Of a stretch of 64,000 nucleotides of DNA, positions 1-64,000 are shown piece by piece; position 1 is the stretch's first letter, and every line of letters begins with the position of its first letter. The translations under genes were made by a program, and so were the position numbers. A model generated the notes under the pieces. It saw nothing but the letters and a program-made list of their open reading frames with translations, searched no databases and was not told where the DNA came from. This stretch comes from Zancudomyces culisetae HAW-14-8 (Eukaryota; Fungi; Kickxellomycota), in assembly GCA_052426225.1 (NCBI GenBank), contig JBNJNM010000011.1, forward strand, positions 4,526,001 to 4,590,000, written 5' to 3'.

Positions 1-82
1 AACGAATAAATAAGGGGAATGTGATGTATTATATGAAAATAAAAAGCAATAAAGATAAAATCAAAAAGAGGAAATAGCTGTG

Positions 83-1636
83 TTAGTCTAAAAGAAGTTT
101 AAGCTCACGAAGTGCATTCAGTAATTCATGATCCACGTCAGCTGCAGGGGAAGCGGTAGAGCTTGTGTGGGTATTTGTGGTGAGTAGAGATGATTTAGAA
201 CGCGACAAAACATCCATACGGGATCTACTTCTTGCCAAGTTAAGCAACCCACCTGTTGGGGTACCTAGATTTGCTGAAGTGACTGGGGCGGGGGTGTTGA
301 ATAGACGTGACTGTGACCGCTCGGGGTGAATTCTGGACAGGGGGCGCCCAGGCAGAAACAGGGTTTGGTTTTCATTAGTATTACAGATGTTGTTTGTTGA
401 GTTGAGCTTTTCTTGAAGCATCTCGATCATTCGATCCACCAATTTGCGCGAGTTTTCTAGCTTAAAGCCGGTTAAATAGTCCGATGGAGAAGTAATTGTA
501 TCACCACTATTATTGTTTGCGGAGAAAGACTCGGTAGGATCATCGGGGATTGGCGCAAGCTTTGGGGTGATGACAGTAGGGCTTTGTGGACGCTTCGAGT
601 CCGTCATCATATACGTGGGCAGTAGTAACATTGGGGCTTTGCTGTTTACAGCCGATGTCTTATTACTATATGTGATCGGGGTGGCAAGGTTGGTTGTTGT
701 AGGTGTATCTTGTCCATGCAACGAATTACCAGGGTTCCTAGATGTAAAAATGTTGGCTGAACCAATATTGTGCACTGCTGCCACAGAGTAAGGTCTACCT
801 AACGAACCGCTGTTGCCTAATTTTCTTGTTGACGATGAAAAGCTAACATTCGCATTCAACATTTCATTTTTACCGCTTCCCATAGTTGAGGACGCCCGTA
901 GCTTGTTAAGCGATCCGCCTATTCTTGCATCGGGCTGAGTAGCAAGTTTGTCTGCGTTGGAATTGTCCCCGCTGAGATTACCTTTTCTAATACTCGGCAT
1001 ATTCTTTCCCGAATCACCAACATGAGTCAGTGTTGTATTCTTTGTACCAACACTTTTTACTGGCGATTCCTGACTCGTTCGAGAATCCAAAAAATGGACT
1101 GACCCTCTTTTTTGTAATGTCTGTGAAATCTTCAACCCACCGCCAGTATTATTTGCTGCTCTACCGAGAGACGTACCAGGTCGGTTTGCCATAGGCCCTA
1201 CACTTACTTCACGTGCCATTGAGGTTCCCGGCCTAGGTGGGAGTACGGCCGCCCTTCTGTTAAGTGGACCTGCTCTACTGAAATTTCCTCCAACCAAACC
1301 ATCCATCGATGTTTTTGGTCGTCCTACTGCTATATTCGTGTGGGGAGTAGGCTTTATTCCGACCTTTCCTAGCCCCCCATCCGCTATATTTCCCCTTAGT
1401 ACTGTTCTACTTTGCGGTCGCAGCACAGTAGCCTTGTTGATGGGCGGTGCCTTGTTCAGTGCCGTATTGACTCTTGGTTTCATTGTAGGCTTGTTGTTTG
1501 GACTATCTGTTTTAGTCCCGACCGCTGTACTGTTTGGTCTCACATACCCTCTTTGTATTTTTGCCTCTATTGCGCCATTTGTCCTTGACATCGGTTTATT
1601 TATTCCTATTTTTCCAGTATTTCCATTCGTTGTCAT
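83..1636 (-). CDS. Uncharacterised 517-aa basic, S/T/N/G/R-rich, largely disordered protein with repeated RPx[ST] motifs
   Basis: Long single ORF with ATG preceded by an A-run. Motifs RPNST, RPQSR, RPKTS, RPGTS (x2), RPYSV, RPQSP, RPLSR. Short helical C-terminus (ELLNALRELKLLLD). No family recognised. Confidence 0.75.
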   Translation of the reverse strand: MTTNGNTGKIGINKPMSRTNGAIEAKIQRGYVRPNSTAVGTKTDSPNNKPTMKPRVNTALNKAPPINKATVLRPQSRTVLRGNIADGGLGKVGIKPTPHTNIAVGRPKTSMDGLVGGNFSRAGPLNRRAAVLPPRPGTSMAREVSVGPMANRPGTSLGRAANNTGGGLKISQTLQKRGSVHFLDSRTSQESPVKSVGTKNTTLTHVGDSGKNMPSIRKGNLSGDNSNADKLATQPDARIGGSLNKLRASSTMGSGKNEMLNANVSFSSSTRKLGNSGSLGRPYSVAAVHNIGSANIFTSRNPGNSLHGQDTPTTTNLATPITYSNKTSAVNSKAPMLLLPTYMMTDSKRPQSPTVITPKLAPIPDDPTESFSANNNSGDTITSPSDYLTGFKLENSRKLVDRMIEMLQEKLNSTNNICNTNENQTLFLPGRPLSRIHPERSQSRLFNTPAPVTSANLGTPTGGLLNLARSRSRMDVLSRSKSSLLTTNTHTSSTASPAADVDHELLNALRELKLLLD

Positions 1637-4251
1637 TTTTTCCTTTTTTCTTAGGAGCTAACTTTTGTGAATATCTATTCGCGTGGACACCCCACTTCTG
1701 TTTCTTCTTTTCCTTTGTTAAAATCTAGCCTTTGAACATACAACCAATTGCTAGATTCATTTAATATGGTATACGTCCTATCTCACCAAAAAAAAGTAGA
1801 CCTGAGATGCTATACTTGTGTGGAGTTACTTTTGGTACAGATTACCTTTTGCAATTCACTAGGCTATGATCGAGTTTTTTTATTCCCCCACGATGTGCTG
1901 TTAAATCCCCAAACTATGCTATTTGATTTTACGTTGGGATAGAGCTGTATTTTTGTATATCAAGTTTATTTTAGTTTCGTTCCTAATCCTATTTTCTTTT
2001 CAGTAGTGTATTTCTCTATCACTTCGTAGCAGCTGGATCAATGGGAAAATTCACAAATATTTTTTGCTCTAAAAAATATATATTCTTGGTGCAAGCTGTT
2101 AGTCTTTTTATTTTTTTCCGTTTGCTCATGCTTTGCACCTAAAAAAAATGAAAACATATTATTGCTACTTGGTCCATAAAACAATTGGAAAAAACATAAA
2201 CCTGCATAGTTTATTTATTATGGTTCCTGTTTTATTTCTCGTGAATATTCTGATTTATGATTAATAGAACAGTTCCGCATAGTTTGGAGGAAAATTTTTT
2301 TCTGGAATGGGATAAATGCGAGGTGGATTTGAAGTTTGGCTCAACTTTTTAATTTTGATTTGCGAAAATGTTCCAAGTTATTGGAGGTGTATGCACCATT
2401 GGTTATTTTTTCGACCGAGTTTTTTTATTTTACCTACTCTGTCACGAAAACTATTTAGTATAACGCACATAACACTATTCTCGAAATAGACTGGTTACTA
2501 ATAGTTTAACCGCCAAGGCTTAGATGTACTATTACAACAATCGGCTCAAAGGCTACTAGCAATGTTGCTGATTATCAGTACGTTATGAATAATAATATAA
2601 ATAATATTTTCTCATTCAAGGCAGAAGGGTGTTTTTTTATAGTTGCTTTATCAGCAAATACACTGGCGCAAACTACCATTAATTTGAATTTTTAAAACTT
2701 AACTGGATACCATTTAATTATTTACTGTTAAAAGGAAGATGTAAGCACAAACATCTCACAGATAATAGAATACATCGTAATGATTCGCATAATTTAAAGT
2801 CTAGAGAGAGGATAAGTTTTCATGTACACGTACTATTCTATATCAAGTAGTTTTTTTTTGTGAGGATGGTGGTTCGTATTATTTTGTTTAGCATACATTT
2901 GACTCCACTTACATCTCATCCTAAAAAGATAACAAATAACAAAGTGTCTGGCGAAATAACGGATGAAATGCAAAAAGTTGGCAAAGCAAATTTCCGATAA
3001 AAAAACAGTAATTTTTTTAGGATAGGGGGGGGGGAAGAATAAACCATGACCTCGGTAAATAGTTTCTCTCCAATTATAGCTGTTTAGGTTTGCGCTTTTG
3101 GCTAAAGGTTGAGGCAAAAAAAGTAGTATACACTAAATATCTTATATCTTTAATACACTTTCTTTACACAGTTCCAACTATTTTGTGAGCACGTTATACA
3201 ATAAAAAAAAGAAAAACTCAATTTATTATTTTTTAATAGAGCGTGAAATAAGAAAGCTACAGATGTGATAATATTCATTAAAGGTAATATTCTCAAGCCT
3301 GATTACATTTTCAAAAACTTTAACAAATAATAAAATAATAGCAAAACATATGAGTATCGGTTATATTTCACAATTAAAGAGTTTGGTAACACTTTCACAA
3401 CAATAAATATCACTTTCATGGAATTTACCCGAAATATTCTCGCGATTAGAAGTTCCAAGCCAAAACTTTACCAAGTATTTGGATATGTACACATGATTGA
3501 ACAGGTCGGCGTTGGCAAAAAGAAATATAATTTGTTAAGCGTATAAAAGAAAGAAGCATATGGATGCCTCTGTTTGTATTTCATATATATCCAATATTCG
3601 CAAGCTAGAATAAAATTTAAAGCCATACTTTTTCAAATACACTCTACAAAGGACAACTAGTGGTTATTCTCATCTATTACTTTTCTTCCAAAGCGATGAG
3701 GTTTCAGTTGGATGAATTTACAAAAACATATTAAAAAGTGCGTGATTTAATATAAGACCCTTGGCGTCACTATTTTAGGGAAAATACCAAGGATAGATAA
3801 AAGCCCAAATATTTCACCACTCTCCCATATGTCATCATTTTATATAGCTGATATGGTACCAGCTAACCGGCTACAGAATTTAATAAGTAGTATTCTGCGT
3901 TATGTTGCTTTATTAAAGTAATACCGAAACAATACTCTACATTGAGTAAGATGAGTGTTTTGCATTTGCATTTAATGAAAATGAATTATATACCACAATA
4001 GTTACACGTATACAAATGGAGGGGGGTATGAGTTATGAGCTGTCTCTGATATAGAAGCAATAAAATATATACACGTTCCCCTAAAGTACTCATTTTGATT
4101 ATAAAAGGACGACATACACCCTTGACTCAATTCACTAAAAAATAAAAAGTATTGCGCAATTAGTGTTTGTATAACCGATACACAAATATTTTAACTTTTG
4201 CTAAAGATACTGAATAAAGTTAGGTATTGGAATCTGTATACTCAGATAAAA

Positions 4252-4691
4252 ATGAAGTCACGTTCTGTTTTATTACTATTTATGGAATTATTATTGTTCA
4301 TTGTGAACGTAGCCGCACAGTATGGTAATTTTTGCATATTTAATGATTGTAAAATGTTTCCTCAACAACAACCAGTAGTGATCATATATAAGAAAATATT
4401 TTAGAGATGAAAAAAAAATCATATTGTAATATATACTTACTTAAATTAATGAAAAATATAGCAAACAAGTTAAGAATTGGGGATAAATGTACAGGATCAA
4501 AATCGTATTGCTTAGCCGGAGGGGATAAAAAGACATTGGTGCTCTGCAGTAATAATAAGTATATCAAAATACAATGTCTGGATGGTCAGCACTGTAAACA
4601 TTCAAGAACTGGTAACGACTATTGTGGATATAAATACGAAAAAATTTCATATCCAACATACTATAAAAGTCCAGGTGTAATCGAAACTTAG
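4252..4691 (+). CDS. Small secreted Cys-rich protein with a CBM19-like (chitin-binding) module; exons 4252-4324 and 4405-4691
   Basis: Signal-peptide exon MKSRSVLLLFMELLLFIVNVAAQY. Intron 4325-4404 (GTAATT...TTTAG) joins in frame (G+AG = Glu) to ORF 4407-4691. Cys spacing C-x6-C-x11-C-x9-C-x2-G-x2-C-x9-C resembles fungal CBM19. Confidence 0.7.
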
Positions 4692-4848
4692 TATCGGCGT
4701 TATATAGGAATAGACCTAGGTTGATTTTTTTAAAAGTATTTTTCACCTTAAGAGGTGAGAAACATGTGATAAATAAAATGAAAGTAAAAGCATGATCTGC
4801 GTCACTTGCAACTAAAACCAATTTTTTAAAAAAAAATTAAAAAAATAT

Positions 4849-4921
4849 TGCCTTCTGTCGGAATCGAACCGACGACCTTCTGCTTACTAGGCAGACGCTC
4901 TGCCAACTGAGCCAAGAAGGC
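4849..4921 (-). tRNA. tRNA-Thr (anticodon AGT), intronless
   Basis: Minus strand reads GCCTTCTTGGCTCAGTTGGCAGAGCGTCTGCCT-AGT-AAGCAGAAGGTCGTCGGTTCGATTCCGACAGAAGGCA. Acceptor stem GCCTTCT/AGAAGGC, anticodon stem TCTGC/GCAGA, T-loop TTCGATT, and a T-run Pol III terminator downstream. Confidence 0.97.
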
Positions 4922-5596
4922 AATTTTTTTGTTTCTATGTTTTTACAAATTTAATATTATACTATTTATATTTAATATTTTAGTGATTTATCTTAGATTT
5001 TAAACAACCTACTCATTTGCATTGTCGATTGTTTGACTCTATTGTTTAAATTATTATGGGTATCTAGTTTTACTTTAATAGTTTTAGTTTTAAAGCAAAA
5101 AAGAAAATGGTGTATAAAATCATCATATTCCAAAATAAGAAAAAGTCGGACTTTTCCGACCTTCAAGCCCACAATAAGTAATTGTGAACTAATTACTACA
5201 AAAAATAACCAAGTTTTTATAAGTTGGTTTTTAATTATTAAAATTATTAAAATTATTAAAATTAATGTACCATATTTGTTTAAACCAGATTTGTTGTATT
5301 TTTTATAGTTTTATAGTTATATTCAACATACTTTTACAATCTAATCTTGCACACTGTCAGCATAACATCTTATATTTTTATTCTTGCTTTTCTATTACTA
5401 TAATTTCAAAAGTTATACAAATTTGTAGGTAACTATCAATTATTTAATGCAGCTTTTCAATTGCCTTTTCTTTTTAACACTATATTCTCTTTATTTACTG
5501 TTTAGGGAATGAATTTAAAACATACTTTTAACGAATAATATTTCATTAACTATGTGTAACACCAAAACTTTAAATTTGCTAACTGAACAGCAAGCA

Positions 5597-6569
5597 CTAA
5601 TTGTTTAGCAATACTAGTGAGAGAGCAAATACTACTGCCATTAGGCAAAAATCAACAAAGTTTGAGCGAGCAGAGTTAAACAAATAGTCTCTGTTTATGT
5701 ATCCATTTCCTGATCTTGCAGCGTCATTGTCATCATCTGGCTTTATTTCTGCAGTTCTTCCAGCATATGGATCATTTGGTGCAGTGCAGTTACGACTCGC
5801 TGCACATGCTGTAGCACATGCCGAATCTCTGGTTGAGCATTTCTTTTGGCAATCACTAACTTCCATGGTGCACTTGTAGTATTCAACAGGGAATGTGAAA
5901 ACTAAATATATATTGTAAGGCTTAAGTATAATTATGTGTATATAATGAGGGAAATGCTAGCTTTTAACTATTTTTCTTGACCACAATTAAAGTATTACTG
6001 ACTCCACAGGCAAGTGGGTTTATATCTTACCTGAAGCATCTGGTGCTGTACCATTTCCACAAATACAACTCCATTCAAGCGTGCTGTATTTACAATCCTT
6101 TTTGGCTGGTGCCCCCGCGGTAATGTTCAGACAAACATTTGTACAAAAGTTTGTGTTGTCATTACACCATGTCTTTTTTATCGAGTCATTTACCTTTTCC
6201 TTTTCTATGTCGGATTATTTGTTTATGTATTTATTTTAGCCAATTCTTTTTTTTTTAAAAAAAAAAGTATAGCGGAAGTATTCAATATTTTTGAATCTAG
6301 TTTGCTTTACATTCCAGCCAAATAACCCATATGAGCATCTTACCTTTGTTTTTCTTTTTTTCATCCTTTTCGGTCTTTGTTTCTTTTTTTGTTGCAGTCT
6401 TAGTATCTGAAGAATCCTTGGTGTTGGAATCGTCTTTATTGTCGCTGTTTTTGCTGTCACTTGGTTTATCTGCGCTATCAACCGAATTAGTGCCTTCGGC
6501 TTCTACAAATGTAAAAGTTGCTATTAAAAACACTAGCATTAAAAAACAAACCAACTTTTTCGAAATCAT
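5597..6569 (-). CDS. Secreted, probably GPI-anchored Cys-rich cell-surface protein; exons 6569-6344, 6204-6031, 5901-5597
   Basis: Signal peptide, then a D/S/K/T-rich linker. Introns GTAAGA...CATAG and GTAAGA...TTTAG join in frame to WCNDNTNFCTNVC...C...TLEWSCICGNGTAP...FTFPVEYYKC...C...C...C...C...C. This resembles a widespread fungal extracellular Cys domain (DUF7707-like, from memory). Hydrophobic C-terminal tail after NSA. Confidence 0.8.
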
Positions 6570-8901
6570 TTTTTAGTTTAATAGTGTATCAATCAATAGA
6601 ATGTGTATTTAAAAAGTATATAATAACAGGTGGAAACGCTTAATGGGTAGATCTTAGTATTTGAAAATACAAACTCTTAGTATCAAGGAATACTCAAACG
6701 TACTTATATAAGATTTTCCTTGTAAAACCCAAATTAGGCTTTACTTAAAACGTTTTCATACGGAGTATTTGATCACTTTTATGGTTAAATCTAACATCAA
6801 CTACCAAACAAAATGCTATCTTCATTCGGTTGTTAGTTTTGGTTTACAACATGAATGCATTATAATCTTACATTCATTTCTGGTCTATCCAAGACCTCTC
6901 TTGCTTTGCTGCTATCAGGTTTTATATTTGCTGACTAACAATACCTCTCCATTGTTTTAAATCACTAACTGCGTGCAAAGATATGTTTGATTGTTTTCAT
7001 ATTCCTTTATCAAAAAAGTTTGTAACGGCTTTGTACATTTGTGAGGGGGAGGAGAAGCGGAGAAAAATTAAAGGGAACATCTCTTCTTACCAATATAGTC
7101 TCCAACCTATATATCTATGTTGTGGATGTTATTGTCGAAATGCTGCGAATATATGAATTGCAACTCGGAGAATGTACCAACAAAAACTAATTGATATTTT
7201 CCGAATTTTTTTTAATATAGTATGTCAGTTATATTTTCTACACGTTTTTTGTAAGTATTAATCGTAAAAGCCCCGCTTTTTCTTAATAGAAATCTCAAAA
7301 ACCCGGTTTCATAATGTTTATGTTAAACTCATTGTAGTGAAGTGATTAATTCTTTGCGAATTCGTAAAATCCACTCCTTCCTTCCCTTAAAAAGCACGCG
7401 GGGGTGCATTGCACAACAATGGTGTTTGTTTTTAGTTCATCAACAAACAAGCAAGCTCAATAGTATAAAAATAACATACTTTTTTTATTTGGTTCAAAAT
7501 ATACATTTGCTTGCTTCCATAGTATTGTTAGCTAAAAGAAGGATATGTAAAATTTCATAAATAAACAAATGCATCATGAAAATAATTCGAAGGCCCTTCA
7601 CACCAATTATTTTTTTAAATAAAAAAAAACAAAAGCTACAAACACAGAGTCTAGTCATATTGTAGCTATGCTGTATATATCAAGCTTACAAAGCTTTTGC
7701 AGTTTCTATGTGATATTCGAATTAATGTACTGGCACCAAGCCAATGAAAGCGTTTATTCAAAACACAGTTATTGCCTAAGGAAATATATTTCTTTCCTAA
7801 TACCACCTGTTAAAGATTATTCCACATATTGCAAGGTAATTCAGAGTGGTGATTGTTAGTTTTAAATTGTAAAAATTTACTCTAAACACAACAGATGTAA
7901 GCTTTTAACTTCAACACGGATATAGAAAGGAGGATTTTGGCATGCAAATATTGGTAGACCAGGGGCGGGAGAAGAGCGAAAAAAAGGAGAAGAGGGAGGG
8001 GGGGGGGTTAGTAAAAATGAGAGAAGGTTGTTTGGTGCATTATTCCTGGAAACATTCTGCCATTTATTTATGCTCTGTATTTTACATAGTTATGGAATCC
8101 ATCTTCAGGAATAAAATTTCCTTGTAAAGTTTTATTTTTTATATATTTGAAAGATGGTAGGTGGAGATAATTTTGCGAGAGTGTCGGGTGGAGGGGATTT
8201 ACCACATCGACTTCAATGTATTTGAAAATATACATCCTTCGGAGTTGAAGAGGGCGAAATATAGGTAAAATGGGCTTTATAAAAAAAAAGAATTTTCGTC
8301 ATGCAACATAATCTCTTCACCAAGATTAGCATTCAGCTATTATAAAAAGGTCATGGTGAATACATATACTTTTATTAGGGTTTGTTAGTACTCGTATTTT
8401 TGATAATTTGAGTAGGTTATTTTGATTTCAGCTTATAACTACAGTTGGTTAGACATATGAAGAAAAGAAACAGATAAACACCAAAATACAAATAATGTTA
8501 AAGGGAGCCCAATACGCATATACTCAGTGGGTTTTGGCTGTTTTTTTAATTTTAGAATTAACTGGGGCTAAGTGTACTCAATGGGATTTGAAATTTCGCT
8601 CATGTTTATTTTTGCCCAAATTAATAGCTGATGCAAACAATTGTAAAAAGTCAACAACAATGACAAAATGCATTGTCTAAAAAAATTTGTATCGAGTTAT
8701 TTGTAGAACGTTTAATTCTTTATGGCATGCACTTGGCTTTGAACAATTAAATTACCATTATTAGTTGATGATATTATTTTTGTTATGAATATGACTATGA
8801 TTATTCTTATGCTTATTATCACACTCAAGATTTTCAAGAGCAATTAGCCAAATAATAGTTACTCTTGAATGTGGTTAATCTTGGAGAGGCTAGTACATTT
8901 G

Positions 8902-8930
8902 CACTATTCTGCACTATTCTGCACTATTCT
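8902..8930. repeat. 10-bp tandem repeat CACTATTCTG x3
   Basis: Read directly, in the long region upstream of the chitin synthase. Confidence 0.8.
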
Positions 8931-10048
8931 GTTCATTATCCTATTTTTTAGTTAGCCTACCATAGGCTTCAATATGTTTATGTTTGCAAGAAATGTAAAA
9001 ATTTGGAGTAACACGAAAGGGGAAAATAATTGAGGATTTTTCCCGTTCAAGTTGACGAATAAATGAAATCCGCGCTATGCCCGCTTAAGCAATACTCACT
9101 CCCCGACAATTCTTTCATTTGTTATAATTGCCATTTCTGCTATAACAATTACCATTTACAATCAAAAACCACAAGAACTAAGCATATAATTTAAACATTC
9201 TAAATAGCAAGTAAGTAGCAAGCTTCTGAATGTCATAATCAGAACCAGCAATGCCAAAGTTTAACCGTATTTTTGCTCTTTTCTAAAATAAATATGATCG
9301 TTGCATATTGAGGGAAGAAAACTTTGTTTATCCGAAAGTCGCTTTATTAAACTAATATATAGTTAATGAATAGTTAATATTTGCTTGACTTCACATACGC
9401 ATAATAATATATTACCTTTTTTTTTGCACTTGAGGGAACGGAACACTTTAAAACTCTGGAGTTGTAGAGAATAAGGTAGGTATAGAATACAGTTTAATAC
9501 AAAGGCATCTTTGTACAACATAACACTCAGGACTGGAGAAAGATATTTTAAAAAAATCTTTAACAGCAGCACACCCTAAAGAAGTTTAAAACGGTGTATT
9601 AATAAGAATTGAGAAGTATTAGGGAATATTAAGTTTTGTATAAAAGTAATTAATATCACAGTATTCGCTATACTATGTTCAATATTGAGTATTAAAGCAA
9701 AAATAAGTTATTGAGAAGATGTGAAGTATTAATAGGGCAACATACGCCCTATTAAAAACGTTAATAAAAAGCGAAACTTTTATTGAACACAAAATAAGTG
9801 TGGTTGTGAAATAAGTAGGGTTAGATTTATTTTATGCTGGGATTGATATGTAAAGAAAAAAATATAAGGCACTAGAACTGCTACTAGTTACTCAAAAGAC
9901 TAGAAATTGTGACAAAACCTGTATCTACAGAGCATTAATGTAAATATAGGTCTCAAAAGCTTAGCATTGTAAACACGCGAGTATAACACAAGTATCCATT
10001 CGAGACAAGAAAAGTAAATGCTGTTACAAACAAAAACAACAAAGAGAG

Positions 10049-13000
10049 ATGAGTACAGATAACGGATTTACGAGTTACGGTAAGCAGAAGCTGGATACGA
10101 TTAGGGGTTGTCGTTTGTTTGCGCCCGCTTGATAAGTTGTATTGAAAAAAGCCCTTTTAATAAATACAAAAAATTCTATTAGGTCGTGAGTATGAGGAGG
10201 AATACGAGAAACTTCAACAAAGCAGAAAAGGTAAAAATATAACCAAGTATAATAAACTAAAAAGAAAAAAAACGCTAGACCTTTCGGTCTAATTGCATAT
10301 GTGAATGAAACGCCCCGTATAGTGCGTTTTCTATAGCCAAGAGTTATATGAACGACAAATGCTAATATATCCAAACTTTTTTGTAACCCAAAACAAAATA
10401 AACAGTAAAAATAGAGCAAAACGACTTGTCAGAACAAAAAAAGGCACATGTTCGTGAGGCGAAGCAAAGGCAAAGGATAGGTGGGCGACGTAAAGAGGAT
10501 TTTTATAATGGAGCACAAGCGCTGAATAGCGGGAATATAGAGGAAAATATATTTTTAGAATTTAACAAAGGCAGAAGAAGTAGCAAGCGAAGATTAGATA
10601 GCAAGAAAAGTGGAAAGGATGGAGCGGAAAAAAAGAGTATTAGTAAATGGATGATTTTCTGCCAAGTACTAACGTTTTGGGCACCAAACAGGCTGTTAAA
10701 GTCACTAGGATTTCATAGTACTGATAGTATAAACGCCTGGCGGGAAAAAATAGGCCTAGTATTTATAATATTACTATTGTGCTCAGTAGTGGCATTCTTA
10801 ACATTTGGGCTTCAAAGTGTATTATGTAAAGAAGAAAATCGGATAAAATACAACGAAATACGAGAGAGTGAGGTGATTATAAATGGATATGCATTTGATT
10901 TGGCAAGTTTTGGGCATCCAGCATCTAAATCAACAGGACCAGATATGGCAAGTTTACTTGGAGCACCGGTATCTGGAGGAATGACAGACATGTCACTGCT
11001 TTTTCAAAATACAAACGATCCGCAATGTCAAAAAGTATTTGATTACAGTCCTGGGTTTGCGGATGCTGACGGAAATGTGGTAAGCGTAATGCCATGTAAG
11101 ATTGTAAAGATAAATGAACAAGATCCTCCAAAACAAGTAGCAAAGAAAGCAGAAGATGCTGAAACACTTGCAGCATGCCACAACACTGTACTTTCCCGGA
11201 AGGTACTGAAAATCTTAAAAAAACGACCAGTGTACTATTCATGGCAGGATGTTGAAAGTGTTCCTGGGAGAGTGGTATTCAACGGTGCGGTGTTAGATTT
11301 AAATAGATTCAATTGGCTCAGACCAGAGGTGCAACTTACCAACGTTACTGAAGATCTGGGTGCAAATAAGGATATTTCTTTACACTTGCTATCAACAAAT
11401 AGAAGAAATGTCGGCTTGTGTCTACAAAGGCTATTTACAATAGGATATGTGGATACGTTATCAATCGGATGCATTACCTCCAATACGTTGCTATATATGT
11501 CGCTGCTTGTAATTCTTGGAGCAGTTTTTGCAAAATTTTTCATGTCGGTGTACTTCGGATGGTTTTTAGGAAGAAAATTGGGAAATTTTGGAAATAATAT
11601 TACTAAAGAGCAATTAAAGGAAAGGCAGAGAGAGATTGAAACATGGGCTGACATAAACAACCACTATGGGGGAAATGGGTTTGGCACTCAGGCTGGACAA
11701 AGGTTTCCAACACCATTGGGTACTACTACATCTGAGCGCACAAATGTAGAATTCAGTGGAAATCTACAGGACAGAAATTCTAGAAATTACTATCAAAACA
11801 GTGAGAATGGGTCTGCAATTATTGCAAAAAAATCAGGCTATATACTAAAAGATCAGCCCTCAGCTCCGGATGGCCTTTCTACTGGTGAATACAAAAATAA
11901 AGTGGAAGACCTTCATAGAAACACAGTATATGACCACCGATATTCTGAGAAAGAAAGAGCAAACGTAGAATTAGAATTTAATTTCGAGCTGATGAACGTG
12001 TTTTTACTTGTAACATGCTACTCAGAGGGCGCACATGGAATAAGAACAACGCTGGATTCATTGGTAGCGACATCATATCCAGCAACACACAAATGTCTCA
12101 TTGTTATATGCGATGGAATTATCAAGGGCTCTGGTGAAACCAATACAACGCCAGATATATGTGTTTCTATGATGACTGATTTTTTAGTAAGCCCACATAA
12201 TGTTACTGAAAGTACATATGTAGCAATAGCTGAAGGATCAAAGAGACACAACATGGCAAAACTGTATGCAGGATATTATTTACCAAGTAAGGATTCCCCA
12301 GAGGCTGCAAAGAAAACTCGATGCCCAATGATTGTAGTTGTAAAGTGTGGAACCCCTGAAGAAGAGGGTAGCAAAAAGCCAGGAAATAGAGGAAAGAGAG
12401 ACAGTCAAGTGATACTAATGAGCTTTTTGCAAAGAGTCATATTTGACGAACGGATGACAATGTTAGAGTACCAGCTATTTAACGCAGTGTGGAGTCTAAC
12501 AGGTATAACAGCTGACAATTTTGAAGTGGTATTGATGGTTGATGCCGATACAAAAGTGTACCCAGATTCATTGGCACATATGGTGGCAGCCATGAGAAAA
12601 GATCCTATGGTTATGGGCCTGTGTGGCGAGACAAAAATAGCAAACAAAAGCGATTCTCTAACATCCATGATCCAGGTCTTTGAATATTATATTTCGCATC
12701 ATCAATCCAAGGCATTTGAATCGGTGTTTGGCGGTGTTACATGTCTACCTGGGTGCTTTTGCATGTACAGAATAAAATCGATGAAGGGAAAAAATGGATT
12801 CTGGGTTCCCATCTTGGCCAATCCAGATATTGTAGAAAACTATTCAGAAAATGTGGTAGATACACTGCACAAGAAAAACTTGTTACTACTGGGTGAGGAC
12901 AGATACCTGACTACATTAATGCTGAAGACATTTCCCAAAAGAAAAATGATGTTTGTCCCAGCAGCAGTATGCAAAACCATAGTTCCAGATGAATTTAAAG

Positions 13001-14298
13001 TATTACTATCTCAGCGTAGGCGGTGGATAAACTCCACAGTACACAACCTATTTGAACTAGTCTTGGTTAATGACTTGTGCGGAACATTCTGTTTTTCGAT
13101 GCAGTTCATCATATTTATGGAACTTGTTGGAACGCTGGTCCTTCCTGCAGCAATATCGTTTACTATATATTTAATAGTTATCTCCTTTTTTGTAAATCCA
13201 GTTCCGTGGATTCCGCTATTTTTGTTAGCCGCTATATTAGGACTACCAGCAGTACTCATAGGGCTCACAACCAAAAAAGTGGTATATATAGGATGGATGC
13301 TTGTATATCTAGCATCGCTGGTAATATGGAATTTTGTATTACCAGTATACGCTTACTGGCATTTTGATGATTTTAGCTGGGGCGAAACAAGAAAAGTGGA
13401 AGGAGAAACCAGCAAACAGAAATCAGGAGGTCACATAGGTGGAGGAGAAGGTGATACAGGACTGGACCATTCAAAGATAGTTATGAAAAGGTGGTGTGAC
13501 TTTTTGGCAGAAAAGAAAGCTCAACTAACCGAGATTTTAGAAAAAGAACATAAGCAGGGAAAAAAGAATAAAAGCACAAGTACCTCCGAAGAAAAGACTG
13601 TAGCTATAGCTATAATGGATATGTTGGCCGCAGAAAGGCATAAAACAATGGTGATAAACAGCAATCATTCAAGTTTGGAAAACTATAGCGAAGTGTATGA
13701 GGAAAACGAGGTGTGTATCAGCAAGATGCGAGATATGGCCCTTTATACTAGTAACGAAGCAGTGAAAAGGGGCATAGAACAAATTGAACATTTGGGATAT
13801 TATCCGCCACATGTGGTATGGAGAAGCATAATAGACGCCAGTACATACAGCTTAAGAGAGGAGCTATTGGGAGGCAACAGAAGTGGATCATTATCAGCAA
13901 ACCTAGCGCCTATCCAACACAGAATGAGCATGGATGTTGGTTTGGGAGGCAAAAAAGTGCTAAGGCCAATAACACCGAAATCAGTGTACAGCTACGAGGG
14001 ATCACCTATTGGGTCAGGCTACCAAAACAGCAACACCAGCGTGCATGGATTTGGAAGTGGAAATGGAAGCGGAAATGGAAGCGGAAACGCGAGTGGTAGT
14101 GAATACAAGAAAAGCAACAACAACTATCTAAATACAAAGAGCCGGAGAAGCCTATTTACACAATCAAAAATGTACACACGACTTCAGATAAAAGAGCGAA
14201 TGCATGATATGCAAGAGTTGGAGATTCAGCAGCAAAGAAAAGGAAATACTGGTGGTCGAACCAAGTCGGAGTATTTCGCAGGAGCCTCACAGCTCTAG
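10049..14298 (+). CDS. CHS3: Chitin synthase, class IV (Chs3-like, GT2); exons 10049-10079, 10183-10230, then from 10406/10415/10433 to 14298
   Basis: Motifs AWREK, a cytochrome-b5-like region, TCYSEG, KPGNRGKRDSQ, MVDADT, LPGCF, LLGEDRYL, SQRRRWINST, WHFDDFSWG. The ORF-track start is a TTG. The upstream ATG exon (donor GTAAGC) and a 48-nt phase-1 exon (TTAG/GTAAAA) splice in frame. Confidence 0.95.
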
Positions 14299-14588
14299 GG
14301 GAAAGGAAAATAGAAGAGAAGAGAAGAAGAGAAGAGGGGTATACGAATAAATGGATAAGCTTGAGATCTGTATCAACCTGTTTCTACTATCCCTTACCTT
14401 AAACAATCTTATACATGTGCTTTATTTGTACTGTTTTTAGTTAAGTCGTCTTGCACTAGGCGTAAATTTTACCTATCAGCTTTTGTTTGCATTATTATTT
14501 TTTAAAGACATTTTGGTAAAACCAAAATAAAGTGTATTTGATAAAAAAAACACCAATAATAACAAAAAAGAAGAACCTATAACCAAAA

Positions 14589-16561
14589 CTACATAAGATT
14601 GGCAATAGTGGTGGTGGCTGGGACGTAGAAAAAATAGTCTATAGTAAAACCCAGAATTAACATAAGGAATACACTCAATAAAACTAGGACAGGTAAGGCA
14701 AGGGGAATGGCTGAAGAGTTTGATGTGGAATCGGGGTTAAACACGAGACTTGTAAGCAGAGTGCTGAGGTTAGAGGAAAACGCGTCCATAGAAAAACGAG
14801 ATTGAACATAACCGTGTCCGTTAGCGGCAAGTTCTGAAATTGGGGGTAAAGATGAGTTATGATGGCGGCTATCAAAAAGGGAAGCGAGAACAGATGCCAC
14901 ATATTGAGGATTTGCATCAGAAGGAGGAACCAAAACGCCAGTCTTGTTATCTTTGATAGTCTCTTTTGGCCCGCCGGAACAAACGGCTACCACAGGAACG
15001 TTCATATACATACTTTCAATAGGTACGATACCAAAGTGTTCATTATGCGGAGTATATAATAGGACTTTAGAAACTGAGTAAAGATAGTTGCGAGTAATGT
15101 CTGAGAAGGAGAGCACAAAAGCAACATCAATGTTGCTAGATGCTTCATGACCACGGATTTTTCCATCTGCGATATTTTCGGTTTTTGGTTCGGATAGTAT
15201 GGTGGTGTATCTTAGGTTATTATCTTTGCAAAGAGATTGTAGCGTTGATAAATACTCAATGTTTTCGGTATTTTGTGGGTCATATCCTCCAGCAACAATC
15301 AACAGATACTTTTTGCTATCGTTATTGTCTTTATTGTCTCTGTCTCTGTCATTCCCAATAGTTTTAAGTAGATGAGAGAAGGACAATACAGCCAACTCCA
15401 GGTTTTTTTTCTTTTCAAACCGATTTATAGAAAGAATAACGTTTGCCTCGCCAGTAGCAGCGTCACTACTATTCTCGTCTTCAAGTGAGTTTATGATTCG
15501 AGAAAGTGAGCCGATTTGATAGTTCGTATCACGACTATCTCCAAGCTTAATGGATTTATAGTTTTTGTATTTTGAAAAATCTATGCCTGGGTATAGAACT
15601 TTTGGATTAAAGGCAATAAATTTCGTAAACTGACTCATTACAACACCTTGTGTGAATTTTGAATTTACGGCAACAAAATCGGCCTCGCAAAGACATAATT
15701 CTTCGAGTAGATCAAACACTGTTCTATAGACTTTGTAAAATACTGAGATTGCAAAACTAAGCGTTGTTTTAATAGCGCTCCTTGAAACTTGTTGCTGTTG
15801 GTTTTGTTGATGGCCCTGTGTTAATAGTTTGTCAGGAAAATGGCAGTAAAAAAACACCTTGAAGTTTTTGATTTTTAGTAAAGGAATTGGGCATGTTATT
15901 TGGTCCACAAATACAATATCGAAATCGTTGATATGTTCAAGATTCTCGTATACATCATTATCGTTTATATCCGCTTTGTTCACATTATGGTTTATCTTGT
16001 CACTTTTATTAGATTTGTTGCTGTTGCTGCTTTTATTGATCTTGGAAGTAGCAGGCGCTCTTGTAACAGGCTCTTCGCGATCAGTTAATCGATTTTCCCA
16101 CAAAAAAGCAAAAGTTAAATGTAATGCCCTTAAAGTAGTAAACAAAATATGGAATTTGAATCTGGATCCATCGCCAAACCAGTTAAGATGAGAAGGAAAA
16201 GTGGAATTCCCGCGCACTCGAACTTCTAAGGTACCATCGATAGTTTCCTTAAAACAATGTTGTTCGTCATGATGCATTGTGTAAATCACAACCTTGTGTC
16301 CCAGTTTTTGAAGGCCCACAGCTGCATCAACTACTAACCTTTCTGCACCACCTATATATATATGTTCCGGGCAGCACCGTTAATTTTAGATATCGTAATT
16401 TTAGATATCGTAATTTTAGTTCAGCCAAAAAAATAAAGTAAAAGGAATTACAGTTTTTTTTTTAAAAAAAAACGAATATAGTGCCAAAGATTCTTTGGAT
16501 ACTTGCCTATTCCCAAGTTAGGATGAATAAAAGCTACCTTGAGCTTATTTTCCGATGACAT
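14589..16561 (-). CDS. ALG2: Alpha-1,3/1,6-mannosyltransferase ALG2 (GT4); exons 16561-16507 and 16351-14589
   Basis: Spliced N-terminus [22 protein letters not shown]. Motifs FYCHFPDKLL, SINRFEKKKN, AGGYD, LLYTPHNEHFGIVPIESM, SGGPKET. C-terminal TM segment. Confidence 0.95.
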
Positions 16562-16907
16562 TGCTTATTAAAATACACAGGAAGTGTAGTATATTATTCG
16601 TACTGTGTATAGTTGTTTTATAGAAACCAAAACTGATTGAAGATACTCAATTTCAGAGAAAACAAGTATACATTATATACAAAGAGAGTAATCAAGACTT
16701 TTAAATAAACTCTGAAAACTCATCAAAAAGCCAATGCTAGTCTAAATGAAACATTAAAATAGAAATAGGCACAAATCAGGCTATTTTATTTATCCAGACG
16801 ATTTGATTTGCTGTAGAAAAAAAATTACTGGCCTATGCGAAGCAATCTTTATAATGAAAAAAAAAGAAAAAATTAATGTATCAAATTACAGATAAAAATA
16901 AAAGGTG

Positions 16908-19463
16908 TTAGCGTTTAGAAAAAAGTCTAGAAAAGTCAAAAAAGTAGAAAAAGTAAATACAAAGCATAACAAACGTAACAAGGAGGAATTCATGATATTT
17001 AAGCAAAAGGTAATGGTCCGACGTGGTAGAAAGCGCGGACTGTGATATCAGCATGGGGCTTGAGTTTTCTACAAAGTGGGCAATGTATTTGGGATCAGTC
17101 AGAATTTCATTGAATTTGACTTTTGGATTGGAGAACAAATCAGAGGAAAGAAATTCGATCAGCTCAAACTTGTTGTAGGAGATGGATTCATACATTATTT
17201 GGCTATGTCTACCAGTAAATGGGTATACAAAGGACAACATATTCTGGTCCAGTGGGATGAGGTGGGAGAAAACGACAATATATGGAGGGCCAAAGGTGAA
17301 CGAAAGTTTGGCCTTGAAGTAACTTTCAAACTTGTCATGCTTGATTACCCCAAATCTAAATGCAGGATGGATCGAATCGTCTGTGGACTGAGAAGAAAGA
17401 TACCGCTTGTCAGAAACATCGCGGAAATGCGAGGCAACCATGGAAAAGTGGCGGGAGGAAATTTGATAGGTCAGGGCACTGTTGGAGTCTGCAACCAATA
17501 CAACAAAATAATCCTTATCAGTAATGTAATGTGAGGAGGGGAAATACGATTTACTTAGATCGACAACAAGAGAGTAGTGCTCCTTTGCCAGCCAGGTGGC
17601 AACACGGTTGGCGTTATCACCAGCAGCAAGATCGCGAAGAGAATCAGAATATACAAAAATTTGGGCGTCTCGCATAATAAGTAGTTGGGGTCTTGACGCA
17701 GTATAGTAGCCCGCAGATGCACCAACCAGATGACTGGCTAGATGGTAGTCTGATGAATAGAAAAACGATGACTGAATACCCAAAGAGATTGTCACATTAG
17801 CAAGAAACTCAATATTGAGCAGGTCGGTTGTGGAATCAAAATATGAAGATTCAAAGTAGATAATGGTGAGTTTTGCATCGACAAAGTTCGCATCTTTATT
17901 ATTGAGCTCTTCAAGCAAAGGGTCATCATCGCCGTCGTCGTTTTGTTTTAGTATTTTTTGTCTTAGTGCAAGGTCAGAAGGGTTGCGGAGAGCAAAGGAT
18001 GTTGTATCAATTGGTTTAATTACGTTTTCATATAAATAAGGTCCCACCGCATCCATTAGGGAAGCGACTGTGGAAAGGCTAGTACCATAGTCGGTAATGT
18101 TTCCATTGTCATTTATTACAACCTTTGGATATTTTATGGTGCTGTTGGTGACATCCTTCTCAAAAAAGCATAGATGTTGGTTCTTACTACAATTCACCTG
18201 GCCTACTTGCACCTTATTCTTCATAGCTTTGGCAAACAAGTTGTACTCATATTGGGAGTGTATATTTAAGCTACTGAAATCGTGTTCTTTATAGTATTGA
18301 ATTACCCACAGACCACGGTTGGTATTCTCGTGGTAGGTTTGAATTTGCCCACGTTCATTGATACCCTTGACTTCATATTCCACTTTGTTGATCTTGGTGG
18401 CCTCCTCAATTTGCTTTTGGTATCGGCCCGGGACACTTTGAATATATCGAAGCATTTGTGAGTACTGGTTCGCCCGCTTGTTACTCTCCAGCACTTTGCC
18501 TGAATCAATCACAAGAATAGCCGGGTATTTTCCTACTCTATACTCACGACAAATTTCTTCCTCCACTGGCTCATTCTCATACTCATCACCATTACCGTCA
18601 TACTCGTCGTCACTATCTCCATGCTCATAACCATCGTTCATCTTCTTTCCTTCGCTTTTACTCGCTTCTCCTTTTTGTTGCAATTCAATTTTGGGTGATT
18701 TTTTACGTCGGAATGTGTCACTATGCAGGCTTATTTTTGCGCAGTTGATCTGTCCTACTTTCACCCTTAATTCTTTCATCTCATCATAAACAGATTTAGT
18801 CACTCTTTCCCAGTCCTTTTTACTATCATCATCCGGGCTCTGTTGCACCTTTCCCAACCCTGTCTTTCTGTGCTGTTTATAAAATCTCACTATCCAAAAT
18901 CCCCTTTTTAGCTTTTCTTTTATATTTTTTACCTCCAAGATCTGGCTAGTTGCAAAAACATCGTTGTGTATGTCCCCAACTTCTTCCACAAATGCGTAAA
19001 ACTGTCCAAGTAACATATCTGTCTCCATCCTTTTAATCTCTTGACCTCTAACTGTTACTAATACAGTTGGATATCTCCTAATATTCTGCTGTACGCACCC
19101 AGTGGCGTTACCCTTACAATCCACATGTGCGAATTTGATCCTATAATCCCCTTTGCTCTCGTCTAACTGACCCCACTCTCTTGCAACTGCATCCCATATG
19201 GGTTTGAACCGCCTTTCCACTTCCTTTTCGCTGTTGTAATAGTATACTACCCATACGTCATCCTTAATTTGATTTTTTATAGTGTCTGCTTTATTCTCTA
19301 TGTCTATATATCCTCGGTATCCCTCTTTATGGTTCACCGTTTTATTTTCCACTACCGTCTCCTCTGCCAATGCATTACTTACAAAAGTCAACACTACCGT
19401 CAATATTAAAAGCTTTAAAAGTGCACTTATCGCTACCTTTAGCTTTTTTGTTGTTCTTGTCAT
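16908..19463 (-). CDS. Multi-thioredoxin-fold PDI/Eps1-like ER membrane protein lacking CxxC active sites
   Basis: Signal peptide. Three repeats of W(V/I)(V/I)x(Y/F)Y...(A/G)x(V/I)(D/N)C...C...YP typical of PDI a-domains, with the WCGHC position replaced (e.g. YNSEKEVERRFKPIW). C-terminal TM plus basic tail. Confidence 0.75.
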   Translation of the reverse strand: MTRTTKKLKVAISALLKLLILTVVLTFVSNALAEETVVENKTVNHKEGYRGYIDIENKADTIKNQIKDDVWVVYYYNSEKEVERRFKPIWDAVAREWGQLDESKGDYRIKFAHVDCKGNATGCVQQNIRRYPTVLVTVRGQEIKRMETDMLLGQFYAFVEEVGDIHNDVFATSQILEVKNIKEKLKRGFWIVRFYKQHRKTGLGKVQQSPDDDSKKDWERVTKSVYDEMKELRVKVGQINCAKISLHSDTFRRKKSPKIELQQKGEASKSEGKKMNDGYEHGDSDDEYDGNGDEYENEPVEEEICREYRVGKYPAILVIDSGKVLESNKRANQYSQMLRYIQSVPGRYQKQIEEATKINKVEYEVKGINERGQIQTYHENTNRGLWVIQYYKEHDFSSLNIHSQYEYNLFAKAMKNKVQVGQVNCSKNQHLCFFEKDVTNSTIKYPKVVINDNGNITDYGTSLSTVASLMDAVGPYLYENVIKPIDTTSFALRNPSDLALRQKILKQNDDGDDDPLLEELNNKDANFVDAKLTIIYFESSYFDSTTDLLNIEFLANVTISLGIQSSFFYSSDYHLASHLVGASAGYYTASRPQLLIMRDAQIFVYSDSLRDLAAGDNANRVATWLAKEHYSLVVDLSKSYFPSSHYITDKDYFVVLVADSNSALTYQISSRHFSMVASHFRDVSDKRYLSSQSTDDSIHPAFRFGVIKHDKFESYFKAKLSFTFGPPYIVVFSHLIPLDQNMLSFVYPFTGRHSQIMYESISYNKFELIEFLSSDLFSNPKVKFNEILTDPKYIAHFVENSSPMLISQSALSTTSDHYLLLKYHEFLLVTFVMLCIYFFYFFDFSRLFSKR

Positions 19464-20935
19464 TATTACCGCGTTATATTCGTTCCAATTTTCGTTAGGG
19501 TTAGCTTCTGTGTAAAAGTGTGTTTGTTCTTTCCTCTATTATACACACACACAGTTTTACGTTCGTTTAAATATACATTACTCTATCAATAAAGCTACAA
19601 ATGTGTATAAAAACCTTATATCTTCATTATATCTAAACACCTGTACTGTATGTATTGATGCAAGAGTTTAAGGTTCCCCAACTTGAAACGCAATTGAAAA
19701 AGCACAAAAAAAAATTTTTTAGCGATTATTTTCTGCTTAATTCTATTACCATGAATCAGCTTTTGGTTAGCTGATTGAATTCTTTTATCTCGAAGGGTTT
19801 TTTCTTTAGTTTACGTAGAAAATAAAGTTTCTTGAACTTTATTCCACTCGTCTAAAATAAAATGAATTTAGCTAACTGAATTGCGAGATAAATCTACAAC
19901 TTTTCATATCAAAATTTGTAATCCTGTTGCATTTTCCTCTTGCATCTTTGCTCTAGATTTGTAATTTTCAAAAATTTTAAATGATTATTGGGCTTGCAAT
20001 TTGCTAACAAAACCAGCCTTATTTTTTCTTATTTGTAATACCTGCTTTGATGAATTTCGTCAACATAGTTATTTGCCTTTCTTTACCTAATCTTTTTTTT
20101 CTGCTAGATTAGCGCAGATAATATAAAGGGTAAAATAAAAAAATAGCAAATAATTACGCCTTGCTCGAAAATAGCATCAATTATAAGACATTTCATTGTT
20201 CTTGAGGGACAATTAGCATCTTTTCTACCGCATTGGAAACGTTGCACTTTCTAATTGACTTTGGAGCTAGCTAGCTAGCCAGGAAAACGGACACAGAAGC
20301 TCATTGTTTTAAATGAAAAGCGAGAATAAATGGTGGCTTATGTTTGCACATATATCCACTACAACCATATAAGCCGACTTTCACACCAGTGCTTAATTTG
20401 ACATTTGCCTGCATTGTTAACTGTACCAGTATCTATTGTTTTAATTATTTTTTAATCCAATAAACTGATACTTTGCATATTGGTACTTGTTCAAGAACAA
20501 ACTTTATGAGTCAAACTCTCAGAGATGCCGACAACTTCATTTGCTGTTACACCATTTAACCGCATTTAGCCACATAATAATGCCAGCAGGAAGAAAAAGG
20601 TGGTGATAAATTGTCTGAAAAATCATTACCATGGTTAACTCTTGCAGAACGTTGGTTAAAATTTTCTTGTATTTTCATTTATCCGGGTTTCATCACAGCT
20701 ATTGGCAAATCTCTTTTTTTTACACATTCATATTTACACCATATCAGCCTAATTGGCTGCACTTTTGTAACAAAAACAAAAAAAATAACTGATCCCAGTT
20801 CACGTGTATTTTAGCATTTGAACCTCATGGATAATTTCCCACATTTATTGAAAAAAAAGACCATCATAATAATAATAAGAAAGCGAATCAACTACAACTT
20901 TTATTAAATTGAACTACAAGGGGTGCAAATATGGA

Positions 20936-21976
20936 TCAAAGCTTGTTTTTCATTTTGAGACCACCCGTTAAAAACTCACCAAGGTGACTGTTAACTTCCT
21001 GAGATTTCTCAACCAACACCCAATGGCCCGCACCCTGAACACTTTTAATAGTAAGGTTGGGTATGAATTTGTGCATATTCTTGGTAAATTTGGGAGGAAG
21101 CGCAATGTCATGTGAGGCCGTAATCATCAGGCATGGAATGTTGAGACGTTTTCCAACAAAGCCTGCATCGTATTCCATTTTCCAGTTGATTTCGTGAGTC
21201 TTGTAGCAGTTCAGAGGGCCGTGGAAGCCCGAATGGCTATATCCAGAGACATAGTAATCCAAAACACGCTGTGAAATCATAGGACTAAGGGTAGCCTTAG
21301 TAGCTGCGTCTGTTATTGTGCGTGTTTCAATCGGAGCAGTAAAACTAAACACGGAAGTTCTGACAAGATCCGTGTGGTACCTGAATACACTCTTAAAAAA
21401 GATTTCTTTGTTGTTGTTCAAATCTACCTCTGCACGTGCTGTCCTGAAAAATTGCTGATACGACCAGTTGGGATTCTTTTTAACAATCTGTGAAAGAGTG
21501 ATAGGAGCTGGTGGTGTTGGCGAGTATGGTGTACAGACGCTAATAACAGCAGAAACATACTCTGGATACCACATAGCTGCCCGCCATACGAAGCTGCCGC
21601 CCCAGTCATGACCCAACCACACGACACTTCTGTTATTCTCCAAGCTTATCTCCAAGTGCTCAAGAAGCTTGACAAGATCTGTTGCGAGTGTTTTAGCACT
21701 GTAATTTTTTGCAAGCTCTTCAGTGGTAGTGGCCTTTGGTGCACTCGATTGTCCATATCCGCGTACATCAGGTACGATTACACGGTATCCAAGATCCGTC
21801 AAGTATTTTATTTGGTTTCTCCACCCAAACCACAGGTCTGGGAATCCATGCACACAAATTATTACATTCTCGTCTCCCTTACTTGTTTTATCTCTTCTCT
21901 CATCGACATAATGAATTGTTACTCCATTAACGGATGCAAAGCAGTGATTAAATGACTGTGGGTCTTCAGGATTCAT
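20936..21976 (-). CDS. Soluble epoxide hydrolase (alpha/beta hydrolase)
   Basis: HGFP oxyanion motif, PDVRGYGQS, GHDWGG nucleophile Asp, lid Tyr in SYQQFF and NCYK, HDIAL acid, GAGHWV catalytic His. Ends NKL (PTS1-like). Confidence 0.9.
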   Translation of the reverse strand: MNPEDPQSFNHCFASVNGVTIHYVDERRDKTSKGDENVIICVHGFPDLWFGWRNQIKYLTDLGYRVIVPDVRGYGQSSAPKATTTEELAKNYSAKTLATDLVKLLEHLEISLENNRSVVWLGHDWGGSFVWRAAMWYPEYVSAVISVCTPYSPTPPAPITLSQIVKKNPNWSYQQFFRTARAEVDLNNNKEIFFKSVFRYHTDLVRTSVFSFTAPIETRTITDAATKATLSPMISQRVLDYYVSGYSHSGFHGPLNCYKTHEINWKMEYDAGFVGKRLNIPCLMITASHDIALPPKFTKNMHKFIPNLTIKSVQGAGHWVLVEKSQEVNSHLGEFLTGGLKMKNKL

Positions 21977-23455
21977 TTCTTTGAATGGTATGATAACTGT
22001 AATATTTGTATTTCAGGTGGTTGACTATCCTTTTTTTGATTCTAACCTTGCTCGACACTGCTAGCTCTTTTATATTACTAACACGGATTTTTTTTTTGGT
22101 TTTTAACTGCCTCAAGATGGATATGCTATCCTTCTAAAATATTTGATAGAGTATTGATGTTGATTTTGCTGCGTTTTTAGCTCGGAGTTCAATCCTATAT
22201 GTTGAAATATTCGGATGTGTGGTGAGTGAAGGGAGCAAACTACGCACATTTTATTTTAAAACATTAAAGGAAACGAATATGAATATGAATATGGAGAAAA
22301 ATCGATGTGAAAATTACCCATACAAAAATGCATTTTGTTGAGTATCACATGTACTAAGTGTTACAGGAGCTATGATGAACATTACAATAGATTATATAAT
22401 TGTTGTTTCAGTTGTTGTTTAGTGGATATAGCAGACTGCTAAACCTTTAATAGTATTTTTTTAAAATATAAATATGCGAATTCATAAAACAAGCATTATG
22501 CAAATAGCCCTGCGCTTCTTTTTAAACATGAATTGCCAGCTGCTGGGTAGATATAAAATATAGGACTTGGTGAGTCTATATATGGAATTTAAAGTTCAAC
22601 TCGTTTTACCTTTTTGTTTTTTTTTCTATCATTGGGTTGTGGTAGGAGGCCAGAGTTGAATGCTTGAACGTCCTGAGTTAGGATATTGATGAATATACCC
22701 GCATTTTAAACATCAGTATCAACGATGAATTCTACACCTTGCCTTAAAAAGCTAAAAAGCTTTGACCAGTGCAAAATACACTTTATAGGCAGGGAGGGGT
22801 ATCGAGACACAATTTCTCTTTTCTTTTTTCTTTTTTTTAAAAAAAGGCGCTGGAATCGAGACTGGATATTCTAGTTCACGTATTTATCCCTCATACCATT
22901 TTTTTCTTTTTGGCCATAGTGTTCAGTATCGATAAGAAAATTAACAATGCGACTATTGTATATAGAGATTTCATATATCAAGAATTCGACAAACAGATTC
23001 AGTGATATACTACCAATCCCATAAGTATGTGAACTAAGATGTCGTGCAAAAAAAAAAGATTTTTCCAAAGCAGGTAGATATCAGTATTTGATTTGAATTA
23101 TGTGAATAACATAGCTAATTTTAACCATAATTTGTAAACTGTATTGACCAGTAAAAACAAATAACATAATTGTATCCATATTTCGACCATCCATAGATTG
23201 TTTCTGTATTTACAAGCAACCTTTATTAGAAAAATAAAATAAAAGTATTTGGTTGAAAAAATAAAGTAAACAAAGCACATAAACTTCTCAAGGGCGTAAC
23301 ACAAAAAAATTAAACGCTGAATTAGTCTCTTTGTAGATTATTCATCGCGAAATATATTAAATTAACAGTATAGTAATTAATAAACCAAATAATTTAAGCG
23401 GCAAGAGTTGATATATTTAAAATCCGAGATACAAACAACAGCCAATGTATACAAA

Positions 23456-24799
23456 ATGGAGATTCAGGATATTGAATTCAAGGTAATCAGAAAAAGAAAG
23501 GATTTTGCCTCAGAAACAGATGAAAATCAACAGATCCAACTTGCGACACGAAAGCCACGAGTCAGCAACCTGAAATGGGACACAATAAACAAACTTGGTC
23601 AGCTCAATGGCGGAATCGAGAATATAGTAGAATTTAAAAGTAGAAATCAAGACAGCAAAGTAGAAACCTCGGCAGCAGCAATCAATCAAGCCGAAGAAAA
23701 CAGGGCGGACAAAGGTGGCGCTGTAGAACAGGCGGTGAAAAATGTAAATTCATCTGTAACTCTAGAGAAAAAAAGTGGAACTGGAAGCAAAAATATACAT
23801 GGAATATTAAAAAACAAAGGTAGTAGCAACAACACTAATAATAACAACAGTAACATTAAGCGCAAAAGCGAAATAGAAAACGAGATAGTAGAAAGGAATA
23901 GCAAGGATACAAAGAGAATAAACAACACTAATCAGCTCTATGTTGAGGAGAGAAAAGAAAACAGCGAACGCGAACGCGAGGCAGCAAACAGGCGGAGAAA
24001 ATCCAGTTTGGGTACTCGAGGGATGCGGGCTAGTCAGATCGGCAATGGATATGTCGCAATGCCACATGCCAGCGTGTCGCCCGGGATGTATTACCGGCAT
24101 ATTTCTTCATCGCTGCCCGAACCACACCGACTGAAAATCCTGCTGTACTGGGCAATCAACCGGGCAGACCCGCCAAAACTCAGCAGGTCCCTGGTTAGTA
24201 CAAACACCAAGCTTGCACACCAGCTACAACGGTGTATGGATAGTATGGTTAAAGATATCGGTTGGAGCATCCAACATGGTGGTATGAACACCAGTTGGTA
24301 TAACCGCAAGGATCCCGCAGATTCCCAGCGGGCAGAGGCGGCGCGCCATCCTACAAACACATTCAACAGCTTCCGGAAAAATGTATTGATGGAGCAAATT
24401 GTAGCGCTGCGAAGCGAAGAACAGACATGGTCTAAAGTTGCCAATAGTGTCACACACACCTCTGAAGGCCTTACTCACCGACCTCCTTCCTCTTCCTCTT
24501 CCTCGTCCAGCGCTGCCTTCAGTTTTGATGCGTTTGTCAAATCGCGCGGCTTTTCCTCCTACTCTGATTTCTGCTCAAGCATAAACTCCATCGCCGAAAA
24601 TACCGAACGCTTTGTGGCTAAGCACAACTCAATCGCCACTACTTCCGCCGCACAGTTGGCTGCTGCAGTGTCATCCTATAATCACGCATCTATGACTTTA
24701 CGAACGTTGCTAAGTCCCAAACGTAGCCCCGCCGATCCACGGGATCTCTTAGTAAATCTTTCACGCAGCTTGGCAATGCCTAGCAAAACTCCAGCTTAG
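23456..24799 (+). CDS. DSN1: Kinetochore Mis12-complex subunit Mis13/DSN1
   Basis: Signature RRKSSLGTRGMRASQIGNG..MPHASV....YYRHISSSLPEPHRLKILLYW, then SWYNR and HPTN. First in-frame ATG at 23456 (the ORF track starts at TTG 23408). Confidence 0.85.
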   Translation: MEIQDIEFKVIRKRKDFASETDENQQIQLATRKPRVSNLKWDTINKLGQLNGGIENIVEFKSRNQDSKVETSAAAINQAEENRADKGGAVEQAVKNVNSSVTLEKKSGTGSKNIHGILKNKGSSNNTNNNNSNIKRKSEIENEIVERNSKDTKRINNTNQLYVEERKENSEREREAANRRRKSSLGTRGMRASQIGNGYVAMPHASVSPGMYYRHISSSLPEPHRLKILLYWAINRADPPKLSRSLVSTNTKLAHQLQRCMDSMVKDIGWSIQHGGMNTSWYNRKDPADSQRAEAARHPTNTFNSFRKNVLMEQIVALRSEEQTWSKVANSVTHTSEGLTHRPPSSSSSSSSAAFSFDAFVKSRGFSSYSDFCSSINSIAENTERFVAKHNSIATTSAAQLAAAVSSYNHASMTLRTLLSPKRSPADPRDLLVNLSRSLAMPSKTPA

Positions 24800-26897
24800 T
24801 CGGAAGGTTGTAGTTGGTCACTGCCCGTTCCAAATTCTGTCGTAACGCTTTATTTGCCAGCGGTGATAGAATCGCGATTGGCCTTTTTTTGATTGTTGGA
24901 ATCGGTGTAGTTTTTGTTAAATAGTTTGTTTTCTTCTTTCTGGTTATATTCAACCCCTCTATCTTTATAGAACCCTCTTTTTCCTTTTCTTTCTCCCTTT
25001 CTTTTGCTTTTATTTTACCTTTTCTTTCTTTGGGATTATCTATTTTTTCATGTACTAAACTTTGCACTTCTAAATCACATTCACCTTTTCCTTCTTCACT
25101 CTTCTGCTTCTCCTCGCCTCCTATTTCCACCCCCATCTGCTCTTTCTCAGCCTCCTTCACTTTCTCTTCCTCTTGCTGCTGTTTGAGCGCCAGCCGCGTA
25201 CTTCTTCTAGGTTGAATCCTGCTAATATCCCTACTCTTATTATTTTTCTCTGGTTTTGGCTTACCCTCAGAATCCACATTACTCACCTTTTTCAATATTC
25301 CTTTGAGAACAGCCATATTATTGCCATCGCCTAGAATTCCTGCTCCATTTCCGAGTGCTTTGCTGCTGCTATTCACCAAACTTCCAGCCTTTGCCCCTCT
25401 TTTCACCGGTGTGATTGTTGGTGACTTCTTGTCAAAAAGCTCCGGACTTAGTGGCGGGCCAAACCGAACCTTTCGTCTCTTGTTCTTTTTATTTGAGCCT
25501 ACACCTTGCTGTTTCCCATTACCCTCCCCCTCTTCTACATTCTCTTCCATATCGCCACCATCAGTATTGATGGTACTGTCATTAGAATTCGGTGTAGTAT
25601 TGGTCAGCAACCCTGAATTTCTTCTCGCTCTCTTTTTGGCTCTAGTTGGCTCCGGTGTATTTTTTCCCTCTTGTACTCTTATGTCATCAACTCCATTCTT
25701 CTCACCCATCTCTTTCTCCTTATTTTCTTTGTCCACCTCCATGTCTATCCTTTCCATTTCATTTTGTTCTACATCTTTAGCTCGCTGTTGAATAAATTTA
25801 TTTTTTCCCTTTTTCGATGTAGCTATTGCCGCTCGTTTAAAAACATCATCACTGACAAATACCGAAAAATATTCCTGTGGTCGCTCCAATAACTGCTTGA
25901 TTTGTCTCTCCACAAACATTTCCGCTGAATTCCGATATAATTCACGCTTAGTCCCCATGTTTCGTAGCGTTCGGCGTGATGTTTCTGTATCTGAGCCTAT
26001 TTCTCCATACTCTATTCCATCCACCCACATATCCATATCTATGTCTACATTTGTATCTTTTAGTCCTCTCCTTGTCACCATGCGTCTCCTTTTTCTCTTA
26101 ATCTCCTCTTTTCCATACTCTATTTTCATATTCCCCGGTAATGACTTGCTTTTACCGCGCCTTGTCTTTACCATTCCACAATCCGCCCTTTCTTCTCCAT
26201 TCACAGGCTCTTGTAGATTCATCTCTTGAGTATGTAGTCTACTGCTCGAATACAACCTGTCATTTATACTTTTTTCCATTGCTGAAATATCCGGTACATT
26301 CTTTTCCGTTCCGTGCTTTTCCTCTTTTCGCTCAAGCTCGGGATTACTTTCATATCTAAACTTTCTGCTACCTACCTGAATTATCATTCCATTCTTCACC
26401 TCAGCATCGCATATTTCTACCTTCTCCTCTACCTTTGGTACACTCTTCGCTCTTCCCTTTCTTTTTCTGCCTTTTTTCCCCTTACCTCCCTTTCCAATAC
26501 TGTTTTTTCCCGCTTCCTCCAAATCTATTTTACTTTCTGTTTCTCCTTCATTTCCAACCCTTTCTATGATTGATCTTTTCAGAGCCAATCCATCCAGGAT
26601 TGTTTCATGCTCTCCAACGCTCCTAATTCTGATCCCCTTATTCTTATCCACATATAGTACGCATTGCTGCTTTGACACTCCCTCGACCTTGACTTGAATA
26701 TGATTAAAGACATCGCTCCCAATACTACAAATTTTGTTTTCCAGACGAAACACAATCTTTGAATCCTCACCAGTTTTTTTCAATATTACCAATTGTCCAT
26801 ATCTGCCAATATTTGGTGTTATCTGTAGTGCACTACCCAATCTCTCCAATTCTCCTTCCTTGTTCAGGTTACTAGCACTAATTTCCATTTTATCCAT
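24780..26897 (-). CDS. Ki-67-like protein: N-terminal Ki-67-type FHA domain plus Ki-67/RepoMan PP1-binding motif; highly charged disordered remainder
   Basis: GQLVILKKTGED...FRL...CSIG......IQV.V.GVSKQQC...VKNGMIIQVGSRKFRYE parallels human Ki-67 RLVTIKRSGVD..FPL..CLFGR...IRIQLPVVSKQHC...LKHGDVITIIDRSFRYE. KRRKVRFGPPLSPELFDKKSPTITPVKRG parallels Ki-67 KRRRVSFGGHLRPELFDENLPPNTPLKRG (recalled sequences). Confidence 0.8.
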   Translation of the reverse strand: MDKMEISASNLNKEGELERLGSALQITPNIGRYGQLVILKKTGEDSKIVFRLENKICSIGSDVFNHIQVKVEGVSKQQCVLYVDKNKGIRIRSVGEHETILDGLALKRSIIERVGNEGETESKIDLEEAGKNSIGKGGKGKKGRKRKGRAKSVPKVEEKVEICDAEVKNGMIIQVGSRKFRYESNPELERKEEKHGTEKNVPDISAMEKSINDRLYSSSRLHTQEMNLQEPVNGEERADCGMVKTRRGKSKSLPGNMKIEYGKEEIKRKRRRMVTRRGLKDTNVDIDMDMWVDGIEYGEIGSDTETSRRTLRNMGTKRELYRNSAEMFVERQIKQLLERPQEYFSVFVSDDVFKRAAIATSKKGKNKFIQQRAKDVEQNEMERIDMEVDKENKEKEMGEKNGVDDIRVQEGKNTPEPTRAKKRARRNSGLLTNTTPNSNDSTINTDGGDMEENVEEGEGNGKQQGVGSNKKNKRRKVRFGPPLSPELFDKKSPTITPVKRGAKAGSLVNSSSKALGNGAGILGDGNNMAVLKGILKKVSNVDSEGKPKPEKNNKSRDISRIQPRRSTRLALKQQQEEEKVKEAEKEQMGVEIGGEEKQKSEEGKGECDLEVQSLVHEKIDNPKERKGKIKAKEREKEKEKEGSIKIEGLNITRKKKTNYLTKTTPIPTIKKRPIAILSPLANKALRQNLERAVTNYNLPTKLEFC

Positions 26898-28696
26898 ACT
26901 CGGTCTCCTATCTCGCGGTTATTCTTATAAATTACTATCACTCATAAACGGAAAATCAATGGAAAACGAGCACGATTCTTGCTAGTAAAACAATAACCAA
27001 CTATTTTTATTCGATTCTAAGCAAAATTTAACTCGTATTATTAACATCAAAAATTGAAATTATATCTCATACATTTGTTATACCATGCAGATGTATTTTT
27101 TTTTTGTACTCAAATAAAGCCAGGAACGAGTTCTTGTTGTTATGTTCATATTAACTTGGATTGTTAAGAGCTCAGCCTGAAGAAACTCCAACCACTATTT
27201 CGATTTTTTTAAATTGCAGTTCTATTTGTAGGGTTTGTTGATGGTGTTTTCTATACAACAAATTCATTGGCATTGTTGAAAATATTGGTTATTGGTTTTT
27301 GTTTGTTTACTTTTATGTTATTTTTTCATTATTTCAATATTTTATATGTATTGTATAACCACAAACAACCCATTCAATCAAAATTATGCTCTGATTAAAG
27401 AATTATCTTGTTAGTTTCTTTCAAAGTGTGAACATAAATAGCTTAAAAGGTTTTATTCATCACAAACTATCGACAGTCAATTTAAATTTTTGTAAAAGCT
27501 CATACCAACCACGAATAACTATGGACATTCCTTTGACTTTACAATATATCTTTTGGACAACTAGCTACACTTCCAAAACCTAATATGTATACCTCAAATA
27601 TATATACATATATCCCCCCCCCCTCTCCCTCCCTCCCTCGTTCTTACACAATATCAGCCATTTCTATGAGCAAGCCGGTTGCAACCAAAGCAATTTGTAA
27701 TAAACCCACACAAAAACTATAGACCGTGTATGAAACATGGAAACGTCATTATTACAAAACATGTCTTGGAAGGGGCAACTCTCGAGAACCAGTGTTACAA
27801 TATTACTTGTTTTTTTTTTGCCAAAAGTTTATATTATCTGTTTACCATAATGATGTACATATGTATAGAATATATAGTGCTATTATTACAACCACCATTG
27901 TAGCGACTGTAATAGTTACCATAATGATACAGAGTATTTTTTTTATTTACTACACTTTGCATGGCCAGGCATTCTAGCCACCTGGTACTTTTCTTTGGTA
28001 TTGTGAACTAGTGGTTTCAGCTTACTTCAGCTAACCTCAGCCTATCTCAACCTATCTCACCTCACCTCACCATCTCACTTCCATTTTCATCCTATACTGT
28101 TAGCCCCAGCTACTAATGGATGCATTATGCCTACCCTCCACCAACCTGCAATACCTTCGAAATAAGTTTATTATTATACTACCAGCCTCACTTCATTACA
28201 CTAAGCTTTCTTTTACATACAAGGTAGTATTGATATCTGTTTGTAATGATTTGAAATGTTTTTGAGAATATAGAATAGAATAAAGGGAAATACAGGGCAT
28301 AATTTTTGATTTCTCGTTTATATTGATCAAGAAAACATGTAGTTGTGAAGAGATTTGGTTTTTTGATTATTTTTATGGGAATATCCTTACAACACACATA
28401 GAAAAAGTGCAGAGCAAATGTGTGTTAGTGGGGTTGGTGTGGATGAAGCATTGCCAGCAAAATGACATGTTTATAAGGTGTATATAGCACATTAAAAAGC
28501 ATAAAAGTGAATATATTACACAAATACTAACAGCTAATAAGCCTTTGCCCATCTTGCTTTGTTTGAATATTATAGAAGTATATATTAAATAGGTATAACA
28601 GCATAAATAAAGATACAAAAAAAGTTAAAACTAAATAAAATTTAAATACATGCACAAGTAGTGGTGAGTTTAGCGAATTTGGTATATTTGTATCTA

Positions 28697-30166
28697 TTAG
28701 AGTATATACCTAAAGCTTGGATGGAAATCATGCATAGCTCTTTGTTCTTCAGGAGTCAAGTGAGATACGTCTTGGGGATGCGCTTCCCGCTGTTTGTTTG
28801 CCTTGTTGAGTGCAAACGCAAGTGTTAGTGCTACTACAATTGAAAGAGCATACAATCCAAAAGCAAGTGAATATCCAGCGATGTACTTTGGTGCAGTTGC
28901 AGTGGTGAACAAATACGGGACAGCAAGACCAACAACATTACCAACCATTGCAAATACCGCAGACATCAACGCACGCTTTTGAGTGCTACCAGCATTTACT
29001 GACATCCAACTTGTAGCTATTGGGAAAATAGCATAGACTGGGATTCCTAGAGCAAACATAAAGACGAGTCGTACGACATTATTAGTGGAAAACGCAACTA
29101 CTGCAAAGAAAGCGGCTGTTATGATATCGGCACCTACAATTCGAATCCAGTATGGGACTTTTTGGAATACAAATGCAAATGTAATTGTACTACAAGTACC
29201 AATTGCTGACACAACTGCAAACAGGAATGTAGCTTCAGATCTTGAAAATCCAAACGATTTTATAATGGTTGGACCAATAAGCCCCAAAATCAGCAAGGAG
29301 GCGGTTCTGGACAAGTTAAGAATGGCAAACGCCCACACCTTCCAGTCGAGGATAGTTTCGAGAATAGATTTAAATGTGACATGGGACCTTTCGGCACTTC
29401 CCTGACTAGCATTAATTCTCTTTATAACAAGAGCTTTTTCTTTTTCTGAAAAGAATTTTGCGTGTTCAGGATAGTCTTTAATCAAAAATATTGCAGCAAT
29501 CGAGATGACCAGTGTTATTGTTCCACCAAAGATAAAAATGGACTGGTAGGCTATCAGTTTGCCAACTTTTATTGAGGCGAATGCTCCATACAGCAGATTG
29601 ACAATTCCTGAGCCTGGGTGCGCTGAAAACATGATGGACATTCGCGAACCTAGATCCTCTCTGGTGTACCAGTATGCCAAGTATGTGATCATTCCTGGTG
29701 TGAATCCTGCTTCAAAGATACCCAAAAGCAGTCTGATAATTACTGCCTGTGTTGCATTTGTTACTGCTGCCATACACATGCATGTGATTGACCACGATAT
29801 TCCAATAAATGGAAACCAGAATGATGGGCGGGTTTTTTTCAAGATTATATTGGCAAATGGTTCCATAGCAATGTATGTGGTGAAAAACAGAGAGTTAATA
29901 TTTCCTTGATCTGTTGATGTCAGATCTAATTTCTCTATTATTCCATTGATCAATGCCGCACCCATGTTATATCTATCCATTGCTCCCGCAAGGTACATGA
30001 GGTACATAATCGGCAATACTCTGATGTCAATCTTTCTTATTGCCTTTTTTAGCACGGACACCTCCTCTTGAGTAAATTCGAGACCCTTATTCACCTCACG
30101 TCTTTCTTTTTCTCTGCCATGGCTATCCTCAACCTCAATACCCACGGTTTTCTCAAGATCACTCAT
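28697..30166 (-). CDS. MFS transporter, anion:cation symporter (Dal5/Tna1-like) family
   Basis: RKIDIRVLP, DRYNMG, RLLLGIFEAGFTPG, WYTREDLGSR, FIFGG, DYPEHAKF; about 12 hydrophobic helices; C-terminal D.HPSFRY. ATG at 30166. Confidence 0.92.
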   Translation of the reverse strand: MSDLEKTVGIEVEDSHGREKERREVNKGLEFTQEEVSVLKKAIRKIDIRVLPIMYLMYLAGAMDRYNMGAALINGIIEKLDLTSTDQGNINSLFFTTYIAMEPFANIILKKTRPSFWFPFIGISWSITCMCMAAVTNATQAVIIRLLLGIFEAGFTPGMITYLAYWYTREDLGSRMSIMFSAHPGSGIVNLLYGAFASIKVGKLIAYQSIFIFGGTITLVISIAAIFLIKDYPEHAKFFSEKEKALVIKRINASQGSAERSHVTFKSILETILDWKVWAFAILNLSRTASLLILGLIGPTIIKSFGFSRSEATFLFAVVSAIGTCSTITFAFVFQKVPYWIRIVGADIITAAFFAVVAFSTNNVVRLVFMFALGIPVYAIFPIATSWMSVNAGSTQKRALMSAVFAMVGNVVGLAVPYLFTTATAPKYIAGYSLAFGLYALSIVVALTLAFALNKANKQREAHPQDVSHLTPEEQRAMHDFHPSFRYIL

Positions 30167-31348
30167 TTTGTTTTTTTGGTATATAAAAGCCACTAAGGGT
30201 GTTGGTGGTGGTTATTTGAGATTCTAGCTCCTTCTGTTTCTGTTTCTTGAGTGAGATCAATGAAAAACCTTGTGAGGAGAAAGTTTGGTCCTATTTATAA
30301 TGTTTTGTGGTTTATTAATCAATATTCTTTCAAATCCAGTATCTGCCTATGAAAGTTTATTGTCCCGCACGTGTACTACGTTGTGTTAAGGCTAAATGAT
30401 GCCCGAATTCAAAAGGTATGCATTTGGTCTGTGATTTCGACAATAAAAAAAATTTTTTTGATAAAAAATTTTTTAGCGAAATTATTGATCGTGTGAAAAT
30501 TTAGGAATGTGTATTTTGGTTACCTAACATTAAGCAACAAAAAAACCCAACTTTGATAAATATTTAGTTATTTGAACTTCTGTTTTCCCCGACCCTATTA
30601 TTGGCCCAGTTGAAATAACTGAGCTTGATGGGACTTCCTTAAAAATTATTCCGTAGATATTTTTATCCCGATGCTGTGTGGTACATATTTTTGTAACCTC
30701 CACCCATAATTGTTGTTCGAAATTTAGTCCATGTAAAATTAGATTGATTTTTGCTAACTAAAAAATAATTAAATGTATAATTTTAGCCAATAAAAAACAA
30801 TAAATAGAAACATGCTCAAATACTGCAACATCTCTGGCTGTGATTAAAGATAATGATGGTGATAAGAAAAACTAGTATTGTTAGATTCTCCTGACCTTTC
30901 CTTGTTTTTTAATTTTATTTTGCATAATGGGTTTTATATGTAAATGTAATATAACTACTAAAATTATCTCAATAATATCTATCTAGCCAATCCCTTTCCG
31001 CTTATCGAAGCACCCTACACTCACCCGGTATTAGCTCGGAAAGCTGTTCCTGCTTCAGGTTGGTCCGAAGTGATCATCCTGTTGTGGAATTCTAACAAAG
31101 AATCTCATTGTGTTCAGTCCAATTAATCGATAATCGCTTTTGGTTTTTCAGAATTATTTCGAACTATAATTATGACATAAAGCCATATTTCTGTCACCAG
31201 CTGATGCAACAGCTTATAGTATTCGCTTCGGAAAAATAAGTGATGAAGATTGAGAACAAATGACAAGTAAAAAAAATGCACAAGGATATTTATTTAATTC
31301 CTGAATCTAGACAAAACAACGAAAAAAAAGAATTACAAAAAAAATAAA

Positions 31349-33319
31349 TTAGTCGACCTCTTCGATGGTTGGACCAGAGTCACCACCAGCATTACCTGGA
31401 GCACCACCAGCACCTGGGAATCCACCTGGAGCACCACCAGCGCCAGGGAAGCCACCTGGGGCAGCACCAGCACCGGCACCAGCACCTTGGTAAAGCTTGG
31501 TCATGATTGGGTTAGTGACCTCCTCAAGCTCCTTGAGTCTGGACTCGTATTCGTCCTTGGATGCTTCTTGGTTGTTTTCCAACCAGGTGATGGTATCGTC
31601 GATGGCTGATTCCATCTTAGTCTTGTCCTCAGCAGAAAGAAGACCAGCAATCTTCTCATCGCGAACAGAGTTGCGGAGGTTGTAGGCCATGGACTCGAGA
31701 CCGTTGCGGGCAGAGATGCGGGCAGCGATTTCTTCGTCATCCTTCTTGTATTTCTCAGCATCGTTGACCATGCGCTCAATGTCCTCCTTGGAGAGACGAC
31801 CCTTGTCGTTGGTGATGGTAATCTTGTTGCTCTTTCCGGTGGTCTTGTCAACAGCAGAGACGTTAAGGATACCGTTGGCATCAATATCGAAGGTTACTTC
31901 GACTTGAGGAACACCACGGGGAGCTGGAGGAATGCCGGTAAGCTCGAACTTACCAAGCATGTTGTTGTCGCGGGTTCTTGCACGCTCACCTTCGTATACT
32001 TGGATAAGAACACCAGGTTGGTTGTCAGCATAGGTGGAGAAGATTTCGGACTTCTTGGTTGGTACAGTGCTGTTGCGCTTGATGAGAGTAGTCATGACAC
32101 CACCAGCAGTCTCAATTCCGAGAGACAATGGGGTGACATCGAGAAGAAGCAAGTCTTGGGTCTTCTCACTGGTATCTCCAGTCAAGACGGCGGCTTGTAC
32201 AGCAGCTCCGTAGGCAACAGCTTCATCAGGATTGATCGACTTGTCAAGTTCCTTTCCGTTGAAGTAGTCTGAGATCATCTTTTGGACCTTTGGAATTCTG
32301 GTGGATCCACCAACCATTACAATTTCACTGACTTGTGACTTGTCGACCTTGGCGTCACGGAGAACCTTTTCTACAGGGTCCAAAGTTGAACGGAACAAGT
32401 CGTTGTTGAGTTCCTCAAAGCGGGCACGGGTGATTGAGGTGTAGAAGTCAATACCTTCAAACAAGGAGTCGATTTCTACTGTGGTTTGGGTGGCACTGGA
32501 CAAAGTGCGCTTAGCACGCTCACAAGCTGTTCTCAAACGACGCAATGCACGGGCGTTTCCTGTCAAGTCCTTCTTGAACTTGCGCTTGAACTCCTCTGAG
32601 AAGAATGATACCAATCTGTTGTCAAAGTCTTCACCTCCCAAATGTGTGTCTCCGGCTGTTGACTTGACCTCAAAGATTCCTTCTTCAATAGACAACAAGG
32701 ATACATCGAATGTTCCACCTCCCAAATCGAAAATCAATACAAGTTTCTCTCCACCTGCTTTCTTGTCCAAACCGTAAGCAATGGCTGCTGCTGTTGGCTC
32801 GTTAATAATACGAAGTACATTCAGTCCTGCAATCATTCCTGCATCCTTGGTTGCTTGTCTTTGAGAGTCATTGAAGTATGCTGGTACTGTGATGACAGCA
32901 TCCTTAACCTCTGCACCAATGTATGCCTCAGCTGTCTCTCTCATCTTACTCAAAATCATAGATGATATTTCTTCTGGGGTAAACTTCTTGGTCTCCCCCT
33001 TGTATTCTACCATACAGTATGGCTTTCCTTTCTCATCTACTATCTTGTATGAAAAGTGTTTCATATCTGATTGTACTTCTGCGTCCTCAAATCGTCTTCC
33101 AATCAATCTCTTTACGTCAAAGACTGTGTTTGTTGGGTTCATTGCTACCTGGTTCTTTGCTGCATCTCCAATAAGTCTTTCTTCATCTGTGAAGGCGACG
33201 TATGATGGTGTTGTGCGGTTACCTTGGTCATTGGCAATGATTTCAACTCTGTCGTTTTGCCATACTCCCACACATGAGTATGTTGTTCCCAAATCTATTC
33301 CTACTGCTTTGGTTGCCAT
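31349..33319 (-). CDS. HSP70: Cytosolic Hsp70 (Ssa-type)
   Basis: [35 protein letters not shown] repeats, terminal GPTIEEVD. Confidence 0.99.
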
Positions 33320-33754
33320 TTTTCTTTTCTTGCAAATTCAATAGTGTATTTTACCTTTTGAATTATAAATTCTTTCTGATTTTAAAATTACAGTCGAAAA
33401 ATCTTTTTAGTTTACTATTTATATCCAGTAAATATTTTTTCTACTTATTCGTTTTCGTACTGGTGAAAAATATCAATTTTCATGGCTTTTTATATGCTTT
33501 TTTCTTTAGCCTCTCCCCTTCTCCCCTTCACCCCTCTGTTCTTTTTTGGTCTATCTGTTTCTTTGCATAATGTATAATTCTTGTGCTTTTCCTCCTCAAA
33601 ATTATCTATCATGTTCCTGGTTTTTCCATAAACCTCTTTTTTTTTCCAATCCATCTTTTGTTTACATTTTAATGCAAATCTCAGAAAAAAGAAAAAAAAA
33701 ATTTTTTTTTTGCAAGAACAATGTCATAATAAAACGAAGACCACCTAGTGGCTA

Positions 33755-33812
33755 GAAATACTCTTTTTGTTCTATTGATTTCGATTTGCTTCCATATTTC
33801 CAATGCTTTCCC
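33755..33812. promoter_or_regulatory. Candidate step-type heat-shock element upstream of HSP70
   Basis: TTC triplets at 33770, 33780 and 33790 (exact 10-bp spacing) and a GAA at 33755, about 450 bp upstream of the HSP70 ATG. TATA-like TATAAAAA on the minus strand near 33490. Confidence 0.35.
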
Positions 33813-34330
33813 GTTTTCCTGCTTTCCTGCTTTCCTGCTTTTTGTGGTGCTCATCCTTTCCTATGCTATTTTTGCTTATGGTCAAGAGTACAAATTAGCA
33901 TTTTTTTGGAAAAACTGGGCTGTGTAAACTGCATATCTACACTGTTTTTTTTTTCGCTTTTGTTCCATCTCAAACTTGTTACATTGATCTGCACATTTTT
34001 GCCTTCAATAACATTACTCATTTATTTGTCAATCCACCTTCATCTCCACCTTCACCTCCTGTTCCTGATCCTCCTCAACACAAAAACACTCAAAAATGAA
34101 AAAAATAAGCCATAATCTTTCTCCATTCTTCTCCCCCACTTTTCTTTCCTCAGCTTTCTACATTTCAATTAGTAGTTCCAGTAACTCGCTTTTAAATCAG
34201 AAACCCCTTTTATTTTCTTGTTCATGCATAGCCCAATTTATCCATTCCTGTCCCCCTAAAATTAAAGTGTGTTCACGCACTTATCTACACTCATTTGCTT
34301 TTGTTCCAAACTAAATCTACTTATCCTACT

Positions 34331-34369
34331 ATTTCCCGTTTTGTATTTCCCGTTTTGTATTTCCCGTTT
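34331..34369. repeat. 14-bp tandem repeat ATTTCCCGTTTTGT x ~3
   Basis: Read directly, between CWC21 and the HSP70 promoter. Confidence 0.8.
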
Positions 34370-34718
34370 CTTGTTTTCTTTTGATCAACCAATTTCCTTC
34401 AAATCCCCTAGACTTTCTATAACCACAAAAACAATTGCTTTGGTTACTGATGGAGTTGTGTTTATGCTGCCATTCTTTAATACTCTCACAGTATTTGCCA
34501 CTATCAGAGTATCACAAACTACAGAGTGCAAAGCAATCCAAAGCAGGCTAGAAAATAGTCATCAAGAACACAATACAAACCTTGGTCGTTTCTAAATGCC
34601 GCATTACAACTAGACCATGTTTTTTTATCATTACCTTTAATTTACAAAACGTATGGCATATCCGCAAAACATACTATCAAAATCTAGAAAGAAAAAAAAT
34701 GGTAAACAAGGTTACTAA

Positions 34719-36140
34719 CTATCGCTTTCTATAAGAAGCACGTGAGCGTGAACTTGATGTTGACCTTGTCCTTGACCTTGATCTTGACCTTGATCTTGAC
34801 CTCGAGGATCTTGTTCCTGACACATAGCGTCTAGGACTGTATTCCTTGCGGCTATACTTGCGTCTCCTGCCTCTGCTCCGATACTTTCTTGTATCTCTAT
34901 CACTACTCCTACTTCTGTGTCTATTCCTACTCCTATGAGTATCATTGTCGCTCTCACTGTCATTACGACTATCTTTATCAGTGCGCCTACTTCTGTATTT
35001 ATCACTACTCTTGCTTCTACTTCTATCCCTGTATCTACTTCTGTATCTACCCCTGCTTCTAGATCTTGAATCAGATCTCGAATAGTTCTCTCGTTTTTTA
35101 TTTTCATTTTGCAAAGAAGACGACATAGCTGATGGTAAAGCATCTCTTGCAAATGTTTTTTCCATCCCACCCTCACCCTCACTTTCACACTTCAGCTCAC
35201 CCTCCTCGCCTTCTCTTTCACTAGAGCTCTCTCTCTCCTCTAGTACTTTACCCTTTGATTTATGCCTTTTGGCCTCAAACGAACTCGCTCGTGAGCTATA
35301 GCTTGAGCTACGGCTGCGACCGCGTTTACGCTTTATTTCGCGCTCATCCCTTATTTCACTTTCATCTGAGCTCTCCCCCTCGCTTGATTCCCCACTTGAC
35401 CCTTTGTGCCTTCGACTCTTTTCCCTCTTATGATCTTCCAAAAGCTGTCGTCTTTCTAGTTCGATTCGTCTACGCTCACGCTCCATAATTCTTTTTTGTT
35501 TTTTCAATTCCATTAGCTCTTTATCAAATGCCATCCCCTCCACATATCCCTCCTCTTCTTCCCCCTCCTCATTCTCCTCTCCGCTTTCCTTATCACCCCC
35601 TTCCTCGGCCCCTTCTCTTCTCCTCGGTCCGCGTGATTTACGCCCAGTCAGATCAATCCCCAATGCCCTCGCCATCTTTGCATTTTCCTTCTCCTTGGCC
35701 TCTAAGATCTTATGTGTCTCATAATGCTTTATTTTTTGTCCACTCTTTTCCATCTCCTCGTGGATAGTCATGCCAAATGCAGGATCACTAGATAACTTTC
35801 TTTGGCGGTTTTGTTCCTCATACTCTGCATACAGCTTTTCTCGCAATTTTTTACATTCCTGCTCAATTTCTTCTTCGTCCAGCTCCTCTTTTTCCTCCAA
35901 CATGTCCTGAAACGCCAGAATTCGATTTTCAATCATTCGCCTGCGTTCATGCTCCAGAATTTCTTGGTCCATCCGTTTTCCCAACTTACTTCCATCACGG
36001 CTGAATGATTCCTCCTGCTTTCGCTGTCGTTCTTTTCTCTGTTCGTATGTCTGTTGATTTTTTATGTGCGATAGATTACGCGTTACGTAGCCGCTTGTTC
36101 CCGTACCACGGGTGCTGGTTAATCCTATTCCGTTATACAT
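34719..36140 (-). CDS. CWC21: Pre-mRNA splicing factor Cwc21/SRRM2-like with RS-rich tail
   Basis: N-terminus MYNGIGLTSTRGTGTSGYVTRNLS; cwf21 domain EILEHERRRMIE...LREKL; ETHKI..AKEKEN..MARALGI; long RS domain. Confidence 0.93.
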   Translation of the reverse strand: MYNGIGLTSTRGTGTSGYVTRNLSHIKNQQTYEQRKERQRKQEESFSRDGSKLGKRMDQEILEHERRRMIENRILAFQDMLEEKEELDEEEIEQECKKLREKLYAEYEEQNRQRKLSSDPAFGMTIHEEMEKSGQKIKHYETHKILEAKEKENAKMARALGIDLTGRKSRGPRRREGAEEGGDKESGEENEEGEEEEGYVEGMAFDKELMELKKQKRIMERERRRIELERRQLLEDHKREKSRRHKGSSGESSEGESSDESEIRDEREIKRKRGRSRSSSYSSRASSFEAKRHKSKGKVLEERESSSEREGEEGELKCESEGEGGMEKTFARDALPSAMSSSLQNENKKRENYSRSDSRSRSRGRYRSRYRDRSRSKSSDKYRSRRTDKDSRNDSESDNDTHRSRNRHRSRSSDRDTRKYRSRGRRRKYSRKEYSPRRYVSGTRSSRSRSRSRSRSRTRSTSSSRSRASYRKR

Positions 36141-37327
36141 TTATATTTTCAATCCCTTCTTTATTGTCTACAGATTATTTTCCCTCTTCTCGTGTCGTGG
36201 TATCTGGAAAAAGTACATCTGTGTTTTTCCACCCAATTTGTCTATTATGATTTTTAAAGTCACGCAGATTTTATTCAAAGTGCATTTTTGCGTTTGTTAA
36301 TTGAACCAAATCATGTTGAATAAAAAAAATTTTCCCCAAGAAAAATGTGCCAGAACCAAATGTGCGTAATGCCTTACATAAAACCGAATAACTCCAGTTC
36401 TGCAATTGCAAGAATCACTTTGAAAGTGGATAAGCGTACTAGCGCGCAAAAAATAAAAAAGATGATCAGTGCGACTCACAAAAACGGAGCATATGACTAA
36501 CACTATTTCTCTTTTGTAACCGCGATCAATTCAGACTTTATGCAGGATTTTGAAAATGCTACGTAAATGATTATAACATGATTCACACTCGCACATAGTG
36601 CAGGTATCAAGCTTCTCGTTGAGTGGGAACAAGCAATACAACTCACGCTAGATTGGGATCAATGTTGTATCTTTACATATCTAGGTCACACATTTTGAAC
36701 TTTTTTGTTATGTGCACCAAGTATATACAATGGTTATTCACTAAAGTATTTTGTTGTATACCCTCTGCTTTGCTGTTTCAATTTCTTTTTTTCATATTTG
36801 CACAACTTTTTGTGTTTATAATTTTTTCCTCATCTAATGCTAAAATCACAAATCTTTAAAAAGTATATATAAAAATGATGGAATAGCTAATTTTTGAATC
36901 ATCATTTTGCTAGAGCACATTAAAATTTAAGGCCAGTACAATCCTTCCAGCAAATAAAATCAGTAAAGGCTTGTGTTTAATTTGGTGGTGTGAAGTGACC
37001 AAATGGAGATTGTTTGGAAGTTGTAAATAATAATAGTAAAAAAATTTTTTTCCATGCAGTTCCTATTTTGTTGTTCAATCCCGCCTTCTATTTGGCCAAC
37101 AGTATTGGTTTATGAACCAAAATAAAACAAAGAAATTGCAAAAAATCATAAAAAAGCAAATAGTTTGGCAAAAAGGAAACAAAATTATGCTGGATATTCC
37201 ATACAAATTCTTATTTATACATTTGTACGTTATAAAGTTTTATTAACTTCAAAAAACACTCTGAATTCCACGGGTTCATATTTACACTAGGAGGAAAAGC
37301 TTAAATCAACCAGCACAGCAATCAAAG

Positions 37328-38198
37328 ATGGGATTAATTGTTGACCAAGTAAGTATATTTCCAATGTTAGGTTAAGTCCAATTCTCAAATCGATTTCTAA
37401 CTAGGTAATCTTGGTGTAAAATAACAGGTTGTACAATTGGTATCAATATTTGGAACCATCCAAGTCTTTAAGAGACTTGGCCTGGACCAGCCGGAAAGCT
37501 TGCCGTAAGTACACACAGTAAATGTCACTTGTATAAACGTTTAATGCAGACATGTAGGAACAATATAAAAAAGGACCGAAACTGAAGCTTGAACTAAAAC
37601 CAAAATAGAACTCTCCGAGTGGTTTACTGTATTTCAACAGTAATATACTTTTGTGTATGCTTTGGTATGAGACAAATGGCAGCTGCAAAGAACGATAACA
37701 CACCTCTTGAATATCCTGATCCAGATGCAAAGGAAACCCCAACAACTATAGTGACAACCAACAAAGACTATGATGTTTCAGAAGTAATGAAACTTATGAA
37801 ATCATCAGCAATCACTGTCGTGATGATGTCGCTTATCCATTACCAATTCAAAATAGTTCAGCCCCTTATGATCCAGTCTGTCTTGCCTCTCATCACATTA
37901 GTTAGAAGCCCTGCCTTCAACGTTATTGTTCTTGGCAAGCCCGCTGTTGACTCTTATGCTCGTCCTTGGATCCCAAAGAGTCCTTTTGCGTAAGTTTTCC
38001 TTTATTGTTATACATTGGTTTCTTATTTTTACACGCATCTAACTTTTTCCTTGCTACATAAATAGCACTGAGGAGCCAGCTCAACCACAATCTGCCGAGA
38101 CTACCCCAGCTGTTTCTGATAAAAAAGATGAAGCTGGAAAGAGCACTGCAGTTAAGGAAGATTCCAGCTCAGTTCGTGAGAGAAAGACAAAGCTTTAA
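37328..38198 (+). CDS. PHO88: Pho88/Snd3 ER membrane targeting factor; exons 37328-37348, 37428-37504, 37609-37989, 38066-38198
   Basis: Three GTAAGT...AG introns join in frame. Motifs TTNKDYDVSEV, IHYQFKIVQPLMIQSVLP, GKPA....ARPW. Confidence 0.88.
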
Positions 38199-38450
38199 GC
38201 CTTTACCACAAGTTTTTAGTATATATACATGTCTCTTTATACCTTTTCTTCCCATATCGGGTCTTAATGTTTATTTACTGGATCTGGATTTATATATAGC
38301 TTATATTAAATTTTAATAAATAAACTAATAATATAATCAATTATTTTGCGAAAAAAAAGAAAACCTCTTTGAAATATACTTATATACAATCTTTTTCAAA
38401 AAAAGTTGAAAAAAAGAAATAGAAAGCTTTAAGCGAGCGAGACGGATTGT

Positions 38451-39600
38451 ATGCACGAGATGGCAATGTTTAAAAGATATAAAACCCTAGAGTTAAGGGG
38501 GCCCAGTGGTAAAATATATAGTTTAGGCTGGAGCTTGGATGGAAGATATTTAGCTGCTGGTTCTTCTGATGGGAAAATAAGAGTTTGGAAACCTGAACAA
38601 AGCATAAAAGTAATAATAGAAAAATTTCGTATAAATGCTTCTAATAGAAAGCAAATATACTAACACCTAAATGCGTAAACATGTATAGGATTGTTTTGAT
38701 TTAACTGGACATTCTCAACAAGTAACACAAATATGCTTCAGCCCCACCGATCCCGAAATTCTCGCTACTACTTCACTCGACAAAACAATTCGCATTTGGA
38801 ATCTTATTCGTAAGTATCTTGTCAATTAACCATTTTTTATGTCTGTTATCTTTGTTATTTTTTGATTTCTGTTCTAAATTTTCGCTACAGAATGAAATCT
38901 AATCAAAATTTCAAACACAGAGCAAAGTACTATTCACACTATCAGCACTTCTGGAGGAAATATAAACATGGCTTGGAGTTCCGATGGAAAATACATTGTG
39001 GTTGGGAACAGAGAAGATTGGTTAACCCTAATATCGGTGGAAAGAGACGCGAAACTCAAAAACAAATACTCCAGTCGGATAGTTAATCATAAAAAGTGTG
39101 AGATGGAAATAAATGAAATGAAATTTGACAACAGCTGCACAAAGCTTTTCGTAGCAACAGGAAAGGGGGCTATCCAGGAACTAAGTGTACCTGAATTTGA
39201 CTTGAAAACTGAGCTGGTAGCCCATACCTCCAATTGCTACAGCCTGGACATCGACAGCAGTGGAAAATACCTAGCCAGTGGTGCTAGCGATGCTCTGGCT
39301 CTTTTATGGTGTTTGCAGACAAATATCTGCGTCAAAGCATTTGATGAGCTGGAATATCCTATTAGAAGCCTGGGATTCAGCTTTGATGGTCGCTTTTTGG
39401 CCACCAGCTCCGAAGATAAGTTGGTAAACATCCACGAAATCGATCATTTGGCCTTTTCGTGTGTAGAACAAATAAAAGTCAAAAGTGCAATGAATGCTAT
39501 TTCCTGGCACTCCACTAAATATGTTCTTGCTTTTGCCGGCGATGAGCCTTTTGATAAGAGTGGATCGGAATATGTAGTTAAACTTTTTGTTCCCCGGTAA
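38451..39600 (+). CDS. TEX1: WD40 protein THO/TREX subunit THOC3/Tex1; exons 38451-38609, 38689-38809, 38921-39600
   Basis: WD40 repeats WSLDGRYLAAGSSD, GHS..V...FSPTDPEILATTSLDKTIRIW, GGNINMAWSSDG, AHTSNCYSLD, LEYPIRSLGFSFDG, WH.TKYVLAFAGD. TACTAAC branch point in intron 1. Confidence 0.88.
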
Positions 39601-39851
39601 CTGTACACCACATACTATATGTCACATACCATATAAACTATACATTATACTGTCTATCATTTTTTTTTCTACTTTTTCTCCTGACTTAAACAAAACCTAC
39701 AGGATTTCCCTCTGCCACAATGCCCATGTACATTTATTCCGTTTTATTTAGATTTTCCGTTTAAATTCGTTAAGCTTTTATATAAGTTATTATTCATGAC
39801 AAAAAAAGCTAGATAAATTATCATCTCATTTGGGGCAAAAAGTGAATCTCA

Positions 39852-40196
39852 TTAATCGTAAATGTACACCAAACCATACCCTAATGTCCATGCCAGGATA
39901 AAGCTTAGCACATTACCAAGAAAGTTAGAAATATAAACAGACAAAATCCCCCCGCTGCCAAAGTACTTTTTGCTCTCGAATCCGCTTCGTATAAAAACTA
40001 ATCCTGTCAGCATCGTGTACATCACAAAATAAAACACAAAACCTAGATATCCTGTTAGACCCAAAATCCCGCTACTAATTCCAATAAGCCAAGAACCTAT
40101 CGAGTAGATGTTGCCTAGGTTCTGCATGTTCTTCACTCGCTGCGTCTCAAAAACCGCCTCCGATGCTTCCTTTTTTACTTGAGTTTTACTTGCCAT
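39852..40196 (-). CDS. EMC6: ER membrane protein complex subunit 6
   Basis: 114 aa; GISSGILGLTGYLGFVFY and SFILAWTLGYGLVYIY signatures. Confidence 0.9.
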   Translation of the reverse strand: MASKTQVKKEASEAVFETQRVKNMQNLGNIYSIGSWLIGISSGILGLTGYLGFVFYFVMYTMLTGLVFIRSGFESKKYFGSGGILSVYISNFLGNVLSFILAWTLGYGLVYIYD

Positions 40197-40537
40197 CCTG
40201 TAAGTATTTACTTGTCTATTATTCTGCTAGTATATGTCAGCTTCCTGTTTCTATCAGTTATGCTACCTCCCTTTTGTGTTTGAGTTTATGTCTACTTTTT
40301 TTTGAAATTCTTACAGATTATACTCTTACATGAAGTCAGCCTATTTACAGTTGCAATTTTTGTAACATGTAAAAACCAATTAATATAAAATTTCTTCCAA
40401 AAAAACGGCTTCACAAAAAAAAAACATTTGGTTTATTTCTTTCTAATAAGTAGACATTCATCAGCATCACAAAAAAAATGGCAACAATAAAAACCCAAGC
40501 TTATTGAATTTGCACAAAAATGAACGTGGACACATTA

Positions 40538-41743
40538 TTAATGTGAATCTAGAGCATTGGATAGCTCGTTATAACAAGCCTCTACAGCCTGCTTGTCCAA
40601 CCCAGTTACTGTAATCAGAACATTGGCATCCTGTGTCGCAAGCTTGCGTTCTAATCCGTCATTATGTTTTGGATATGAGCCTATCTTTACATTATCCTGT
40701 GCATACTTTTGTTGAAAGTGGGATAAAATTGGTGCTATAAATGACTCGGTAAACCTAGTTCCAATAACTAGCCTTGTGTATCCATCGATATGTATTACCC
40801 TCTTTAGGATTTCATCGCCATCATTCTTCATTGTATCTCTGTTTGCATTCAAGTCTTTGCTTTTAGTTGCAGAAGTATCAATACTATCACTATTACATCT
40901 TTCACCCCCAGCCTCAGTACTTTCCACATTTGTTTCTGTTTTTATCTCCGCTTCTACTTTATACGTATTGGGTTGTTGTTTGGCTTTTAGTCTTTCTATG
41001 ATTAGATCTAATGATTCTCTGAAATAGTATGGAATTCCTGGAAAAACGAACACATTTTTATTGACTACTACTACAGGAACCCAAGAGTCCTTATGTACAA
41101 ATATTTTCTCAGAGATCTTTGGAAGTAGGCCCATTTTTGCTGCTGCTTTTTGACGCAAGCTTCCATCCGGATCTGGAAGAACCACTATTTTTTGCTTGTC
41201 TGAGCTGTTCAAGTTTTCCTGGGCTCTAAGTTCTTGCCACATTTTTTGCATCCCAATCTTTATCTTTTCAATTGTTTCGGAATGGTATTCCAGCTTACTC
41301 CCAAATGCATTTGCTAATGCCTCGTAGGTCACATCATCATGTGTGGGGCCTATACCTCCAGTAGTTATCACCACGTCGTATTTTTTTGATAAGTTTTGCA
41401 CTGAATCGCTTATCTCAGTGATTTCGTCACCAATGACCTCGATTTTTTTCAAATCAAAACCTGCCTCAAAGCATTTCTTGGCTAAATACTCTGAATTACA
41501 ATCCTTCACCTTCCCATTAAGTATTTCATCTCCTATTATACATGCTGCTATCTGCAGAGGTCTATTCCTGTATACGGCTTTTTTTGTGCAGCTATCGCTG
41601 TAACCCTGGATCTCTCGAGCATTTGACGAATCTGTGGTAGTATTTTTACCTGTACTTTTTGCGCAAGTGTGTTTCAAGTTGGCTTTTACCACAATCCCGA
41701 ATTTAACCGCGCCACATCCCAGTCTCCTTCGAACCACAATCAT
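40538..41743 (-). CDS. Molybdopterin-binding (MoCF_biosynth/CinA-like) domain protein, Fpy1/FLAD1-N-like FAD diphosphatase candidate
   Basis: IIGDEILNGKVKDCNS, VITTGGIGPTHDDVTYEA, WVPVVVV, VFVFPGIP, KIGSYP. The Arg-rich N-terminus resembles a mitochondrial presequence. Confidence 0.85.
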   Translation of the reverse strand: MIVVRRRLGCGAVKFGIVVKANLKHTCAKSTGKNTTTDSSNAREIQGYSDSCTKKAVYRNRPLQIAACIIGDEILNGKVKDCNSEYLAKKCFEAGFDLKKIEVIGDEITEISDSVQNLSKKYDVVITTGGIGPTHDDVTYEALANAFGSKLEYHSETIEKIKIGMQKMWQELRAQENLNSSDKQKIVVLPDPDGSLRQKAAAKMGLLPKISEKIFVHKDSWVPVVVVNKNVFVFPGIPYYFRESLDLIIERLKAKQQPNTYKVEAEIKTETNVESTEAGGERCNSDSIDTSATKSKDLNANRDTMKNDGDEILKRVIHIDGYTRLVIGTRFTESFIAPILSHFQQKYAQDNVKIGSYPKHNDGLERKLATQDANVLITVTGLDKQAVEACYNELSNALDSH

Positions 41744-43069
41744 ATTTTATCCTAATTCATTTCCTATTTTTTGACTTGGTTGTGGCTTTATTACAGATTT
41801 CTAATTTATGCCCTTAATTTGCCTTGTAACTTTTTTTTTGCTTGTCTAGGGGCAAAATCAAAGGCATTGGGCTATGCGATTCCCAAATTAGTAGAATTTC
41901 GCGCTGGGCTTTTGAGTCATTATTTTGCATTATGGTGCCGAATGTTGAGGAAATAAACAATAATTTGACAAATAAAAAAGAGTGTATACCAAATACCAAC
42001 ACCGCGCCTTTTATGTTCAGCAACATAGTTTAGAATTTACTTTCTAGTTAAAATGCGACACACCAAAGTTGAATGATAGAAAAGTTTTAGCTTATCTACG
42101 CTCTATAGGTTTATAATACCCAATAAAAAGAACCGGAACACCTTATTATTGATCCAGTCTGACTATTTGGGTTTAAAAACGCCGCAAGGTATACATATTA
42201 GGTTTTACGCTAACCCGAAGCTATTCAAAATGATGTTGAGCACACAAACAACTATGTTACCAAAAATATTGTCCACATCTACCAATTGATTTTTCAGCTT
42301 GACGGAATTCTGGCTTTGTGAATGAAAGTGTATAGCGTGTATGTACTGATACACGTATATGTACGAGTAAATGCAGTGGTTGTACACTTAATATCCCGGA
42401 TGAATGGTAAGATAAACTGCTATGTTAATAAACCCACAACAGCGAATAAACCAGGAGCTTAGAAAGCAACAACTCTTACAAACCCATATACTGACATCCT
42501 TTTTCTCTGGCAAATTACCCACAATTGCCGATTCCGTTTTTATTCTTATTTGAGAAGCTTCAATTATTTTTTTGATGTTGTGAAAGCTAGCTTTAGGCCA
42601 ATGGTGCGTTAGCAGAAATGTTCAGTTTTTTTTTTAAAGCACTTCACAGCGAAAAAAATATGGCAAGATAATTTGCAACTTCAAACGGGAAATTGCCAAG
42701 AAATTTACATCTGTCTATATGTATTTCAACCAAGATTCTATTCCTCTATTGGGCCTTTTTTTGGTTCGCATGACCTTATTTTTTATGACACTCGTTTTAC
42801 AAGTTTGCAATATTTATTCCATTACACTTTTGTTTCATAATTATTAGAAAATAGTGAAAATAAAAGGCGAGTGAAAAAGTAATAGCAAAACAACAATCTT
42901 TACCATCAGAATAAATATCACTATTGCTGTATTAAAAAAATAAGGCAAAGGCAAAAGTAAAGGCAAAAGTAAAAGTAACTATTTACGGATAATTGCTTTC
43001 AAATTGTACAAATAGCGACTTAAATTTACAGCGGAGAATAACCACAGAAAGTACGATTGAGACCTCGAA

Positions 43070-43489
43070 ATGGGTAACTGTTTGTTGGTAATATTGAGTA
43101 TCATATTGCCGCCCTTAGGTGTCTTGTTTCTTAGGGGCATAACGGCAGATTTTATAATTAACATCGGCCTGACAATGTTGGGCTACATACCAGGCCTAAT
43201 CCATGCCATTTATTTAATCAGTAAATATGGTAGCGAGAGATGTGAGGTGCGGGGTTACCATCGTATTGATTCGGATCAAAATCATACAGTAACTCATGTT
43301 GTAATTATCAATGAAAATACACCTACTCGGGCTGAGAGTGAACCCTCCAGCTCTTCGGGCCCTGCGCAACATGTTGTGCCAGCTTCTGTACCGAATGCGA
43401 AGTCTGAATCGGAGGAATTTCCAGGCCCTATTGTTGTTGATGTTAAGAATCAAGACCTTCCTCCAGCTTACGGATCAATCCCCAAGTGA
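43070..43489 (+). CDS. PMP3/Sna-family proteolipid with C-terminal PPxY motif
   Basis: ILSIILPPLGVLF..G..ADFIINIGLTMLGYIPGLIHAIYLI; the tail ends LPPAY, as in Rsp5-binding Sna3/Sna4. Confidence 0.9.
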   Translation: MGNCLLVILSIILPPLGVLFLRGITADFIINIGLTMLGYIPGLIHAIYLISKYGSERCEVRGYHRIDSDQNHTVTHVVIINENTPTRAESEPSSSSGPAQHVVPASVPNAKSESEEFPGPIVVDVKNQDLPPAYGSIPK

Positions 43490-44382
43490 TTATCTGTGTT
43501 TATCGGTTTAATATAAAAGTATCATTCTGGATATTTTATTTGTGCTTTTACCTTTTTATTTTAGCGACTACATTTACAAGAGTCCTTAATCAAAGCACAG
43601 ACCACAGGATATGTGCCAATAAAATTCCTGTTAGTCTCGTACCAAGGTTCATATAGTGTATTTTTTATCTTTACTTTTGCATTTGCTAGGCTCAGTGTGA
43701 ATAGAAGTTGCTCGAGTTTTCTTTTCTATCTTGGCTTTTGACATTTTCTGGGTTTACAGTTCAGTCTTTTCTTTCTATGCGACCCAATGGATTTGTGGAC
43801 CGTGGAAGTTATCTTGCACAAAGTTGAAAACCAGCCTTTAATCAACCAATGTGTTTTCTCCATGCTATTATGTTTTCATCATCTGTACTTAAAATGAAAT
43901 GAACAGATACCTCAGCATTTTCCTTTGAGACGATTGCATGCCATTACGGCTTATCATAAGGTTTCTGTAAAATTGCTTTATTTGCTCGACTTAACCATGA
44001 GATACTACGTTGTTATAGAATATACAACAATTGCTTTTCTTGCTGATCGTTTTACATTTGAACACTTTATAATCTGTTGTGGTGGAATTTTGAAAAAAGA
44101 AAGTTTGTTCCTATGATTATAAGTATAAAAAGGAAACATAATAATAATGGTTGAGCATAAATTCATCAAAAGAACGATACAGATATAGCTTTCACAGTTC
44201 TAGCTATAATATAATTGAGCTAATTCTATAGTCACCACATTACTTAATTTCAACAAATCACTTGGGCCTGTTAAACTGAAACTTTTCAGACTAAAATAAG
44301 AATAAGAACACCAACATATCGCATTTTGGATAAAAATTATATTCGTACAAATAGCGGTTGAAAGGTTTATAGTATATCCGAT

Positions 44383-44844
44383 ATGGAGAATAAAAACAGA
44401 AAACAACAACAAGCTGTCGCAATAGATTCAATCACCCTGAATGTGGTTAGTACGGTCATTCCACCGCTGGGTGTGTATTTTTATAGAGGGTTATCAGAAG
44501 AGTTAATAAGCAGTATAATCATTACAAAACTATGCTATACTGCAGGTGCAGTCCATGCTCTCTATTTAATTCACAAGAATCAAAATAATATGCAGGAGGT
44601 ACTAATATGTACTCAACCAGAGCGCGAGGAACTTAGGACAGTTGTTAGATGTCAAACGTGCAACCCAGCTAAAAGGGTTTCGACACTTTTTTTTCATACC
44701 TTAAGCATCATAGAGCCATCATTGGGTGTTTTGTATCTTCAAGGTGTATCAAAAGACCTGATACTAAACTTTTTTTTGACACGTACCGACTATCTATTAG
44801 GATTACTCCATGCCTTTTATTTGGAAAAAAAGGTATTATCATAG
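44383..44844 (+). CDS. Divergent PMP3-family paralogue with two degenerate PMP3 repeats (possibly decaying)
   Basis: VIPPLGVYFYRG...LCYTAGAVHALYLI and IIEPSLGVLYLQG...LTRTDYLLGLLHAFY; lies in tandem with 43070-43489. Confidence 0.6.
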   Translation: MENKNRKQQQAVAIDSITLNVVSTVIPPLGVYFYRGLSEELISSIIITKLCYTAGAVHALYLIHKNQNNMQEVLICTQPEREELRTVVRCQTCNPAKRVSTLFFHTLSIIEPSLGVLYLQGVSKDLILNFFLTRTDYLLGLLHAFYLEKKVLS

Positions 44845-46231
44845 TGTGTGGGAGCTACGCACTTGATTTAAATAAGTAAACATATATGCATATGTAAGGA
44901 TCTGTAAGCACAGATACTATTCGAAAAATGTAGTGGTGTTGCTGGTGTCAACATCATGTTTAAAATTGGTTAAAATACAGAAATTTGGTACAGAAGCCAG
45001 TAAAATCGAGATAGTACCAAGTCGCTTTTACATAGAAGGTTTTACTAGTTTTTTTCTATGGTATTTAAACAATAGTAAAATAATAAATTTTTTTCAAAGG
45101 CTGCATTCTTCTACATTGATGTTCTTTCTATGTGTATTCTTTTTTTTTTAGCAAGATAGAGAATACAAAGCATGTGGATTTCGAAAAATTGTTTATATTA
45201 CTGTATAGCTTGAGCTCAGTTTTGAAGCACCAATGTTATTGGGGGAAATAAAATGTTATTTACACCATACGTGCCTCCCTTATGGCTAAATGCAAAATAA
45301 CCTATCGCATATCTCAGCATACATTATGTGTTGTGTTAAAATTATGACCTAATTCTATAGTATAGTAAAAGGGTAAACCGAGGTTTTTACAACAATATGA
45401 TTTACATGACTATTGATGCTCCGCATTTTTGGTATTGAAACAACATCATTCAATCAACGTGTAGCTTTTTTCTACCTAGAGTTTCTAATTAACTCTTTTT
45501 CCTTTAATTTTAAAAAGACAAGTGGTTCATATATCTTTTCATTCGCTACTAATTAAGCTGCATGTGAGTAAATTATGAAGCAATAACGCAGTTTTGAAAA
45601 TGTGGTCAATTTAGCAAAATCCTTAGAGGTATCTTCAGCTTTTATGTACATTCACTCAACTTAATTGATTTTTTATGTCAAAAGCCCAGTTTTTTTTTGC
45701 GAACACTGATACACCTTTTGAAAGTTTGATATAACTTTACCTTGCCGAGCTACGCTAATAATAGCAAGTGGGTTATACACAAAAAAAAACATGTACGAGC
45801 ACAATACACGTGGGTTGTGTATTCCTCTAAAAATCTTTTTTAATTATTGGGCGTCGCTGCTTCATTCCTGATTTTTGCCCCATCAACAACAGATGTCCTT
45901 TATACTGAATATTTTTGTTAAAGCTTCGATTTTCAGCAGTAAAACATTATTGGCTCCTCAATGAGAATCATACTGGTCTTCAAAGGTTGCAATCCAAAGA
46001 AAAGAGAGTTATGCAGGGCTACAAAGTTCAAAATAGTATATTCTGGTGTATATCTACTATATTTCTTCGGATTTGAGTCGAAATACTTTGATTCACAATA
46101 TAAAGTGCATACATCTTACTATTACATAAAAAGACAACAATCGAAACATAACTCAACTTTTCAGAAAAGTTAAACGGTTTTAAGCATAAAATAAAATTCT
46201 TAACAAACTATAAAGTTGCCAAACCAAGGAA

Positions 46232-47373
46232 ATGGACATAAAGCTAAATTTTGTAGAGATATACAGCAGAATTGAGGATGAGTATTGGCATTTTATACAA
46301 CTTCTGGGGGTGGTCCTAGTAGCTAACCTCCTTGTGATAGGGAGAGCAACATTGTTGAAAGAAATAGGTATGGAATCATTAAATAACACGGAGGCAGTGA
46401 TCGTTAGTAGCCAGGAGCTGCCCAAAAGTCGTAAAAAAATCAACATAAAGGTAAATTTTACTAATTAACTAACAATATTTGTACTAATCCTATACTTCAA
46501 GCAACTAATACGCAAAATAACATCATACAATAGAATCCTTTTTATTATCACAGCATTTCGGAGCCACAAGAAAGACCAACTAAAAGGAAAATCAACATTT
46601 ATTCAATTTTGAGCATGCTAATAGAATTGCCTTTAGTACGTAGTGAGTTTAGAAATACCGACGATTGTTGGTTAAAGCGAGCAAAGTGGTCGAGCTTTGA
46701 ATATATTGGACATATGTCACTGTATCGTACGATTGAGGAATATTTTATGCTCTTTTCTTGCACAATAGACAATTATAGCGGATCAAATATTACCAAAAAC
46801 AAAATGGAAAGAAAAACAAAAGTAATAAAACCTGTACGAGAGTCGGGTGTCGTACTCAAAAACTCCAGCATCATCAACAGCATGATACGCAAAGCGCGTA
46901 TAAGCGCGCTAATGATAAATTGGAATGAGATCGTTGGTGTATTTCTGTCAGGAGTGAACAATACTATAAATATAACTGGGTTAATCATTATGGTGCATAA
47001 ACCACATGATTCCGAGACCCAAAGAATATACAATACTAAAACCGCTGAGATATGTTCAAGCGAACCACATACGAACGTTGGCAAGAATAAACTGCATTTT
47101 AACAACGGAAATGACATAGAAAGTAGTAGTTTGTGCAAAAATAGTACTAGTGGAGTCAAAATGACCAGAAGCAAGCTTAAAAGAATATTTGACTTTGGTG
47201 TTGATACATTACAGGATTTTGGTGAGCTTGATTCAAGCGTGCTTTTCGGCTCGTACAAAAAGCATAGTGTATATCCATGTAACCTGAAAATACTACAAAA
47301 AAGAAAGAAAAAAAACATCAACGAGCCTCAGCAGCTGTGGATATACAACCTCTATACCAAATACTATAATTAG
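46232..47373 (+). CDS. Possible lineage-specific or degenerate gene (two ORFs, 78 and 254 aa)
   Basis: A 254-codon ORF is long for this AT-rich DNA, and there is a donor-like AAG/GTAAAT at 46451. No clear in-frame junction and no recognisable domain. Confidence 0.25.
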
Positions 47374-48863
47374 ACAATGGATGGTTTCTGTACTTGAGAC
47401 ATAGTGTGTACTTTAGTTGTACTGTATTAATAGTTTTTTTTTTGTTTTTGCATGTGTTTTTATTTGTTACTCCCGTTATATTAACTTAAAGATAATTTTG
47501 CACATTATTAGTCCCAAAAACGCCCATAAAACATCAAAGTACAATAAAATTGTTGATATGGCAGACTGTGTGCATCAAACAGAGGGAGGGTAATTCACAA
47601 ATACTTGTTAAGAATACCAAAAAACATTCTAATTTTTAACTTTATAATGACCATAGTTCAACCGAGTGAGATGGATTAATTTTCTTTGGGTTTGAACATT
47701 TATAAAATTTGTATAACAGACACAACATTTTTATGAGAAATAAATCAGCCTTCCATCCAAGACTCAAGATTTTGCAATATTACAACAATCGAATATTAGG
47801 ATGCTGCTGTGAGAGGTTTTTGTTGTCTCCTGTTTATAGCTACAAGATGAGTCGATTTACCTATAAGAGGATGAGTGTGTGAGTGTGTGAGTTGAATAGT
47901 GAACATCACTCATAAAGCCAAAAATATTTACAAGCTCTCCTTGACTTTCAAAATGAGGCAGTTCATTCAACATAAAACATGCGAATTTCCTTGAAAATGC
48001 TGAGAGGGAAAGAATTTCGTGTTACACCAACAGCTCATTGGATAGTATGATAACAATATTGTTTGAATTCAAACCATCAATATCCCAACCAGAAAATCCA
48101 ATGTTGTGTTTGCGAAATTCTTATTATCGAAAAGGAGCGAGCAACTTGAGTACATGGCTTCCGGTTGGCCATTTCTGGCGGAATATGCTTTCTGTGCTAG
48201 TTGCACAATCATAAAAATGCAGATAAAAATATAAATAGCTGACATGAAATATCTTGGTTTAATAACAAGAGGAGGATGCTAATTATTTTCCCAACAAAAC
48301 CAGTGTCGAAGTTTATCACGAGCTTGGTAATCCATTTGTGTGTATCTATTATGATGGAGGATTTCCACATTTTTCAATATATATTACAAAGTGACATTTA
48401 CCCCCATTAGAACGATACCCAATGAGAATGGCGTTTTTTTAGATACTCGAATTCTATCCTGGAGTTGTAGATTCCTCCCAACACTGCAAACCTCTTTGAA
48501 TGAAACCACGCCAAAAATATTGCATCTTCGTTTAAACAATGGAGTCATGGCCCTCCTTCTCCATACCCAGTTTTCAGGTTAGGTCTTTTTTTAAAATACC
48601 CGCTCCCACTAGGGTCTTTGAATACATTTCCTGCCATAAAAATCGAGCTAAAGTATAATTGATAGTAAACACGTTTTGTGAATCCTTTATCAAAAATAAG
48701 GCCATTCTCCTATTCTGTGGTTATATAAATATACAAAGTTACACCATATACTTCTTATTCCGCAAAACCTACATATATTTAGTTTGCTTTTATTTAAGAA
48801 ACAGTTTCCTTTTTCTATTTATAGCAAAAACAGTACCGCAAGACAGAAAACTTCAACAAAAAA

Positions 48864-48965
48864 ATGCTTTATTCTAACCCATGTCCATGCTCATGCTGTG
48901 GTTCAGGCGCAACCTCATCTAGCTGTGACTGCACAGGTTCTTGTGGAAACTGCAATTGTAGCTAG
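48864..48965 (+). CDS. Metallothionein-like peptide, 33 aa, 9 Cys (MLYSNPCPCSCCGSGATSSSCDCTGSCGNCNCS)
   Basis: ATG in the strong A-rich context CAAAAAAATG; TATAAAT about 140 bp upstream; CxC/CC clusters with Ser/Gly spacers, as in fungal Cu-metallothioneins. Below the ORF-track length cutoff. Confidence 0.85.
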   Translation: MLYSNPCPCSCCGSGATSSSCDCTGSCGNCNCS

Positions 48966-50988
48966 GCTTTTCAAAAGATGATACCCCAAATTTTGTCCTG
49001 GCATGGTCCCTTTTTGTGGTCATTGTACATGAGCCCATTAGTTAAGCCTGTAATGTACGTGGTAGAACCGGGGTTTTTTTTAACAGCATCGAACGCTTTT
49101 GAAAGGATCGGATAATTATTTAGCGATGTTATACTGGGATCCTTACTTACACGTTTATCATTTTATCTTTTAGGTTTATGGTCCTATACTTCAATAAACA
49201 GTATCCCGCTCTAAATTCGGCTTCACTTTACTAAAAAAAAGTATTTTTTTTTGGGGGGGGGAGGGGGGAAGAAGAATGGTTGACTGACGTTGCCAATGTA
49301 TCAAGTGGTAGACATTTAATAATGTGAGTATGGGCGTGAAAGGGCTTTAGTCATTTTTACATGTAGAGATATCCATTAACAGTTTCTAGTTATTTACAAA
49401 AAAAAATGATACTCGAGCTTAGGCTGTTATCAGCCAAACTAGTGTCTTTTTTAAAAAAATAATAGAGGGCCTCTTTCTAAACAGTGGGATAAAAAACAAA
49501 TTGTATCTCTTGCCCTAAAACGCAGTCCATCAGAAAATTAAAGAAAGCTATGTATTTTTTTCATGCATGACCAATTACAACATACAGCTCTGTTAAATCT
49601 CACCGCTGCCTGATATATATATATATTGCTATTGACACTTAAAGCACATAAACTATCAACACACCTACTTGAATGAAATTGACCGACATAGCACACATGG
49701 ATAATTCCAAAAAGCTGTGAAGCACGCTTTCTGAGACACGTATGGGTCTGCTCAGCCTAGATACGAATGCTAAATCTTTGTAGTCATCAAATTTAATAAC
49801 AGATAATCTAGTAAACTTGTTAGTGAACAGTACCACCCGGTTCTCGGGGTTTTGTATTACAGTCATCTTCAACTGTGCTTAACCACAAACAAACATTACT
49901 GCGTTTAGCTAATTTGAGTTTGAGATATTTATAAATTAAGGTTCATATTTACTCCTACCCACTGTGCATAAAAAAGTATATGTTCGGCTTGTGTTCTCAG
50001 TAACTTAACATGATACCTATTGATGAGTGTAAAGAAATAGCGTGTTGCCTTTTTTTTTTGAGCAAACAAAATTAAATATATTTCTGAAAATAATTGCAAC
50101 CATTATTAATCTTGAAGTGTTTCTAAATTGTGCTTGTTAAAAGTAGCCACGACTTGAAAGAAAGATACGAAATTCAGATGAGCCCGGCCTTATATATAAT
50201 AGGCTCACCATATACATCAATGTCGAGCAATACTATGGTCTAGATTTTCAAACTATCCTATTGTTAAACTATTTTATTTTATAGTGCCCCCTGGATCACG
50301 TTGTGCGAATTTTTATTAAATAATAGAAATAATACACTAATTATGAACAAGTCTACTTCTGTTTGTTGAGATAAAGTGAAAACACATCACTGAAGATCCT
50401 AAGACTAATATTTTTTACTGTGCACAAAAGAGCTTCCATACACACTTCGAAACATCAATTGGTTTATAATGTGCTACTTTGGATTCTAGTCGTAGTACCT
50501 TTGCACACTCACAAATTAAAGTTTATTAACATTGAGAATAAGCCAATACGTTAGTACACTCTAGAATTAAAAAAAATATTAAATAGATCCGCATTAAAAA
50601 AAAAAGGCCGAGATGTGAACAAGAAGATCATATTCAAATATATCGAATCGTCTGGTTAGCCACACAGCCTATTGTATTCTAATTAATTTATACTTTGTAG
50701 ATAGTTTTACAAAAAAAATGCTTAAATTAAAAAATACCTGGAAGCAATTTAATATATCCACTTTATTGATACATATAGTTTATATACACTAATATGAGAG
50801 TGATAGAAATAGGAAAGTGTTGTAAAAATACTCTCAATGTATTCACACCCGTGAAACGTTTTTGGTATGTAAAGTAAAAGTATATAAACGTATGTTTATT
50901 TCCCATATGATGACATTTTCATTGCAATCGAAATCATAAAATTACAAACAGCTACGCTTATCGACCACAAATACAAACAAAGGAAAAA

Positions 50989-51369
50989 ATGCTTAAGAGT
51001 ACACTATTAATCTCAGCCCTTGGCTTGATCACCACTCTCGCCTATTCACCAGAGGCGTGTAACTGCCATAACCAAGACTTGTATTCTCCCCAAAACTTTG
51101 AAGACGGAGCTGTGTACAATCAAGCGAATGACATGGGTTATGAAATTAAACGACGACGTCCTGCACGACGCGCTGCAAAACCAGCAGCAGCACCAGCAGC
51201 ACCACCACCAGCAGAAGCCGAAACCGAAACCGAAAGTGGAAGTGAAGAAGGAGATAAGAAGACAGAAGAGGAACAAATGCGTCCTAACATAGGTGGTGGC
51301 TCAGAAGGTGAGGGTGAAGGAGAGAAAAAGAAGGAGGGTGAAGGAGAGAAAAAGAAGGAGGGTGAATAA
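50989..51369 (+). CDS. Small secreted low-complexity protein
   Basis: Signal peptide MLKSTLLISALGLITTLA, CNCH motif, KRRR basic site, Pro/Ala then Glu/Gly/Lys-rich tail. TATATAAA at 50881 and A-rich start context. Confidence 0.75.
   Translation: MLKSTLLISALGLITTLAYSPEACNCHNQDLYSPQNFEDGAVYNQANDMGYEIKRRRPARRAAKPAAAPAAPPPAEAETETESGSEEGDKKTEEEQMRPNIGGGSEGEGEGEKKKEGEGEKKKEGE
51310..51366 (+). repeat. 24-nt coding tandem repeat (GAGGGTGAAGGAGAGAAAAAGAAG x2 plus partial)
   Basis: Read directly; encodes EGEGEKKK repeats. Confidence 0.9.
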
Positions 51370-53054
51370 AGACATCACACGAAAAAAAATAGGTAGGAAA
51401 AGATGGGTTGGTGTGAACAAAATCGACTAAGAAAAAAACCATAATTTTCCTGCTCCTTCAAGTCAACAGCTTGTGCTTAAGAATTTCCACCAATTTTTCC
51501 TACACGATATTATGCATATCAATTAGATTTATTTAGATTTTAACGTAGTTGGTTGACTCCTCCATTCGAAAATAAACCACATAATCAAAAGAAAAAAATA
51601 CTATTACAAACATGGACTGTGTTAGTATTGGAATGTTGTAAAAAATAGTGAAACGAGATATGAATAACTAAATTATAGTTGAAAAAGATGTGTGGTACTA
51701 GTTGACTCTATTGATATGGTTACATATATTATACCACCACAACCCATGGTAACATGTATATTGGTGCCTAAAGCCTACTTTAAGGACAATAAATCATTAT
51801 GAATGTGTGTGTGCTTATTGAGTTTGTTCCTGGTACCACAGAATTTCTTCAGAAAAAACGAGGCAAAGGAATGATTTCAATATATGATTATTGTATACTA
51901 AACAAATATATAATTTTTATTCGTTTATTTATATATTATTAGGATCTGCAAAGCAAACATTTGTACCTTTAAAGGTATATCTGTAATTTTCAACTTAGCA
52001 GCCAAAATAGGAATCGGTGCTCGATATAGATCGTCCTGGTAATCATCAAGTAGACATTTGTTCTTAGCCTAATAAAAAATGGCACTGCCAACCAGCGGGA
52101 TTTTTTCACGAAAGCAGTTCCGAGTTTTGATATTTATTTTATGAGTGATGAAATGTAGTTTGAGCGTTATAAAGATGTAAAAAGAAAAACGGAGTTGCTT
52201 AGTGGTGGGACGTTATCAAAATAAGGTAAAAGCGGATACTCAGCATTTACACGGTTCAAAGCTATTACATTGTTTATGTTTTGTAATTCACCCGAACTTT
52301 CCTTCTAAATTAGCAAAATCGTCATGTTTATTTTTTATACTGATCTAATACGTATAAAAATACTGGTGAATGAAATAAAAATCCAATTCCGATTTTTTTT
52401 TTTTGATAATTAAAGAGTAAATGGGCAGGAATACTCACCTGATTCAACTTTGCGAGCTAAAGGAAAGGGGCTAAATTGAAACTTGTTGGTAGTCAGTATC
52501 AATTTTTAAATGTTTTGTGCAGTGTTTTGTTTCTGCGAAGATTTGTTTCTTGCTGGTAAAAAAAAATCAGCACAGAAGCCATTAGAAAACACAGTTTTTG
52601 GCAACATGATATTTTCTATCACCATAGAATTATAAAAGGAATCAAAAACTTGAATAAACTAAGAGGATTTTTATGTTACTGAAAACAGCAGTGACAATTA
52701 CCTAATGGATAATTTATTTTATAAATACTGATTTTACAAGAACAAGAAAAAATTCATTTAATATATGGTGAATACTCAAACATCAAGATAGATACAAGTT
52801 GTAGACTAATAAAGGAAAGGAAAATCTGAAGAGCTCTGATTTAAATAATAGTTAGTTTTAGCGTCTATGAGCTCATAGCACAATAAAAGAAAGAGCAGAA
52901 TAAATATTGAAAAAGCATACCAAGTTAGATATCGCCAACAAGCAAAGATAGTTCATAGGTGTATTCATTAACTTGGTTATTTCTAAAGTTTTTTTTAAAA
53001 AAAGCTAAATAGCCGTGGTAAAAAGATTTTAATAACAAAGTGGTACTAATCAAG

Positions 53055-56000
53055 ATGCAGAGCAACGAAAGCGGATCAATCATGGAGAAGAAGATAGTGG
53101 ATAGCGTAGAGGGTGAGGACATGGGTAACGAGCTGGCTACTATTTTGGAGAATGAAAAGAAGATAATACAGGGCAAACTGACAGGAAAAAGCAAGAATAT
53201 TGATGAAGGAGGCAACGAAAAAGGTGCAAAGAAGGGTTTTTTTTCAAAATCTAAGAAGCGAAAGAACAAAGAGGTGAAACCGCAAGTATCGTATTTTAGC
53301 TTGTTCAGATTTGCAACAACGGGGGATAAGCTAATGCTACTTATTGGGTGTGTCTGCTCAATTGCTGTGGGGGGATCTATGCCAGTTATGACTGTTTTTT
53401 TTTCAAAAGTTATGGGTGATTTTATCACATACAACGTTTTGTATTCTCAAGGCCATAAAGCGGAAGCAGATCACATTCTTAGTTCAGGAGTAAACAAGTC
53501 CGTATTGAATTTTGTTTATTTAGCAGTAGCGACATATGTAATTTCATACATTTCAAACATATGTTGGAATATAACTGCAGCGAAACAAGCAAAAAGGATG
53601 AGGGAGATATATTATAGATCAATTATGAGCCAGGAGTCAGAGTGGTTTGATTCAATCGAATCCGGCAGTTTAACAACAAGGATGACTTCAGATGTGTCGT
53701 TGATAGAAGATGGCATTAACGAAAAGTCAGGGTTTTTGTTACAATATCTAGCTACATTTATTGGTGGGTTTATACTGGCGTTTGTAAGGGGGTGGAAAAT
53801 GGCATTAGTTGTTCTTGCTGTAATCCCGTTGATTGTACTTTCTGCTAGTTTTATGGGCGTGAGTGTGGGGAAATGGACTGTTAAGGTTCAGCAGGCGTAT
53901 GCCGAGGCTGGAGCAGTTGCAACTGAGGTATTCTCGAGCATGCGCACTGTTATGGCGTTTAATGCACAAAGGAGAGAGCTAGAGCGATACACAAGCAAGT
54001 TAGACAAAGGGTTCAATGCGGGAAATAAAAGAACTATTATACTTGCATTGGGATTGAGCGCAATGTTCTTTTTCATATATGCACTTTATGCTCTTGGATT
54101 CTGGTTTGGAGCGAAGCTAGTTAGAAATGGTGATTCTACACCAACTAATGTACTTAATGTTTTTTTTGCGCTTATGATTGGAGGGTTCAGTTTAGGAGGC
54201 GCCACACCAAGTATTTCAGCAATATCAACGGCAAGAGGTGCTGCTCCTGAAGTCTTTAAGGTTATTGATAAGAAGTCCAAAATCGATGCCACGGATCTTG
54301 AATCTGGTGATTCTGCCGAGGATATACAGGGCGAAATTGAGTTCAAAAATGTATCGTTCAACTATCCCACCAGAGATGAAGTAAAAGTGCTTGATAATGT
54401 TAGTCTTAAAGTAAAGCCAGGCCAGAAAGTAGCATTTGTAGGGGAGTCAGGGTGTGGAAAGTCAACAACTATAGCATTGGTTCAGAGATTGTATGACTGT
54501 CTGGAGGGAAATGTACTGATTGATGGAAAAGATATTAAAAAATATAATGTACGAAGTCTACGCCAAAACATGGGATTGGTCAGCCAAGAGCCAGTACTAT
54601 TTGGAGTAAGTATAGCACAAAACATCAAATGGGGAGCAAAAGATTATGAAAACAATCCACCAACACAAGAAGATGTCGAAGAAGCATGTAAGGGAGCAAA
54701 TATACATGATTTCATTATGACGCTTCCTGAAAAGTATGAAACATTGGTCGGAGAACGAGGTGCATTGTTATCAGGAGGTCAAAAACAGAGAATAGCAATT
54801 GCAAGAGCATTGATAAGAAATCCTAAAATATTATTGTTGGATGAAGCTACATCAGCATTAGATACGGAATCTGAAAAATTAGTTCAGGATGCACTTGATA
54901 AGTCTACATTAAATCGAACAACAATTACAATTGCGCATAGATTGTCAACAATAAAGGATTCAGATATGATATATGTGTTTGGTAAGGGACAGATCATAGA
55001 AAGTGGGACACATGCCGAGTTGGTGGAAATGGAAGGAGCATACGCATCATTGGTGAAGGCACAAGATTTGAAAAAGATAAAGGGCGACTCAACTGGTAAG
55101 AAAGTGGATCCAAAGAAAGAAAAGGAATTGAAAAGGAAAATTACGGACGCAAAGGATAAAGTTGGAGAGCAAAGCGCTTCATCAGTAGATAGTGAAGAAA
55201 AAGAAGAGGATAAAAAAGGGTCTTATGATGACTTGCTCTGGGTCTTCAAAAAATATTCTCTACATACAGCAATTTTCCTACCTGCCTCGTTCTTTGCAAT
55301 GCTTGATGGATGTTTATTCCCATCATTTTCAATTGTGTTTGCAAAAATGTTAACAGCGTTTGGAATTCCAGACTTGAGCGAGCAAAAACGAAAAACCGAT
55401 TTGTATGCACTCCTGTTTTTAGCCTTTGCTGTTGTAAGCTATATTACCCTGTGGCTTAGAATATATTTGTTTGGTAGGGGTGCCGTGCAAATGAACGACA
55501 AGTTAAAGCGAGATATGTTTGAATGTTTTGTATCTCAAGATAGCGAATATTTCGATCAAAAAATAAATGGCTCAGGCGCGTTGACATCAAGGCTCGCTTC
55601 GGAGTCTGATGATATTTATAAACTCAGTTCTGATGGATTTCCTCTTATTTTCCGAGGAGTTGGGTCGTTAATCACCGGAGTGGTTATTGCATTCACTAGG
55701 TCTTGGATGCTGACCTTGGTTATTTTGGCTGTTATCCCCATCATGATTTTTGCCCAATCTAAACAATCTAGAGGTATGATGCGATTGGTCAAAAAATCAA
55801 AAACCTCCGAAGAATTAACTGCGCAAGAGGCATCCGAAGCTATTGCCAACATCCGAACTGTAACTTCTTTGTCTCGAGAAAATACATTCATCAGTAACTA
55901 CGTAACTAACAATGTCCTACCACACAAAGCATCAGTAAAGAGAGCATATGTTAATGGTATTTTCTATGCATTCTCACTCTCTGCCCCATTCTTTGTGTAC

Positions 56001-56987
56001 GCACTGGCATTTTATTCTGGTTCGAGGTTTGTGATCCAAGAGCATATTAGCACTGAGCAGATGTTCAATACTCTATACGCAATAGTATTTGCTGCAGTTG
56101 CACTTGGTTATACTTCCACTGTTATGGGAATGGTTCCAAAGGCTCTAAATAGCTCACTGAAGATTAGAGAGTTATTTGGTACCGAACCGAAAATTGCTGC
56201 GCTCACCAAAGAATCTCAGGAGCACAAGTCCATACTCCCTTCAGAACTCAAAGGTGATATCAAAGCCGATGACGTCTCTTTCTCCTATCCCACTCGTCCT
56301 GATATTCAAGCTCTCAAGCATGTCAACGTGAATGCTGCTCCAGGTCAAACAATTGCTCTGGTCGGCTCTTCAGGGTCTGGGAAATCAACCATCATTAATC
56401 TAATACTTCGGTTGTACGATGTATCGGATGGGTCGGTTAGTGTTGATTCAGTAGATGTACGAGATTGGCCTTTGGATAAACTACGTGATCATCCGTCACT
56501 GGTATCACAAGAACCCATTTTGTTTGATTGTTCAGCATCTGAAAACATCAAGTATGGTAAACCCGATGCAACAGAGTTTGAGGTTCAGCAAGCTGCCAAG
56601 GCTGCAAATATACATAACCTGTTGATGGATTTACCAGATGGGTATAATACTAGAGTTGGAGGTAAAGGATCAATGCTGAGTGGAGGACAGAAGCAGAGAA
56701 TAGCGATAGCAAGAGCATTGATTAGAAATCCTAAAATACTGCTGTTGGATGAAGCTACATCAGCACTGGATACAGAATCAGAGAAGGTGGTTCAATATGC
56801 ACTGGATAAGGCTAGTGTTGGTAGAACAACCATTTCGGTGGCACACAGATTATCGACAATTCAGAACGCGGATTGGATATACGTATTTAAGAGTGGCGAG
56901 GTGATCGAACAGGGAAACCACGAATCGTTGATAGGACTGGGAGGAACATACGCCAGTTTGGTCAAGCAACAATCTCTTGCTATTTAG
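53055..56987 (+). CDS. Full-length ABCB (P-glycoprotein/MDR1-like) transporter
   Basis: TMD-NBD-TMD-NBD layout; Walker A GESGCGKS and GSSGSGKS, signature LSGGQKQR x2, Walker B LLLDEATSALD x2, AHRLST x2. First ATG at 53055. Confidence 0.96.
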   Translation: MQSNESGSIMEKKIVDSVEGEDMGNELATILENEKKIIQGKLTGKSKNIDEGGNEKGAKKGFFSKSKKRKNKEVKPQVSYFSLFRFATTGDKLMLLIGCVCSIAVGGSMPVMTVFFSKVMGDFITYNVLYSQGHKAEADHILSSGVNKSVLNFVYLAVATYVISYISNICWNITAAKQAKRMREIYYRSIMSQESEWFDSIESGSLTTRMTSDVSLIEDGINEKSGFLLQYLATFIGGFILAFVRGWKMALVVLAVIPLIVLSASFMGVSVGKWTVKVQQAYAEAGAVATEVFSSMRTVMAFNAQRRELERYTSKLDKGFNAGNKRTIILALGLSAMFFFIYALYALGFWFGAKLVRNGDSTPTNVLNVFFALMIGGFSLGGATPSISAISTARGAAPEVFKVIDKKSKIDATDLESGDSAEDIQGEIEFKNVSFNYPTRDEVKVLDNVSLKVKPGQKVAFVGESGCGKSTTIALVQRLYDCLEGNVLIDGKDIKKYNVRSLRQNMGLVSQEPVLFGVSIAQNIKWGAKDYENNPPTQEDVEEACKGANIHDFIMTLPEKYETLVGERGALLSGGQKQRIAIARALIRNPKILLLDEATSALDTESEKLVQDALDKSTLNRTTITIAHRLSTIKDSDMIYVFGKGQIIESGTHAELVEMEGAYASLVKAQDLKKIKGDSTGKKVDPKKEKELKRKITDAKDKVGEQSASSVDSEEKEEDKKGSYDDLLWVFKKYSLHTAIFLPASFFAMLDGCLFPSFSIVFAKMLTAFGIPDLSEQKRKTDLYALLFLAFAVVSYITLWLRIYLFGRGAVQMNDKLKRDMFECFVSQDSEYFDQKINGSGALTSRLASESDDIYKLSSDGFPLIFRGVGSLITGVVIAFTRSWMLTLVILAVIPIMIFAQSKQSRGMMRLVKKSKTSEELTAQEASEAIANIRTVTSLSRENTFISNYVTNNVLPHKASVKRAYVNGIFYAFSLSAPFFVYALAFYSGSRFVIQEHISTEQMFNTLYAIVFAAVALGYTSTVMGMVPKALNSSLKIRELFGTEPKIAALTKESQEHKSILPSELKGDIKADDVSFSYPTRPDIQALKHVNVNAAPGQTIALVGSSGSGKSTIINLILRLYDVSDGSVSVDSVDVRDWPLDKLRDHPSLVSQEPILFDCSASENIKYGKPDATEFEVQQAAKAANIHNLLMDLPDGYNTRVGGKGSMLSGGQKQRIAIARALIRNPKILLLDEATSALDTESEKVVQYALDKASVGRTTISVAHRLSTIQNADWIYVFKSGEVIEQGNHESLIGLGGTYASLVKQQSLAI

Positions 56988-57383
56988 CCTATTTTTTTTA
57001 TTTCTCATATGCATACATTTACATTTACATTATAACTAACAAACTCTCAATTCAAAGTATCCAAAAACAAGACCACATACAAAATTTGCATTCCAATCAT
57101 GATTTTATTCAACAAGACCATCTACATGCCGAAACATTGCAATACTCACATATGAACCACACAGGGTGGTAATGTAATAGCGGAATACTATATAAATATA
57201 TCTATATATAAGACATATGGAGGCGGAGTTCCCACATCGCAATATGGTTTAGCTAGCTATAAAGAAAGTATAAAGTCTCCATAAAATCAATATCTGAATA
57301 CAGAAAAAAATGCTTGATGTTTCAAAAACAAAATACCTTTTAAATTACACAATTGACAAATACTTGCATAATTATAAAGACAT

Positions 57384-58732
57384 TTATTCTTGATCAGCAG
57401 CAAGCTTGGCAGCCTCAATGCGTTGCTTAACTCTGTCTTTGCGTTGCTTAGCGTTAAGACGTTGTTTGCGGTAGTGTTTGGCCTTGGTGGCTCCCTCTTG
57501 TTTTCTTGCTGGCTTAGCCTTTGGCTCTGGAGAGGCGCGGATGGCTGCGTGTGCGTTTTTGTACATATCCTCCATTGAGTCGGCGGTAACTCCGGCAGCA
57601 ATAAATCTTGAGAAGTGAGACTTGTAACGCTCCTCATCCTCTTCCTCGAGCTCGCGCATGTAGTCGGCAACGTGTCCTCCGTAGATGTACTTGCGCAAGA
57701 CCTCGGCATCGAGTTGCTTGGACTCAACATCAAAGCCAGGGAAGCGAGTTTCAGAGTGTGGAACATACAAACCACCATCTGAGGCACCCTTCATTGCTGC
57801 GAATACCTTGGCTCCGGTAGTGGTTCTCTTCAAACCTACATCCAAGAATGCCTTGAATGGACGGGCGGCACCATCATCGAGCTCCTCAGTTACTGAGTAT
57901 GAACCATCTGGTACAGCTACACCTTCGTATCTTTCACCCAAACCAAGCTTGGTCAACAATCTACGGGCAACCAAGAGACCTGTGCAGTATGCTGCAGACC
58001 AGTTAGTCAAACCAACCTTTACTCCGTAGTTTGGAAGCTCGTGTGAGTATGCTGAAGCCATAACAAAGTCTCCTTGGATCTTTGCGTATACAATCTGGCA
58101 GATAACATCGGTGTTTGTGAATCTCACTACCAATCTGTACTTTGGTGAGTTGTACTTGTTCTTGGCTTGAACAATCAATCTCTTCCTGGCATAGTAGTCA
58201 GTCTTTCCCTCTATTTTGTTTAGAATTCTCAGTCAATCTGTATTCTTTGATAATGTATTGTCGCAATCGTATTGCATATAGTAGTCTTGAAGTGTTGACG
58301 TATGTCAGATAGGAGCGAAAGATAAGTTATTAATCTTCTTCTCAATAAAAAACTTTTTTAAATTGATAAGTTGAACTATGTAATCATCATAGTGCGTCTC
58401 AACAGAAAAAACATGGGAATATATCAGAGTATGTATTTGACATGTTTTGTCCTACCTCTTCTTCTTCTGAACTTAGTTTGGTAGCGCTTGAAGTAAGCCT
58501 TGTTTTTTACTAACTTGACGAATGGCTATTTTAATTAACATTAATCAGTATTGAATCCAATTTTAGTTAATAACAAATTTTTATAATATTAGTAGGAAAA
58601 TATTGAATCACAAAATCATCTCCACAATCTCAGAAAAGATGCACAAGTTGAACTGCTAACATTGTGGCACCAGAGTACAAAATAGGCACAAAATCAATGT
58701 GAGTATGGTTTACTGTCTCTTATACTTACCAT
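57384..58732 (-). CDS. RPL5: 60S ribosomal protein L5 (uL18); exons 58732-58730 (ATG only), 58525-58456, 58210-57384
   Basis: Spliced N-terminus [57 protein letters not shown]; canonical GT-AG introns. Confidence 0.98.
58297..58398 (-). ncRNA. snR60: Intronic box C/D snoRNA, snR60/SNORD80-type (guides for the LSU rRNA sites equivalent to yeast Am817 and Gm908)
   Basis: Box C ATGATGA (58390-58384). Guide CATAGTTCA plus D'-like CTTA is antisense to LSU UGAACUAUG. Guide TCTTTCGCTCCTAT plus box D CTGA (58308-58305) is antisense to LSU AUAGGGGCGAAAGA with one G-U pair. Terminal pairing GACG..TATG/CATACGTC. Confidence 0.9.
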
Positions 58733-58871
58733 TTTTTATATCTTTGTCGAACTCCGCTGGTAATTTACTTGGGTCGTAAATATATATCAAAGAGGACTCG
58801 GATTATTTTACTTTTATATCACTGATTTTTTGCAGTAAAAAAAAATATTTTAGCCTACGAAAGTGATTCGT

Positions 58872-58882
58872 TGAAAAATTTT
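58872..58882. promoter_or_regulatory. RRPE-like motif TGAAAAATTTT upstream of RPL5
   Basis: Exact match to the yeast RRPE consensus about 140 bp upstream of the RPL5 ATG; chance matches are likely in AT-rich DNA. Confidence 0.3.
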
Positions 58883-60394
58883 AGATTTTGTAAATGATTT
58901 TTAGCGTTTCTTTTTTAAAGCTTTAGTTAATCTCACCAAGAAACATAAACACTATTTGATCATTGTCTTATACTTGAAGCTCTAAAATTTTCCTACCGTT
59001 GATACTAGCTTACTCAGTTGATTTATCACCATTCAGTTATGTAACTTTAGTTGCGGGTATCACTCATCAATAAATACGTCTGTTTGCACGTCTTCACCCC
59101 CTCCCCCCCTATATTTCGTATAGTTAATGCTTGTTGTGTGCATCTAAAAAATTTAAACATCTTACTTGTCCTCTAAAAACCTTAGCGAACTTTGACATGT
59201 CGTTCGAAAAATTAAGCAGAGAAAAATATCTAATCTAATACTCTGTAAGATATTGCCTTCCCCATTATTTATTTCTGATGTCTTTTGACAACTTTAGAGT
59301 AGCCCATGCATCTACCTACCAACCAGTGATTTGTGTCACCTGATACAATCTGTATTCTTTTCAATACAATTTTCTCATACACCAAGACTTGTAACTCATG
59401 TTTATGTTCATTTTCACGCTTTTGTTCGTGCTTATGTTCGTGTCTGTCCTCACAACTCTAACTACTTTCGTATCCCTTTCCACATTTTGTTTCACAATAT
59501 CTATCTATCTGTGCATCTAAAGCTTAACTTGAGCCAATAAAATCAGTCTATAAATAACCAGCAAGCGCTTTATTTTGAAATTATATCAAAAGGGTTTTCT
59601 ATTGGTAATGTCATAATCACAAATGAGTGGCCAATTGCAAGACTGTCTATATTTTTTTTCAATCAGTCGATTTATCTACTGGGCTTCATTCACGTTTCAA
59701 ATAAATCATCGCGAAAAAATTTTTTTTCTCTAGTAGCTACCATCCCCTCCGAAATTTCCAGTGAAATGGAATATTCCATCAAAATTAACAAACTTTAACC
59801 AGGACTGGAGTAGGAGCTCCCAAACAAAATAACCCTGGCAAAAAAACACTGGGATCCCAACTCATTAAGTTTTTGTTTTCACTGAAGGCTGGGAAAATCA
59901 ACCAAAGAAAATGTCCAAATCTAGCTGATTTATTACTGTCAGTTTTATGGATGCAAAGTACAAAAAAGCAGAAATCGACCGCATAGTTGGACAAAAAAAA
60001 AGGATTTAAAATCACAGTTCTGAACCATAAATCCAAATCCAAGAGAAAGACTTTAATGCTAATACGCTTTTAACACAAATCTATTTACTCTTTTAAATAG
60101 CTGTTTGGAAAAGTTATGAAAACGGCAAAATCTTGAATTCAAACAATTTAAATTTCATATATCGTACTTTTGGTAGCCATACCACTTTTTTTATAAAAAA
60201 ATATTAATCTGATCCAGACTTATTAGCGATAAAAAAAGCACAGCTACCCGCTCTTGAAAACACAACGCCTGTATTCCGCTGAAAATCTAGACTTGATAAG
60301 TAAAAAAATCAAAATACTAAAGCTCTACTAAAGTGGCAAATCGAATTTACGTAGAAAGAAAAGAAGAAAGAAATATATATACACCTTTAGGAGG

Positions 60395-61944
60395 ATGTCA
60401 CCCGCTATAACAGAAATTGCAGACGGTAAAAGAAAAAATCCTGGAACCATGAAGAAAAATGAGCACGTTAATCCAAGCGATCATTTCTACAGATTGCGTG
60501 AGGGAAGCGTCGGATCACAAGACTCGAACGGTGTGGAATTCTTAGGTAGTGTAGAAGAGGATAAACAAGTAGATTCCCGAAGAAGAACGAAAGATCTAGA
60601 AAAAGACATTCTGAAATGTCCTCATTCGGTTCTTGCTGAAGAACGAATAAAAAATCAAAGCGATCCAATGAAAAAAACGTTTTTATTACCGGATAGTTCC
60701 GCAAAGCCTAGTTTTTCGGTAGGCTCGCGAGAATCAGCGTTGGCGCTAGTGCAAACTAACCATGTAATCTCATGCCTAAAGAAGGAATATCCAACGCTTG
60801 AATTTCCTCTTCTTACAATGGCGACGATTGGTGACAAAGTTTTGGACGTTGCCCTAGCAAAAATAGGTGAAAAATCGCTATTTACAAAAGAGCTTGAGGT
60901 AGCACTAGCACAAAAACAAGTGGATCTGGTTGTGCACAGTCTCAAAGATCTTCCAACAACACTTCCACCAGGGATGAAAATAGGAGCAATTCTACAAAGA
61001 GAGGACCCCAGAGATGCTGTAATAATGAACCCAAAGTATTCAGGCTTTAAGCTCAGTACGCTGCCCAAAGGCAGCATTGTAGGAACTAGCAGTGTGCGTC
61101 GAATTGCTCAAATTAAAAAAAACTTTCCACATCTGGAGTTCAGAGATATTGTAAATCTGTTTCTATTCCTTCTTTAACTAAACATTCGATACAAGTTGGG
61201 AAACCTAATTTGTAATATTAAATGCATATCTTTTTTTTTTTACTGAAATGTTGAAACATTGTGGATACTTTTGAATAGAGAGGGAATCTGAACACTCGAT
61301 TTAAAAAGCTTGATGCCGAAGACTCTGTGTACGCCGCACTAGTGCTAGCTGTAGCTGGCGTGCGGAGAATGGGCTGGGAAGACAGAATCTCTGAATTCCT
61401 TGATCCTCAAGTCTCGATGAAATACGCCGTGGGCCAGGGCGCACTTGCAGTAGAGGTCCGTGATGACGACTATGCTACAATGTCTCTCATTAAACCACTG
61501 ATACACAATAAAACAATGGTTGAATGCACAGCAGAACGTGCACTGATGCGAAAGCTAGAGGGTGGCTGCTCCATTCCTATTGGCGTTTCTTCGCGCTGGA
61601 TTTTGGATCCAAGCGATATTAGCTCTATTACTTCATCATCATCATCTACAGAGCAGCGTAAATCACCACCAACTCATTATCTGTTCTTGTCAGCGATAGT
61701 TTTAAGTCTTGACGGTTCCAAAGTCGCTCAAGCCGAGATTACTGAAGAATTTGTCTTTAGTGATAACAATGCTGATGTACAAGATAACCCTCATTGTGTC
61801 CGGTTCGACAATGTTGTTGATGATCGCCATCTAGCCATTGCTGAGGAAATAGGCTACAAATTGGCCGATAAACTGATCACCTTGGGCGCAAAAGATATAT
61901 TAAAGGAAATCTCCAATGTTCCATTAAATACAAAGCCCACATAG
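60395..61944 (+). CDS. HEM3: Porphobilinogen deaminase (hydroxymethylbilane synthase); exons 60395-61150 and 61279-61944
   Basis: [56 protein letters not shown], spliced [37 protein letters not shown] (cofactor Cys). Confidence 0.97.
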
Positions 61945-62477
61945 CACCACTCTCTGTTTCACTTTGTTATTACAGCGATCTTTTATTTTGCTTTATTTTA
62001 TTCTACTTTATATTTTGGCTACAACAATTCTTAATCTGCGCTTACTGTTTAATTTTATTTCAAATACCCTATCACGTTTTTTTTAGACTAATTACAAAAC
62101 CTTGAAACACAAAGCTCTATTTCCTGATTTGTACACTTTACATCCATGATCAAAATGATGAATTATCTGAGTACCCACTTCCTTTAGCCAACTCCATGAG
62201 CTTCGATTTAACCTTTTGAAACAAAGAGGTTCACAATTAACTCACCAATAAAACAGTGTTGCACTTGGTTGATGCCATAAAAGACGCCAAAATGAGTTTC
62301 ATGGAATTTTAGTTCATTATCGTATTGAAATATGAAAAAAATTAGACATGGAAACAAAGAAACAAAACTAAATATAAACGTTAGATAGAGTTTTTATATA
62401 CCTACACAAAAAATATCCAAAAAAAGGCATCAAGATTCTAGAAAAGGTGTAGATATTGTACTGGAGAGTTACAGGCT

Positions 62478-64000
62478 TTATAAAAGGTCTTTGATATTTG
62501 TTATGCATGGTGAAGGTGTTGAGACGAGCACTGTAGATTTGTTAACGATAACAGTAGTCGATCCGTTGTCAAGAGTTGAGGTTGAAAGCTTCACATCAAC
62601 TCTGTATTTGGTTCTATTGTATACAATCACCGAGCCGATCTTTGTGTAGCAGGTTTGGCGACCCACAGGAGTCGAAGCGTTTGTGCTAATATCTGGTGGC
62701 TGTGTAATTACATATGTAGGTTTAGATGTAGGTGTAGGTGTAGGTGTTGGTGTTGGTGTTGGTGTAGGAGTAGGAGTTGGTGTTGGAGTTGGAGTAGGAG
62801 TAGGAGTAGGAGTAGGAGTTGGAGTAGGAGTTGGTGTTGGTGTTGGAGTTGGTGTTGGAGTTGGTGTTGGAGTTGGTGTTGGAGTTGGAGTTGGAGTTGG
62901 AGTTGGTGTTGGAGTTGGTGTTGGAGTTGGTGTGGATGTATAACTAGAACTGCTTGTTGGATTCACTGTAGGTGCAGATGTTGGAGTTGGCATGGGTATG
63001 AGTGTAGACATCGATGTGGGTATAGATGCTTCACTGGTTGAAATAATGGTGGACCTGCTTTCTGATGAAGATACTGACCAATCAGTAACGGTTGTTACGC
63101 TAGAAGGCCCATGGGTCGTTGTCTCACTTTCTGAAACTGCCGAATCATTGGTACTTGTGATCTCAGTGACGGATTCTAATTCACTATCATCGCTAGTTGA
63201 GTCTAGTGACGTACTTTGATCGATAGGACTAAGGGTTCCATCCCTACCTGTATTCGTAATGGTGTATGTATAATCCTCATACTCACTCTCTACACTCTCG
63301 TACTCACTCTCTACGCTCACAGAACTGCTCTCCACATCCATAGAGCTGCTCTCCACACTTATAGAATCGCTCTCTTCACTATGCTCGCTGCTGCTTGTAA
63401 CGCTCAGAGACGAAGTATCTGAACCCTGTGATTGAATATCACAATCATTTAAGCACGTCAGCTGAAGTGAACTGTAGGTTGCATCACCAGTATACACACC
63501 AAAATCGATAAATTTGACACCAAATGATCCAGGCACAGTATAATTTGTCAATATATAATTGTCATCATCGCCGGATAACAACCCAATTGCGATATTCTGT
63601 CCCGTGACATCTATATAAAAGTCTGTGTTATTTCTTGTCAAAGACACTTGATTATAGCCAGTAATTTCATTATTGATATCGGCTTGGTAAAATATACCAA
63701 AGTTTGATGACCAAAAACCAAATATTGCCTGAACTACACTGTTATCACCTGATGAAGCAGTAAGTGGGTTTTTGACTCCAGCTAGTGAAATAACTGGATC
63801 AGTTTCTGTTTTAACTTTTCCGCTAATTCGGAAACTTGACGAGGTACATGTATTCTCGATGGGATTCGTCCAAGTACCCTGTCCAAAATCACCACTGTTA
63901 TTTACCGATACGTTATCTATGGTTATTTTTGTCTTCTCTACGCAATCAGTATAAGCTGTAGCAACAAACCCATAAGCAAATAATGACGCTAAAAGCTTTT
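62478..64000 (-). CDS. Secreted mucin/adhesin-like glycoprotein, 5'-partial at the window edge
   Basis: The frame is open from 63998 ([19 protein letters not shown]..., signal-peptide-like). Then a ~180-aa beta-rich domain with many NxS/T sites, a Ser/Glu/Thr stalk, a long Thr-Pro repeat and a short Cys-bounded C-terminal domain. Confidence 0.8.
62727..62933 (-). repeat. Hexanucleotide coding repeat encoding a (Thr-Pro)n rod
   Basis: TGTAGG/TGTTGG/AGTTGG/AGTAGG units on the + strand; variation is confined to synonymous positions. Confidence 0.95.

Follow-up and report, generated by a model that had tools for sequence, protein, structure and literature searches.

The window analysed here, a stretch of 64,000 nucleotides of the Zancudomyces culisetae genome, contains the single Ki-67/RepoMan-family gene of this fungus, a member of the Harpellales that lives in the mosquito gut. 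Ki-67 has long been treated as a vertebrate-only protein, and its relative has been lost in budding and fission yeasts. The protein of 705 amino acids encoded by the Zancudomyces gene combines an FHA domain with a downstream PP1_bind domain, the two modules on which a preliminary description of the locus had based its assignment to the Ki-67 family and which both gave positive matches. It is most likely (with a probability of about 85%) the orthologue of the FHA and PP1_bind proteins of Smittium, a homologue of animal Ki-67 and a PP1-targeting subunit.

The gene is an uninterrupted open reading frame of 2.1 kb that starts with an ATG codon, exactly as the preliminary description had it, and it has a kinetochore gene, separate from it, as convergent neighbour:

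24780..26897, minus strand: whole coding sequence of the Ki-67-family protein (705 amino acids plus stop), apparently intron-less (list of open reading frames)
23408..24799, plus strand: MIS13/DSN1 kinetochore gene (Pfam MIS13, 97.5 bits)

The MIS13/DSN1 frame shares 20 nt with the Ki-67-family coding sequence at the 3' end of the latter, and the same convergent MIS13 neighbour is present in Smittium simulii, where the two genes are separated by a gap of ~570 bp. The GC content of the Ki-67-family coding sequence is 0.41 vs 0.29 upstream, and no credible combination of splice signals was found within it. Only one PP1_bind locus was detected in a search of the Z. culisetae genome. The exact 705-amino acid protein is absent from a collection of 15 billion proteins, and the prediction therefore has no earlier gene model behind it.

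The FHA domain is located at the N-terminus and is split by an insertion:

26574..26807, minus strand: N-terminal part of the FHA domain, residues 31-108, Ki-67 subtype (Pfam, PDB sequence match, profile, AF2, Foldseek)
26409..26573, minus strand: insertion of 55 amino acids within the FHA domain, residues 109-163, predicted to form a disordered loop that has a basic patch rich in Gly, Lys and Arg (alignments, AF2)
26340..26408, minus strand: C-terminal part of the FHA domain, residues 164-186, with the family signature R-x-F-R-[FY]-E at its end (alignment, profile)

The FHA-like segment ending in RKFRYE noticed in the preliminary description is real: Pfam FHA matches the protein with 20.7 bits, exactly at the cut-off, and a PDB sequence search with the N-terminus returned the Ki-67 FHA as sole match (the Smittium orthologue matches it at 1e-7). 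Against a profile built from 39 Ki-67 FHA sequences, from which the Harpellales were left out as close kin, the domain scores 58.6 bits, and the Chk2-like FHA of the same genome 39.4. The AF2 model of the domain has a pLDDT of 81.7, reaching 95-98 over the core of residues 31-108, and its top match in Foldseek is the Ki-67 FHA 2aff (E 1.6e-6, TMt 0.86). PDB, profile and fold matches are thus all of the Ki-67 type, and the FHA of the 705-amino acid protein belongs to this subtype and not to other FHA families. In the tree it groups with Smittium (support 99/98) on the longest branch within the Harpellales (1.54 vs 0.2-0.6 for Smittium). Word-based homologue searches reached Smittium proteins only; the wider family came from an exhaustive search with the FHA profile, which produced 583 matches; among the best 151, the PP1 motif K[RK]V[ST]FG..LSPE.FD occurs in 82. 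On the strength of this co-occurrence, together with the PP1_bind score and the PDB motif matches described below, a chance RVxF motif in a generic FHA protein was rejected. The wide distribution in fungi and animals fits an ancestral opisthokont origin of the Ki-67 family.

From the canonical phosphothreonine-binding set, the Zancudomyces FHA keeps the Ser alone: Arg is replaced by Ser (GR to GS), His by Gln (SxxH to SKQQ) and the Asn between β6 and β7 by His. NG and HGD are altered as well, and the domain is the most derived of the 43 family FHAs compared, in which the Arg is kept in 37, the His in 39 and the Asn in 32. The Chk2-like FHA of the same genome retains its phosphothreonine-binding residues, and GR, SxxH and N-x-T are retained in the FHA of non-Harpellales fungi. 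According to the alignment, loss of the Arg and Asn that bind phosphothreonine is common to the Harpellales, and the Zancudomyces copy has lost the His too. Having lost the canonical residues, the Zancudomyces FHA probably works in a way unlike that of the human Ki-67 FHA. It retains the Ki-67 fold, lacks all three residues used to read phosphothreonine (Arg, Asn and His) and carries a basic loop of 55 amino acids, features that point to a domain acting probably as a phospho-independent interaction or structural module. The loop (pLDDT about 50-73 in AF2) is found in Z. culisetae alone among the 43 aligned family FHAs.

The PP1-docking segment lies downstream of the FHA domain and contains the following elements:

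25392..25481, minus strand: PP1_bind domain, residues 473-502 (Pfam, PDB matches, complex model; motif definitions from PMC5005033)
25461-25472, minus strand: RVxF motif, which reads KVRF, residues 476-479, within the PP1_bind domain
25395-25436, minus strand: KiR-SLiM-like stretch, residues 488-501, within the PP1_bind domain
25290..25301, minus strand: GILK, a canonical SILK-type PP1 motif, residues 533-536 (family conservation, complex model; definition from PMC9813921)

The string RVxF...PELFD...TP.KRG reported in the preliminary description is indeed present at 25392-25481 (residues 473-502), and this region matches Pfam PP1_bind above the gathering score (34.3 bits, cut-off 27, E 2.7e-8). 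PDB sequence matches to the motif consist only of the PP1-binding peptides of RepoMan (5inb, 5ioh) and Ki-67 (5j28). Compared with the KiR-SLiM consensus F-D-x-x-L-P-[PA]-N-[TS]-P-L-[RK]-[RK]-G (PMC5005033), the Zancudomyces protein has Val in place of Leu and is unchanged at F, D, P, T, P, K, R and G. Its S484 and T496, sites of the CDK type, are aligned with S400 and T412 of RepoMan. The x-position of the RVxF motif is occupied by Arg, and the protein therefore has no Ser/Thr switch of the Aurora type. The GILK motif lies 58 residues downstream of RVxF, and all five Kickxellomycotina homologues have it conserved in the form SILK or SILR. A SILK-like motif 35-58 residues past RVxF is found in 11 of 88 family members, all five Kickxellomycotina included, when ~1 would be expected by chance.

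The Glc7-type PP1 of Zancudomyces has Arg at the equivalent of residue 20, which is what Ki-67 and RepoMan select for (PMC5005033). The complex model of the 705-amino acid protein with this PP1, represented by exon 2 only (the first exon of 19 amino acids being omitted), passed its control test, scoring 0.77 in all three runs vs 0.00 for the best of three controls; 51 of 78 solved complexes attain this mark, as do 2 of 108 mismatched pairs. Contact agreement in these runs was at least 48% and partner pLDDT at least 47. Confident contacts are predicted for residues 475-483, 485-490 and 531-536, which correspond to the RVxF motif, the KiR-like stretch and GILK, the latter touching PP1 residues equivalent to 54-56 and 116-117. 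This outcome may reflect the structure predictor's training on the solved Ki-67/RepoMan:PP1 structures, and it speaks for likeness rather than for binding; the pLDDT of the peptide itself is about 50.

The rest of the protein is a charged body in which three further elements were recognised:

26082..26099, minus strand: basic cluster KRKRRR, residues 267-272, possibly a nuclear localisation signal (NLS-like by composition)
25965..26027, minus strand: acidic motif W..EYG..GS[DE]TE.SR.TL, residues 291-311, present besides only in S. culicis and S. mucronatum
24783..25277, minus strand: C-terminal K/E-rich basic tail, residues 541-705, net charge +11, pI 9.6 (composition), with a putative chromatin-binding role

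The K/E/R-rich character of the body given in the preliminary description is borne out by its composition (K 13.2%, E 11.6%, R 7.7%, with 37% charged residues; pI 9.55 and net charge +33 for the protein), and so is the compact, repeat-less organisation, as the only repetition found in a search for tandem repeats is a short KE-rich low-complexity run. The "many S/T-P sites" were an overstatement: there are eight in 705 amino acids (one per 88), three of them inside the PP1 motif, and a single one (TPVK) has the full CDK consensus. No LR-type C-terminal domain and no other chromatin-binding domain was detectable by sequence similarity, the basic tail being all that is present at the C-terminus, and the middle region (residues 187-470) gave no usable match in the ESM Atlas. 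An apparent similarity of the C-terminus to Smittium (SPL..K / L[DE]R..NY) came from a gappy alignment, was unconfirmed by BLAST and was discarded. The full-length AF2 model, built on a three-sequence alignment (mean pLDDT 36.7), is so shallow that the FHA itself is unrecovered and has no bearing on disorder; the body is therefore termed disordered on the basis of its composition.

The model that we infer covers PP1 binding and its regulation, a location in the nucleus or on chromatin and a possible role in mitosis. In this model the 705-amino acid protein would most likely target the catalytic subunit of the Glc7-type PP1. Its disordered segment 473-536 would enfold this subunit via KVRF, then via the PELF/KiR-SLiM-like stretch and then via the downstream GILK, and the rest of the protein, being basic and charged, would anchor the holoenzyme on a polyanion of the nucleus, which could be chromatin or nucleolar RNA. 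PP1 binding would probably be regulated through phosphorylation of S484 and T496 by CDK, and tuning of the Aurora type would be impossible with Arg at the RVxF x-position.

Like vertebrate Ki-67 (MKI67), the Zancudomyces protein begins with an FHA of this subtype, which terminates in R-x-F-R-[FY]-E, and contains RVxF, PELFD and TP.KRG in a downstream PP1_bind domain. In both, the body is basic, charged and of low complexity, and the PP1 partner has Arg at position 20. It differs in its length (705 vs 3256 amino acids in human Ki-67; PMC5005033), in the absence of the 122-amino acid repeats and of a recognisable LR domain, in an FHA that has the loop of 55 amino acids and is deprived of the phosphothreonine-binding Arg, Asn and His, and in the RVxF x-residue, which is Arg instead of the Ser targeted by Aurora B in vertebrate Ki-67. 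Moreover, it adds a canonical SILK motif and has few S/T-P sites. The PP1-binding module of RepoMan (CDCA2) is nearly identical, two of its three CDK sites (S400 and T412) having equivalents in Zancudomyces, and both proteins are compact and devoid of tandem repeats, which by analogy makes a plain role as PP1-to-chromatin adaptor plausible. However, RepoMan does not have an FHA and shares no similarity outside this module of roughly 40 residues; the presence of the FHA in the Zancudomyces protein therefore defines a Ki-67-type and not a RepoMan-type architecture. RRP1B and Inhibitor-2 also place a [GS][IV]L[KR] motif in the SILK pocket of PP1 in addition to RVxF, and in RRP1B the SILK-type motif is C-terminal to RVxF as in Zancudomyces (PMC9813921), but the sequences of these proteins are unrelated and contain neither a KiR-type stretch nor an FHA.

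The shared domain order (Ki-67-type FHA, PP1_bind downstream, basic charged body of pI 9.55), the status of sole family member in the genome and, at most suggestively, the adjoining kinetochore gene would also agree with a true functional Ki-67, i.e., a mitotic organiser or surfactant of the perichromosomal layer that brings PP1 to chromosomes at mitotic exit. This is nevertheless unlikely for a protein of 705 instead of 3256 amino acids (PMC5005033) that has no repeats and no detectable LR-type C-terminal domain and whose FHA has been stripped of its phospho-binding residues. With only eight S/T-P sites a CDK-driven charge reversal is, moreover, implausible: one site per 88 amino acids is within the 8-128 amino acid range of spacing reported for Ki-67-like proteins (10.64898/2026.06.18.733134), yet eight sites are too few to reverse a net charge of +33.

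The peculiarities of the FHA raise two other possibilities. As the most derived of 43 (Arg, His and Asn lost, NG and HGD changed), on the longest Harpellales branch, in a protein truncated relative to Smittium and absent from earlier protein sets, it might belong to a gene that is decaying because constraint on it has been relaxed, and that would be a relic en route to loss as in the budding and fission yeasts. In fact, relaxed constraint could account for the degenerate, long-branch FHA and the shortfall of ~400 amino acids. A gene on its way to loss is, however, very improbable when the frame of 2.1 kb is uninterrupted despite the AT-rich genome, the PP1 module is almost letter-perfect with its SILK motif kept, the FHA core folds confidently in AF2 and synteny is conserved. 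Slightly less probable still is that the insertion of 55 amino acids is an unspliced in-frame intron and the real FHA is ordinary and compact. None of the 42 other family FHAs has the insertion, which sits exactly between two strands, and in S. simulii a small intron is annotated at another place in the FHA. Known introns of Zancudomyces and S. simulii are, however, 57-77 nt long, AT-rich and begin with GTAAGT or GTAAAT, whereas the insertion has the GC content of the coding sequence (0.40, vs 0.24 in the PP1 intron and 0.29 in intergenic DNA) and is 81% purine. A search of this stretch for intron signals found no combination of a 5' splice site with a branch point and a 3' site, and the intron was rejected on composition and missing splice signals.

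The Ki-67-family PP1-targeting subunit preferred here is not the first of its kind in fungi. The expectation of the preliminary description that early-fungal homologues may already be annotated proved correct, as proteins from Mycoemilia scoparia (KAJ1919110.1) and the Mortierellomycota Lunasporangiospora selenospora (KAF9584874.1) and Mortierella claussenii (KAI1314732.1) are named "antigen identified by monoclonal antibody Ki-67" in GenBank. In addition, a preprint of June 2026 describes Ki-67-like proteins in fungi, one Kickxellales species among them (10.64898/2026.06.18.733134). These database entries and the Smittium FHA-domain proteins have the same FHA and PP1_bind architecture, with both Pfam scores above cut-off, and the KVRF/LVRF form and the SILK/SILR motif are common to Mycoemilia, Smittium and Zancudomyces. 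The Ki-67-like proteins of non-Harpellales fungi comprise "1.2-2.6 kb of protein" and the Smittium orthologues 1074-1179 amino acids; the Zancudomyces copy, about 400 amino acids shorter than the latter and with a much shorter C-terminal tail, is the shortest and most derived and was in no protein set searched. The novelty is thus smaller than had been supposed and resides in lineage detail, namely the residue losses, the basic loop of 55 amino acids, KVRF and a canonical SILK motif placed after RVxF.

A wider reading, which we put forward tentatively, is that Ki-67 may have been rewired in the Kickxellomycotina, with Zancudomyces as the extreme case. The change from an Aurora-switchable RV[ST]F to a non-phosphorylatable KVRF plus SILK would make the PP1 holoenzyme tighter and leave CDK as its sole gate, the FHA would have become phospho-blind in the Harpellales and gained a basic loop in Zancudomyces, and the recurrent SILK-like motif found 35-58 residues past RVxF would belong to the ancestral PP1-binding domain of Ki-67 and have been overlooked. 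If this is true, the 705-amino acid protein would represent a natural "minimal Ki-67", showing which of the ancestral functions persist when repeats, a phospho-FHA and control by Aurora are all missing. The Zancudomyces gene opens no new kind of system; it adds an unannotated and unusually small family member from an insect-gut fungus to the 2026 extension of Ki-67 to invertebrates and fungi. Its probably phospho-blind FHA and its KVRF plus SILK offer concrete hypotheses on which parts of Ki-67 may be ancestral and essential.

A genuine Ki-67-family gene occupies 24780-26897, where the open frame named in the preliminary description is present as claimed and faces a kinetochore gene:

24780-26897, minus strand: Ki-67-like open reading frame, uninterrupted, ATG start, 705 amino acids
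23408-24799, plus strand: MIS13/DSN1 kinetochore gene, convergent with the Ki-67-like gene

Just seven more open codons lie upstream of the Ki-67-like ATG, and GC content is 41% in the coding sequence against 29% in the DNA upstream. Their reading frames share 20 nt. Smittium simulii has the two genes in this convergent arrangement as well, about 570 bp apart (locus L008, 8001-11348 and 11919-13770), and this common MIS13 neighbour supports orthology within the Harpellales. The gene seems to be without previous annotation: the exact 705-residue sequence has no entry in a collection of 15 billion proteins, and homologue searches of protein sets returned nothing resembling it as an earlier entry. 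The window belongs to a 27.1-Mb assembly of 25 contigs, and its HSP70 open reading frame exactly matches a protein on contig LSSK01001097.1 of the 2017 assembly (GCA_001969505.1; LSSK00000000, Zancudomyces culisetae, 28.7 Mb, 35.5% GC; PMC5954228). That contig stops inside an MFS transporter gene (28697-30193; window position about 29732), short of the Ki-67-like gene, so that in the older assembly this gene must either sit on a different contig or fall into a gap.

The N-terminal FHA domain is of the Ki-67 type, as had been proposed. Pfam FHA matches residues 58-108 at 20.7 bits, exactly the cut-off, and a sequence search of the PDB with the N-terminal 200 residues returned two Ki-67 FHA entries only (E 0.03), aligned in two pieces with an insertion between them. 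The Smittium culicis orthologue, which lacks the insertion, matches the Ki-67 FHA over its full length at 1e-7; the closest other FHA family stands at 0.24. A profile built from three Harpellales FHA domains and run exhaustively against 1.84 billion representatives recovered 583 proteins at E<=1e-3. Among the named matches are Ki-67 of fish, proteins called 'Ki-67-like' from a tunicate and from a sponge, and fungal proteins. Most of the best 151 of the 583 are long and have the FHA at the extreme N-terminus, and 82 of these 151 carry K[RK]V[ST]FG..LSPE.FD downstream of it. Against a profile of 39 sequences from this search, zero of them from Harpellales, the window FHA scores 58.6 bits over model positions 2-106, whereas the other strong FHA of the genome, from a Chk2-type FHA-kinase, scores 39.4 bits without either end signature. 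For the AF2 model of residues 25-195 (pLDDT 81.7; core 95-98), Foldseek ranks the Ki-67 FHA 2aff first in the PDB (E 1.6e-6, TMt 0.86). By sequence, profile and fold, therefore, the domain does not cluster with unrelated FHA families. In the FHA tree it groups with Smittium (support 99/98) on a terminal branch of 1.54, compared with 0.2-0.6 for Smittium, and deeper nodes lack resolution.

In a 43-sequence family alignment, the Arg of the GR motif is kept in 37/43 members, the His of SxxH in 39/43 and the beta6-beta7 Asn in 32/43. In all four Harpellales domains the GR Arg is replaced by Ser, and the Asn by H, Q, Q or Y. Three further changes are found in the window protein only: Gln in place of the SxxH His, DG in place of NG and NGM in place of HGD. 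The original residues are all retained in Mycoemilia, Mortierellomycota, Jimgerdemannia, Chytriomyces, sponge and fish. The Chk2/Cds1-type FHA-kinase of the same genome (locus L007, G000:C13:144940-148203; open reading frames 1372-2103 and 2198-2698 on the plus strand, with a short intron between them) still has the canonical GR, SxxH and N-G-T that the Ki-67-like FHA has lost. Three further segments precede the PP1-binding module:

residues 109-163: FHA insertion of 55 amino acids between two strands, with a Gly/Lys/Arg-rich patch; a low-confidence loop in the AF2 model
residues 267-272: basic cluster
residues 291-311: acidic motif common to S. culicis and S. mucronatum only

The insertion could be read as an intron. 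Its composition resembles coding sequence (GC 0.40, 81% purine), no fitting combination of splice signals was found in that stretch, and genuine introns of this genome and of S. simulii are 57-77 nt long, AT-rich and begin with GTAAGT or GTAAAT; in all likelihood, then, it is coding sequence.

The PP1-docking motif of the preliminary description coincides exactly with Pfam PP1_bind, and residues 471-502 give a gapless alignment with the crystallised PP1-binding peptides of RepoMan and Ki-67. Residues were assigned by the numbering of PMC5005033:

25392-25481, minus strand: PP1_bind, residues 473-502 (34.3 bits, cut-off 27, E 2.7e-8)
K476-V-R-F479: RVxF docking motif
R478: x-position of RVxF, Ser/Thr in Ki-67 and RepoMan and phosphorylated there by Aurora B
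S484: RepoMan S400, CDK1 site retained
F488: RepoMan F404, the most buried residue of the solved complexes
T496: RepoMan T412, CDK1 site retained
K503: RepoMan T419, third CDK1 site absent

Among 88 motif-bearing family members the x-position is Ser in 78, and Arg in five Kickxellomycotina only. The window protein also carries GILK 58 residues C-terminal to RVxF, a sequence of the SILK type known from PP1 regulators (G/S-I/V-L-K; PMC9813921). Equivalents occur in Smittium (SILK at +42/43) and Mycoemilia (SILR at +36/41), and [GS][IV]L[KR] at +20 to +90 is found in 11/88 members against about one expected by chance. Five unnamed or fish Ki-67 proteins (P0056, P0060, P0122, P0138 and P0143) have S[IV]L[KR] 35-53 residues past RVxF; its presence in several animal Ki-67 proteins suggests that the Ki-67 PP1-binding domain may include an older SILK-type contact that has been overlooked. 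Just 3' of the motif, an in-frame GTGAGT...CCTAG stretch of about 84 nt (25209-25296, minus strand) is a formally possible intron; its composition resembles that of the CDS, and it lacks a clear branch point.

The genome holds one PP1_bind locus, the Ki-67-like gene, and one Glc7-type PP1 in addition to two longer PP1-like genes. The Glc7-type PP1 reads V-R-G-S-R-P-G-K, with Arg at the equivalent of residue 20, the PP1-gamma/beta-specific position by which Ki-67 and RepoMan select PP1-gamma (PMC5005033). Its gene is interrupted once after codon 19:

locus L001 (G000:C14:446671-449787), about 1615-1691, minus strand: phase-1 intron of 77 nt, 24% GC, GTAAGT...ATAG

A complex of PP1 exon 2 only (exons unjoined) with window residues 462-540 scored 0.77 in 3/3 runs, the best of three controls reaching 0.00; this mark is attained by 51/78 solved complexes and 2/108 mismatched pairs. 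Contact agreement between the runs was at least 48% and partner pLDDT at least 47. Confident PP1 contacts involve residues 475-483, 485-490 and 531-536: in the model RVxF touches PP1 242-243, 261 and 288-293, and the Ile and Leu of GILK touch 54-56 and 116-117 (human numbering, +18 offset), which we take to fit the SILK-pocket region. Because similar complexes have already been solved, this agreement shows likeness, not binding. The protein is very probably a PP1 adaptor.

The remainder of the chain is K/E/R-rich and repeat-less, as anticipated (13% K, 12% E, 8% R; pI 9.55, net charge +33; no tandem repeats found in the 705 residues), with a basic C-terminal tail that ends about 400 residues short of the Smittium orthologues. 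The supposed many S/T-P sites come to eight, three of them within the PP1 motif.

FHA and PP1_bind both exceed the Pfam cut-offs in S. culicis, S. simulii, Mycoemilia, Lunasporangiospora and Chytriomyces, and occur by motif in S. mucronatum, Mortierella claussenii and Jimgerdemannia. Three such fungal proteins are already named 'antigen identified by monoclonal antibody Ki-67' in GenBank, as the preliminary description had suspected. A preprint of June 2026 (10.64898/2026.06.18.733134) lists the family features used here and describes Ki-67-like proteins from fungi, among them Mycoemilia scoparia, Malassezia globosa and Paramicrosporidium, with none found in budding or fission yeast; its cell experiments used human, Ciona and Drosophila proteins and no fungal ones. 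Both the family assignment and the proposed ancestral opisthokont origin agree with the current literature. The window protein may act on mitotic chromosomes or chromatin. Fungal membership of the Ki-67 family is thus already known in kind, and what this gene adds is lineage-specific, modest and testable: a degenerate FHA with a basic loop, KVRF replacing RV[ST]F, and a canonical downstream SILK.
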